Assembly (NCBI GenBank): GCA_023264315.1
Contig: JALQST010000001.1
Location: 1,544-33,543, forward strand
DNA length: 32,000 nucleotides
Direction: 5' to 3'
From: Nodosilinea sp. BSH.14
Lineage (GTDB): Bacteria; Cyanobacteriota; Cyanobacteriia; Phormidesmidales; Phormidesmidaceae
A program made the position numbers and the translations under genes. A model generated the notes under the pieces. It was not told the origin of the DNA. It was given only the letters and a program-made list of their open reading frames with translations, and did not search any database. Below are positions 1-32,000 of this stretch, in pieces (positions within the stretch are counted from its first letter, which is position 1; every line of letters begins with the position of its first letter).

Positions 1-765
1 CAACCCCTGGGGGCCATGCTCGTTGACCAGCGCCTTCACCAGGGAGGATTTCCCTGATCCCCGACTGCCGTAAAGCAGGACGTTGAGGGCGGGATAGCCC
101 CGCAGCAGAGCCAGGGTATTTTGCCGCAGTTGTTGGTGCGGATGGTCGTAGGCGGTGAGGCTGTCGAGGCGCACCGGGTCGGGATGGGCCACCCCCCGCA
201 GATCCCCATCCTGCCAGGTGAAAACTTGGTATTGGGCCAGTAGGCCAACCCCCTGCCGCTGATAGTGGGCGACCAAGTCCTCCAGTTGGTCGGGCCAGGG
301 CCGATCCGCAGCAAAGACAAACGGCAGCGGTGCCGGATCCGTTTCCCAGGCCACCGGCGGCTGATCGAGGCCACCCACCACCTGAATCCACTCCGCCACC
401 TGCTGACTGGTCAATCCGTGCAGGTGCTCCAGCAGGGCCAAATCATGGCGAGCCGCCTGACCCAGCGCTGGCGCAATGCCCGCCAACCCGTGGTGCTGCA
501 CCTGCTGGGTGAAGGGGTTATCGGCGTAGGCCATGCGCCGTTGTAGATAGCTCGACCAGGTCTCCTGGGCCATCGCCAAGGCCTGAAACCAGCCACTATA
601 GGCCCGCAGGCTTTCCGTGGTCGATTGACCCGCCACCGCCTCTAGAAGGGCCGCAAACGCCTGCCCCACCTCATCCTGCACACTGCTACCGTAGAGCAAC
701 AGCATGGCAAGGGTCTGACGATAGCCCTGAATCTCAGTCAAAATGGTGCTCGGAAACTGGGTCAT
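1..765 (-). CDS. P-loop ATPase, DUF815-like (first 255 codons; C-terminus lies beyond the window start)
   Basis: Absent from the ORF track because no stop lies inside the window. Hand translation of the reverse strand from ATG (comp. 765-763) stays open to nt 1: MTQFPSTILTEIQGYRQTLAML...RGYPALNVLLYGSRGSGKSSLVKALVNEHGPQGL. Walker A GSRGSGKSS is encoded at comp. 69-43. I associate the pattern GxRGxGKSSLVKA after a long helical N-region with DUF815 ATPases. Confidence 0.65.
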   Translation of the reverse strand, partial: MTQFPSTILTEIQGYRQTLAMLLLYGSSVQDEVGQAFAALLEAVAGQSTTESLRAYSGWFQALAMAQETWSSYLQRRMAYADNPFTQQVQHHGLAGIAPALGQAARHDLALLEHLHGLTSQQVAEWIQVVGGLDQPPVAWETDPAPLPFVFAADRPWPDQLEDLVAHYQRQGVGLLAQYQVFTWQDGDLRGVAHPDPVRLDSLTAYDHPHQQLRQNTLALLRGYPALNVLLYGSRGSGKSSLVKALVNEHGPQGL

Positions 766-1240
766 GGAGTTCTTTTCCGGTGCAGGATACCCGTGGGGGC
801 TAGACCGATGATACCTGGCAGCGTCGTCTGTCTTTAGTTAGACCTAAACCGGATCTGTACTCCTCTTCGTGGGGGTAGGCCACAATAGAAGGCAACCCGC
901 GCCACACGCCCATGACACAGCCGTCTGACCCGAATTCCAGCCCTGAACGCCGCTACGTCCAAAAGGCTGTAGATGCCCTGATCCAGTGGAGCCCGTTGGG
1001 GGAAATGGCTGGGCCTGTGCACACTTTTTGATTCAGCAAGAGTGGGCGATGGCTATGCTCACGTTTCCGGCCATGGTGGTGACGGCGGTTTGGGCTAGGT
1101 ATACGGGCAACTTTACGGCTCGGCTGGGGGAAATTGCGGGTGATCGTGGCACCCAGGACGCCGATGCCCTAGTGGCGTTGCTAGATCGGCCTCGGCCACC
1201 AACGCCCTACCCATAACGAATTTCTTTTTGTATGAGTTTT

Positions 1241-1265
1241 GGTGCATTGCTTCGCGAACGGCACC
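1241..1265. repeat. Short hairpin repeat, copy 1 (stem GGTGC/GCACC, loop aTTGCTTCGCGAAcg)
   Basis: Read directly: GGTGCattgcttcgcgaacgGCACC. It shares the 12-nt loop core TTGCTTCGCGAA and the stem-loop layout with the copy at 10783-10812. Confidence 0.5.
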
Positions 1266-1312
1266 CTCCGGTTGAAGGCAACACCATCCCGGTCATCCCT
1301 ACACCCTAACCA

Positions 1313-1522
1313 TCAGGAAGCCATCTCATAGGGATGAATTTGGGCTAAGGCTTCGGCCTTCTCTTGCTGGGCCTGATAGAGATCCCACCGCAATTGTAGG
1401 GTTAGCCAAAAATCGGCAGACATCGTAAAAAACATCGTAAAAAACTTCGCTAGTCGCAGGGCTAATCCTGGCGTTAATTTTTGTTGGCCGCTAATTATGG
1501 CCTCAACCTTGAGTTGGGCCAT
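1313..1522 (-). pseudogene. HigA/XRE-family antitoxin remnant (C-terminal part in frame, N-terminal HTH half degraded)
   Basis: The ORF MAQLKVEAIISGQQKLTPGLALRLAKFF(TMFFTM)SADFWLTLQLRWDLYQAQQ matches the HigA signature ...ITPEMALRLAKFFGTSAEFWLNLQ..YDL. The first about 40 residues of a normal HigA are missing. A shifted frame just upstream (...PPMLSPAR...) resembles the lost helix, and an in-frame TGA lies further up. Confidence 0.5.
1421..1444. repeat. Perfect 12-bp tandem duplication (catcgtaaaaaa x2) inside the HigA-like remnant
   Basis: Read directly at 1421-1432 and 1433-1444. It inserts a duplicated FFTM into the helix that normally reads AKFFG.S. Confidence 0.9.
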
Positions 1523-1881
1523 GGCCGTGCTGGGGAAAGCATGGGGGGAGACATGGTCTTAGCTCATCCAGTCTGTTCAGGGGAAATCACAGGGGCAGGG
1601 GCACGGCTTATAAGGCAACGGGGTTTCTGGGGTTCCGGCGCTACTGCCCTACTGGGGAAATGTGCAAGATGAGGTGGGGCAGGGGTTTGCAGGAGGGATG
1701 GGCTGTAGCCGGTCAGGGCTGGGGCAGTTGTTCAGGGTGCTAAATGCGGGTGGGGACGACCAGGATCGAACGGTTGTCGTAGCGGCTCTATTTTTCCTGG
1801 CGGGGAGAGTGATATTCTAAAGGCGTTATTGATGATCGCCTGGTCGAGCATCCTGTTGGTTGAGAGTAGAGGCAAGCGCTC

Positions 1882-1992
1882 ATGGAAGTTAACAAGCTCG
1901 GTTTTGTGGCCAGCATTCTTTTTGTGTTGGTGCCCACGGTGTTCCTGCTCATTCTGTACATCCAAACCTCCAGCAAGCAAACCGGGGCCTAG
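1882..1992 (+). CDS. psbM: Photosystem II reaction centre protein M
   Basis: Below the ORF-track size cut-off. Hand translation gives [36 protein letters not shown], a close match to the canonical PsbM pattern MEVNxLGFIAxxLFVLVPxxFLxILYVQT. A purine-rich stretch gagagtagagg lies upstream. Confidence 0.9.
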
Positions 1993-2051
1993 TTCTGGCA
2001 TGGCAGGTTGGATCAACCAGAGCACTCAGGTTATCCGATGATAGTACAAAG

Positions 2052-2077
2052 GCGCTGGCGGTTGTCAGCGCTTTTTT
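2052..2077 (+). terminator. Rho-independent terminator candidate after psbM
   Basis: GCGCTG-gcggttgt-CAGCGC followed by TTTTTT, about 60 nt after the psbM stop. Confidence 0.6.
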
Positions 2078-2117
2078 AAGGGGTACTTTAAGGAGTACAA
2101 GACTCATCGTAGGCGCT

Positions 2118-2894
2118 ATGACGTATTGCTTAGGGATACTGGCCCGGTCGGGGCTGGTGCTGGCAACGGATTCTCGCACCAATGCCGGAGTAGACTACAT
2201 TTCCTCCTACCGCAAGCTGTTTGACTTTTCGCTGCCGGGGGATCGGGTGATTTTGCTCTGCACTTCAGGCAATCTCTCCGTGACCCAGGGGGTTGTCCAT
2301 ACCTTGAGCCAAGATCTTAGAGGCAACCCATCCGCGAATCTTCATACCCTACCCACCCTGTACGATGTGGCCCGCTACGTGGGCAAGCAAATTCGGGCCA
2401 TGCAGGACGTAGACCGCGCTTGGCTGGAGAAGGACGGCATTGACTTCCAGTGCAGCATTTTGGTGGGGGGGCAAATTGTTGGGGAAGAACCGGCCCTCTT
2501 TTTGGTCTACAGCCAGGGTAACTGCATCCAGGCCACCCCAGAAACCCCGTTTTTGCAAATCGGCGAAACCAAATATGGCAAGCCCATCCTAGACCGCACC
2601 ATTCATTTTGATGCGCCCCTGGATGCCATCGCCAAATGTGCCCTGTTATCGCTAGATAGCACCATGCGGTCGAATCTCTCAGTGGGGCCACCGATCAACA
2701 TGGTGATGTACGAGGCGAATAGCTTTGCGGTCAAACACCGGGCGCAATTCCAGGCGGGGGATCCCTACCTGCTAAAAATGCGAAAACATTGGGAAGTCTC
2801 GCTCCGGGAAGCCTCCGCCAGTATGCCCGACATCGACTGGAACCAAACCGAAGAGGCGATGCCCACGGCAACCGCTGACCTGGAGAAGAACTAG
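2118..2894 (+). CDS. Proteasome-type Ntn peptidase, Anbu-like (ancestral beta subunit family)
   Basis: 258-aa ORF starting MTYCLGILARSGLVLATDSRTNAGVDYISSYRKL. Thr2 directly follows the initiator Met (N-terminal nucleophile, no propeptide), and TDSRTNAG is as I recall for Anbu/proteasome-beta-like peptidases. Confidence 0.75.
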   Translation: MTYCLGILARSGLVLATDSRTNAGVDYISSYRKLFDFSLPGDRVILLCTSGNLSVTQGVVHTLSQDLRGNPSANLHTLPTLYDVARYVGKQIRAMQDVDRAWLEKDGIDFQCSILVGGQIVGEEPALFLVYSQGNCIQATPETPFLQIGETKYGKPILDRTIHFDAPLDAIAKCALLSLDSTMRSNLSVGPPINMVMYEANSFAVKHRAQFQAGDPYLLKMRKHWEVSLREASASMPDIDWNQTEEAMPTATADLEKN

Positions 2895-3700
2895 CCTTGT
2901 AAGGCAAGGGCCGCCACATAGCCCGCTGTAGGTTGCCACTGGTAGATCTGCCACCCCGGTTCTAGGCCTGGGGCGGATGGTATCAACTGAGGTTCCGTAG
3001 GTTGACGGTCAGAGGATAGCGTCAAATCTACGGTATTGAGGGGAATTATCAGCCCTACGCCAAGCCCTTTGACGTAGGCTTCTTTGCACGTCCAGTATCG
3101 CAAGAACTGTACCGAAGCCTGATCCGGTGGCAAGGACAACACGGTCGCCGATTCGGCTTCACTGAGGTAACGACGACAGAGTTGGGGCAATTGCCGTCGG
3201 GGCTGAATCGGCTCGATGTCAATCCCGACGGCTTGGCGATGACTAAGGACGAGGGCCAGCCAGTTACCGCCGTGGGAGAGGTTAAACTGAAAGCTGGGAT
3301 CCTCTACTAAAAACGGTTTGCCGTGGGATCCAGTGCCGAGGGTGAGGCGATTGGCAGGGTGTCCTGTCACCTGGCTTAGCCATTGTCGTAACAGGCTGCG
3401 ACCCGCCAAAAATGTCCGTCGCCGCTGTGCGTGGCGAATCCCGTTTGCTTGGGCCTGTTCCGCTGGGCTGAGGACGTGGGGGTCAGGCTCCGCAGCGGCT
3501 AGGGGCATCGTCATCGCCACGCTATCCGCCACGGGCCACACCTGTGCCGAGGGGGCGGGGGAGATCGGCAATAATCTATTGGAGTGGGGACTATAGGGAT
3601 AGGACTTCGCCAAGCTATCCGTAGGGATCGTGATGGGCCATTGGTCAAATTTCGGCATTAATACGGAGTTAGGATAGAGGGAGTGGCCTGTATTTTCCAT
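2891..3700 (-). CDS. 4'-phosphopantetheinyl transferase, Sfp/HetI type
   Basis: Motifs GKPFL...FNLSHGGNWLALVLS...VGIDIE...FLRYWTCKEAYVKGLG. The start is uncertain: M1 at 3700 or M15 at 3658. The recognisable domain begins near ...VWPV. Confidence 0.8.
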   Translation of the reverse strand: MENTGHSLYPNSVLMPKFDQWPITIPTDSLAKSYPYSPHSNRLLPISPAPSAQVWPVADSVAMTMPLAAAEPDPHVLSPAEQAQANGIRHAQRRRTFLAGRSLLRQWLSQVTGHPANRLTLGTGSHGKPFLVEDPSFQFNLSHGGNWLALVLSHRQAVGIDIEPIQPRRQLPQLCRRYLSEAESATVLSLPPDQASVQFLRYWTCKEAYVKGLGVGLIIPLNTVDLTLSSDRQPTEPQLIPSAPGLEPGWQIYQWQPTAGYVAALALQG

Positions 3701-3720
3701 TCCTAAATCAGGGTATCACT

Positions 3721-4932
3721 TTGCCCGCTCCATCGTCCTCCCCATCCGCTGCCGATCCCCACCTACCCAAGCCCCATGTTTGCATTGTGGGCGGCGGCTT
3801 TGGCGGTCTCTACTGCGCCCTAGCCCTTCAGCACTACCAGCAGCGATCTGCCCCTAGCTTTCGGATCACCCTGGTGGAGCCAAGGGATCGGTTTTTGTTT
3901 ACGCCCCTGCTTTATGAGGTGTTGACCGACGAACTCAAGCCTTGGGAAATTGCCCCTAGCTACCGCGAGTTGCTCAGCCCTTACCCCATCCAGCATTGTC
4001 AAGACTGGGTCGAGCACATTGACGTTCATCAACAACACATCTTCCTCCGGCAAGGCGAAACGCTGTCCTACGACTATCTGGTGGTATCCACCGGGAGCCG
4101 CCTAAAGCCCCCCCTCGAGGGCAGCCACCATGCCCTACCCTTCACCACCTTGGAAGACACCTGGGCCTTAGAACGGCGGCTGGCCGATCTAGAACCCACC
4201 GCAACGGAGGATCGGCCCATCCATGTGGTCGTTACAGGGGCGGGGCCAAGTGGGGTAGAACTGGCCTGTAAATTGGCGGATCGCCTCGGAGGGCGGGGCC
4301 GTATCACCGTTCTAGATCGACGGGCCGTTATTTTGCGATCCCATTCCCTGGCCATTCAGAAGGCAGCGTCTAGAGCGATGGCCAAGCGGGGTATTGCGGT
4401 GTTTACCGATGTTGCCCTGGAGGCGGTGAAGGCGGATCAGGTGGTCTACCGTCACGCCAACCGCACCCACCATTGTCCCGCCAATATTGTGGTGTGGACG
4501 ATAGGTACTATTCCACAGCCCTGGCTAGGGATGGAGATTCCCAAGCAGTCTCCCTTGGCCCAATGCCTGGTCAAGCCAACCCTGCAACTACTGGACTACG
4601 ACAATGTTTTTGTGCTGGGCGATCTGGCTGAAATGCCGGGGCCAAACAACAGCCGTGCCCCCATGACTGCCCAAGCCGCTTACCAGGCGGCCCCTGTGGT
4701 GGCCCATAATCTCTGGGCTAGCGTCCACCACCGTGCTTTGCGCCCCTTCCACTATCACCACCTGGGCAATATGCTCACCCTAGGCAAGGGCGAGGCGGTG
4801 GTGCATGGCTGTGGACTCTGTCTCACCGGACGCCTAGGAGCCATGGCCCGCCGTTGGGGATATTGGCTGCGCCTACCCACCGTTCACCATCGATGGCGGG
4901 TGCTCAAGCACTGGCTCGGATTCGCGAAATAG
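3721..4932 (+). CDS. Type II NAD(P)H dehydrogenase (NDH-2, Ndb-like FAD oxidoreductase)
   Basis: Two Rossmann dinucleotide motifs, VCIVGGGFGGLYCA and VVVTGAGPSGVELA, plus a late FVLGDLA motif. About 400 aa, like cyanobacterial Ndb proteins. The ORF-track start is TTG, and no in-frame ATG lies upstream of the first GxGxxG. Confidence 0.85.
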   Translation: MPAPSSSPSAADPHLPKPHVCIVGGGFGGLYCALALQHYQQRSAPSFRITLVEPRDRFLFTPLLYEVLTDELKPWEIAPSYRELLSPYPIQHCQDWVEHIDVHQQHIFLRQGETLSYDYLVVSTGSRLKPPLEGSHHALPFTTLEDTWALERRLADLEPTATEDRPIHVVVTGAGPSGVELACKLADRLGGRGRITVLDRRAVILRSHSLAIQKAASRAMAKRGIAVFTDVALEAVKADQVVYRHANRTHHCPANIVVWTIGTIPQPWLGMEIPKQSPLAQCLVKPTLQLLDYDNVFVLGDLAEMPGPNNSRAPMTAQAAYQAAPVVAHNLWASVHHRALRPFHYHHLGNMLTLGKGEAVVHGCGLCLTGRLGAMARRWGYWLRLPTVHHRWRVLKHWLGFAK

Positions 4933-4992
4933 CCCTGCATCCCCTGGCCCCAGCCCATCTGCTAGGGCTGCCCTGCCCCACCCCCTAGCCGG

Positions 4993-5015
4993 GAATAGCC
5001 CTCAGCGGGCTATTC
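4993..5015. terminator. Perfect 9-bp hairpin between convergent NDH-2 and comFB-like genes
   Basis: GAATAGCCC-tcagc-GGGCTATTC read directly. There is no clear U-tract on either strand, so terminator function is tentative. Confidence 0.4.
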
Positions 5016-5018
5016 TGA

Positions 5019-5558
5019 CTAGTCGGAGGATTCAAATTTATAGGCGTGGTCTTGCAGCAAGCTGCTGACCTGGATGAGCACGCTGTCGCCAGCTTTCTTC
5101 TGAATGGTTTGGCGTTCGGGGAAGAATTCGGGCTTATCAAGGTTGCGGGTGATGGCTTGGCACACCTGTTCAGCAATCAGGTCGGCCAGTTCGCCACGGG
5201 CCGTGTCGCGCTGGAAATGGGCCCCTTCCTCGGTGGTGGCGTAGAGGGGAGGGAGACGGTTGAGGGCGTAGGCGGCAATGTCGCCCAGGTCTAGGGTGGT
5301 ATCGGAGGCGGCTTCAATTTCGGCCACGCGGGAGATGGCCTCCGTCAGCACCAGTTCTTCCATCACGTTGATGAACTGCTTGCGAGGCACCGCCACCACG
5401 TCCCCGGTTAGCAGGGCACCCATGAGACGATCGAGGGCCATATATTCTTCAATGGAGAGTTCTGAGGCGGTATCGCAAATGCGTCCGACCTCCGCCTCCA
5501 TGGCAGGGGTTAAATAGCCGTCTTGCAGGGCCTGCTCAACGATTTTTTCAATGGTCAT
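5019..5558 (-). CDS. ComFB-domain protein (cyanobacterial ComFB/CdgR-like)
   Basis: The C-terminal half contains DIAAYALNRLPPLYATTEEG, the D.xAxALNxLPPxY signature I associate with the ComFB family. The N-terminal about 70 aa is an extra helical region. Confidence 0.6.
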   Translation of the reverse strand: MTIEKIVEQALQDGYLTPAMEAEVGRICDTASELSIEEYMALDRLMGALLTGDVVAVPRKQFINVMEELVLTEAISRVAEIEAASDTTLDLGDIAAYALNRLPPLYATTEEGAHFQRDTARGELADLIAEQVCQAITRNLDKPEFFPERQTIQKKAGDSVLIQVSSLLQDHAYKFESSD

Positions 5559-5717
5559 TGGGCCAAACGCTCCATTGTGGATAGAGAGGGTGAGCAGCCG
5601 TTGCTGCGGGGGAATCGGGGGACATTGCTGAGGTTGCTTACGGAGCCTAGTGTGCCCTAAGCACCCGGGGGAGGCAAGCCAGAATCACGATGATTCGCCA
5701 CATCCTGTCGAGAACTA

Positions 5718-5948
5718 TCAATACTTCATAAAGCCAATGGCTTGCTTCCAAATTTGGTGTCGTCCTTGGTGCTCCACCTCTAGGCAGATGCAGTGAGGAT
5801 CCTGCCAGAGCACTCGCCCAGAGATCAAGTCGCCCGTCAAAAGCTTAACCTCAATGGTCTTTTTCTCGCGAATCAGGGTCTGAACCTGACGAACACTAGG
5901 GAACCCGGTTGCGAACTCTTGGGACATGGCACCTAAGACCATCGACAT
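5718..5948 (-). CDS. hfq: Cyanobacterial Hfq-like Sm protein
   Basis: GFPSVRQVQTLIREKKTIEVKLLTGDLISGRVLWQD closely parallels Synechocystis Ssr3341 ([26 protein letters not shown]...WQD). It lies divergent to dapF, an arrangement I recall from other cyanobacteria. Confidence 0.7.
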   Translation of the reverse strand: MSMVLGAMSQEFATGFPSVRQVQTLIREKKTIEVKLLTGDLISGRVLWQDPHCICLEVEHQGRHQIWKQAIGFMKY

Positions 5949-6082
5949 CTGCTGCCTTTACGTTACCGTGAACTTAAAAATTCAGAATACCAAGGTGGAA
6001 AATCGTTAGAAAATATCCCCTTCAGCCCTGGAACAGGGTTTAATTTGAAGAGCATTTCATAACGTGATGGGCGAGCCAACGC

Positions 6083-6934
6083 ATGGAGTTTAGTAAGTAC
6101 CACGGACTGGGAAATGATTTCATCCTGGTGGACAATCGCCATCAGCCCGACCCGCTGGTTTCCCCGGAGACGGCGGCGGCCTGGTGCGATCGCCACTTTG
6201 GCATTGGGGCGGATGGGGTCATTTTTGCCCTCCCCGGCCAAAACGACACCGACTACACCATGCGCATCTACAACTCCGACGGATCGGAACCGGAGATGTG
6301 CGGCAACGGCATCCGCTGTTTGGCCAAATTCCTCGAAGCCCTGGAAACTGCTGACGGCAAAGCGCCCCAAGCGCCCCACACCTACCGCATCCACACCCTG
6401 GCCGGGATGATTTCCCCCACCCTGCAAGCCGATGGCCAAGTCACCGTAGACATGGGCACCCCCATCCTGGTAGCACAAGACATCCCCACGACCCTAGGCA
6501 CCCCCGATGACAAGGTGGTGAGCCTGCCAATCTCCGTGGCGGGGCAAGATTGGGCCGTTACCTGTGTGAGCATGGGCAACCCCCACTGCATCACCTTCGT
6601 GGACGATGTCGCCGCCATTGACCTAGAGAAAATCGGCTCCCAGTTTGAGCATCACCCCGCCTTTCCCCAGCGCATCAACACCGAGTTTATCCAAGTGGTG
6701 CGGCCCGATTATCTGCAAATGCGGGTATGGGAGCGGGGGGCTGGCATCACCCTCGCCTGCGGCACCGGAGCCTGTGCTTCCCTGGTGGCGGGGGTGCTGA
6801 ATGGTCGCTGTGATCGGGCTGCAACGGTGGAACTGCCCGGTGGCCCCCTGAAGATCGAATGGTCGGCGGTGGATGATCGCATTTATATGACTGGCCCCGC
6901 CCAGTTGGTGTTCACGGGATCCGTGGCCGGATAG
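6083..6934 (+). CDS. dapF: Diaminopimelate epimerase
   Basis: [18 protein letters not shown]..., with catalytic-Cys contexts EMCGNGIRC and ACGTGACA. The 283-aa length is typical. Confidence 0.95.
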
Positions 6935-6946
6935 GGCCAGACCTCA

Positions 6947-7001
6947 GGACAGATTGTTGACATCCTCCTCGAACTAAAGGACGAGGATTCCCAGTCTGTC
7001 C
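6947..7001 (+). terminator. Compound hairpin after dapF
   Basis: Outer stem GGACAGA...TCTGTCC encloses inner stem TCCTCG-aactaaagga-CGAGGA. The trailing U-tract is weak (gttatt). Confidence 0.4.
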
Positions 7002-7197
7002 GTTATTGGCGGACTCCTGATGGGTAGACGGATCATCGCCAACTACCCCGATTGGGGTCTTATACTGGCTCACACGCCCATTTAAGTCGGTGTGCCCCAC
7101 CGCCAGTTGGATTGTATCATTCTTGTGCCCTAAAGGGCAGGGCTTGAAACCCGCTAGGTTTTGGTCAGGCTGGAGTAGTCCCCCCAGGCGTCTGTCT

Positions 7198-8121
7198 ATG
7201 AACGAGGGCGAATACCAACGTCGCACAAGCTATCGCCTACTGCTTGCCACCCTTTGGGCTACGCTGCTCTTGCTGGCGGTGGAGGGGATTGGGGGATGGG
7301 CCACGGGGTCACTGACGCTGCTGGCGGAGGCTTTGCACACGCTCATCGACGGCTTTAGCACGGTACTCAGCCTGGTAGCGGTGACATCGCCCCAGCGGCA
7401 ACTGGGCCGAGAGGTGTGGGGCCATGGCCGTTCTGAGGTGGCGGCAACGCTGATTTTGTGCGCATTTCTGGGTTTTACCGGAATTAGCCTGCTCCTTATC
7501 GCCCTGCGTCAGATTTGGGCGGGGTTCCATGGCGCGGCGAATCCCTTCCCCGTCGATCTAGATACCCATGTTCTGCGGCTGACGGCGCTGATGGTAATCG
7601 TGAATGTAGCCCTGGGAGTCTATGCCAACTACCAGGCCCGTAGCCTGAATAGCCTTGCCCTGCGGCTAAATACCCAGCATTTCCTAGCCGATGTCTGGCT
7701 CAGCCTGGTGATGGTGGCGGTGCTAATGGCGATTTACTATGACCAGCGCTGGCTCGATCCCATGTTTGCCCTGGGGTTACTGGTCTTCATGGCCCGCAGC
7801 CTCTGGCGGGTGCTCAGCGAACAACTGCCCATGCTGCTAAGGCCCACGGCCATTGCCCCCGAAGCCATCGTCCACCTCGTCACCCAGGTCGAGGGCGTCA
7901 TCCGCTGTCAGCGCATTCGGTCGCGGGGAATGGTGGGACGGCAAGTATGGGTAGATCTTCACCTCGCCCTCCACCCTGAATACATGGAACTGGCCGACGA
8001 CATTGGCGAACAAATCGAAGCCCTGCTACGCCGCCAGTATGGCCCCCTACACACCCACATTTGGATTGAACCTAGCCGCCACCCAGATCAATACTGGGAT
8101 CCAGGACTATCTGGGTATTAG
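7198..8121 (+). CDS. Cation diffusion facilitator (CDF) family metal efflux transporter
   Basis: TM2 HTLID and TM5 HFLAD (HxxxD metal-site motifs), six hydrophobic segments and a C-terminal cytoplasmic domain. I prefer the ATG at 7198 (MNEGEYQRR...) over the track start at 7090, whose extra 36 residues do not look like protein. Confidence 0.85.
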   Translation: MNEGEYQRRTSYRLLLATLWATLLLLAVEGIGGWATGSLTLLAEALHTLIDGFSTVLSLVAVTSPQRQLGREVWGHGRSEVAATLILCAFLGFTGISLLLIALRQIWAGFHGAANPFPVDLDTHVLRLTALMVIVNVALGVYANYQARSLNSLALRLNTQHFLADVWLSLVMVAVLMAIYYDQRWLDPMFALGLLVFMARSLWRVLSEQLPMLLRPTAIAPEAIVHLVTQVEGVIRCQRIRSRGMVGRQVWVDLHLALHPEYMELADDIGEQIEALLRRQYGPLHTHIWIEPSRHPDQYWDPGLSGY

Positions 8122-8233
8122 TTCAACCTAAGTTCGGAGCCAGAGGATTTCCGGGAAGTATCAACTAGCACACAGGAACCCGGATCGCACACCAGATCCC
8201 TCGGTATTAGGCCCAAAGTGCTGTAGGGGTTGG

Positions 8234-8536
8234 TCAACGTTTGGGCTTGGTGACGACGGTAACGGGGCCATTTACCGTGGCTTGGCAGGCGAGGCGGCAG
8301 GTGCTAGGCCACTTCTTCAGCTTGCGCTCCTCTACTGCCGTGCGGGGGGAGAGGTTTTCGCCACCCGACACCACATCCACAATGCAGGTGCCGCACTGGC
8401 CATAGCCGCCGCAGTTCATCAGCTTACCGCTGAAGGTGTAGAGATCAATCCGGTTCTCCAGCGCCTTGAACCGCAGGTTCGCCCCATCGGCCATGATGAT
8501 CTCTTGGTCTTCGTTAAGAAACTTAATAGTAGCCAT
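8234..8536 (-). CDS. 2Fe-2S ferredoxin-like protein
   Basis: Cys pattern C-x5-C-x2-C ... C ([11 protein letters not shown] ... CRLAC). The start is placed at MATIKF because AAGGAG lies 9 nt upstream, rather than at the track start 8554. Confidence 0.75.
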
Positions 8537-8892
8537 TGGGTCACACTCCTTCACGTTGGCGTCCGATGTTTGACTAAAGCTTATGTTTTCCGGGCTTTAG
8601 GCGGCTTGGCCCAGCCGTTTTAGTCTCCCTGTCCGACCGAGATGGCCGTTAAATGAGCTTGCGGGGGGCATTTGAAGTAGTTACACTTCTTTAAGCAATT
8701 TCATTGTTACATCTGATCTGTACCAAATGAATTTCTATCCCCCCGTCGCCCTGGCCAAGTTCAGGAATCGGCGCTGAGATGGGGATGCTGTGAGGGATCT
8801 GGTAGCCCTATCTGATAGGCTTATCAGTATCTGGCATGGTTAAGACAACTTCCAAAACATTCACTGTTTTACCTAGAGGAGGAGAGTAGTCA

Positions 8893-10425
8893 ATGGGACT
8901 ACCCTGGTACCGGGTACACACCGTCGTCATCAATGATCCCGGGCGACTGATTGCTGTACACCTAATGCATACGGCCCTTGTGGCTGGTTGGGCTGGCTCG
9001 ATGGCTTTGTTCGAGCTGGCCACTTTTGATCCAAGCGATCCCGTCCTTAACCCCATGTGGCGGCAGGGGATGTTTGTGCTGCCCTTCATGGCTCGTCTCG
9101 GCGTCACCCAATCCTGGGGTGGCTGGAGCGTCACCGGTGAAACCGCTGTGAACCCCGGCTTCTGGTCTTTTGAAGGCGTAGCGGCGGCGCACATCGTGCT
9201 GTCGGGCCTGCTGTTCCTGGCCGCCTGCTGGCACTGGGTCTTTTGGGATCTCGATCTGTTCCGCGACCCCCGCACCGGGGAACCGGCCCTGGACCTGCCC
9301 AAGATGTTTGGGATTCACCTGTTTCTGTCCGGTCTGCTCTGCTTCGGCTTCGGCGCATTCCACCTCACCGGCCTCTGGGGGCCTGGGCTGTGGGTGTCTG
9401 ACCCCTACGGCCTAACCGGCCACGTTCAGGGCGTGGCCCCTGAGTGGGGTGCGGCGGGCTTTAACCCCTTCAATCCGGGCGGCATTGTGGCCCACCACAT
9501 CGCAGCGGGCATTGTTGGGATTATTGCGGGTCTGTTCCACCTCACCGTGCGTCCTCCCCAGCGGCTCTACAAGGCCCTGCGGATGGGGAACATCGAAACC
9601 GTGCTGTCTAGCAGTATCGCCGCTGTGTTCTTTGCCGCCTTCGTGGTAGCGGGCACCATGTGGTACGGCAGCGCCGCCACCCCCATCGAACTGTTTGGCC
9701 CCACTCGCTATCAGTGGGATAGCAACTACTTCCAGCAGGAAATTCAGCGTCGGGTTCAGGCTGAAGTGAATGCTGGCGGTACTCTGGCGACGGCCTACGC
9801 TCAAATTCCCGAAAAACTGGCCTTCTACGACTACGTCGGCAACAGCCCTGCTAAGGGTGGTCTGTTCCGGGTTGGCCCCATGAACCAAGGCGATGGTCTG
9901 GCTCAGGGCTGGCTGGGGCACCCCGTCTTCAAGGATGGCGCAGGCCGCGAACTCAGCGTTCGTCGTTTGCCCAACTTCTTTGAAACCTTCCCCGTGGTGC
10001 TGGTGGATAAGGACGGTATCGTCCGCGCCGACATCCCCTTCCGTCGGGCCGAATCTAAGTACAGCTTTGAGCAGACGGGCGTTACCGCCACCTTCTACGG
10101 GGGTGAACTGGATGGCCAAACCATCACCGATCCCACCCTGCTGAAGCGCTATGCCCGTAAGGCCCAACTGGGCGAACCCTTCGAGTTTGACCTCGAAACC
10201 CTCGGTTCTGATGGTGTGTTCCGCACCAGCACCCGTGGTTGGTTCACCTACGGCCATGCCGTCTTTGCACTGCTGTTCTTCTTCGGCCACATCTGGCACG
10301 GGTCTCGTACCCTGTTCCGCGATGTGTTTGCCGGTATCGACCCCGACCTCTCCCCCGAACAGGTGGAGTGGGGCTTCTTCCAAAAATTGGGCGACACCAG
10401 CACCCGCAACCAAGAGCGCATCTAG
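8893..10425 (+). CDS. psbB: Photosystem II CP47 chlorophyll apoprotein
   Basis: [43 protein letters not shown]... over 510 aa. A GGAGGAG Shine-Dalgarno lies upstream. Confidence 0.98.
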
Positions 10426-10466
10426 TGATATCCCGAGCCTTGCCTAATCTGCAGGGTTAGCCTATG

Positions 10467-10506
10467 GCCCGACTGGTGAGCGTTTTGCAAAGTCAGTCGG
10501 GCTTTT
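10467..10506 (+). other. 9-bp perfect hairpin with short U-run between psbB and psbT
   Basis: GCCCGACTG-(18 nt)-CAGTCGGGC followed by TTTTC, 42 nt after the psbB stop and 72 nt before psbT. Possibly an attenuating terminator or an RNA-stability element. Confidence 0.5.
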
Positions 10507-10577
10507 CAAATGATGGGGAACAGACCCCATTGAAATCCTTGTAAACTATCCATAGATAGAGTAGGAGCTCATTAACC

Positions 10578-10676
10578 ATGGAAGCTGTCGCTTACATCTT
10601 CATCTTTGCCTGCATCATCGGCACGCTATTCTTTGCCATCGCCTTCCGCGAACCCCCCCGCATTACCAAGGACTAA
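10578..10676 (+). CDS. psbT: Photosystem II reaction centre protein T
   Basis: Below the ORF-track cut-off. Hand translation gives MEAVAYIFIFACIIGTLFFAIAFREPPRITKD*. GTAGGAG lies upstream, and the position downstream of psbB is canonical. Confidence 0.9.
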   Translation: MEAVAYIFIFACIIGTLFFAIAFREPPRITKD

Positions 10677-10782
10677 ACCCAAAGTTAAGCCGAGTTCCGA
10701 ATAGTGAGGAATGATGGCTTGAAAAACGTCCAGTTTCTCCCCGGAGATCTGGGCGTTTTTGATGTGTATTGGAAGGCGTGGA

Positions 10783-10812
10783 TAGGGTGCCTTGCTTCGC
10801 GAATACACCCTA
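10783..10812. repeat. Short hairpin repeat, copy 2 (stem TAGGGTG/CACCCTA, loop ccTTGCTTCGCGAAta)
   Basis: Read directly. It has the same loop core TTGCTTCGCGAA as the copy at 1241-1265. Confidence 0.5.
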
Positions 10813-10823
10813 CGCTACTTTGG

Positions 10824-10850
10824 GAGATGGAGGGCACTGCCCTCCATCTC
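10824..10850 (+). terminator. Strong 12-bp perfect hairpin distal to psbT
   Basis: GAGATGGAGGGC-act-GCCCTCCATCTC, about 150 nt after the psbT stop. The downstream ttgct is only weakly U-rich. Confidence 0.5.
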
Positions 10851-11114
10851 TTGCTATACCGAACTCTATTTGACTAAGTTTTACCCCCCAACACTCCGGA
10901 CAGATTTAGGCGGCTGTGGCCCCAGCCTAGGCGGCTATAGTCCCGTAATTTAGGGTCTGGTAGTTGGGGTGGGATTGAATCAAAGTTGGCTCCAGGTCGA
11001 ACAGGGTGGTAAATAGGTCGAGAAGATGCTGATTGACGGCCTGTCGTTTGAAAGAAGCGATGAAGGCAAAGCGACTAAGGACGGGGCGACTTTCCCTGGG
11101 ATGGCGGCTTCGGT

Positions 11115-11816
11115 ATGGTTTGGGAGTGGTGGATTTTTCCTGGGCGGGAGGGAGTCTTGAGCCTGAACACTCTGAGCTACCCGGCAGCGACGGGCACGGC
11201 GGATTGGCACTTGGTGGCGCTGCACGGCTGGGGGGCCAATGCGGCGGATTTGGCGGGGTTAGCGCCTTATTTGAAGCTGTCCCACTTTGCCATGACCTTC
11301 CCCGATGCGCCCCATGCCCATCCCCAGGTGCCGGGGGGCCGCATGTGGTATGGCTTCCCTTGGGGGTACGATTTCCGCCAGCCCCACGATTTTGAGCGGC
11401 AGGGCGATCTACAAACCAGTCGGCAGGTGTTGAAAGATTGGCTGTTGGATCTAGCGGAGATCAGCCAAATTCCCCTAGAACGTACCATTTTGGCCGGATT
11501 TTCCCAGGGCGGCGCGATGACCCTGGATATTGGCGGCCAGTTGCCCGTGGCGGGGCAGATTATCCTCAGCGGCTACTGTCACGGCAGGCTGAATTCCCCT
11601 ATCACGCCACGACCGGTGATGATGGTGCATGGCACCTTTGACCCTGTGGTGCCCATCGAAAATGCCTACGAGGCTAAAGATGCCCTACAGGCGCAGGGGC
11701 AGCCCGTCGCTTTTCAGGCGGTGGTGATGGGGCACGAAATTCTGCCCTCGGTGATCAGCGCCATCACCGCCTTTTGCGAAGATTTGCGGCAGGGGAGAGG
11801 GGGTACTGAACCTTAA
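11115..11816 (+). CDS. Alpha/beta hydrolase, phospholipase/carboxylesterase family
   Basis: Nucleophile elbow GFSQGG, then VHGTFDPVVP and a late GHEI (Ser-Asp-His arrangement). The size is typical. The exact start is uncertain. Confidence 0.8.
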   Translation: MVWEWWIFPGREGVLSLNTLSYPAATGTADWHLVALHGWGANAADLAGLAPYLKLSHFAMTFPDAPHAHPQVPGGRMWYGFPWGYDFRQPHDFERQGDLQTSRQVLKDWLLDLAEISQIPLERTILAGFSQGGAMTLDIGGQLPVAGQIILSGYCHGRLNSPITPRPVMMVHGTFDPVVPIENAYEAKDALQAQGQPVAFQAVVMGHEILPSVISAITAFCEDLRQGRGGTEP

Positions 11817-11918
11817 CCTTTACGATAAAGGAGTGAACTGTATAGCTCAAGGGTGGGTGAGAGCGCTAGCTTTCCCTGTGCCCAGGGCGATGCAGATAGC
11901 GTAAGGGGGAAACAGATC

Positions 11919-12131
11919 ATGCTGAGCGTCCATGTTTCGCAAGAAGCGGTCTCAGAAATGACGCCGGACACCGTGGAAGAACTAGCCCGTCGCCTAGAGG
12001 CCGATGCCTATGACAGCGCCTTTGAGGGGTTACAAGATTGGCATTTGCTGCGGGCTCTCGCCTTTCAGCGGCCAGAATTGGTAGAATCCTACGTCTATCT
12101 CCTTGATCTTGAACCCTACGACGAATCGTGA
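11919..12131 (+). CDS. Small acidic hypothetical protein, translationally coupled to coaBC
   Basis: ATG at 11919 preceded by AAGGGGGA: MLSVHVSQEAVSEMTPDTVEELARRLEADAYDSAFEGLQDWHLLRALAFQRPELVESYVYLLDLEPYDES. Its stop overlaps the GTG start of the next gene (GTGA). The track start at 11853 is less likely. Confidence 0.5.
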   Translation: MLSVHVSQEAVSEMTPDTVEELARRLEADAYDSAFEGLQDWHLLRALAFQRPELVESYVYLLDLEPYDES

Positions 12132-13438
12132 GCCTTGCCCTCGTCCCAGACCCATCGAACGCCAAGCCCCTTGTGCCTGTGGGGCAACCTCAGCCAGAAG
12201 CGGATCTAAATGCGACTCTAGATCCCGCTGGCCCACGGGTGCTGATCGGCATCACCGGAGGCATCGCCGCCTACAAGGTCTGTTCCGTCATTTCTGAACT
12301 GGCTAAGGCTGGGGTCAACGTGCGGGTGATGCTGACGAATCAGGGGCAGGCGTTTATGTCAGCCCTGACGGTGTCGGCCCTGTCTCGCCATCCGGCCTAT
12401 GCCGATGCGGATTTTTGGTCGAGCACCCAGGGCCGTCCTCTGCACATTGAACTAGGGGAATGGGCTGACCTGCTGGTGATTGCGCCCCTCAGTGCCAACA
12501 CCCTGGGCAAGCTAGCCCACGGCTTGGCGGATAATTTGCTGACCAATACGGTGCTGGCCTCCACCTGCCCGGTGCTATTGGCCCCCGCCATGAACACGGA
12601 TATGTGGCAACAACGGGCGGTGCAGCGCAACTGGCATTTGGTGCGGCAAGACCCGCGCTTCCATGCCGTGGAACCAACCAGCGGCATCCTCGCCTGCGAC
12701 CGCATCGGGGCGGGGCGGATGGCGGAACCGGAGGACATCCTGGCCCATGTGGAATCCCTAATGCACACACGGGGACAGCGGGATTTGACAGGCAAAAACC
12801 TGCTGATCAGCACGGGCAGCACCCGCGAATTTTTGGATCCCGTGCGCTTCATTGGCAACCCCGCCAGCGGCAAAATGGGCGTGGCCCTCGCCCTCGCCGC
12901 CAAACACCGAGGGGCCAACGTCACCCTCGTCCACGGCCCTATGGAGGGCGATCTCCAGGCACGGCTGGGCGGCATTCGCACGGTTTCGGTGATCACCGCC
13001 GCCGCCATGCACCGGGCCATGGTGACGTACCTGCCCCAGGCCGACTGGATTTTGATGGCCGCCGCCGTGGCCGATGTGAAGCCCGCGACCCAGTCTCCGA
13101 CCAAGCTGGCCAAGGCCAACCTGCCCAAAGCCCTACCCCTCGCCGCTGTGCCCGACATCGTGGCCGACCTCAACCGTCGCCGCCAGCCCCGCCAGCGGTT
13201 GATTGGCTTTGCCGCCCAAACCGGAGACATCGTGCCCCCGGCCTGGGAAAAGCTCCAGCGCAAGGGCCTGGATGCCATTGTGGCGAATCCGGTGGATATT
13301 CCCGGCAGCGGCTTTGGTAGCGACATTAACCAGGCCGTTTTGATCCAGGCCGACGGTGAAAAGGAGGTCTTTCCCCCCTCCCCCAAGCTGGTGCTGGCCC
13401 ATCGCCTAATCGATGCCCTGCTGGCGCAGCAGTTTTAG
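12128..13438 (+). CDS. coaBC: Bifunctional phosphopantothenoylcysteine decarboxylase / phosphopantothenate-cysteine ligase
   Basis: Flavoprotein N-domain RVLIGITGGIAAYKVCSVISELAKAG...APAMNTDMW and a C-terminal CoaB domain (LLISTGSTREFLDPVRFIGNPASGKMG). About 35 N-terminal residues precede the conserved core, so the true start may be internal. Confidence 0.9.
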   Translation: MSLALVPDPSNAKPLVPVGQPQPEADLNATLDPAGPRVLIGITGGIAAYKVCSVISELAKAGVNVRVMLTNQGQAFMSALTVSALSRHPAYADADFWSSTQGRPLHIELGEWADLLVIAPLSANTLGKLAHGLADNLLTNTVLASTCPVLLAPAMNTDMWQQRAVQRNWHLVRQDPRFHAVEPTSGILACDRIGAGRMAEPEDILAHVESLMHTRGQRDLTGKNLLISTGSTREFLDPVRFIGNPASGKMGVALALAAKHRGANVTLVHGPMEGDLQARLGGIRTVSVITAAAMHRAMVTYLPQADWILMAAAVADVKPATQSPTKLAKANLPKALPLAAVPDIVADLNRRRQPRQRLIGFAAQTGDIVPPAWEKLQRKGLDAIVANPVDIPGSGFGSDINQAVLIQADGEKEVFPPSPKLVLAHRLIDALLAQQF

Positions 13439-13466
13439 CCCCTCAAATCCCGTTGTGACACAGCCC

Positions 13467-14207
13467 CTATGCGCCGGACGCATCGCTTCTGGGTGGGAGC
13501 GGGGGATCCCCAAAGCGTTTCCATTGGCTGGGGGGCGGTGTGAGAAATTCGTAGGAACCCGCCGCTGCACCGGGGCAAGCGGTGAGGATGATGTCAAAGG
13601 ACAGGGAAATCCGCAGCCCCTCCGTGTGGTTTAGGGTGACGCCGTGGCGCTGTTGAGAGGGAAACAAAATTAAGCGCCCCTCCGTGGGCAGGTAAAGAGC
13701 CTGGTCTTGGTTGAGGTAGTTCCACTGGGCGATGATGTCGGTGTTTTCGCTGCCCAGGCCGGGGCTGACTTCGTTTTGGCGGGCGTCATCAAAGAAGGCC
13801 AAACATCCGGCCTCGTCGCTGCCCGATTCAGGTACCGCCACGTAGTACACAGCGCTGATATTGGCGGTGTTGTGGCAGTGGGATCCCACCTCCTGCTGAT
13901 GGCGCGACACCACGGGCCAAGCCCGCTGAATGTACAGATCCACCTGGCTCAGATCCAGCCCCAGGGCGTCGAGGTACTGCTGCGTATGGGTTTCCACCTG
14001 AGCGACAATCCAGGCAAAGCGCGGATCCCGATGAATTTGCTCGACCCCGTGCAAGTCCCCTGTCCAGGCCATTTCGGGAAAATTGCGCGGCTCATAGCCC
14101 GCCTTCTCCAAAGCTAGGACAGCTTCGATCAATCCTTCCCGATGGTGGGACGCATCGGGAAGATCCTCGTAATAAATCGCCAGGGGAAACCAGGTATCGA
14201 CGGGCAT
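13467..14207 (-). CDS. TIGR02466-type protein, putative 2OG-Fe(II) oxygenase superfamily
   Basis: HCHNTANISAVYYV ... GRLILFPSQQRHGV ... RISLSFD fits the H.H...SgvyY / lFPs..H.v / RiSisFN pattern I recall for this family. Confidence 0.6.
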   Translation of the reverse strand: MPVDTWFPLAIYYEDLPDASHHREGLIEAVLALEKAGYEPRNFPEMAWTGDLHGVEQIHRDPRFAWIVAQVETHTQQYLDALGLDLSQVDLYIQRAWPVVSRHQQEVGSHCHNTANISAVYYVAVPESGSDEAGCLAFFDDARQNEVSPGLGSENTDIIAQWNYLNQDQALYLPTEGRLILFPSQQRHGVTLNHTEGLRISLSFDIILTACPGAAAGSYEFLTPPPSQWKRFGDPPLPPRSDASGA

Positions 14208-14270
14208 GGCAGGGCGTAATGGGATATTCCCCTGGGATGGGGCTTCGGGACACTAGGCCACAGGGAGCCC

Positions 14271-15893
14271 CTAGGCTACCGTGACCGGTTCTGCGTCCCG
14301 TTGGGGATGGAGGGCCTGTTCCCCTTGCAGGGCGGAATAGAGCCGATTGAGGGCGTGCAGGTAGGCGTGGGCAGAGGCCACCACAATGTCGGTGTTGGCG
14401 GCGTGGCCAGAGAACACCCGCTCCCCGTGGCGAATGCGGATGGTGACTTCACCGAGGGCGTCGATCCCCGCCGTGACCGACTGCACCGAGAATTCAATCA
14501 GTTGATTCTCAATGCCCACCACTCGGTTGATCGCCTTATACACCGCATCCACGGGGCCAGTGCCAATGGCGGCATCCATCAGCTCCTGACCATTGGGGGT
14601 GCGAATGGTGACGGTGGCGGTGGGCTTGGCGCTGTCGCCGCAGGACACCTGCACCAGTTCTAAATGGAAATGTTCGGGAGCCTGCTGGGTTTCGTCGTTG
14701 ACGATGGACTGAAGATCCCAGTCAGTGATCTCTTTTTTCTTGTCCGCCAGTTCCTTGAACCGCAAAAAGGCCCGGTTGATGGACTGGTCATCCAACTCGT
14801 AGCCCAGTTCTTGCAGGCGGGTGCGGAAGGCGTTGCGGCCCGAATGCTTGCCCAGCACGATCTGGTTGTCGGTGAGGCCGATGGAGGTGGCGTCCATGAT
14901 CTCGTAGGTGAGCTTGTTCTTCAGTACGCCATCCTGGTGAATGCCAGACTCGTGGGCGAAGGCGTTTGCCCCGACAATGGCCTTGTTGGGCTGCACAAAC
15001 ATCCCGGTCAGGTTCGACACCAGGCGCGAGGTTTTGTAAATCTGGCGGGTGTCGATGTTGGTCAGAGGTTCCTCCGACTCGGCAGGACGACTGAGGAAGG
15101 GATTGTAGTAGGAACGGCGCACATGCATGGCCATCACCAGTTCTTCTAGGGCGGCGTTTCCGGCCCGTTCGCCAATGCCGTTGATGGTGCATTCGAGCTG
15201 ACGCGCCCCGTTTTTGACCGCTTCCAGGAAGTTGGCCACCGCCAAACCGAGGTCGTTGTGGCCGTGGACGGAAATCACCGCCTGGTCGATGTTGGGCACG
15301 TTTTCCTTGATGCCGCGAATTAGGTTGCCAAATTCCGTCGGGGTGAGGTAGCCCACGGTATCGGGGATATTAACCGTGGTAGCTCCAGCGGCAATCACCG
15401 CCTCCAGCATTGGGTAGAGAAATTCCGGGTCAGATCGTCCGGCATCCTCCGGGGAAAATTCCACATCGTCGGTGAAGGTTTTGGCATAGGCCACCATCTC
15501 CGGCGCAATGGCCAGCACCTCATCCCGGCTCTTCCGCAGCTTGTACTGCATGTGGATATCCGAGGTGGCGATAAACGTATGAATCCGACCCTTGGCAGCG
15601 GGCTTGATGGCTTCCCCGGCGCGTTCAATGTCCGCCTTGGTTGCACGGGCGAGGCCGCAGATCACTGGCCCATCGGCGGTGCCCACTTCACGGGCAATTT
15701 TCTGCACCGCCTCAAAATCCCCAGGGCTGGCAAAGGGGAACCCGGCCTCGATGATGTCTACCCCTAGGCGAGCGAGTTGCCGCGCAATGATCAGCTTCTC
15801 CTCCACGTTTAGCGTTGCCCCAGGGGACTGTTCGCCATCCCGCAGGGTGGTATCGAAGATCAGAATGCGGTCGGGGCTAGACGATTGGCTCAT
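14271..15893 (-). CDS. leuA: 2-isopropylmalate synthase
   Basis: [29 protein letters not shown] and a C-terminal LeuA dimerisation/regulatory domain. The start is set at MSQSS (GGGAG upstream) rather than the track start 15905. Confidence 0.95.
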
Positions 15894-16114
15894 GGTAACT
15901 CCCACAAGGTAGAGAATGAAGACCGTAGCAGCTACGGCGGTAGAAGTAACGTCGATACAGCACGGTAACGGCTGAGGCCAGAAACCTCCGTCACCCTAGC
16001 TTAGGGTATCTAAATAAATGTATCGATTCTAACTATTCTAATGGCAGAAAGTCGGATTCGCTACGACTTAGCCACCCAAAATTTCATCATTCACTAACCA
16101 ATGATCCCTTAAAG

Positions 16115-16918
16115 CTAGGAAGCATAGACTTCTTGGTAGAGGGATTCCAAATCGCCGCGACGGTAGAGGTAGCGGTCACTGCGGCGGGAGTAGCGGTATT
16201 CGCAGCCGCGCCGTTCTAGGTGGTGCTGAAGGTCGCAGGGGGAATGGCCAAAGCCCTTGGCGGCCTCGCTGAGGGGAATCCACTGTCGTTCTAGGAGGTC
16301 ACGCAACTGCCGCTCCGACATGTCCTGAAGCTGGGTTAACAGGTGTTGGGCCAGCAGCCAGCAGGCTTTGGCATCGGCCAAGGCACGGTGGGATTGGCCG
16401 ACGTTAAAGTCAAAATGCTGCACTAACCGGGGCAGGCTGCGAGAGGGCAAGTCCGCCAACAGCAGCCGGGAGAGAATCACCGTGCAAAATCGCTGGGCCT
16501 CGGGGCGGCTAAAGCCCTGATTTAGGCGGCGATATTCCGACTGGAGGAAGCCGTAGTCGAAGGCCAGGTTATGCCCGGTCAACACCCCCTGGCTGAGGGG
16601 TGAGATCAGTTCTGGCCAAAGATCGTGGGGAAGTAGACCTGTTTCTATCATGGCCGTAGTGATGCCCGTTAGCCGGGTAATTTGGGCCGGAACCCGCACC
16701 TGGGGATTGACCAAAAAACTCTCTTCATAGGTCATGCCCTCGGTGAGAGAACCTTGAAGAAGGCCAATTTCAATCACCCGCGAGGTGGGCGGTTTGGGGC
16801 CAGTGGTTTCCACGTCAATCACCGTGAGGGTGACATGGGCAAGTTGGCGATAGTAGGCGATCAGGTGATCCGTCCACAGTGATGACTGGGCCGTTCCCTC
16901 CACAGAGACTGGGATCAT
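16115..16918 (-). CDS. DnaQ/DEDD-type 3'-5' exonuclease with C-terminal HTH-like tail
   Basis: ExoI LTVIDVETTG, ExoII LTGHNLAFDYGFL and ExoIII HRALADA. The tail WIPLSEAAKGFGHSPCDLQHHLERRG...YLYRRGDLESLY resembles an excisionase/MerR-type HTH. The start is taken at MIPVSVEG (16918), because the longer track ORF would overlap the upstream flv gene. Confidence 0.8.
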   Translation of the reverse strand: MIPVSVEGTAQSSLWTDHLIAYYRQLAHVTLTVIDVETTGPKPPTSRVIEIGLLQGSLTEGMTYEESFLVNPQVRVPAQITRLTGITTAMIETGLLPHDLWPELISPLSQGVLTGHNLAFDYGFLQSEYRRLNQGFSRPEAQRFCTVILSRLLLADLPSRSLPRLVQHFDFNVGQSHRALADAKACWLLAQHLLTQLQDMSERQLRDLLERQWIPLSEAAKGFGHSPCDLQHHLERRGCEYRYSRRSDRYLYRRGDLESLYQEVYAS

Positions 16919-16938
16919 GGTGTGTGTTTTGGCATGGT

Positions 16939-18651
16939 TTAGTAATGGGTGCCGGTTTGACGATAGTGGACGGCGGTTTTGGCTTCGCCATCCAACACCC
17001 GTCCGGCTTGGACGGTGGCATAGACCAGCCAGTGGTCGCCGCATTCCATCCGTTCCGCCACGGTGCATTCCAAGTAGGCGATGGCGTCCTGCAAAATCGG
17101 GGCACCGTTTTCGGCGGTGTCGGTATTGATCCCGGCAAAGCGGTCTTCCCCAGGGGCAAAGGGTTTGAGAAAATGCTTCATCGGCCCCAAGTGCTTGCCC
17201 TCGGCCAGGATGTTCAGGACGAAGGAATTGCCGGGATACATCAGGGTTTCAATGGCTCGATCTTTGGCTACCGCCACCGTGAATCCGGGGGGCGTGAAGG
17301 AGGCTTGGGATACCCAGGAGGCCAGCATGGCGCTGGAGACCTCCCCCTGGCGAGCGGTGACGATGGAGAGGGAACCCACCAGTCGCCCCACCGCTTGCTC
17401 CACGGAGGAGGCCGGAGTACGGGGCTGCTTGGCCCGCTTAGCTTTTTTCAGCGCCTGGGCAAAGTCGGTGCCCACCTCTTCGCAGAATTTAAGGGTGACA
17501 TCAGTGGGCTTAAACTTCACCCGAATCGACTCAAAGCCGAGGGAATAGCCACCGTCCTTGAGTTTGCCCTCCAGCATGTCGATGGCCTCGCCACTCCAGC
17601 CAAAGGATCCGAAGACCCCGGCCAGTTGGGTTTTGGAGGCCGAAGCGAGGACAATCCCCAAGGCTGTTTGCATGGGCGTCGGCATGTGCCCCCCTAGGGT
17701 GGGCGATCCCATCAAAAAGCCCGCTGATTTTTCCACGGCGGCTTTAATATCGGCGGGATCGGTCTGCTCGGCGTTGATGGCTTCCACCGCCACGCCAGAT
17801 TTGGTGATCCCCCGCGCCAGAGCCTGGGCTAGGGTGGCGGTATTGCCGTAGGCGGAGGCATAGATCAGCGCCACCGAGAGATCCTGGGAGGTCTGGGCCT
17901 GACTCCATTGGCGGTAGCTGTGGAACAGTTCCTTGGCACTATACTGCACCACCGGGCCGTGGCCGGGGGCCATGACGCCGAAGGGAAAGGTCTCCATGCG
18001 CTCTAGGGCTGCCGTCACCTGGCGCACACTGGAGGCAAAGAGGCAGTCAAAGTAGTAGCGCCGATCCTCTAACAGGTCGTTCCATCCGAGGTCGAAGACG
18101 TTGTCGCCGCAGCGGTGCGCCCCAAAGAATTTGTCGGTATAGAGAATGTTGGCGTAGGGATCGAAGGTGGCCATGCCGCCGGGATAGCGGGGGGTGGGGA
18201 TGGGCACAAACTGAAGGCAGTGGCCTTGGCCCAAGTCCAACTGATCCTCACTGCTGCGGATCACCCGTACCCGGGGCGAGGCTTCGGACAGCAAATCCTT
18301 CAGCGCCAGGGCGGCGGGATTCGAGCAAACAATCGTCACCTCCGGCAACCGCTGAAGCAGCATCTTCAGGGTTTCGGCCCGGTTGGGGTTGACGTGGCCC
18401 AGCACAATAAAGTTCACCTGGTACAGATTAATGTGCTGCTCCAGGGACGTGAGGAACATTTGATTGAAGGATTCCCCCGGTGGGTCAATCAGTGCCGTGC
18501 GATCCCCCTGAATGAGATAGCTATTGGCTGTGGTGCCTCGCTCCAGGGCGTACTCAATCTCGAAGCGCAGGCGGTTCCAACTGCGGCAGCGCAGCACCGT
18601 GGTACCCGCCGCAATGGAATAAATTTGAACATCGCGAGATGGAGTAGTCAT
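16939..18651 (-). CDS. Flavodiiron protein (metallo-beta-lactamase + flavodoxin + flavin-reductase domains), Flv1/FlvA-like
   Basis: 570 aa with the three-domain cyanobacterial FDP layout. The position of the canonical HxExDH diiron motif reads GHVNPNR, i.e. substituted ligands as described for the Flv1/Flv2 cluster. Confidence 0.9.
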   Translation of the reverse strand: MTTPSRDVQIYSIAAGTTVLRCRSWNRLRFEIEYALERGTTANSYLIQGDRTALIDPPGESFNQMFLTSLEQHINLYQVNFIVLGHVNPNRAETLKMLLQRLPEVTIVCSNPAALALKDLLSEASPRVRVIRSSEDQLDLGQGHCLQFVPIPTPRYPGGMATFDPYANILYTDKFFGAHRCGDNVFDLGWNDLLEDRRYYFDCLFASSVRQVTAALERMETFPFGVMAPGHGPVVQYSAKELFHSYRQWSQAQTSQDLSVALIYASAYGNTATLAQALARGITKSGVAVEAINAEQTDPADIKAAVEKSAGFLMGSPTLGGHMPTPMQTALGIVLASASKTQLAGVFGSFGWSGEAIDMLEGKLKDGGYSLGFESIRVKFKPTDVTLKFCEEVGTDFAQALKKAKRAKQPRTPASSVEQAVGRLVGSLSIVTARQGEVSSAMLASWVSQASFTPPGFTVAVAKDRAIETLMYPGNSFVLNILAEGKHLGPMKHFLKPFAPGEDRFAGINTDTAENGAPILQDAIAYLECTVAERMECGDHWLVYATVQAGRVLDGEAKTAVHYRQTGTHY

Positions 18652-18931
18652 AGGGCGACCAGGACGTAAGGATCACAGGGGAGTCAGCCGTGCCAGGGGG
18701 CAGCGTCAGCCAGATACCAACCCCTCACCACGGGATAGGGGCGACTGCTTCTACCTTATCAGGTGCCTTCCCCCTACGATCCCCACGGCCCCGCCGTTGG
18801 CTCGTCCTGGGGTTCGATTTAAGGTGTTGGTGTATGAACGGGATTAACGTACCCCCTGACTTCGGAATGAAGGGACTTCAGATTCAAGCTGTGTAGGGTT
18901 GGGAGACCGGAAAATCAGAGGATGGCGGGGA

Positions 18932-19609
18932 TTACCAGTCACCCGACATGACCGCGAGGGTTTCGCCAGCGACGGTCATTAGGGTGAGGGGAAGAGAGGG
19001 ACTTTGCTCTTGGCGCGGAAACTGCACCAGTTGCAGCCCCGATTCGGCAGGTTCCACGGTCATCACGTAGTGATCCTGCTGCCACTGCACCGCTAACAAG
19101 CGATGGTTCATCAGCCACACTTCGGCAAGGCTGCCCTGATTAATGTGTTCAGGCTGGTTATCCTCATAGCAATCCCAGGTCTGATCCACCACGGTCCACA
19201 AACCCGAGAGATATAGAGGATCCGTACGGGCACTGAGACCGTAGGTGGTGAAGGCAAAGATTTCGTGGTTCCACCAGTTCTTTGCCGCACTCAGCAGCGG
19301 TTCAGACTGCAACGCTGAGCCATACTGGGGCATGGTTTGCAGGTGTTTGTGTTGGGTTTGTGGGGAGGGGCGCTGCCAACCGGGCAAATCCAAGCACACC
19401 ACCACAGGTAGGCTGCCTGCCATCTCCCGGGGATCAGGGACTTGGGCCTGAGCCACCGCTGAGGGCATCCAGGGCAGGGGGGCAGATCGCAGAAGTGTTC
19501 CGGCCGCGCCCACCGTAGCTGCGGTTATTAAGGCGAGGGCAAAGAATCGATTTGCAGGCTGAAAAATAGTCATCGATTGTAGTGACTTAGAAAGTTTGTG
19601 ATTCATCAA
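18932..19609 (-). CDS. Hypothetical exported protein
   Basis: Signal-peptide-like N-terminus (RFFALALITAATVGAAGTLL...AVAQAQ). No family recognised. The start could be M13 (19573). Confidence 0.45.
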   Translation of the reverse strand: MMNHKLSKSLQSMTIFQPANRFFALALITAATVGAAGTLLRSAPLPWMPSAVAQAQVPDPREMAGSLPVVVCLDLPGWQRPSPQTQHKHLQTMPQYGSALQSEPLLSAAKNWWNHEIFAFTTYGLSARTDPLYLSGLWTVVDQTWDCYEDNQPEHINQGSLAEVWLMNHRLLAVQWQQDHYVMTVEPAESGLQLVQFPRQEQSPSLPLTLMTVAGETLAVMSGDW

Positions 19610-19613
19610 GGCG

Positions 19614-19638
19614 AAAACACCCCGTGATCGGTGTTTTT
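19614..19638. terminator. Bidirectional-looking hairpin with flanking A/T runs
   Basis: AAAACACC-ccgtgatc-GGTGTTTT(T). It reads as stem plus U-run on both strands and lies between queA and the exported-protein gene. Confidence 0.45.
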
Positions 19639-20086
19639 CAGCCCAGCACCTGGGGTGAGGAGATTACCCCAAGGCAAAACTGTATCCCAGGCAAGCCAAG
19701 ACCCCACAACTAAGGGCGTGGAACCGGACTATGGCCTATGAATAGTACGTTTGTAGCGTCTGGAACGACTGATATCGCGGCTGCAATTAGCCCCTAGGAG
19801 CCAGACGCTCATCGCAGACGATCTATACAAAACCAAAAAACGGGCTTGGTCTAGAGTCGGCTACCCATCGCTGATCTGGCTGGGCCTAGCCAGCACACTA
19901 CTAAGATAGCGGTTTCGGTTCCCAATTAACGGCCCCCCAGGGAAGTTTTTAGGAGTTTTTTAGATTTTTTCTGGCAGCGAAAAAATTCCCTTGAAAATGG
20001 GCTGATCTCCGCCTTTGAATTCAGCCACTGGATAGATTTGGGCCTGGATTCGGGTCAGGATCTTAGGCGTTGATTTAGGTCTCTAT

Positions 20087-21181
20087 TCAGAGAGCGATAC
20101 GAGCCTCGGGCAGAATCAGCATGGCATCCCCAAAGGAGTAGAACCGATAGGCGTCCTGAATGGCGGTGTCGTAGAGGCTGAGCAGCCGTTCCCGACCGAT
20201 CAATGCGCTGACCAGCATCATCAGGCTGGATCCGGGTAGGTGGAAGTTGGTAATCAGGCCGTCGATCACCTGGAACCGGTAGCCGGGATAGATATAGAGG
20301 TTGGTTTTGCCTTGGAGGGGCTCCAGCGATCCCCCTTGGGCGGATCCTTCCAGGGCACGAACGACGGTGGTGCCGACGGCAATCACCCGGCCGCCGTTGG
20401 CTTTGGTGGCCAGAATTTTCTCTACGGTGTCGGCGGGTAGGTCGATCCATTCGCCGTGCATTTTGTGCTCCAAAATGTTCTCGGCTTCCACGGGCCGAAA
20501 GGTGCCCACCCCCACATGGAGGGTCAACTGGGCGCGGGCGACCCCCCGCTGGTCTAGCCCCTCAAACACCTGGGGAGTAAAGTGTAGCCCTGCGGTGGGA
20601 GCGGCTACGGCTCCGGGAGCTTCGGCGTAAATGGTTTGGTACTGGTCGGGGGACGCGGTGGTGTCGGTGATGTAGGGGGGGAGGGGGACATGACCCAGCC
20701 GCTCGAACAGGGCATAGAGGGATTCCCCTCGGATTGGATTTTCGCCCAACTCGAACCGCAGCAGGCGTCCGTTGGTGTCGGCATCGGTTTCTAGGACGTG
20801 GGCGATGAGGTCGGGCTTTTCTGGGTTCTCGCCAAAGTGAATGATCGCCCCCGGCTTCAGACGGCGACCGGGTTTTACCAGAGCTAGCCATTGGTGATGG
20901 CCTTTTTCCTCCAGCAAAAAGACCTCGACCTTGGCCCCCTCTGGTTTGTACCCTAGCAGCCGAGCGGGAATCACCTGGGTATTGTTCACCACCAGCAGAT
21001 CCCCTGGCTGTAGCAGGTTGGGTAGATCATAGAAATGCTGATGGCGGTGACTGATATGCGTATCCACCACCAACAGCCGCGATGTATCCCTGGGGGTTGC
21101 GGGGGTTTGGGCGATGTGCTCCGGCGGCAGGTGGTATTGATAGGCGGCGAGGGAATAGTCCAGGGAATCTTGGTCGGGCAT
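20087..21181 (-). CDS. queA: S-adenosylmethionine:tRNA ribosyltransferase-isomerase
   Basis: [33 protein letters not shown]...[13 protein letters not shown]...[14 protein letters not shown] start it at MPDQDS (21181); the 57 extra residues of the track ORF (to 21352) are not QueA-like. Confidence 0.9.
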
Positions 21182-21295
21182 GGGGTCAGAAAGGTTGGGT
21201 GGATACACCCAGGTGACGACGGGGGGAATGCCCCTAACGAAAAGCAGGGTCGGGCGCAACAATAGAAACTGTAGCACCTGGTCAAAGGTCATCCG

Positions 21296-21685
21296 ATGGA
21301 ATACACCTACTATCTCGCGAACGCTAGCCTGACTCTCCGAGTGGTCGAGCATTTGCTGGGCACTCCCAGGCTACCCCTCGAATTTATGACGGTGATCCAT
21401 CAGATCGACGGCTGGGTGATCCGCGTCAAAATGAACGACAGCATCCGCGCTGACGACTCCGAAGATTTCCGGGCCTACATGAACGAACTGGGGATCGCCT
21501 ACGATCCCGGCATCCGGGTTCGCATGGCCCTGTGGGGTCTGGAAACGGGCCAGTCTCCGGTGGATGTGATGCGCCGCTACCAGGTAGCCATCGTGTCCCA
21601 CGGTCGGCCCGACCGCGACGAAATTGAAGCCTTCCGCCGTCAGTTTGTGATGGGTCTAGGCTACTGCCCCGAAACCCTCGCCTAG
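21296..21685 (+). CDS. Hypothetical protein (alternative start ATG 21386)
   Basis: GC3-biased ORF. The core is [66 protein letters not shown]. No family recognised. Confidence 0.4.
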
Positions 21686-21815
21686 GGCAGGGTGATCCCG
21701 ACATCACCATCTGGATTTAGACGCTTGACTTTAGACGATCTGGATTTAGTATCTCCGAATAAATCACTCCGAATTGACACGTTTGTCTGGTTCAACCATG
21801 ATGCAATCTCCGCAG

Positions 21816-21842
21816 AGGACGGTCTTAGGACTGTCCTTTTTT
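21816..21842 (+). terminator. Rho-independent terminator candidate
   Basis: AGGACGGTC-ttag-GACTGTCCT (one G-U pair) followed by TTTTT, about 130 nt after the 21685 stop. Confidence 0.55.
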
Positions 21843-21844
21843 GT

Positions 21845-21886
21845 GGGAATCAGTTTGTGGGGATTAGTTTATGGGTATCAGTTTGG
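21845..21886. repeat. Three imperfect tandem 14-mers
   Basis: gggaatcagtttgt / ggggattagtttat / gggtatcagtttgg read directly, immediately 3' of the truncated EamA ORF. Confidence 0.8.
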
Positions 21887-21900
21887 CTGTTCTGGCTCAC

Positions 21901-22263
21901 TTAACGATTGGTGAGAATTCCCCCTAAGATGACCAGGAGCCCCCCCAACAGCAGCGCGGGTGAGGGAATTTCGTTGAGCATCAGCGCGGCCAACAGAATC
22001 GCAAACACGGGCACCAGGTTGATGAACACCCCGGCCCTCGCTGGGCCAAGCTGGCGCAGACCGTCGTAGTACCAGCTAAATCCTACGGCGGATCCGAAGA
22101 TACCCAGGTAGAGGATCCTGACCCAGGCCGTCAGGCTGGCAGTGGGGATCACGGTGATCTGCCTAGGCAAGACCGAATGAAGGAGATAGTCGCTGGAGCG
22201 ATCCAGTGAAGCCCGCGCTGTACCGAAGGTCAGCGTCGGGAGAACGTCACGTAAATCATCCAC
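21901..22263 (-). pseudogene. Truncated EamA/DMT transporter (only the C-terminal EamA repeat is recognisable)
   Basis: WVRILYLGIFGSAVGFSWYYDGLRQLGPARAGVFINLVPVFAILLAALMLNEIPS...GGILTNR is a typical second EamA domain. The first about 45 residues are non-hydrophobic, and there is no room for the N-terminal EamA domain before the divergent ggt gene. Confidence 0.5.
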
Positions 22264-22411
22264 ACCTGAGCCCGTCGTCCCCCTGTGTGATCATCGTCGG
22301 TGCTGCGCCGAACGTGGCAACGGTGCCCCTAGGGAAATGCCTCTAGGGAAAATTGACATCGACGCCAAAAATTCGTTTGATGGGCACATTCTCTATCTTC
22401 CACTATTTGCC

Positions 22412-24013
22412 ATGGCCGCTGCTTCAGTTCAATCGGGTCGCGGGGTAATTTCGGCGGGGCATCCGCTGACGGCTGAATCTGGGGCGGCGATGCTGCGCCA
22501 AGGGGGTAATGCCTTTGATGCGGCGGTGGCGGCGGCGTTCACGGCCTGCATTACCGAGTCAATTTTGACGTCCCTGGCGGGGGGAGGCTTTTTGCTGGCC
22601 CACACCGCCGAGGGTGAAAACCGCCTGTTCGACTTCTTTTGCCAAACGCCCCGGTGCAAAGTTCCCGCCGATCAACTTCAGTTTTTCCCTATCCAGGCCA
22701 ACTTTGGCGACACGGTGCAGGAATTTCACATTGGCCTAGGATCCGTGGCGGTGCCGGGAACCTTGGCCGGATTGTTGACCGTACATGAACAACTGGGGCG
22801 CTTACCCCTCAAAACCGTGATGGCCCCCGCCCAGCACTGGGCCACCCAGGGAATCACCGTTAACGGATTCCAAGCCTACTGTTACCAGCTTTTGGCCAGC
22901 ATCCTCACGGCCACCCCCGCCGCCCGTGCCCTCTATGCCCCCCAGGGGACGCTGCTGAAGGAGGGGGATCGGTTTAGCCTGCCCGATTTCGCGGCGTTTT
23001 TGGATCAAATCGCCCAGGACGGAGCCGCCCTGATGTACCAAGGCTCTCTGGCAGATCAGATTATCCAGGCCAGCACCAGTCAGGGCGGCTACCTGAGAAT
23101 GGAGGATTTGCAGCAGTATCAGGTGATTGAGCGTCAGCCCTTGGCGATCCCCTACCGCGATGCCCTGCTGATCACCAACCCACCCCCCAGTTCTGGCGGC
23201 GCACTCATTGCCTTTGCGCTGGAACTCTTGGCCACCGCCGACCTCAGCGACCACGGCAGCCCCCGCCATGTGGGCATCCTGCGCGAAGTGATGCGCCTCA
23301 CCAACCTGGCCCGCCAGGACGGCTACGATGCCCATTTGTATCGGGCAGACGTTTTAGAGGAATTTCTCGGATCCCAGCACCTCGCGCCCTATCGCCAGCA
23401 GTTGATGGATGCCCTAGGATCCACCGCCTGCAACAAGTGGGGCAGCACCACCCACATCAGCGTCATCGATGGTGAGGGCAACGCCGTCAGCATGACCACT
23501 TCCAACGGCGAAGGTTCGGCCTACGTGATCCCCGGCACTGGGGTGATGCTGAACAACATGCTAGGGGAAGAAGACCTCAACCCCAATGGTTTCCACCAGT
23601 GGCAGCCCAACCAGCGCATTTCGTCGATGATGGCCCCCACCATGGTTCTAGAACAGGGTAAGCCTCGGCTGGTGCTGGGCTCGGGCGGGTCAAACCGGAT
23701 TCGCACCGCCATTTTGCAGGTGGTGTCCAACGTGCTGGATTTTGGCATGGACATCGAGGCCGCTGTGACTGCCCCCCGCATCCACTGGGAGCGGGGATCG
23801 TTTCACCTAGAACCGGGCTATGACCGCGAGATCCTGACCCAGCAGGGGATTGGGGTCGAAGACGACTGTACCTGGTGGCAATCGCCCAATATGTTCTTTG
23901 GCGGCGTCCATGCCGTAGGTCGTTCTGAAGACGGGACGTTCTCCGGCATTGGCGATGCCCGCCGCAGTGGGGCCTGTGTGGTTGTGAACGAAGTCCGTGG
24001 ATCAAGGCTCTGA
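22412..24013 (+). CDS. ggt: Gamma-glutamyltransferase family protein
   Basis: [30 protein letters not shown]..., autoprocessing/nucleophile context [23 protein letters not shown], and GGSNRI. The start is set at MAAASVQ (22412) rather than the track start 22337. Confidence 0.9.
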
Positions 24014-24706
24014 TGCGGCTGAGGCTGGGCCATCCTGCTGCTGTTTAACCAAATCCAGCCCCCAGGACGTACCGATGCGGGTGGCTCCGGCTTGGACGAG
24101 GGCGAGGGCTTGCTCGGCGGTGCGGATGCCCCCGGAGGCTTTGACCCCGACGCGGCCCTGGGCCATTTCTGCCAACTGACGCACAGCCGCCACCGTGGCT
24201 CCCCCCTGCCATCCGGTGCTAGTTTTGAGGAAAGCTACCCCCGCATCCATGCAGATTTCGGCGGCTAGGGAAATTTCCGATGGGGTCAGTACCGCCGTTT
24301 CCAGGATGGCCTTCACCGGTTGCCCGGTTTCTTCGCAGATGGTGGCGATTTCTTTGTGGATGGCGTCGTGTTGCCCGGATTTCAACCAGCCGAGGTTAAT
24401 CACCACATCCAACTCCGTCGCGCCGTTTTCCACGGCTTCCTGGGCTTCATAAAGCTTGGTGGCCGCCGTGGTCGCCCCCGTGGGAAAGCCAATCACCGTA
24501 CAAATCTGCACCGGGCGCTGGTGCAGCCGTTCCCTCGCCTGCCGCACGTAGGCCGGAGCAATGCAGACAGCCGCAAACCCAAAGCGGTCGGCCTCGTCGC
24601 ACCACTGGGCGATTTGGTCGGGGGTGGCGGTGGGCACCAGCAGCGTATGGTCAATCAGGGGGGCTAGGTCGATGGTTTCTGCGGTAGAAAAGAGTCCTTG
24701 AACCAT
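24002..24706 (-). CDS. deoC: Deoxyribose-phosphate aldolase
   Basis: [42 protein letters not shown], Schiff-base Lys context FLKTSTG, and [10 protein letters not shown]. Its 3' end overlaps ggt by 12 nt (convergent). Confidence 0.9.
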
Positions 24707-24734
24707 GGGGATGTCTCCGTGGGGTGATACGCGC

Positions 24735-24900
24735 CTACTTGGGTGATCCTACACGGACACGGAGAGCCGCCCATGGACATCGTGCAGGCTGCGACTGAAT
24801 TATGTTAAAGGTCAATGCTGCGATATTTCTTGGCGAGTTTGCGAAGGCTTCGGTTAAAGGTGGGTGAGGCTTCAACTTAAATTCTGGGCTGGTCAGTCAT
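24735..24900 (-). pseudogene. Decayed RelE/ParE-family toxin gene
   Basis: Hand translation from an ATG overlapping the upstream ORF's stop (ATGACTGA) gives MTDQPRI*VEASPTFNRSLRKLAKKYRSIDL*, with two in-frame TAA codons. A shifted frame then gives ...[24 protein letters not shown]. The pattern ..F.R.LRKLAKKYRSI..DL...I..L then ...RVRVG matches the cyanobacterial RelE/ParE toxins I recall. The gene is truncated just before the deoC start. Confidence 0.45.
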
Positions 24901-25132
24901 TTTCTAGACCTTCCCATAGTTGTGAGACAGAAATGGTTTGGCCTATCATGGCTTCGTGCCAAGCTTGCTTGAAGTCTTCCAATAGGTCTGCTTGCGAAGG
25001 TTCGTCATCATCGGTTGTCTCTGGAATTAAGACAATAACCTCTACACGACTATTTTTGTCGAGAACGAGAGATTGATCTAAGGTAAGCTGTCCTTGCTCA
25101 TCAATCGCTCCCATGACTTTTAGTGCTTTCAT
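24893..25132 (-). CDS. Small antitoxin-like protein (orphaned partner of the decayed toxin)
   Basis: MKALKVMGAIDEQGQLTLDQSLVLDKNSRVEVIVLIPETTDDDEPSQADLLEDFKQAWHEAMIGQTISVSQLWEGLEND. The N-terminal beta-rich segment (..IDEQGxLxLDQ.L......V.VIVL), acidic linker and ..ELW tail follow the layout of small cyanobacterial antitoxins. Its stop overlaps the toxin-remnant start. Confidence 0.5.
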   Translation of the reverse strand: MKALKVMGAIDEQGQLTLDQSLVLDKNSRVEVIVLIPETTDDDEPSQADLLEDFKQAWHEAMIGQTISVSQLWEGLEND

Positions 25133-25276
25133 ATTTAATCCACTATGGTTTTAGTCGTTGCTTTCAACCAGAATCCAAGTCAGTTTTAGCTGTTCGATAA
25201 TTGAGCGGTGATGAATAGATGGAAGAAAACCAGATAGGTCACATGAATTTCTAGGTATCATTGATACTTGTCTAAG

Positions 25277-26077
25277 TTATTCTTCAGATTGAGACATCAA
25301 CCTGATTTCCTCGTCAGTTATGTCGTTTCTGCCAACTAACCTGTAATGGCGCTCATCAACGACTGATAGATGAAAAATATCATCACTTTCTTCAACTTCT
25401 AGCGCTAAAATAGCTACCTCATGTTCAGATAGAAATTGTAATGCAATGGGTTTGCAAATTGCATTCGGATAGCGATGCTTGCAAAACTCTACGTCTTGCA
25501 TGACTTGCACTATACCAAATCTATCTCCTGGAGATTTGGCCTGACAAGGTATAACAAAGTGTGAGCCTCTTTTGTTGACACCGAGATACACTTCATCAAT
25601 TTCAATTTGGCCAATATTTTTGATGGTTGTTCTAAGGTGGTTCTGAATAGAGTAACAAGTTAATCCAGTAAAAATATCAATAAGTCGGTTATAGCGGACT
25701 TTTGTAAGGAGTGCTTGTTCATCCGTCCCCGGAGCATACCTCCTAACGATTTCAGGTGTGGCGTCTGGAATTTTTATTTTTTGTCGGTTAGTGGTGGGTG
25801 CAATTTTACCAGGTGATGCCAACCTAAACTCATAGGTACTAATTCCTGTTCCTACTATGATCCATTCATAGCCAGACTCACATGTCATTTTGATTGACTC
25901 AGGCAATTCTCTGCGAAATCTGTATGAGTATGGAATGTCGCCAAGGTTTTTAATGCGTGAAATACCCAGATCATCACACGCCTGTGCCAATTCATCACGA
26001 TCAAAGGGAACCTTGATGTTGCCATCAACATAGTTCTTGATAAAAACTCTTTCGATAATATGGTCGTACTTGCTCAT
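25277..26077 (-). CDS. Candidate Type II restriction endonuclease (family not recognised)
   Basis: It starts 1 nt after the C5-MTase stop (TAG-c-ATG on the minus strand). A PD-(D/E)XK-like arrangement IEID161EVYLGVNKRGSHFVIPCQ179AK181 lies in the C-terminal half. The N-terminal about 90 aa could be a DNA-recognition module. Confidence 0.55.
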   Translation of the reverse strand: MSKYDHIIERVFIKNYVDGNIKVPFDRDELAQACDDLGISRIKNLGDIPYSYRFRRELPESIKMTCESGYEWIIVGTGISTYEFRLASPGKIAPTTNRQKIKIPDATPEIVRRYAPGTDEQALLTKVRYNRLIDIFTGLTCYSIQNHLRTTIKNIGQIEIDEVYLGVNKRGSHFVIPCQAKSPGDRFGIVQVMQDVEFCKHRYPNAICKPIALQFLSEHEVAILALEVEESDDIFHLSVVDERHYRLVGRNDITDEEIRLMSQSEE

Positions 26078-26078
26078 G

Positions 26079-27410
26079 CTACACTCTCGCCAGTCGTTTT
26101 CTCTTGGGAATTACATCATCTGGAATATTCCAGTATTTTGATGATTGACCCATATTGAAGCGCAATAACTCTTCATCCTGCTGATTTAATGTGTAGGCTT
26201 CAAAGTCTATCTCATCTAAATCCATAGCCTTGATAACTTGCCTCCCTAAAGATTTAGACAGAAATGGAATGACTGAATTTCCAATTTCTCTAAATCCGTG
26301 CCAAATCGTGTTATGGAAACGAAACCAGTCAGGAAAGGTATGTAATCGTGCGGCTTCTCGTACAGTAATACACCGAGGTTCGGAGTAGTGTATTGGTCTG
26401 GGTGCAGTGTATGCGCCTTTGTCGCTAGCTGTTCCAGCCCTTAAGGTATTACATTGGCCATTAATTGCTAGTTTAAAGAATCTACTTGTTCTTTCTACGC
26501 TGCCTGGATTAGTTGCCCTAAATTTCTCAATCGATGTTTGGGTATGCTTAGAACCAATGTGGCCATAAACCTTGTTTGAGACTAATCTCCTATGACACAG
26601 TGAATATTCAGCGTTTGGCTGGATCGAAAAATTATGCCTTAATCCTGAATAGTCTAATTTCGATGTATCTATGCCATTATCACCTTTAGTAAAGGCACTA
26701 TGTTTTGCTAAATCATGGATAGCTTCTCCGCAGGTTGACAGCGGCAATAAGCCTATATTGCACAATAGCCCTGCTGAATCAATATCTGCATGAGTGGGTA
26801 AAGGATACCTGGCCTTATTAACATCTAGCCGCGAGCCTAAAAGAATTAGTCTTTTCCTTGTTTGCGGTGCTCCATACAGAGAGGCATCCAGAACAGATAT
26901 GGGTTTATCAATAACATATCCAACACTTTCAAGCTCAGAAATCAATTCGTCTAAGAATCGTCTATGTCTCCCTGATGCCATGCCAGGAACATTTTCAAAG
27001 ATAAAATATTTTGGCTTTATTTCCTTGATCATCCGAACATACTCGAATACCAATACATTTCTAGGATCTCCAAGTTGTCGCTTGCCGATGGAAGAAAAAC
27101 CTTGGCAGGGCGGTCCACCTGCAATCAGATCTATTTCACAGGAAAATTCGTTGTGTTCTATGGCGTTGAGAAGTTCTTGTGAAGTGAGTTGAGAAATATC
27201 TTTGCAAATCGTCGCACTATAAGGAAAGTTAAAATGATGGACTAGGGCATGAATGGCATCAAACTCCACAGCCGCAGCAATATCAAAGCCCGCTGCTTCT
27301 AAGCCGAGAGACATTCCGCCACATCCGGAGAAAAGGTCTATAGCTACGGGTCTTTTCATCGTCTGAATACGTCTTTTTTCCGTATAGATAGGTTTGCAGG
27401 CTGGAATCAT
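26079..27410 (-). CDS. DNA (cytosine-5)-methyltransferase
   Basis: Motif I AIDLFSGCGG, motif IV GGPPCQGFS, motif VI FENVPG, motif VIII QTRKRLIL, motif IX TVREAARLHTFPD and motif X EIGNSV, with a variable target-recognition region between VIII and IX. The likely true start is MKRPVAIDLF (about 27359), 17 codons inside the track ORF. Confidence 0.92.
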   Translation of the reverse strand: MIPACKPIYTEKRRIQTMKRPVAIDLFSGCGGMSLGLEAAGFDIAAAVEFDAIHALVHHFNFPYSATICKDISQLTSQELLNAIEHNEFSCEIDLIAGGPPCQGFSSIGKRQLGDPRNVLVFEYVRMIKEIKPKYFIFENVPGMASGRHRRFLDELISELESVGYVIDKPISVLDASLYGAPQTRKRLILLGSRLDVNKARYPLPTHADIDSAGLLCNIGLLPLSTCGEAIHDLAKHSAFTKGDNGIDTSKLDYSGLRHNFSIQPNAEYSLCHRRLVSNKVYGHIGSKHTQTSIEKFRATNPGSVERTSRFFKLAINGQCNTLRAGTASDKGAYTAPRPIHYSEPRCITVREAARLHTFPDWFRFHNTIWHGFREIGNSVIPFLSKSLGRQVIKAMDLDEIDFEAYTLNQQDEELLRFNMGQSSKYWNIPDDVIPKRKRLARV

Positions 27411-27544
27411 AGCGGGTTTCAGTGGAATGCGGTATAGACAAGGGGCTTAAGCCTCTTGTTCACAGGACTGGATTTGCTTAGGTATACCTCATTTATTAGA
27501 GAACTGCTATATCTACGTTCTGAATCAATGCAAAATATGGCAAA

Positions 27545-28570
27545 TTATAACTCATCTATTTGACATCCCTGGCTTTTGGCAATTTCGAGGATCGGACGAA
27601 TGTTGCCAATTCCCCATTGGTTGCAAACAGCAATCACTTTTCCTTCTCCAGTTTCAAGTAATTGTTCTTCGTTTAGGAAATAGCGTTTTGATCCTCCTTT
27701 GGCTTCAGCTTTCTCTAGCAAGGCTACAACGCCATAGCTGCCATGAATAGTATCGGGAAATATTTGTCGTAGCTCTTCAAAAGTTGTATCTGGATGTGTC
27801 TGAAGATAGTGAGTAACAATAGCTAGTACAAGCTGGCGTTTATTGTAAGTCTTTCCCAAGAATTGATATTGTGTCTTGTCCTTGCTAGAATTAGCAACGG
27901 CTCGTTGAGCTGACACTTGTTCTCGAACTTTTACCTGATACTCTTCAGCTTCCGGCAAGGGAATTATCTGTTCAATATCAAGTAGTAGTTCTTCGCCAAG
28001 TCTATAGGGCTGTAGGCGAACGCAGCGAATATCCAAGTCACGCTTATTAAGCCACATCACAGATGTGGTTAGTTCTTTAGAGAAATTTGCGGAGGCGAGG
28101 ATAATCCTGACATCTTTGGGAAATTGCTCTTCTAATGAGTCACTCCAACCCAAGAAATTAAGAATTTCCTCTTCAGCATTTTTATCAATACATCGCTTAT
28201 CTAAATATTGCTGATGAATTTCGACAGCTCGCTTGAAAGTCAGCGTAGAAACCATCGCAGCATAGCGTAGCGCTTGCAATTCCATATGAGCGCCCGTTTC
28301 ATCTCTCTTCAGCTCGATGACCACTAAATTTGCTTGCTTGTCAATGCCAAGTAAATCAATTCTCCTAGCCCCTTCAGTCCACTCTGAAAACTCCTCAGCA
28401 ATTACTAGGGTGTCTGGAGAAATTACCGTGATCTTATCTCTCAAGGCAGCTTGAAGATCAGTTCGTTCTTGAATGCCTTCTGTTCCAAACTGCGTACTCT
28501 TGATCTCGATGATTTGCTTATCCTTAAAGGTATAAATAGGCATAGGCTTAGAAGTCAGACTTGTCATCAC
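27545..28570 (-). CDS. RecB/NucS-like PD-(D/E)XK nuclease fused to middle and C-terminal domains of unknown function
   Basis: RRID72LLGIDKQANLVVIE86LK88RDETGAHMELQALRYAAMV matches the NucS/DUF91-type core (G.iDLL..D..G.lVViElKR......v.Q.lrY). It is followed by a region ending ...IRCVRLQPYRLGEELLLDIEQIIPLPEAEEY, and by a roughly 105-aa C-terminal module (YQFLGKTYNKRQLVLAIV...KRYFLNEEQLLETGEGKVIAVCNQWGIGNI). The start codon is GTG. Confidence 0.6.
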   Translation of the reverse strand: MMTSLTSKPMPIYTFKDKQIIEIKSTQFGTEGIQERTDLQAALRDKITVISPDTLVIAEEFSEWTEGARRIDLLGIDKQANLVVIELKRDETGAHMELQALRYAAMVSTLTFKRAVEIHQQYLDKRCIDKNAEEEILNFLGWSDSLEEQFPKDVRIILASANFSKELTTSVMWLNKRDLDIRCVRLQPYRLGEELLLDIEQIIPLPEAEEYQVKVREQVSAQRAVANSSKDKTQYQFLGKTYNKRQLVLAIVTHYLQTHPDTTFEELRQIFPDTIHGSYGVVALLEKAEAKGGSKRYFLNEEQLLETGEGKVIAVCNQWGIGNIRPILEIAKSQGCQIDEL

Positions 28571-29026
28571 CTCAGTCTAGACATTATCGATCAACTCGGC
28601 AGGGCAAGACTCGCAGCTTAAGGAATTGATCATCATCGCACTTGTGGAAACCCTATCTAGCCATTGCTTGCGCCACCATCACTACTCTTCTTCAGGAGCA
28701 GTTTCAGGACTGGCAAGGGGCACCGCCTGAGTTACGCGAATCGGGGTTTCGGTTTCACCAGACGGGGGCATTCTCCGGTGCGGCCTAGGTGAGGGTGCTG
28801 TGGGGTGGGGCGGGTAGGAGGGGCAGAAACCCGTTTCATGGTGGGCCATTGGGGGCCGCTTTGGGGGTAAAGCGCTAGGCTGACGAACCTCACAGGTGTC
28901 GATGCCTCGTTACAGGGACAACCGTTGAAGTACTGGGTCGAACGCCCTATCCCCTTGCCTATGCCTCAACATCCTGATTGAATAGGGGCATCAAAAAAGT
29001 GAACTTTTTTAAACGGGGAGTCGCCC

Positions 29027-30502
29027 ATGTACATCGTGCAGATTGCTTCAGAATGCGCTCCGGTCATCAAAGCCGGAGGTCTGGGCGATGTGGTTTATGG
29101 CCTCAGCCGCGAGCTAGAAACGCGGGGCCACTGCGTCGAAATCATTCTGCCGAAGTACGACTGTATGCGCTACGACCACATTTGGGGTCTGCACGAAGCC
29201 TACTGCGACCTGGTTGTGCCCTGGTATGGGACGGATATTCTCTGCGATGTGTATTGCGGCTGGGTGCATGGGCGGCTGTGTTTCTTCATCGAGCCCAAGT
29301 CCTGGGAAATGTTCTTCAACCGGGGCTGCTACTACGGCTGCGACGATGACCCGATGCGGTTTGCCTTCTTTAGCAAGGCGGCGATGGAATTTCTCCTCCG
29401 CAGCAACAAGCGCCCGGATGTGATCCACTGCCATGACTGGCAAACCGGGCTGATCCCGGTGATGCTGTTCGAGATTTATAAATACAACGGCATGGAGTTC
29501 CAGCGGGTGCTCTACACCATCCACAACTTCAAGCACCAGGGCATCGCCGGGGTGGATATCCTCGAAGCCACCGGACTCAATCGGCCCGAATACTACTTCC
29601 AGTTTGGTCAACTGCGCGACAACTTCAACCCCTTTGCCATCAACTTCATGCAGGGGGGCATCACCTATGCCAACCATGTCAACACCGTGTCGCCCTACCA
29701 CGCCTGGGAAGCCCAGCACACCGACCAGGGCTTTGGCCTAGGGCACACCCTCCACACCCACCAGTACAAATTCTCCGGCATCCTCAACGGCCTAGACTAC
29801 GAGGTCTGGAACCCGGAGGTGGATCGCTATATTCCCCATCACTACGGCATTTCCACCTTTGAAGACAAGGTACTGAACACCAAGGGGCTACGGGAACGGC
29901 TGATGCTGGCCCACGGCGATAAGCCCATCGTCGCTTTCATTGGCCGTTTGGATGACCAAAAGGGCGTTCACCTCGTCCACCACGCCATTTACTACACCCT
30001 CAGCCGAGGCGGGCAGTTTGTGCTGCTGGGTTCCGCCACCGAAAAGGGCATTAACGACTGGTTCTGGCACGAAAAGCTGCACCTGAACGACAACCCCGAC
30101 GTACATTTGGAGCTTGGCTTCAACGAAGAACTGGCCCACTTGATCTACGCCGGATCGGACATGATTGTGGTGCCCAGCAATTTTGAACCCTGCGGCCTCA
30201 CCCAGATGATCGGCCTCAAGTACGGCACGGTGCCCATCGTGCGCGGCGTGGGCGGCTTGGTGAACACCGTGTTTGATTGGGACTACGACGGCTACCACGA
30301 ACCGGAGGAGCGCAACGGCTTTGTCTTCTTCCAAAGCGACACTGTGGCTCTAGAATCCGCGATGGATCGGGCCTTTGACATTTGGGAAAAAGAGCCCAAA
30401 CTCTTCCAGCAAATCGCCCAGCAGGGAATGCAGTACGACTTTTCCTGGAATCAGCCCGGTCAGGACTATGTGGCGCTTTACGATCACATCCGCCACAAGT
30501 AG
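29027..30502 (+). CDS. glgA: Glycogen synthase (GlgA2-type)
   Basis: MYIVQIASECAPVIKAGGLGDVVYGLSRELETRGH... over 491 aa, with a C-terminal SNFEPCGLTQMIGLKYGTVPIVRGVGGLVNTV motif. Confidence 0.95.
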   Translation: MYIVQIASECAPVIKAGGLGDVVYGLSRELETRGHCVEIILPKYDCMRYDHIWGLHEAYCDLVVPWYGTDILCDVYCGWVHGRLCFFIEPKSWEMFFNRGCYYGCDDDPMRFAFFSKAAMEFLLRSNKRPDVIHCHDWQTGLIPVMLFEIYKYNGMEFQRVLYTIHNFKHQGIAGVDILEATGLNRPEYYFQFGQLRDNFNPFAINFMQGGITYANHVNTVSPYHAWEAQHTDQGFGLGHTLHTHQYKFSGILNGLDYEVWNPEVDRYIPHHYGISTFEDKVLNTKGLRERLMLAHGDKPIVAFIGRLDDQKGVHLVHHAIYYTLSRGGQFVLLGSATEKGINDWFWHEKLHLNDNPDVHLELGFNEELAHLIYAGSDMIVVPSNFEPCGLTQMIGLKYGTVPIVRGVGGLVNTVFDWDYDGYHEPEERNGFVFFQSDTVALESAMDRAFDIWEKEPKLFQQIAQQGMQYDFSWNQPGQDYVALYDHIRHK

Positions 30503-30516
30503 GGCGTAGTCGAGTT

Positions 30517-30554
30517 GGGAACGGGCTGTGCGGCTAGCCACCCAGACCGTTCCC
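30517..30554. terminator. Hairpin between convergent glgA and a small membrane-protein gene
   Basis: GGGAACGG-(22 nt, containing the palindrome GGCTAGCC)-CCGTTCCC. No clear U-tract. Confidence 0.35.
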
Positions 30555-30565
30555 AGGCTCGATGG

Positions 30566-30787
30566 CTAGGGTTGATTCGCCTTGGCATCCTTGACAGCGG
30601 CATAGAACAGCACCCCCACCAGGGGCACACAGAGGCCCAGAATCACCGTCGTGGGGCCTTGGCCCCAGTCGGGACTGCCGGAGGACAGCTCGAACACGGA
30701 GCCCACGGCGGCGATGGCGGCAACGCAGGAACCCGCTAAAAACAAACCACTTTTTGGGGTCACAACCTCACTCCTCACAAAAGACAA
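30566..30787 (-). CDS. Small two-TM membrane protein, hypothetical
   Basis: Two hydrophobic spans (GLFLAGSCVAAIAAVGSVF and TVILGLCVPLVGVLFYAAV) and GC3-biased codons. No family recognised. Confidence 0.45.
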   Translation of the reverse strand: MSFVRSEVVTPKSGLFLAGSCVAAIAAVGSVFELSSGSPDWGQGPTTVILGLCVPLVGVLFYAAVKDAKANQP

Positions 30788-30846
30788 TTAGACACTCCCC
30801 AGCGGATGGGCAAGGCCCACCTGCCAAGGCAATTACGCGAAGACGG

Positions 30847-31413
30847 CTAGGCTTTGACGGGCTGCACGTCCTTGGCAAAGAACCCGTTTTTCTTCAGTTC
30901 TTGGTTCAGGGCCAGGGTGTTGTCCACCCGATCCACAAACAGCACCCCGGTCAGGTGATCCATTTCGTGGAGGATGCAGCGGGCCAGCAGGTCAGCGGCC
31001 TGAATTTTCTGGGGCCGACCGTTTTCGTCCTTAAAGGTCACCTCAATGGCGGCGGGGCGCACCACGTCCAGAAACACGCCGGGGATGCTGAGACAGCCCT
31101 CCTGCCCCACGGCCTGTTCCTTGGAGACGCGCACAATTTTGGGATTGACCAGCACCAGGGGCGGCGCAGCGGCATTTTCAGGATCCACATCCACGACAAT
31201 GAGCTGCTTATTCACCGCCACCTGGGGAGCCGCTAAACCAATGCCATCGGCACTATACATGGTTTGCAGCATCTCCTTCACCAGCAGGCGCAGCTCATCA
31301 TCCACCTTGGCCACCCGTTTGGCGGGCTGGCGCAGTACCCGGTCGCCCAGGGTGTGAATATCGAGGGGGGGCTGTTTAACTTTGGTTTTCTCAACGTGAA
31401 GGGTAGCGGACAT
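30847..31413 (-). CDS. def: Peptide deformylase
   Basis: All three signature motifs are present: GIGLAAPQV, EGCLSIPG and HEMDHL. Confidence 0.95.
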   Translation of the reverse strand: MSATLHVEKTKVKQPPLDIHTLGDRVLRQPAKRVAKVDDELRLLVKEMLQTMYSADGIGLAAPQVAVNKQLIVVDVDPENAAAPPLVLVNPKIVRVSKEQAVGQEGCLSIPGVFLDVVRPAAIEVTFKDENGRPQKIQAADLLARCILHEMDHLTGVLFVDRVDNTLALNQELKKNGFFAKDVQPVKA

Positions 31414-31475
31414 AGGTTAATTAGGAGTTGATTTCCTAGGGGTAGGGTGTTGTTACTTATCCTAACAAGTCACAT

Positions 31476-32000
31476 TCACTTCGAGATAGCCCCGGGCTCC
31501 GGCGTTTCCCGACGGCCCTGCCAACTGGCCAGCATCGTGGTGCCCAAAATCAGCCCGCCCCCTGCCAGTGTCCGCAGGGTGGGAATTTCCCCCAGCAGCA
31601 GCGCCGCCAGGGCCGTGCCATAAACGGGCTCTAGGCCGCTAATCACGCTGGCGACCTGGGTACGCAGCACCGAGAGGCTGTCGATAAAGAGCGTGTGGGC
31701 CACCGCCGTGCACAACACCCCCAACACCAGCAGCCACAGCCAATCGGTGCTGGCGATGATAAAGGCGGGCAGGGGATAGAGGGCGATCCAAACCAAGAGG
31801 CTGAGGCAGGCAAAGCCATTCTGCTGAAAGGCAATGGTCAGGGCGGCGTAGCGCTGACGATATCCTCGGTTCAACAATTGCAGCAGCGCAAAGGAGAGCC
31901 CGGACAACAGCCCCCATGTCGCCCCCACCGTGGTCGCTGCCCCCAGGCGATACTCCGGCACCACCAGCGCCACCCCCAGAACCACCACGAGGGCGATAAC
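31476..32000 (-). CDS. EamA/DMT family transporter (C-terminal 174 codons; N-terminus beyond the window end)
   Basis: The frame stays open from the track's GTG (31988) to nt 32000 (...VIALVVVLGV). It contains several TM spans and an EamA-type C-terminal repeat (SVISGLEPVYGTALAALLLGEIPT...GGGLILGTTML). Confidence 0.8.
   Translation of the reverse strand, partial: VIALVVVLGVALVVPEYRLGAATTVGATWGLLSGLSFALLQLLNRGYRQRYAALTIAFQQNGFACLSLLVWIALYPLPAFIIASTDWLWLLVLGVLCTAVAHTLFIDSLSVLRTQVASVISGLEPVYGTALAALLLGEIPTLRTLAGGGLILGTTMLASWQGRRETPEPGAISK

Follow-up and report, generated by a model that had tools for sequence, protein, structure and literature searches.

The window, that is, the whole 32-kb stretch of DNA that was analyzed, comes from a filamentous cyanobacterium and contains an AT-rich block of ~3.9 kb (24801 to ~28650) located between the housekeeping genes deoC (PF01791) and glgA (PF08323 and PF00534). 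The GC content was 0.413 over positions 24800-28650 and 0.586 in the remainder of the window. GC3 was 0.35-0.38 in the four intact genes of this islet, compared with 0.71-0.77 in ggt, deoC, glgA, and def, and the tetranucleotide L1 distance of 2-kb windows in the islet reached z = 20-27 relative to the rest of the window. A preliminary description, made by reading the letters, had proposed an AT-rich islet between deoC and glgA at 24735-28660; the computed GC, GC3, and tetranucleotide values differ strongly from those of the flanks, as that proposal required, and its limits lie within ~70 nt of the refined compositional boundaries. It had also listed five co-oriented frames in a single-strand row. 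All islet genes are indeed on the minus strand, where four intact ORFs and one remnant follow one another. No integrase, transposase, or other recombinase was found by profile searches and inspection of the ORF list, in which every islet ORF is accounted for and no space is left for another gene. There are no tRNA genes within the 32-kb window and no Rfam elements in 24000-29500, and a scan for promoters and terminators gave no excess over the shuffled expectation.

The gene at 27545..28543 (minus strand) encodes an intact protein of 332 aa that matches the PADLOC model PDLC04909 (PDC-S11) over its full length (E = 6e-124, profile positions 1-332 of 347). The ORF finder's 341-aa form, starting at GTG, is probably 9 residues too long, and an exact-protein look-up of that form returned no record. 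Along its full length (331 aa aligned), it shares 47% identity with a 332-aa protein of Escherichia coli (TK3896), whose gene is divergent from brxA; this BREX-adjacent protein matches the same PADLOC model at 7e-114. A NucS_C domain was detected at E = 1.5e-3, which is under the Pfam cut-off, and the AF2 model (pLDDT 84) gave NucS (2vld) and EndoMS (5gke) as the best Foldseek matches (E = 6e-5 to 1.5e-4, probability 1.0). The phmmer match to 2vld spans the catalytic motif, and the residues D63 and E77-L-K79 (E-x-K) are kept between our protein and that of E. coli. The C-terminal ~110 residues can also be aligned with the E. coli protein. No EVE domain was matched in Pfam at E <= 0.1, and a whole-chain Foldseek search returned the nuclease half alone. 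The protein comprises an N-terminal NucS-like PD-(D/E)XK domain and a putative C-terminal modification sensor. The preliminary reading of a NucS-like nuclease was right at the domain level (NucS_C, Foldseek), and PADLOC places the protein more precisely in the PDC-S11/Madara family.

The E. coli homologue fits the "Madara" protein of a 2026 preprint; we infer its identity with Madara of strain ECOR34 from the gene arrangement and the model matches. PDC-S11 (Madara) of E. coli ECOR34 is reported to act against T4 (5ghmC) while T4 (C) escapes restriction, and defense is lost when the ECOR34 protein carries the substitution D63A (bioRxiv 10.64898/2026.09.05.749240). By homology with this tested protein, the product of the islet gene would cut, or respond to, hypermodified-cytosine phage DNA through its NucS-like PD-(D/E)XK domain.

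Two adjacent genes are predicted from their sequences to form a type II m5C restriction-modification (R-M) cassette. The first, at 26079..27359 (minus strand), encodes a C5 cytosine DNA methyltransferase that has 426 aa when counted from M18, or 443 aa for the complete ORF, which starts at 27410. It matches PF00145 (E = 5e-67, profile positions 4-323 of 324), TIGR00675 (181.5 bits, cut-off 100.65), and the PADLOC model MTase_II PDLC03326 (E = 5e-150), the last with an alignment that starts at residue 18, and its translation contains the motifs DLFSGCGG, GPPCQGFS, and ENVPG. The stop codon lies one base ahead of the ATG of the second gene, at 25277..26077 (minus strand), which encodes an intact type II restriction endonuclease (REase) of 266 aa. 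This protein has no match in Pfam, NCBIfam, or PDB sequences; it was recognized by the PADLOC model REase_II PDLC03404 (E = 2e-100, profile positions 4-256 of 260). Its family has more than 7,500 homologues, with a C5-methyltransferase partner in every context examined. Five residues are invariant (E159, D161, E162, Q179, and K181), and the arrangement D161...Q179-x-K181 may represent a variant of PD-(D/E)XK. The AF2 model (pLDDT 70) yielded weak Foldseek matches of the PD-(D/E)XK type (Cas4-like ACE1 and RecU; best E = 0.02). As for specificity, the source names of the homologues give just "endonuclease," and a literature search on the R-M systems of Arthrospira (AplI) as a lead for the REase produced no usable link. 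PADLOC models were matched by all three enzymes of the islet, and what had been described as a C5-methyltransferase and a 266-aa endonuclease candidate can be kept, the M-R pair being conserved elsewhere. In such a cassette, the methyltransferase would mark host DNA with 5-methylcytosine and the endonuclease, translationally coupled to it, would cut unmarked incoming DNA.

The fourth intact gene (24893..25132, minus strand) encodes a 79-aa antitoxin of the RelN family, which matches NCBIfam NF050107 over its full length (E = 2.5e-30, 104.9 bits, cut-off 70). It is 63% identical to a protein of plasmid pAQ6 of PCC 7002 that is located upstream of a RelE/ParE toxin, and it is intact in every population contig. 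What is left of the toxin gene here is a truncated, inactivated remnant at 24801..24900 (minus strand), approximately its first 30-33 codons. In a tblastn search of the whole window with the pAQ6 toxin (115 aa), residues 1-29 aligned at 24900..24814 with 55% identity (E = 3e-5), and nothing beyond residue 29 had a match. The remnant has an in-frame stop at codon 8. With the toxin cut to ~30 codons and interrupted by a stop, there is therefore no functional addiction module. The antitoxin-like ORF and the decayed RelE/ParE toxin of the preliminary description thus agree with the profile and alignment results.

At the left side of the islet, positions 24707..24758 preserve the segment of the ancestral spacer that adjoins deoC; this segment aligns with the spacer of an empty site in a related metagenomic genome (L098). 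The ~130 nt that follow the counterpart of this segment in L098 are missing from our locus. Next to it, positions 24759..24800 (plus strand) carry an orphan start of glgA: 42 nt that comprise the ribosome-binding site, the ATG, and codons 1-9. This left copy of a direct repeat (D1) is identical to the real glgA start (29013-29054) at 34 of 42 positions (81%). No other direct repeat in the region matches as well, and in 60 shuffles the agreement averaged 26/42 and never exceeded 28/42. The orphan start matches the corresponding sequences of Phormidium sp. FACHB-1136 (L007) and of L098 at 33 of 42 positions each. At the left junction (24800/24801), glgA codon 9-10 meets relE codon ~33, and the truncation of relE falls exactly at this point. 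It had been stated earlier that neither an integrase, a transposase, or a tRNA target nor a flanking direct repeat could be recognized; the first part stands, and the second does not, as the 42-nt repeat exists. This repeat would account for both the boundaries of the islet and its probable mode of arrival.

The right edge of the foreign block corresponds to the region upstream of the PDC-S11 gene (28544..28681), with the composition shift at ~28650. It is followed by a GC-rich glgA upstream region of the FACHB-1136 type (28682..29026, plus strand), probably imported with the islet. Homology to FACHB-1136 begins at ~28682, and nothing to the left of this point aligns. The 314 nt of 28787-29100, which include upstream sequence and the first codons of glgA, are 96.5% identical to FACHB-1136, and only the last ~80-100 nt of the upstream region have a counterpart in L098. 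The similarity to FACHB-1136 continues into the 5' third of glgA (29027..29500, plus strand), which we propose as the tract of recombination and the homologous anchor. Its 474 nt differ from FACHB-1136 at 12 positions, compared with 113 in the 1,002 nt downstream. Overall, the upstream region and the 5' tract are 97-99% identical to FACHB-1136, against ~89% downstream. Third-position divergence is 7.6% in the 5' tract and 27% downstream, and 26 of 30 informative sites are FACHB-1136-like in the tract, compared with 57 of 98 downstream (Fisher p = 0.004). Divergence from L098 is likewise lower at the 5' end of glgA, and part of the contrast between the two ends reflects a generally stronger conservation of the 5' end. 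In FACHB-1136, this breakpoint ahead of glgA is bordered by AT-rich DNA of a different kind. An ORF fragment at that breakpoint looked like the N-terminus of an IS630-type transposase; this reading was dropped, as NCBIfam gave nothing and the sole plasmid match is unannotated. The conserved motif upstream of glgA folds no better than shuffled sequences (z = -0.31).

A deoC-based scan of metagenomes revealed the empty site. In L098, the starts of deoC and glgA are ~200 nt apart, with a contiguous short spacer and no islet. As the two genes are adjacent there without the islet, the islet is therefore an insertion, in agreement with the adjacency foreseen in the preliminary description. Together with the shifts in GC, GC3, and tetranucleotides, this empty site supports a foreign origin of the islet. 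The glgA loci of 80 relatives had no neighbours in common with the window, even at 96% GlgA identity, and thus provided no empty site; none of the 80 carried an islet gene or a second copy of the glgA start. C5-methyltransferase homologues occurred near deoC in 3 of 80 other loci, about the chance expectation, and an insertion hotspot there was consequently rejected. All contigs of this species carry the islet at >=98.7% identity and with the same junction, and no islet-free allele within the species emerged when records identical to its GlgA, DeoC, REase, and PDC-S11 proteins were sought. The islet is fixed in the species. No donor carrying it was found.

Taken as a whole, we consider it fairly probable that the islet is a composite mini defense island of three modules, which a Nodosilinea-related cyanobacterium acquired from outside in the spacer between deoC and glgA. 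The sequence features suggest that it probably arrived by one-sided homologous recombination: glgA would have served as the anchor, and relE would have been truncated at an illegitimate junction on the left. The orphan start, the cut relE, the upstream region of the FACHB-1136 type, the mosaic glgA, and the lack of integrase, transposase, tRNA, and Rfam elements are all consistent with this. A linear fragment from a FACHB-1136-type relative, with the order [relE' - relN - R - M - PDC-S11 - glgA upstream - glgA 5' part], would have recombined by a homologous crossover inside glgA near 29500, and its other end would have been joined illegitimately to the resident glgA just past codon 9. The resident start would thereby have been left as a 42-nt orphan scar next to deoC, and the RelE/ParE toxin, severed at the insertion junction, would have left the RelN antitoxin alone. 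The mechanism would be homology-facilitated illegitimate recombination (HFIR), as known in naturally transformable bacteria, and either this lineage or a preceding one may have made the capture. In HFIR, microhomology is usual at the illegitimate junction. The loss of ~130 nt of spacer on the orphan side counts against a simple form of this model, which does not predict it and needs a later deletion. The fit is also imperfect in that the orphan start is 19% diverged from the current glgA start, while the imported tract differs from FACHB-1136 by 2-3%, a weak objection given the 42 nt compared.

The islet could instead be the remnant of a site-specific integrative element with an att site overlapping the 5' end of glgA. 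In that case, attL and attR would correspond to the two copies of D1, the glgA start now in use would have come with the element as a replacement, and the integrase and the 3' part of relE would have been lost in a subsequent deletion. We find this unlikely. A direct repeat does bracket the insert, one of its copies gives the targeted gene an intact beginning, a common trait of integrative elements, and the different AT-rich DNA at the same breakpoint in FACHB-1136 hints at a recurrent insertion point. Against it, there is neither an integrase or excisionase nor space for one, and, compared with integrase-mediated islands, the locus has no recombinase gene and no tRNA in 32 kb, and its repeat is a duplicated gene start with just 81% identity. 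Moreover, the 345 nt of GC-rich, host-like upstream sequence and ~470 nt of glgA with affinity to FACHB-1136 fit a homologous tract better than an att core, and the 80 glgA loci of relatives offered no second glgA start.

A different question is whether the three enzymes belong together. The genes for PDC-S11, the methyltransferase, and the REase are co-oriented, with gaps of 134 nt and 1 nt, and genes of the PDC-S11 family are repeatedly associated with other restriction systems, lying beside BREX in E. coli and, on a Shigella plasmid, within a type I R-M operon. This would be expected if the three formed one integrated system, in which the nuclease might, for instance, read the methylation state set by the methyltransferase. 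Such a system is quite improbable, since each part has its nearest homologues in places where the other is missing. REases of 81-82% identity were found in M-R pairs in unrelated contexts without PDC-S11 or RelN, REase homologues at 48% identity on mobilizable plasmids of 4-6 kb, and PDC-S11 homologues at 87% identity as solitary genes; a 90% identical REase homologue was followed by a different TA pair, MNT/HepT. The exact combination of PDC-S11 with M-R was found in no species but this one, and E. coli Madara still defends when it is cloned alone (bioRxiv 10.64898/2026.09.05.749240). The three modules of the islet thus appear, from the contexts of their homologues, to assort independently. 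An R-M pair with an extra nuclease and a dead addiction module had been called no textbook unit; the combination is less unusual than this remark implied, as R-M-type systems with a nuclease of the PDC-S11 family recur.

It is extremely improbable that these genes have occupied this position since the ancestor and that L098 lost them by deletion: the islet is present in every contig of the species at >=98.7% identity and a single relative with an empty site was found, but a GC3 of 0.35 against 0.72 and a tetranucleotide z of ~25 indicate unameliorated foreign DNA, the locus bears two scars of insertion (the orphan start of glgA and the cut relE), the L098 spacer is contiguous and short, and islet genes were found in 0 of the 80 glgA loci of relatives.

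If PDC-S11 acts on hypermodified-cytosine DNA, we propose that phages able to evade the type II enzyme would fall within its range. A broader scenario, for which we see only a modest chance, is a transformation-type, one-sided capture of a ready-made defense package in which Madara and the R-M system were co-selected as a complementary pair, against hypermodified and unmodified cyanophage DNA, respectively, with the orphan RelN kept as an anti-addiction factor against RelE-bearing elements. The R-M system and the Madara-like nuclease are predicted to be likely barriers to genetic transformation of this cyanobacterial group. The islet itself is a well-documented, fairly ordinary defense islet, and current understanding is not overturned. 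Its value is that of a fully delimited example of how a defense islet without a mobility gene can enter a chromosome, comprising an empty site, an orphan gene-start scar, a toxin gene truncated at the junction, and a mosaic anchor gene.

HFIR has been reported in E. coli conjugation (PMC3240628). As in that process, one end of the insert would be anchored in homologous DNA (glgA) and the other joined without homology, and foreign DNA is inserted beside the anchor with no recombinase genes; here an additional deletion of ~130 nt adjoins the junction. Like other mobile M-R cassettes, the one in the islet has a full-length C5-methyltransferase with its motifs and a REase directly after it, apparently translationally coupled, and this pair occurs in many phyla and on small mobilizable plasmids. 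It differs in that its REase family is without a Pfam model, a solved structure, or an identified named prototype. The antitoxin resembles those of the RelN/RelE (relNEs-type) pairs of cyanobacteria in scoring above the NF050107 cut-off, and the start of the toxin gene overlaps the antitoxin stop both here and in the pAQ6 pair, but the toxin of the islet is reduced to ~30 codons with an in-frame stop.

Among known systems, PDC-S11 compares most closely with Madara of E. coli ECOR34, which acts as a single protein and is type IV-like in its dependence on DNA modification. Both proteins have 332 aa, match PDLC04909, and share the NucS-like core with D63 and E77-x-K79, and in both hosts the gene adjoins another restriction-type system. 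The partner is BREX in E. coli and a type II m5C R-M system here, so that the two pairings run in parallel, and the host of the present member extends this newly described family of nucleases to cyanobacteria.

The preliminary description had claimed an AT-rich, compositionally deviant block between deoC and glgA, and the deviation proved real and far beyond chance. GC content was 0.413 across 24800-28650 versus 0.586 elsewhere in the window, GC3 was 0.35-0.38 in four islet ORFs versus 0.71-0.77 in ggt, deoC, glgA, and def, and the tetranucleotide L1 distance (2-kb windows against the rest of the window) gave z = 20-27 for the islet and fell to background level on both sides. The left flank is deoC (24706..24002, minus strand; PF01791) and the right flank is glgA (29027-30502, plus strand; PF08323 and PF00534). 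The whole coding capacity of the islet lies on the minus strand. Beyond deoC, ggt (22337-24013, plus strand) converges on it, with a 12-nt overlap of the 3′ ends at 24002-24013; ggt was called as 596 aa instead of 558 aa in some population contigs.

The DNA comes from a filamentous cyanobacterium related to Nodosilinea. Its GlgA has 96% identity to the Phormidium sp. FACHB-1136 protein and 84-88% to GlgA of Nodosilinea species. No gene besides glgA was common to the window and any of the glgA loci of 80 relatives. A DeoC scan found a metagenomic relative (L098, QLAH01000273.1; DeoC 88%, GlgA 94%) in which the intervening islet genes are absent and deoC and glgA point away from each other, 198 nt separating their start codons. 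This is the islet-free adjacency that the earlier reading had proposed looking for. By sequence comparison, the islet is an insertion. The islet is fixed within the species: all contigs encoding an identical DeoC, GlgA, or PDC-S11, which stem from several separate samples, carry it at 98.7% identity or higher and with the same junction. C5-MTase homologues (43-59% identical) also occur a few kb from deoC in three metagenomic loci (L139:4226-5530, L162:6363-7667, and L173:10447-11664), directly upstream of deoC in L162; three of 80 deoC loci is about the chance level because such genes are common in cyanobacteria.

On the left, the first ~50 nt past the deoC start (24707-24758) align to the L098 spacer. 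The next 42 nt (24759-24800) repeat, in diverged form, the glgA ribosome-binding site, ATG, and codons 1-9, agreeing with the real start (29013-29054) at 34 of 42 positions; every other direct match in the region scored lower, and the maximum over 60 shuffles was 28. The relE remnant directly follows this orphan copy. A 19-nt inverted repeat, 79% complementary, joins the deoC start (24703-24721) and the orphan glgA start (24758-24776) with the pattern CACGGAGA-N7-CCATGG on each strand, so that the two divergent starts look alike.

On the right, the sequence changes from AT-rich to GC-rich at about 28650-28681, and the GC-rich part is homologous to the FACHB-1136 glgA upstream region (96.5% identical over the 314 nt of 28787-29100); a counterpart in L098 exists only for its last ~80-100 nt. 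Against FACHB-1136, glgA has 12 differences in its first 474 nt (third-position divergence 7.6%) and 113 in the other 1002 nt (27%), the corresponding third-position values against L098 being 21% and 29%. FACHB-1136-like informative sites made up 26 of 30 in the 5′ part and 57 of 98 after it (Fisher p = 0.004), and the homology to FACHB-1136 ends at the glgA stop codon. The window has no tRNA, and neither a recombinase gene nor an Rfam element accompanies the islet.

Different AT-rich DNA occupies the same glgA-upstream breakpoint in FACHB-1136 (L007:1-250, at the contig end). It holds an ORF fragment (MGVRNYLTSEEKQELQKQLKFHEHPDIRERIL...) that runs off the contig and presumably resembles the N-terminus of an IS630-type transposase; NCBIfam gave no match, and the sole plasmid match was an unannotated one from Kovacikia (75%). 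A ~65-nt motif upstream of glgA (28945-29012; CCCTTGCCTATGCC.CAACATCCTGATTGAATAGGGGCATCAAAAA...) is near-invariant in Nodosilinea-type relatives, the other upstream sequence not being alignable. It had no Rfam match and folded no better than shuffles (z = -0.31), and it is probably a promoter/operator or 5′-UTR element of glgA. A 55-aa ORF in the G-rich upstream region (28682-28849, minus strand) has a C-terminal end conserved in FACHB-1136 and no family match, and is probably not a gene.

The simplest reading of the arrival, toward which the junction sequences incline us slightly, is a one-sided homologous event. A donor fragment from a FACHB-1136-type relative, running from the truncated relE through PDC-S11 and the glgA upstream region into the 5′ part of glgA, would have taken the place of the resident glgA between about codon 10 and position ~29500. 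The right crossover would have been homologous and the left join illegitimate, truncating relE and stranding the resident glgA start. Such a pattern matches homology-facilitated illegitimate recombination, a process documented in naturally transformable bacteria. Beside the orphan glgA start, the ancestral spacer lacks about 130 nt, and the one-sided model therefore needs a second deletion; the orphan copy is also more diverged than a very recent event would predict. The original recombination may have occurred in a different lineage and reached this one through ordinary homologous recombination. No donor carrying the islet was found.

Two of the islet genes form a putative type II R-M cassette. 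The C5-MTase (27359..26079, minus strand; ORF open from 27410) is complete (PF00145, E = 5e-67; PADLOC MTase_II, E = 5e-150). The REase ORF (26077..25277, minus strand) begins one base past the MTase stop codon and matches the PADLOC type II REase model PDLC03404 (E = 2e-100), with no match in Pfam, NCBIfam, or PDB. More than 7,500 proteins, at 65-90% identity, belong to its family; they come from cyanobacteria, Vibrio, Rhodoferax, Anaerolineae, and others. A moderate-confidence structural model gave weak matches to PD-(D/E)XK-type folds, and residues E159, D161, E162, Q179, and K181 are invariant.

PDC-S11 (28543..27545, minus strand) was predicted by the ORF finder as 341 aa with a GTG start; the length is 332 aa in every close homologue and in the genes called on identical contigs, and the PADLOC alignment of the longer form begins at residue 10. 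The protein matches the candidate model PDLC04909 over its full length (E = 6e-124). Its NucS_C Pfam match was sub-threshold (E = 1.5e-3), phmmer aligned its catalytic stretch to Pyrococcus NucS (2vld), and the best PDB matches of its AlphaFold model (pLDDT 84) were NucS/EndoMS (E = 6e-5, probability 1.0), followed by the defense nucleases SduA and HamA.

A September 2026 preprint (10.64898/2026.09.05.749240) deals with PDC-S11 of E. coli ECOR34, whose gene is divergent from brxA in a BREX locus. The protein is reported to restrict Tevenvirinae and wild-type T4 (glucosyl-hmC) while leaving unmodified-cytosine T4 unrestricted, and defense is lost with D63A; it combines an N-terminal NucS-like PD-(D/E)XK domain with a C-terminal EVE-like domain and was renamed Madara. 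Given this work, PDC-S11 is no longer an uncharacterized candidate. The full-length Madara subtype is present in 549 of 5,426 complete E. coli genomes. One example is a 332-aa protein of E. coli TK3896 annotated as "PDDEXK family nuclease," whose gene is divergent from the brxA gene of a BREX-1 system. It matches the same PADLOC model as the window protein, and the two are 47% identical over 331 residues (E = 8e-105); both have D63 and the E77-x-K79 motif, and the stretch DKQANLVVIELKRDETGAHMELQALRYAAM is the same in each. Because of this full-length likeness, and because in other PDC-S11 subtypes the similarity is limited to the first ~200 residues and the C-terminus is DUF4268, the window protein is assigned to the Madara subtype. 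By analogy, we infer that its activity would be modification-dependent.

The chromosomal TK3896 cluster (L187:137-10935) comprises BREX-1 pglX, brxC, brxB, and brxA, the Madara-type nuclease, and a "phosphorothioated DNA-binding restriction endonuclease," and adjoins nan and fim genes. On Shigella flexneri plasmid NZ_CP058829.1 (L186:1-6627), the gene for a DUF4268-type relative separates hsdS from hsdR in a type I R-M operon, and 357 plasmid records, mostly Klebsiella, carry related copies.

The RelN antitoxin (25132..24893, minus strand) scored 104.9 bits against NF050107 (cut-off 70). The RelE/ParE remnant (24900..~24801, minus strand) overlaps its stop codon. Positions 24900..24814 align to residues 1-29 of a 115-aa RelE/ParE toxin (55% identity, E = 3e-5, whole window searched) encoded after a RelN homologue on plasmid pAQ6 of Picosynechococcus PCC 7002. 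Codon 8 of the remnant is a stop, no counterpart of the other three-quarters of the toxin was found in the whole window, and RelN is left without a toxin to neutralize. RelN is intact in all population contigs, two variants (L092 and L096) lacking its stop codon: TGA at 24893-24895 is TGC or TGG, which adds 6-7 residues, read from the remnant, to the antitoxin, and L092 also has a one-codon deletion. Speculatively, RelN may be a recent leftover or may be kept as an anti-addiction or regulatory factor.

These modules occur apart in other genomes. REases 81-82% identical to that of the islet follow a 429-aa C5-MTase in the same M-then-R order in unrelated neighborhoods, with no PDC-S11 or RelN, and 48%-identical homologues are carried by mobilizable plasmids of 4-6 kb in Klebsiella, Salmonella, and E. 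coli. PDC-S11 proteins of 87% identity are solitary genes, some adjoining PemK or ParE TA pairs, and an MNT/HepT pair, not RelNE, follows a 90%-identical REase. The islet's combination was found only in the species of Nodosilinea sp. BSH.14. On sequence grounds, the islet is a composite mini defense island and not one multi-gene system, and that it was imported as such a block is very probable. Other TA pairs repeatedly flank close homologues of its defense genes (PemK and Unstab_antitox/ParE beside PDC-S11, MNT/HepT after the REase; L192:5367-6927 and L194:1143-1773), and it seems that such cassettes carry TA modules along at their edges.

From family membership, the MTase would protect host DNA through m5C and the REase would cut unmethylated invaders; from the E. 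coli homologue, the Madara-type nuclease would attack phage DNA that is hypermodified and escapes type II enzymes. Since this nuclease coexists with an m5C MTase, it presumably tolerates that m5C pattern. The E. coli K-12 background of the Madara study reportedly carries the Dcm methylase.

Every part of the islet is a member of a known family, and a dead TA module at an island edge is common. BREX with Madara in E. coli is a precedent for an R-M-type system beside a PDC-S11-family nuclease, and the type I R-M operon in Shigella that houses a DUF4268-subtype gene is a second. What is new is the Madara subtype in cyanobacteria, adjoining a type II m5C system; an insertion resolved unusually well and without any mobility gene; and an REase from a very large family that is still without prototype, structure, or Pfam model.

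Follow-up and report, generated by a model that had tools for sequence, protein, structure and literature searches.

A full-length cyanobacterial PDC-S11 (Madara) protein, probably a single-gene modification-dependent defense nuclease, is encoded beside a Type II restriction-modification pair

A gene on the minus strand of the window (the whole 32,000-nt stretch of Nodosilinea sp. BSH.14 DNA that was analyzed; most likely coding region 27545..28543, 332 aa plus stop) is, by the extent of its sequence match, a full-length cyanobacterial member of PDC-S11, a defense family characterized in E. coli as Madara. We consider it probable that a single protein, the product of this gene, suffices as an anti-phage nuclease of the PDC-S11/Madara type, i.e. 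a Type IV-like modification-dependent restriction enzyme. A reading made earlier from the letters alone (the sequence-only reading) had listed a Type IV-like modification-dependent nuclease and a single-gene defense effector among several possible roles, and homology to PDC-S11/Madara lends support to both. A recently validated E. coli defense family is thereby extended to cyanobacteria, including Microcystis (identity of 90% or more), and annotation as a Madara/PDC-S11-type defense nuclease can replace that as a hypothetical or "membrane" protein.

The open reading frame at 27545-28570 on the minus strand (341 codons from a GTG) is genuine, since a protein search with the nuclease returned >6,900 homologs, with a top E of 2e-194. 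The 341-aa protein described by the sequence-only reading corresponds to a frame of that length, but the real product is very probably 332 aa, starting at the ATG at 28543, because the homologs are 332 aa long and begin with MPIY or MAIY, because the PDC-S11 profile alignment starts at residue 10 of the 341-aa version, and because gene callers called exactly this 332-aa protein on 13 metagenome contigs. The nine codons from the upstream GTG (28544..28570, minus strand) are probably untranslated, with homologs and profile both beginning at the ATG. Given this start, the catalytic residues earlier numbered D72, E86 and K88 become D63, E77 and K79. The coding region as drawn here is further supported by the PADLOC profile match and the E. 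coli identity described below.

PADLOC HMM PDLC04909 for PDC-S11 covers residues 10-331 of the 341-aa frame along profile positions 1-332 of 347 (E 6.1e-124), placing the entire protein in a named family, where previously some two thirds of it had been said to match nothing that could be named. The E. coli/Klebsiella protein WP_001240354.1 likewise finds PDLC04909 as its best PADLOC match (E 5.8e-114), and in BLASTP it shows 47% identity to the protein described here across 331/332 residues (E 7e-105). Madara (PDC-S11) from E. coli ECOR34 has been described as a single gene, divergent to BREX brxA, that restricts T4 with ghmC DNA as well as Tevenvirinae, leaves T4(C) unrestricted, functions alone from a plasmid and is inactivated by D63A; in its product a linker is said to join a NucS-like N-terminal domain to a C-terminal sensor (bioRxiv 10.64898/2026.09.05.749240). 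We infer that WP_001240354.1 is this published protein from its PDC-S11 assignment, its architecture, the position of its catalytic Asp (63), and the location of its gene, which is divergent to brxA in 3/3 E. coli genomes examined and on one Klebsiella plasmid. Functional evidence for the family comes from one unreviewed 2026 preprint, on what would be this 47%-identical protein; NucS-like proteins go unmentioned in a survey of BREX (PMC12839542). By analogy with the E. coli homolog, the cyanobacterial protein may well be modification-dependent too.

In the AF2 model the protein forms two domains. The N-terminal one (residues 1-197; 27953..28543, minus strand; mean pLDDT 86) is a NucS/RecB-type PD-(D/E)XK nuclease, as judged by AF2, Foldseek and Pfam/NCBIfam, with a helical insert at residues ~103-131 and a terminal beta-hairpin. 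Its catalytic motif block, D63 ... E77-x-K79 ... Q90-x3-Y94 (28262..28357, minus strand), is read from the translation, and all five residues are invariant or nearly so in an alignment of 70 homologs, in agreement with the earlier description of such a core followed by an additional C-terminal module; the motifs RID-LL, E-L-K, QALRYA and KRYF...IAVCNQWGIGNI are likewise all found in the translation. The stretch that had been taken for an unassigned middle domain does not stand on its own; it is the remainder of the NucS-type fold with its helical insert (AF2, Foldseek). A helical linker follows at residues 198-221 (27881..27952, minus strand; AF2 helix 199-219), with pLDDT <50 at residues 213-219.

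The closest solved structures to the nuclease domain are NucS 2vld and EndoMS 5gke (top Foldseek matches, E about 1e-4), and the RecB-type motif (D, E-x-K, Q-x3-Y) aligns gap-free to residues 158-192 of P. abyssi NucS 2vld by phmmer. This resemblance could suggest a housekeeping mismatch-repair endonuclease, i.e. a true NucS/EndoMS ortholog, which we find scarcely credible and have rejected: the NucS equivalog model NF003270 (NCBIfam) scores only 27.3 bits, far short of its cut-off of 216, with the alignment confined to the nuclease core (model positions 130-200 of 250), and Pfam NucS_C PF01939 also stays below its threshold (18.9-20.6 bits vs 24; core only). Moreover, there is no room for the N-terminal DNA-binding domain of NucS, because the core begins at about residue 25 with only a beta-hairpin before it (AF2), an unrelated C-terminal module is present, and the gene is patchily distributed, carried on a low-GC island, and deleted in the close relative Leptolyngbya sp. 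BL0902.

The C-terminal domain (residues 222-332, 111 aa; 27548..27880, minus strand) is a putative sensor, or reader, delimited by AF2, by its match to the PADLOC family PDC-S57 and by its fusion partners. Modeled alone, it reaches a pLDDT of 93.8 and a pTM of 0.87 (AF2). The structural comparison that the sequence-only reading had proposed thus succeeded for the nuclease, which matches NucS/EndoMS, but not for this domain: Foldseek gave zero matches in PDB or BFVD and no similarity to EVE, PUA, SRA or YTH, and the domain profile retrieved only noise from PDB sequences. An EVE/PUA-like modified-base reader has been proposed for the C-terminal domain of Madara. At the sequence level, residues 218-341 of the 341-aa frame align to positions 124-244 of 245 in the PDC-S57 profile (E 1.8e-10), and the domain is present in 2,386 cluster representatives. 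These were found by an exhaustive search of representatives, which alone made the architectures visible; a word-indexed search with the same profile yielded mainly gene fragments and small proteins.

A scan of 93 of the best matches showed fusions to TIR (TIR_2, CAP12-TIR), HNH, GIY-YIG (MUG113/T5orf172), HEPN_Swt1, NucS_C, Endonuclease_7, Mrr_cat, PDDEXK_4, HSDR_N_2 and AAA_5, and in P0201 a domain of this type is placed N-terminal to a McrB-like AAA_5 ATPase. The earlier remark that the module occurs as a tail on other restriction-type proteins therefore holds, with Mrr_cat, HNH and HSDR_N_2 among the partners seen. Re-use across so many effector types suggests that the module behaves as a swappable sensor, and its architecture points to a reader; the joining of the module with restriction nucleases and with a McrB-like AAA_5 would suit a reader of DNA. 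The window protein thus joins a nuclease to a domain shuffled among restriction and defense effectors and McrB-like ATPases, as is characteristic of the Type IV class.

The fusion partners also bear on how the protein would act once triggered. An unlikely though serious alternative is an abortive-infection effector: once its C-terminal domain had detected a sign of infection, which might be modified DNA but also a nucleotide or a protein of the phage, the nuclease would cut all DNA, including that of the host, so that the cell dies. Fusions of the same sensor to the Abi-type effectors TIR_2, CAP12-TIR and HEPN_Swt1 would suit it, as would the weak structural likeness of the nuclease core to HamA and SduA (Foldseek), and the Madara preprint leaves the choice between direct cleavage of phage DNA and 'a non-specific abortive response' open (bioRxiv 10.64898/2026.09.05.749240). 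However, the sensor is also fused to the classical restriction nucleases Mrr_cat, HNH and HSDR_N_2 and to McrB-like AAA_5, and the E. coli phenotype follows phage cytosine modification, as with Type IV enzymes (bioRxiv 10.64898/2026.09.05.749240).

That same dependence of the Madara phenotype on phage cytosine modification (bioRxiv 10.64898/2026.09.05.749240) makes it improbable that the protein, while a defense nuclease of this family, uses its C-terminal domain to recognize a DNA structure, a small molecule or a phage protein instead of a base modification, and fusions to McrB-like ATPases and restriction nucleases argue in the same direction. Such a reading would draw on the lack of detectable similarity between this domain and known modified-base reader folds, and on small proteins that combine the domain with a coiled coil or a TrmB-type wHTH, and resemble regulators or adaptors. 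We retain a modification-dependent nuclease as the preferred reading. Its specificity cannot be transferred from E. coli, because the C-terminal domains of the window protein and WP_001240354.1, which both match PDC-S57, are just 29% identical (31/108 positions).

The two genes that had been read as an R-M pair, an assignment that Pfam and PADLOC confirm, follow the nuclease gene directly and in the same orientation. The first (26079..27410, minus strand) is a C5-cytosine DNA methyltransferase (MTase) of an independent Type II R-M system (Pfam DNA_methylase, 5e-67; PADLOC MTase_II, 5e-150), and the second (25277..26077, minus strand) a Type II restriction endonuclease (REase; PADLOC REase_II PDLC03404, 2e-100), with a homolog named 'endonuclease [Leptolyngbya sp. 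BL0902]'. The PADLOC alignment of the MTase begins at residue 18, versions of 426 aa and 411 aa are called in related contigs, and its start is probably M18 (27359), so that the gap between nuclease and MTase would be ~185 nt, not 134.

The nuclease is, on the comparative sequence evidence, independent of this pair, because BL0902 keeps the R-M genes without it and because close relatives of the nuclease have no adjacent R-M genes. In BL0902, whose island is otherwise collinear, blastn breakpoints and a junction alignment define an absent segment (27407..28519) that comprises the nuclease gene from codon 9 and 138 nt downstream, while the R-M pair and a toxin-antitoxin (TA) module are intact at the same locus. 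Nuclease relatives with 81-90% identity, from Microcystis and other cyanobacteria, have neither MTase nor REase next to them. The suggestion that the nuclease is a third component of the Type II system, e.g. an accessory or back-up nuclease needing both MTase and REase, had its appeal in the gene order (the nuclease directly precedes the M-R operon on one strand, and a single low-GC island holds them all), which recurs on 13 metagenome contigs, apparently from one organism, as the protein is identical and the gene order shared. Against this stand the BL0902 deletion, the relatives without R-M neighbors, and the E. coli homolog, which works alone from a plasmid (bioRxiv 10.64898/2026.09.05.749240); we regard it as very improbable, and annotation should keep the nuclease separate from the neighboring R-M system.

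Gene neighborhoods across the family, whose distribution is patchy, count somewhat against the preferred reading. A crude survey of 264 neighboring ORFs from ~70 species found mostly housekeeping genes, with no dominant partner by Pfam counts and with C5 MTases not among the most frequent neighbor families, which also speaks against a role in the adjacent R-M system. Defense genes, whose enrichment the sequence-only reading had suggested scoring, are only a minority, in which Type I R-M is the commonest. A PADLOC scan of 132 neighboring ORFs was hard to read, as many redundant HMMs matched 1-2 proteins each.

The island that holds these genes spans 4.2 kb with a GC content of about 0.40, vs 0.58-0.62 in its flanks, and is bracketed by 42-nt imperfect direct repeats (81% identity in a repeat search). 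The right copy (29013..29054, plus strand) takes in the point where the glycogen synthase gene begins (29027), and the left copy (24759..24800, plus strand), also present in BL0902, is a degenerate version of the 5' end of glgA. A RelN-family antitoxin gene (24893..25132, minus strand; NCBIfam NF050107, 2.5e-30) is orphaned here: the RelE toxin gene that lies downstream in BL0902 has no counterpart in the window. A 22-bp palindrome (ACAAGGGGCTT/AAGCCTCTTGT, centered on CTTAAG) lies at 27438..27459, downstream of the nuclease and within the segment deleted in BL0902; it is present as previously noted, albeit with one mismatch. As a sign that the nuclease forms its own transcription unit it is weak evidence: no T-run follows it, the terminator scan did not call it, and the predicted fold of the nuclease-MTase intergenic RNA is no more stable than that of shuffled sequence (z = 0.15). 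The palindrome was found only in contigs with the same island, and not downstream of nuclease homologs in other genomes, and we rejected it both as a terminator and as a conserved operator. PHROGs gave no match for the nuclease protein, and tblastn against phage genomes just 3 matches, so the nuclease is not a typical phage gene.

Taken together, these results are consistent with the following model. The C-terminal 111-aa module would act as the reader, binding a feature of incoming foreign DNA (a modified base absent from the host being the likeliest), and this binding would license the N-terminal NucS/RecB-type PD-(D/E)XK domain (D63, E77, K79, Q90, Y94) to cut DNA, probably as a dimer. The gene itself would be an independently mobile cassette in the low-GC island, and its action on modified DNA would be layered onto the defense of the R-M pair against unmodified DNA. 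Such a layered island, Type II R-M plus a Type IV-like nuclease, mirrors the arrangements of BREX with Madara and of BREX with BrxU. A point against the model is that ghmC phages are not known to infect cyanobacteria. Tentatively, the 111-aa module may represent a widespread undescribed reader fold, the cyanobacterial version of which might read a different, cyanophage-specific modification (e.g. a deazaguanine or aminoadenine-type base) and not glucosyl-hydroxymethylcytosine, a possibility raised by its low identity to the E. coli Madara domain. If so, the family as a whole would supply natural readers of more than one DNA hypermodification, and finding the ligand of the sensor could reveal cyanophage DNA modifications and supply new modification-specific reagents.

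Among known systems, NucS/EndoMS (2vld, 5gke) share the RecB-type PD-(D/E)XK core and its gap-free motif, but here the nuclease comes first, the opposite of their order, and the NucS N-terminal DNA-binding/dimerization domain is missing, and the helical insert, the additional C-terminal module and the island location set the protein apart from a housekeeping enzyme. Shedu SduA (8ps5) and Hachiman HamA (8vxy) have a weakly similar PD-(D/E)XK core (Foldseek E 0.07-0.08) and are, in general terms, also defense nucleases paired with a variable sensor, but there is no relationship at the sequence level, and domain organization and partner proteins differ. PDC-S57, a candidate single-gene defense family, has the C-terminal sensor domain in common, attached to an N-terminal half unrelated to the NucS-type nuclease. 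PvuRts1I/AbaSI combine an N-terminal PD-(D/E)XK domain with a C-terminal SRA-like reader for hmC/ghmC, and in these enzymes, as in MspJI, McrBC and GmrSD/BrxU, the logic is similar to that predicted here, nuclease and modified-DNA reader in one polypeptide. Like them, the protein is proposed to act without a cognate methyltransferase, such enzymes often lying beside R-M or BREX as a complementary layer; its reader, however, has no detectable SRA, EVE, YTH or PUA similarity, and its nuclease is NucS-type, not Vsr-, Mrr- or HNH-type. From Madara of ECOR34 it differs in its neighbor (a Type II m5C R-M pair, vs BREX), in its cyanobacterial host, where H-NS-type silencing is not applicable, in an anti-phage role that is predicted, and in a C-terminal domain diverged enough that the modification read may differ. 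What the two have in common, if WP_001240354.1 is taken as Madara, is PADLOC HMM PDLC04909, a length of 332 aa, collinear full-length homology (47%), the residues D63/E77/K79/Q90/Y94, an architecture in which a linker helix connects the nuclease to a homologous C-terminal domain, and a position as a single gene adjoining another DNA-methylation-based defense.

As judged from its sequence, the open reading frame at 27545-28570 on the minus strand (341 codons, GTG start) is a real gene, and its translation contains all of the nuclease and tail motifs cited in the sequence-only reading. A protein search returned > 6,900 homologues (best E 2e-194), nearly all of which are 332 aa long and begin with MPIY or MAIY. 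The PADLOC profile aligns to the 341-aa product only from residue 10 onward, and gene callers have predicted the exact 332-aa product on 13 independent metagenome contigs, so that the most likely start is the ATG at 28543. Numbered from this ATG, the catalytic residues proposed earlier as D72, E86 and K88 are D63, E77 and K79. The product is matched over its full length by PDC-S11 (PDLC04909), a candidate single-gene defence family (PADLOC, E 6e-124), and we regard its membership as near certain; the last ~120 residues also match PDC-S57. The family itself is already known: PADLOC-DB has listed it from version 2.0.0 (2023) onward, and its validation, under the name Madara, followed in 2026.

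Pfam and NCBIfam gave only sub-threshold NucS matches confined to the nuclease core, and a sequence search of the PDB returned NucS (2vld, E 0.007) as the sole match. An AlphaFold2 model built from 70 homologues (mean pLDDT 86) divides the protein into a nuclease domain (residues 1-197), a helical linker (199-219) and a compact C-terminal domain (222-332). The top Foldseek matches in the PDB were NucS and EndoMS (E about 1e-4, ~150 aligned columns), with HamA, SduA and Card1 as weaker matches below them. The block D63...E77-x-K79...Q90-x3-Y94 aligns to NucS free of gaps, and these five residues are invariant or nearly so in the 70-homologue alignment. The middle region, previously described as an unassigned domain, turned out to be the remainder of the NucS-type fold, comprising a helical insert (~103-131), one more strand and helix, and a beta-hairpin. 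A true NucS orthologue was considered and rejected: the equivalog score was 27 bits against a cut-off of 216, the N-terminal domain of NucS is missing from the window protein, and the gene is island-borne. A role in NucS-type repair is effectively refuted.

The C-terminal domain, which we treat as a putative sensor, was modelled with high confidence when taken alone (pLDDT 93.8, pTM 0.87). It had no Pfam match, its profile matched no PDB sequence, and Foldseek found nothing significant in the PDB (best E 0.4, TM <=0.31) or in BFVD. Conserved residues include D222, T224, Y226, F228, K235, F262, P263, R287, F289, W310, G311 and N314. An exhaustive profile search (E ≤ 0.001) recovered 2,386 cluster representatives carrying the domain, at the C-terminus of proteins of ~290-300, 340-360, 415-440 and ~630 aa, and in some other proteins at the N-terminus. 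When 93 of the best matches, with most small proteins left out, were scanned against Pfam, its partners were NucS_C (12 members), PDDEXK_4 (5), TIR_2 (4), HSDR_N_2 (3), TIR, CAP12-PCTIR_TIR and YhcG_C (2 each), and HNH, HNH_4, HNH_5, Endonuclease_7, the GIY-YIG domains MUG113 and T5orf172, HEPN_Swt1, Mrr_cat and AAA_5 (1 each). Examples of these architectures are homologues P0228 (TIR 5-124, sensor 309-421), P0288 (PDDEXK_4 48-196, sensor 355-472) and P0201 (sensor 152-267, followed C-terminally by an McrB-like AAA_5 ATPase), and they bear out the remark in the sequence-only reading that other restriction-associated proteins have such a tail. Being combined in this way with both restriction and abortive-infection effectors is what one would expect of a sensor or reader module, going by domain architecture. 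The domain also occurs in small proteins (P0166, P0168 and P0170, about 160-180 aa; P0169, 209 aa), whose N-terminal part is just a coiled coil or TrmB-type wHTH, and in four tandem copies in P0190 (563 aa); such proteins may serve as free-standing readers, as regulators or as decoys. Fusion to TIR and HEPN domains elsewhere is what favors the main rival to selective cutting of invading DNA, namely an abortive, non-selective nuclease response, which we consider unlikely.

The nuclease gene lies in a four-gene island with a GC content of about 0.40, against 0.58-0.62 in the flanks. Downstream of it, all on the minus strand, are a C5 MTase gene (26079-27410; Pfam DNA_methylase, 5e-67), a Type II REase gene (25277-26077; PADLOC REase_II, 2e-100) and a RelN-family antitoxin gene (24893-25132). 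The true start of the MTase is probably M18 (position 27359), which makes the listed 443-aa ORF 17 codons too long at its 5' end (27359-27410): residue 18 (MKRPVAIDLFSGCGG) is where the match to the PADLOC MTase profile begins, and in related contigs the gene is called as a 426-aa or 411-aa version. A 42-nt imperfect direct repeat (81% identity) at 24759-24800 and 29013-29054 brackets the 4.2-kb island. Its right copy takes in the start of the glycogen synthase gene together with the ribosome-binding region, while the left copy, adjoining deoC, is a degenerate duplicate of the 5' end of that gene; since the same duplication is found in Leptolyngbya sp. BL0902, the repeat looks like a scar left by insertion of the island.

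The complete genome of BL0902 (CP046155.1) contains the same locus at 89-94% nucleotide identity, in the order glgA, MTase, REase, RelN antitoxin, RelE toxin, deoC. Missing from it is window 27407-28519, i.e. the nuclease gene from codon 9 plus 138 nt downstream, and BL0902 keeps no more than the upstream region and the initial 8 codons, joined to a 61-nt scar. At this junction (BL0902 locus 5560-5672) the 8 codons (MPIYTFxD) run into a 54-nt copy that resembles window 25054-25107, a part of the RelN antitoxin gene, which suggests a recombination event within the island. The antitoxin gene is orphaned in the window. In the corresponding stretch of BL0902 (locus 7946-8522) a gene for a 114-aa RelE-like toxin follows it immediately; ~400 bp of that locus (8265-8662) are missing from the window, which has therefore lost the toxin and retained the antitoxin. 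The segment deleted in BL0902 includes the palindrome ACAAGGGGCTT/AAGCCTCTTGT (27438-27459), so that this element travels with the nuclease cassette. It is present as earlier described, is unique in the window, and was found in no contigs other than those with this island. It lacks a T-run and was not called by a terminator scan, and the fold of the 185-nt intergenic RNA is no better than that of shuffled sequence (z = 0.15).

BL0902 thus retains the R-M pair in the absence of the nuclease gene, and close relatives of the nuclease occur without an adjacent R-M system: Microcystis proteins of ≥90% identity (same 90% cluster) between acs and a gene pair (81-aa and HNH), P0002 and P0006 (87-88%) between dapB and small ORFs, one of them ParE-like, P0004 (87%) among PemK and ParE toxin-antitoxin modules, P0009 (85%) ahead of an AAA_15/AAA_21 ATPase gene, and P0022 (81%) downstream of an AAA_16 gene in a prophage-like region. 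A survey of the two nearest ORFs on each side, with one genome per species (264 ORFs, about 70 loci), found no dominant partner and no recurrent C5 MTase. Housekeeping genes formed the majority; the commonest defence-type neighbours were Type I R-M subunits (Methylase_S, 5 ORFs; HsdR-type, 3), and there were a few integrases and transposases. Tandem PDC-S11 paralogues in two of the surveyed genomes (loci L012-L051) may carry different sensor domains. The suggestion that the nuclease is a third component of the adjacent R-M system is, on this comparative evidence, effectively refuted. Taken together, these contexts indicate that the gene is an independently mobile single-gene cassette, and that its adjacency to the R-M pair is defence-gene clustering, not a three-part system. 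The nuclease shares one 90%-identity cluster with Microcystis proteins, e.g. WP_286825735.1 (P0335). The island GC of about 0.40 is like that of Microcystis and unlike the roughly 0.6 of the host, and together these points suggest a recent horizontal transfer between distantly related cyanobacteria.

We consider it fairly probable that the nuclease cuts invading DNA selectively: the C-terminal domain would read a DNA modification foreign to the host, and this would permit the NucS-type nuclease, probably dimeric, to cleave. Such an activity would be Type IV-like and would complement the Type II R-M next to it. The Type IV-like and single-gene defence options of the sequence-only reading gain from the PDC-S11 match, with the function of the window protein extrapolated from a single preprint (10.64898/2026.09.05.749240), which concerns a protein 47% identical to it. 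As the nuclease gene and an m5C MTase coexist on 13 contigs, the nuclease presumably tolerates the m5C pattern of its neighbour.

That preprint, of 11 September 2026, gives the new name "Madara" to the PDC-S11 system of E. coli ECOR34, one gene divergent to brxA of a BREX system, which restricts glucosyl-hydroxymethylcytosine T4 and other Tevenvirinae, does not restrict T4 with unmodified cytosine, and loses defence in a D63A mutant (10.64898/2026.09.05.749240). By tblastn of plasmid records we found WP_001240354.1, a 332-aa E. coli/Klebsiella protein present in ~500 of 5,426 complete E. coli genomes, which is 47% identical to the window nuclease across 331 residues (E 7e-105), and has PDLC04909 as its top PADLOC HMM and its catalytic Asp at position 63. 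In each of the three E. coli chromosomes inspected, and in one Klebsiella plasmid, its gene is part of a BREX-1 island and divergent to brxA. From these concordant features we infer that it is ECOR34 Madara. In E. coli M9682-C1 (L103 5110-5982), the other flank of the Madara homologue is a gene annotated as a phosphorothioated-DNA-binding restriction endonuclease, a second modification-dependent nuclease in the same island. Compared by domain, the window and E. coli proteins are 56% identical in the nuclease and 29% in the sensor, and because of the latter value the modification specificity seen in E. coli need not carry over to the cyanobacterial protein. The remaining interest lies in the sensor domain, which matched no known fold in the searches above, is widely shuffled among effectors, and has diverged in the window protein from its Madara counterpart.
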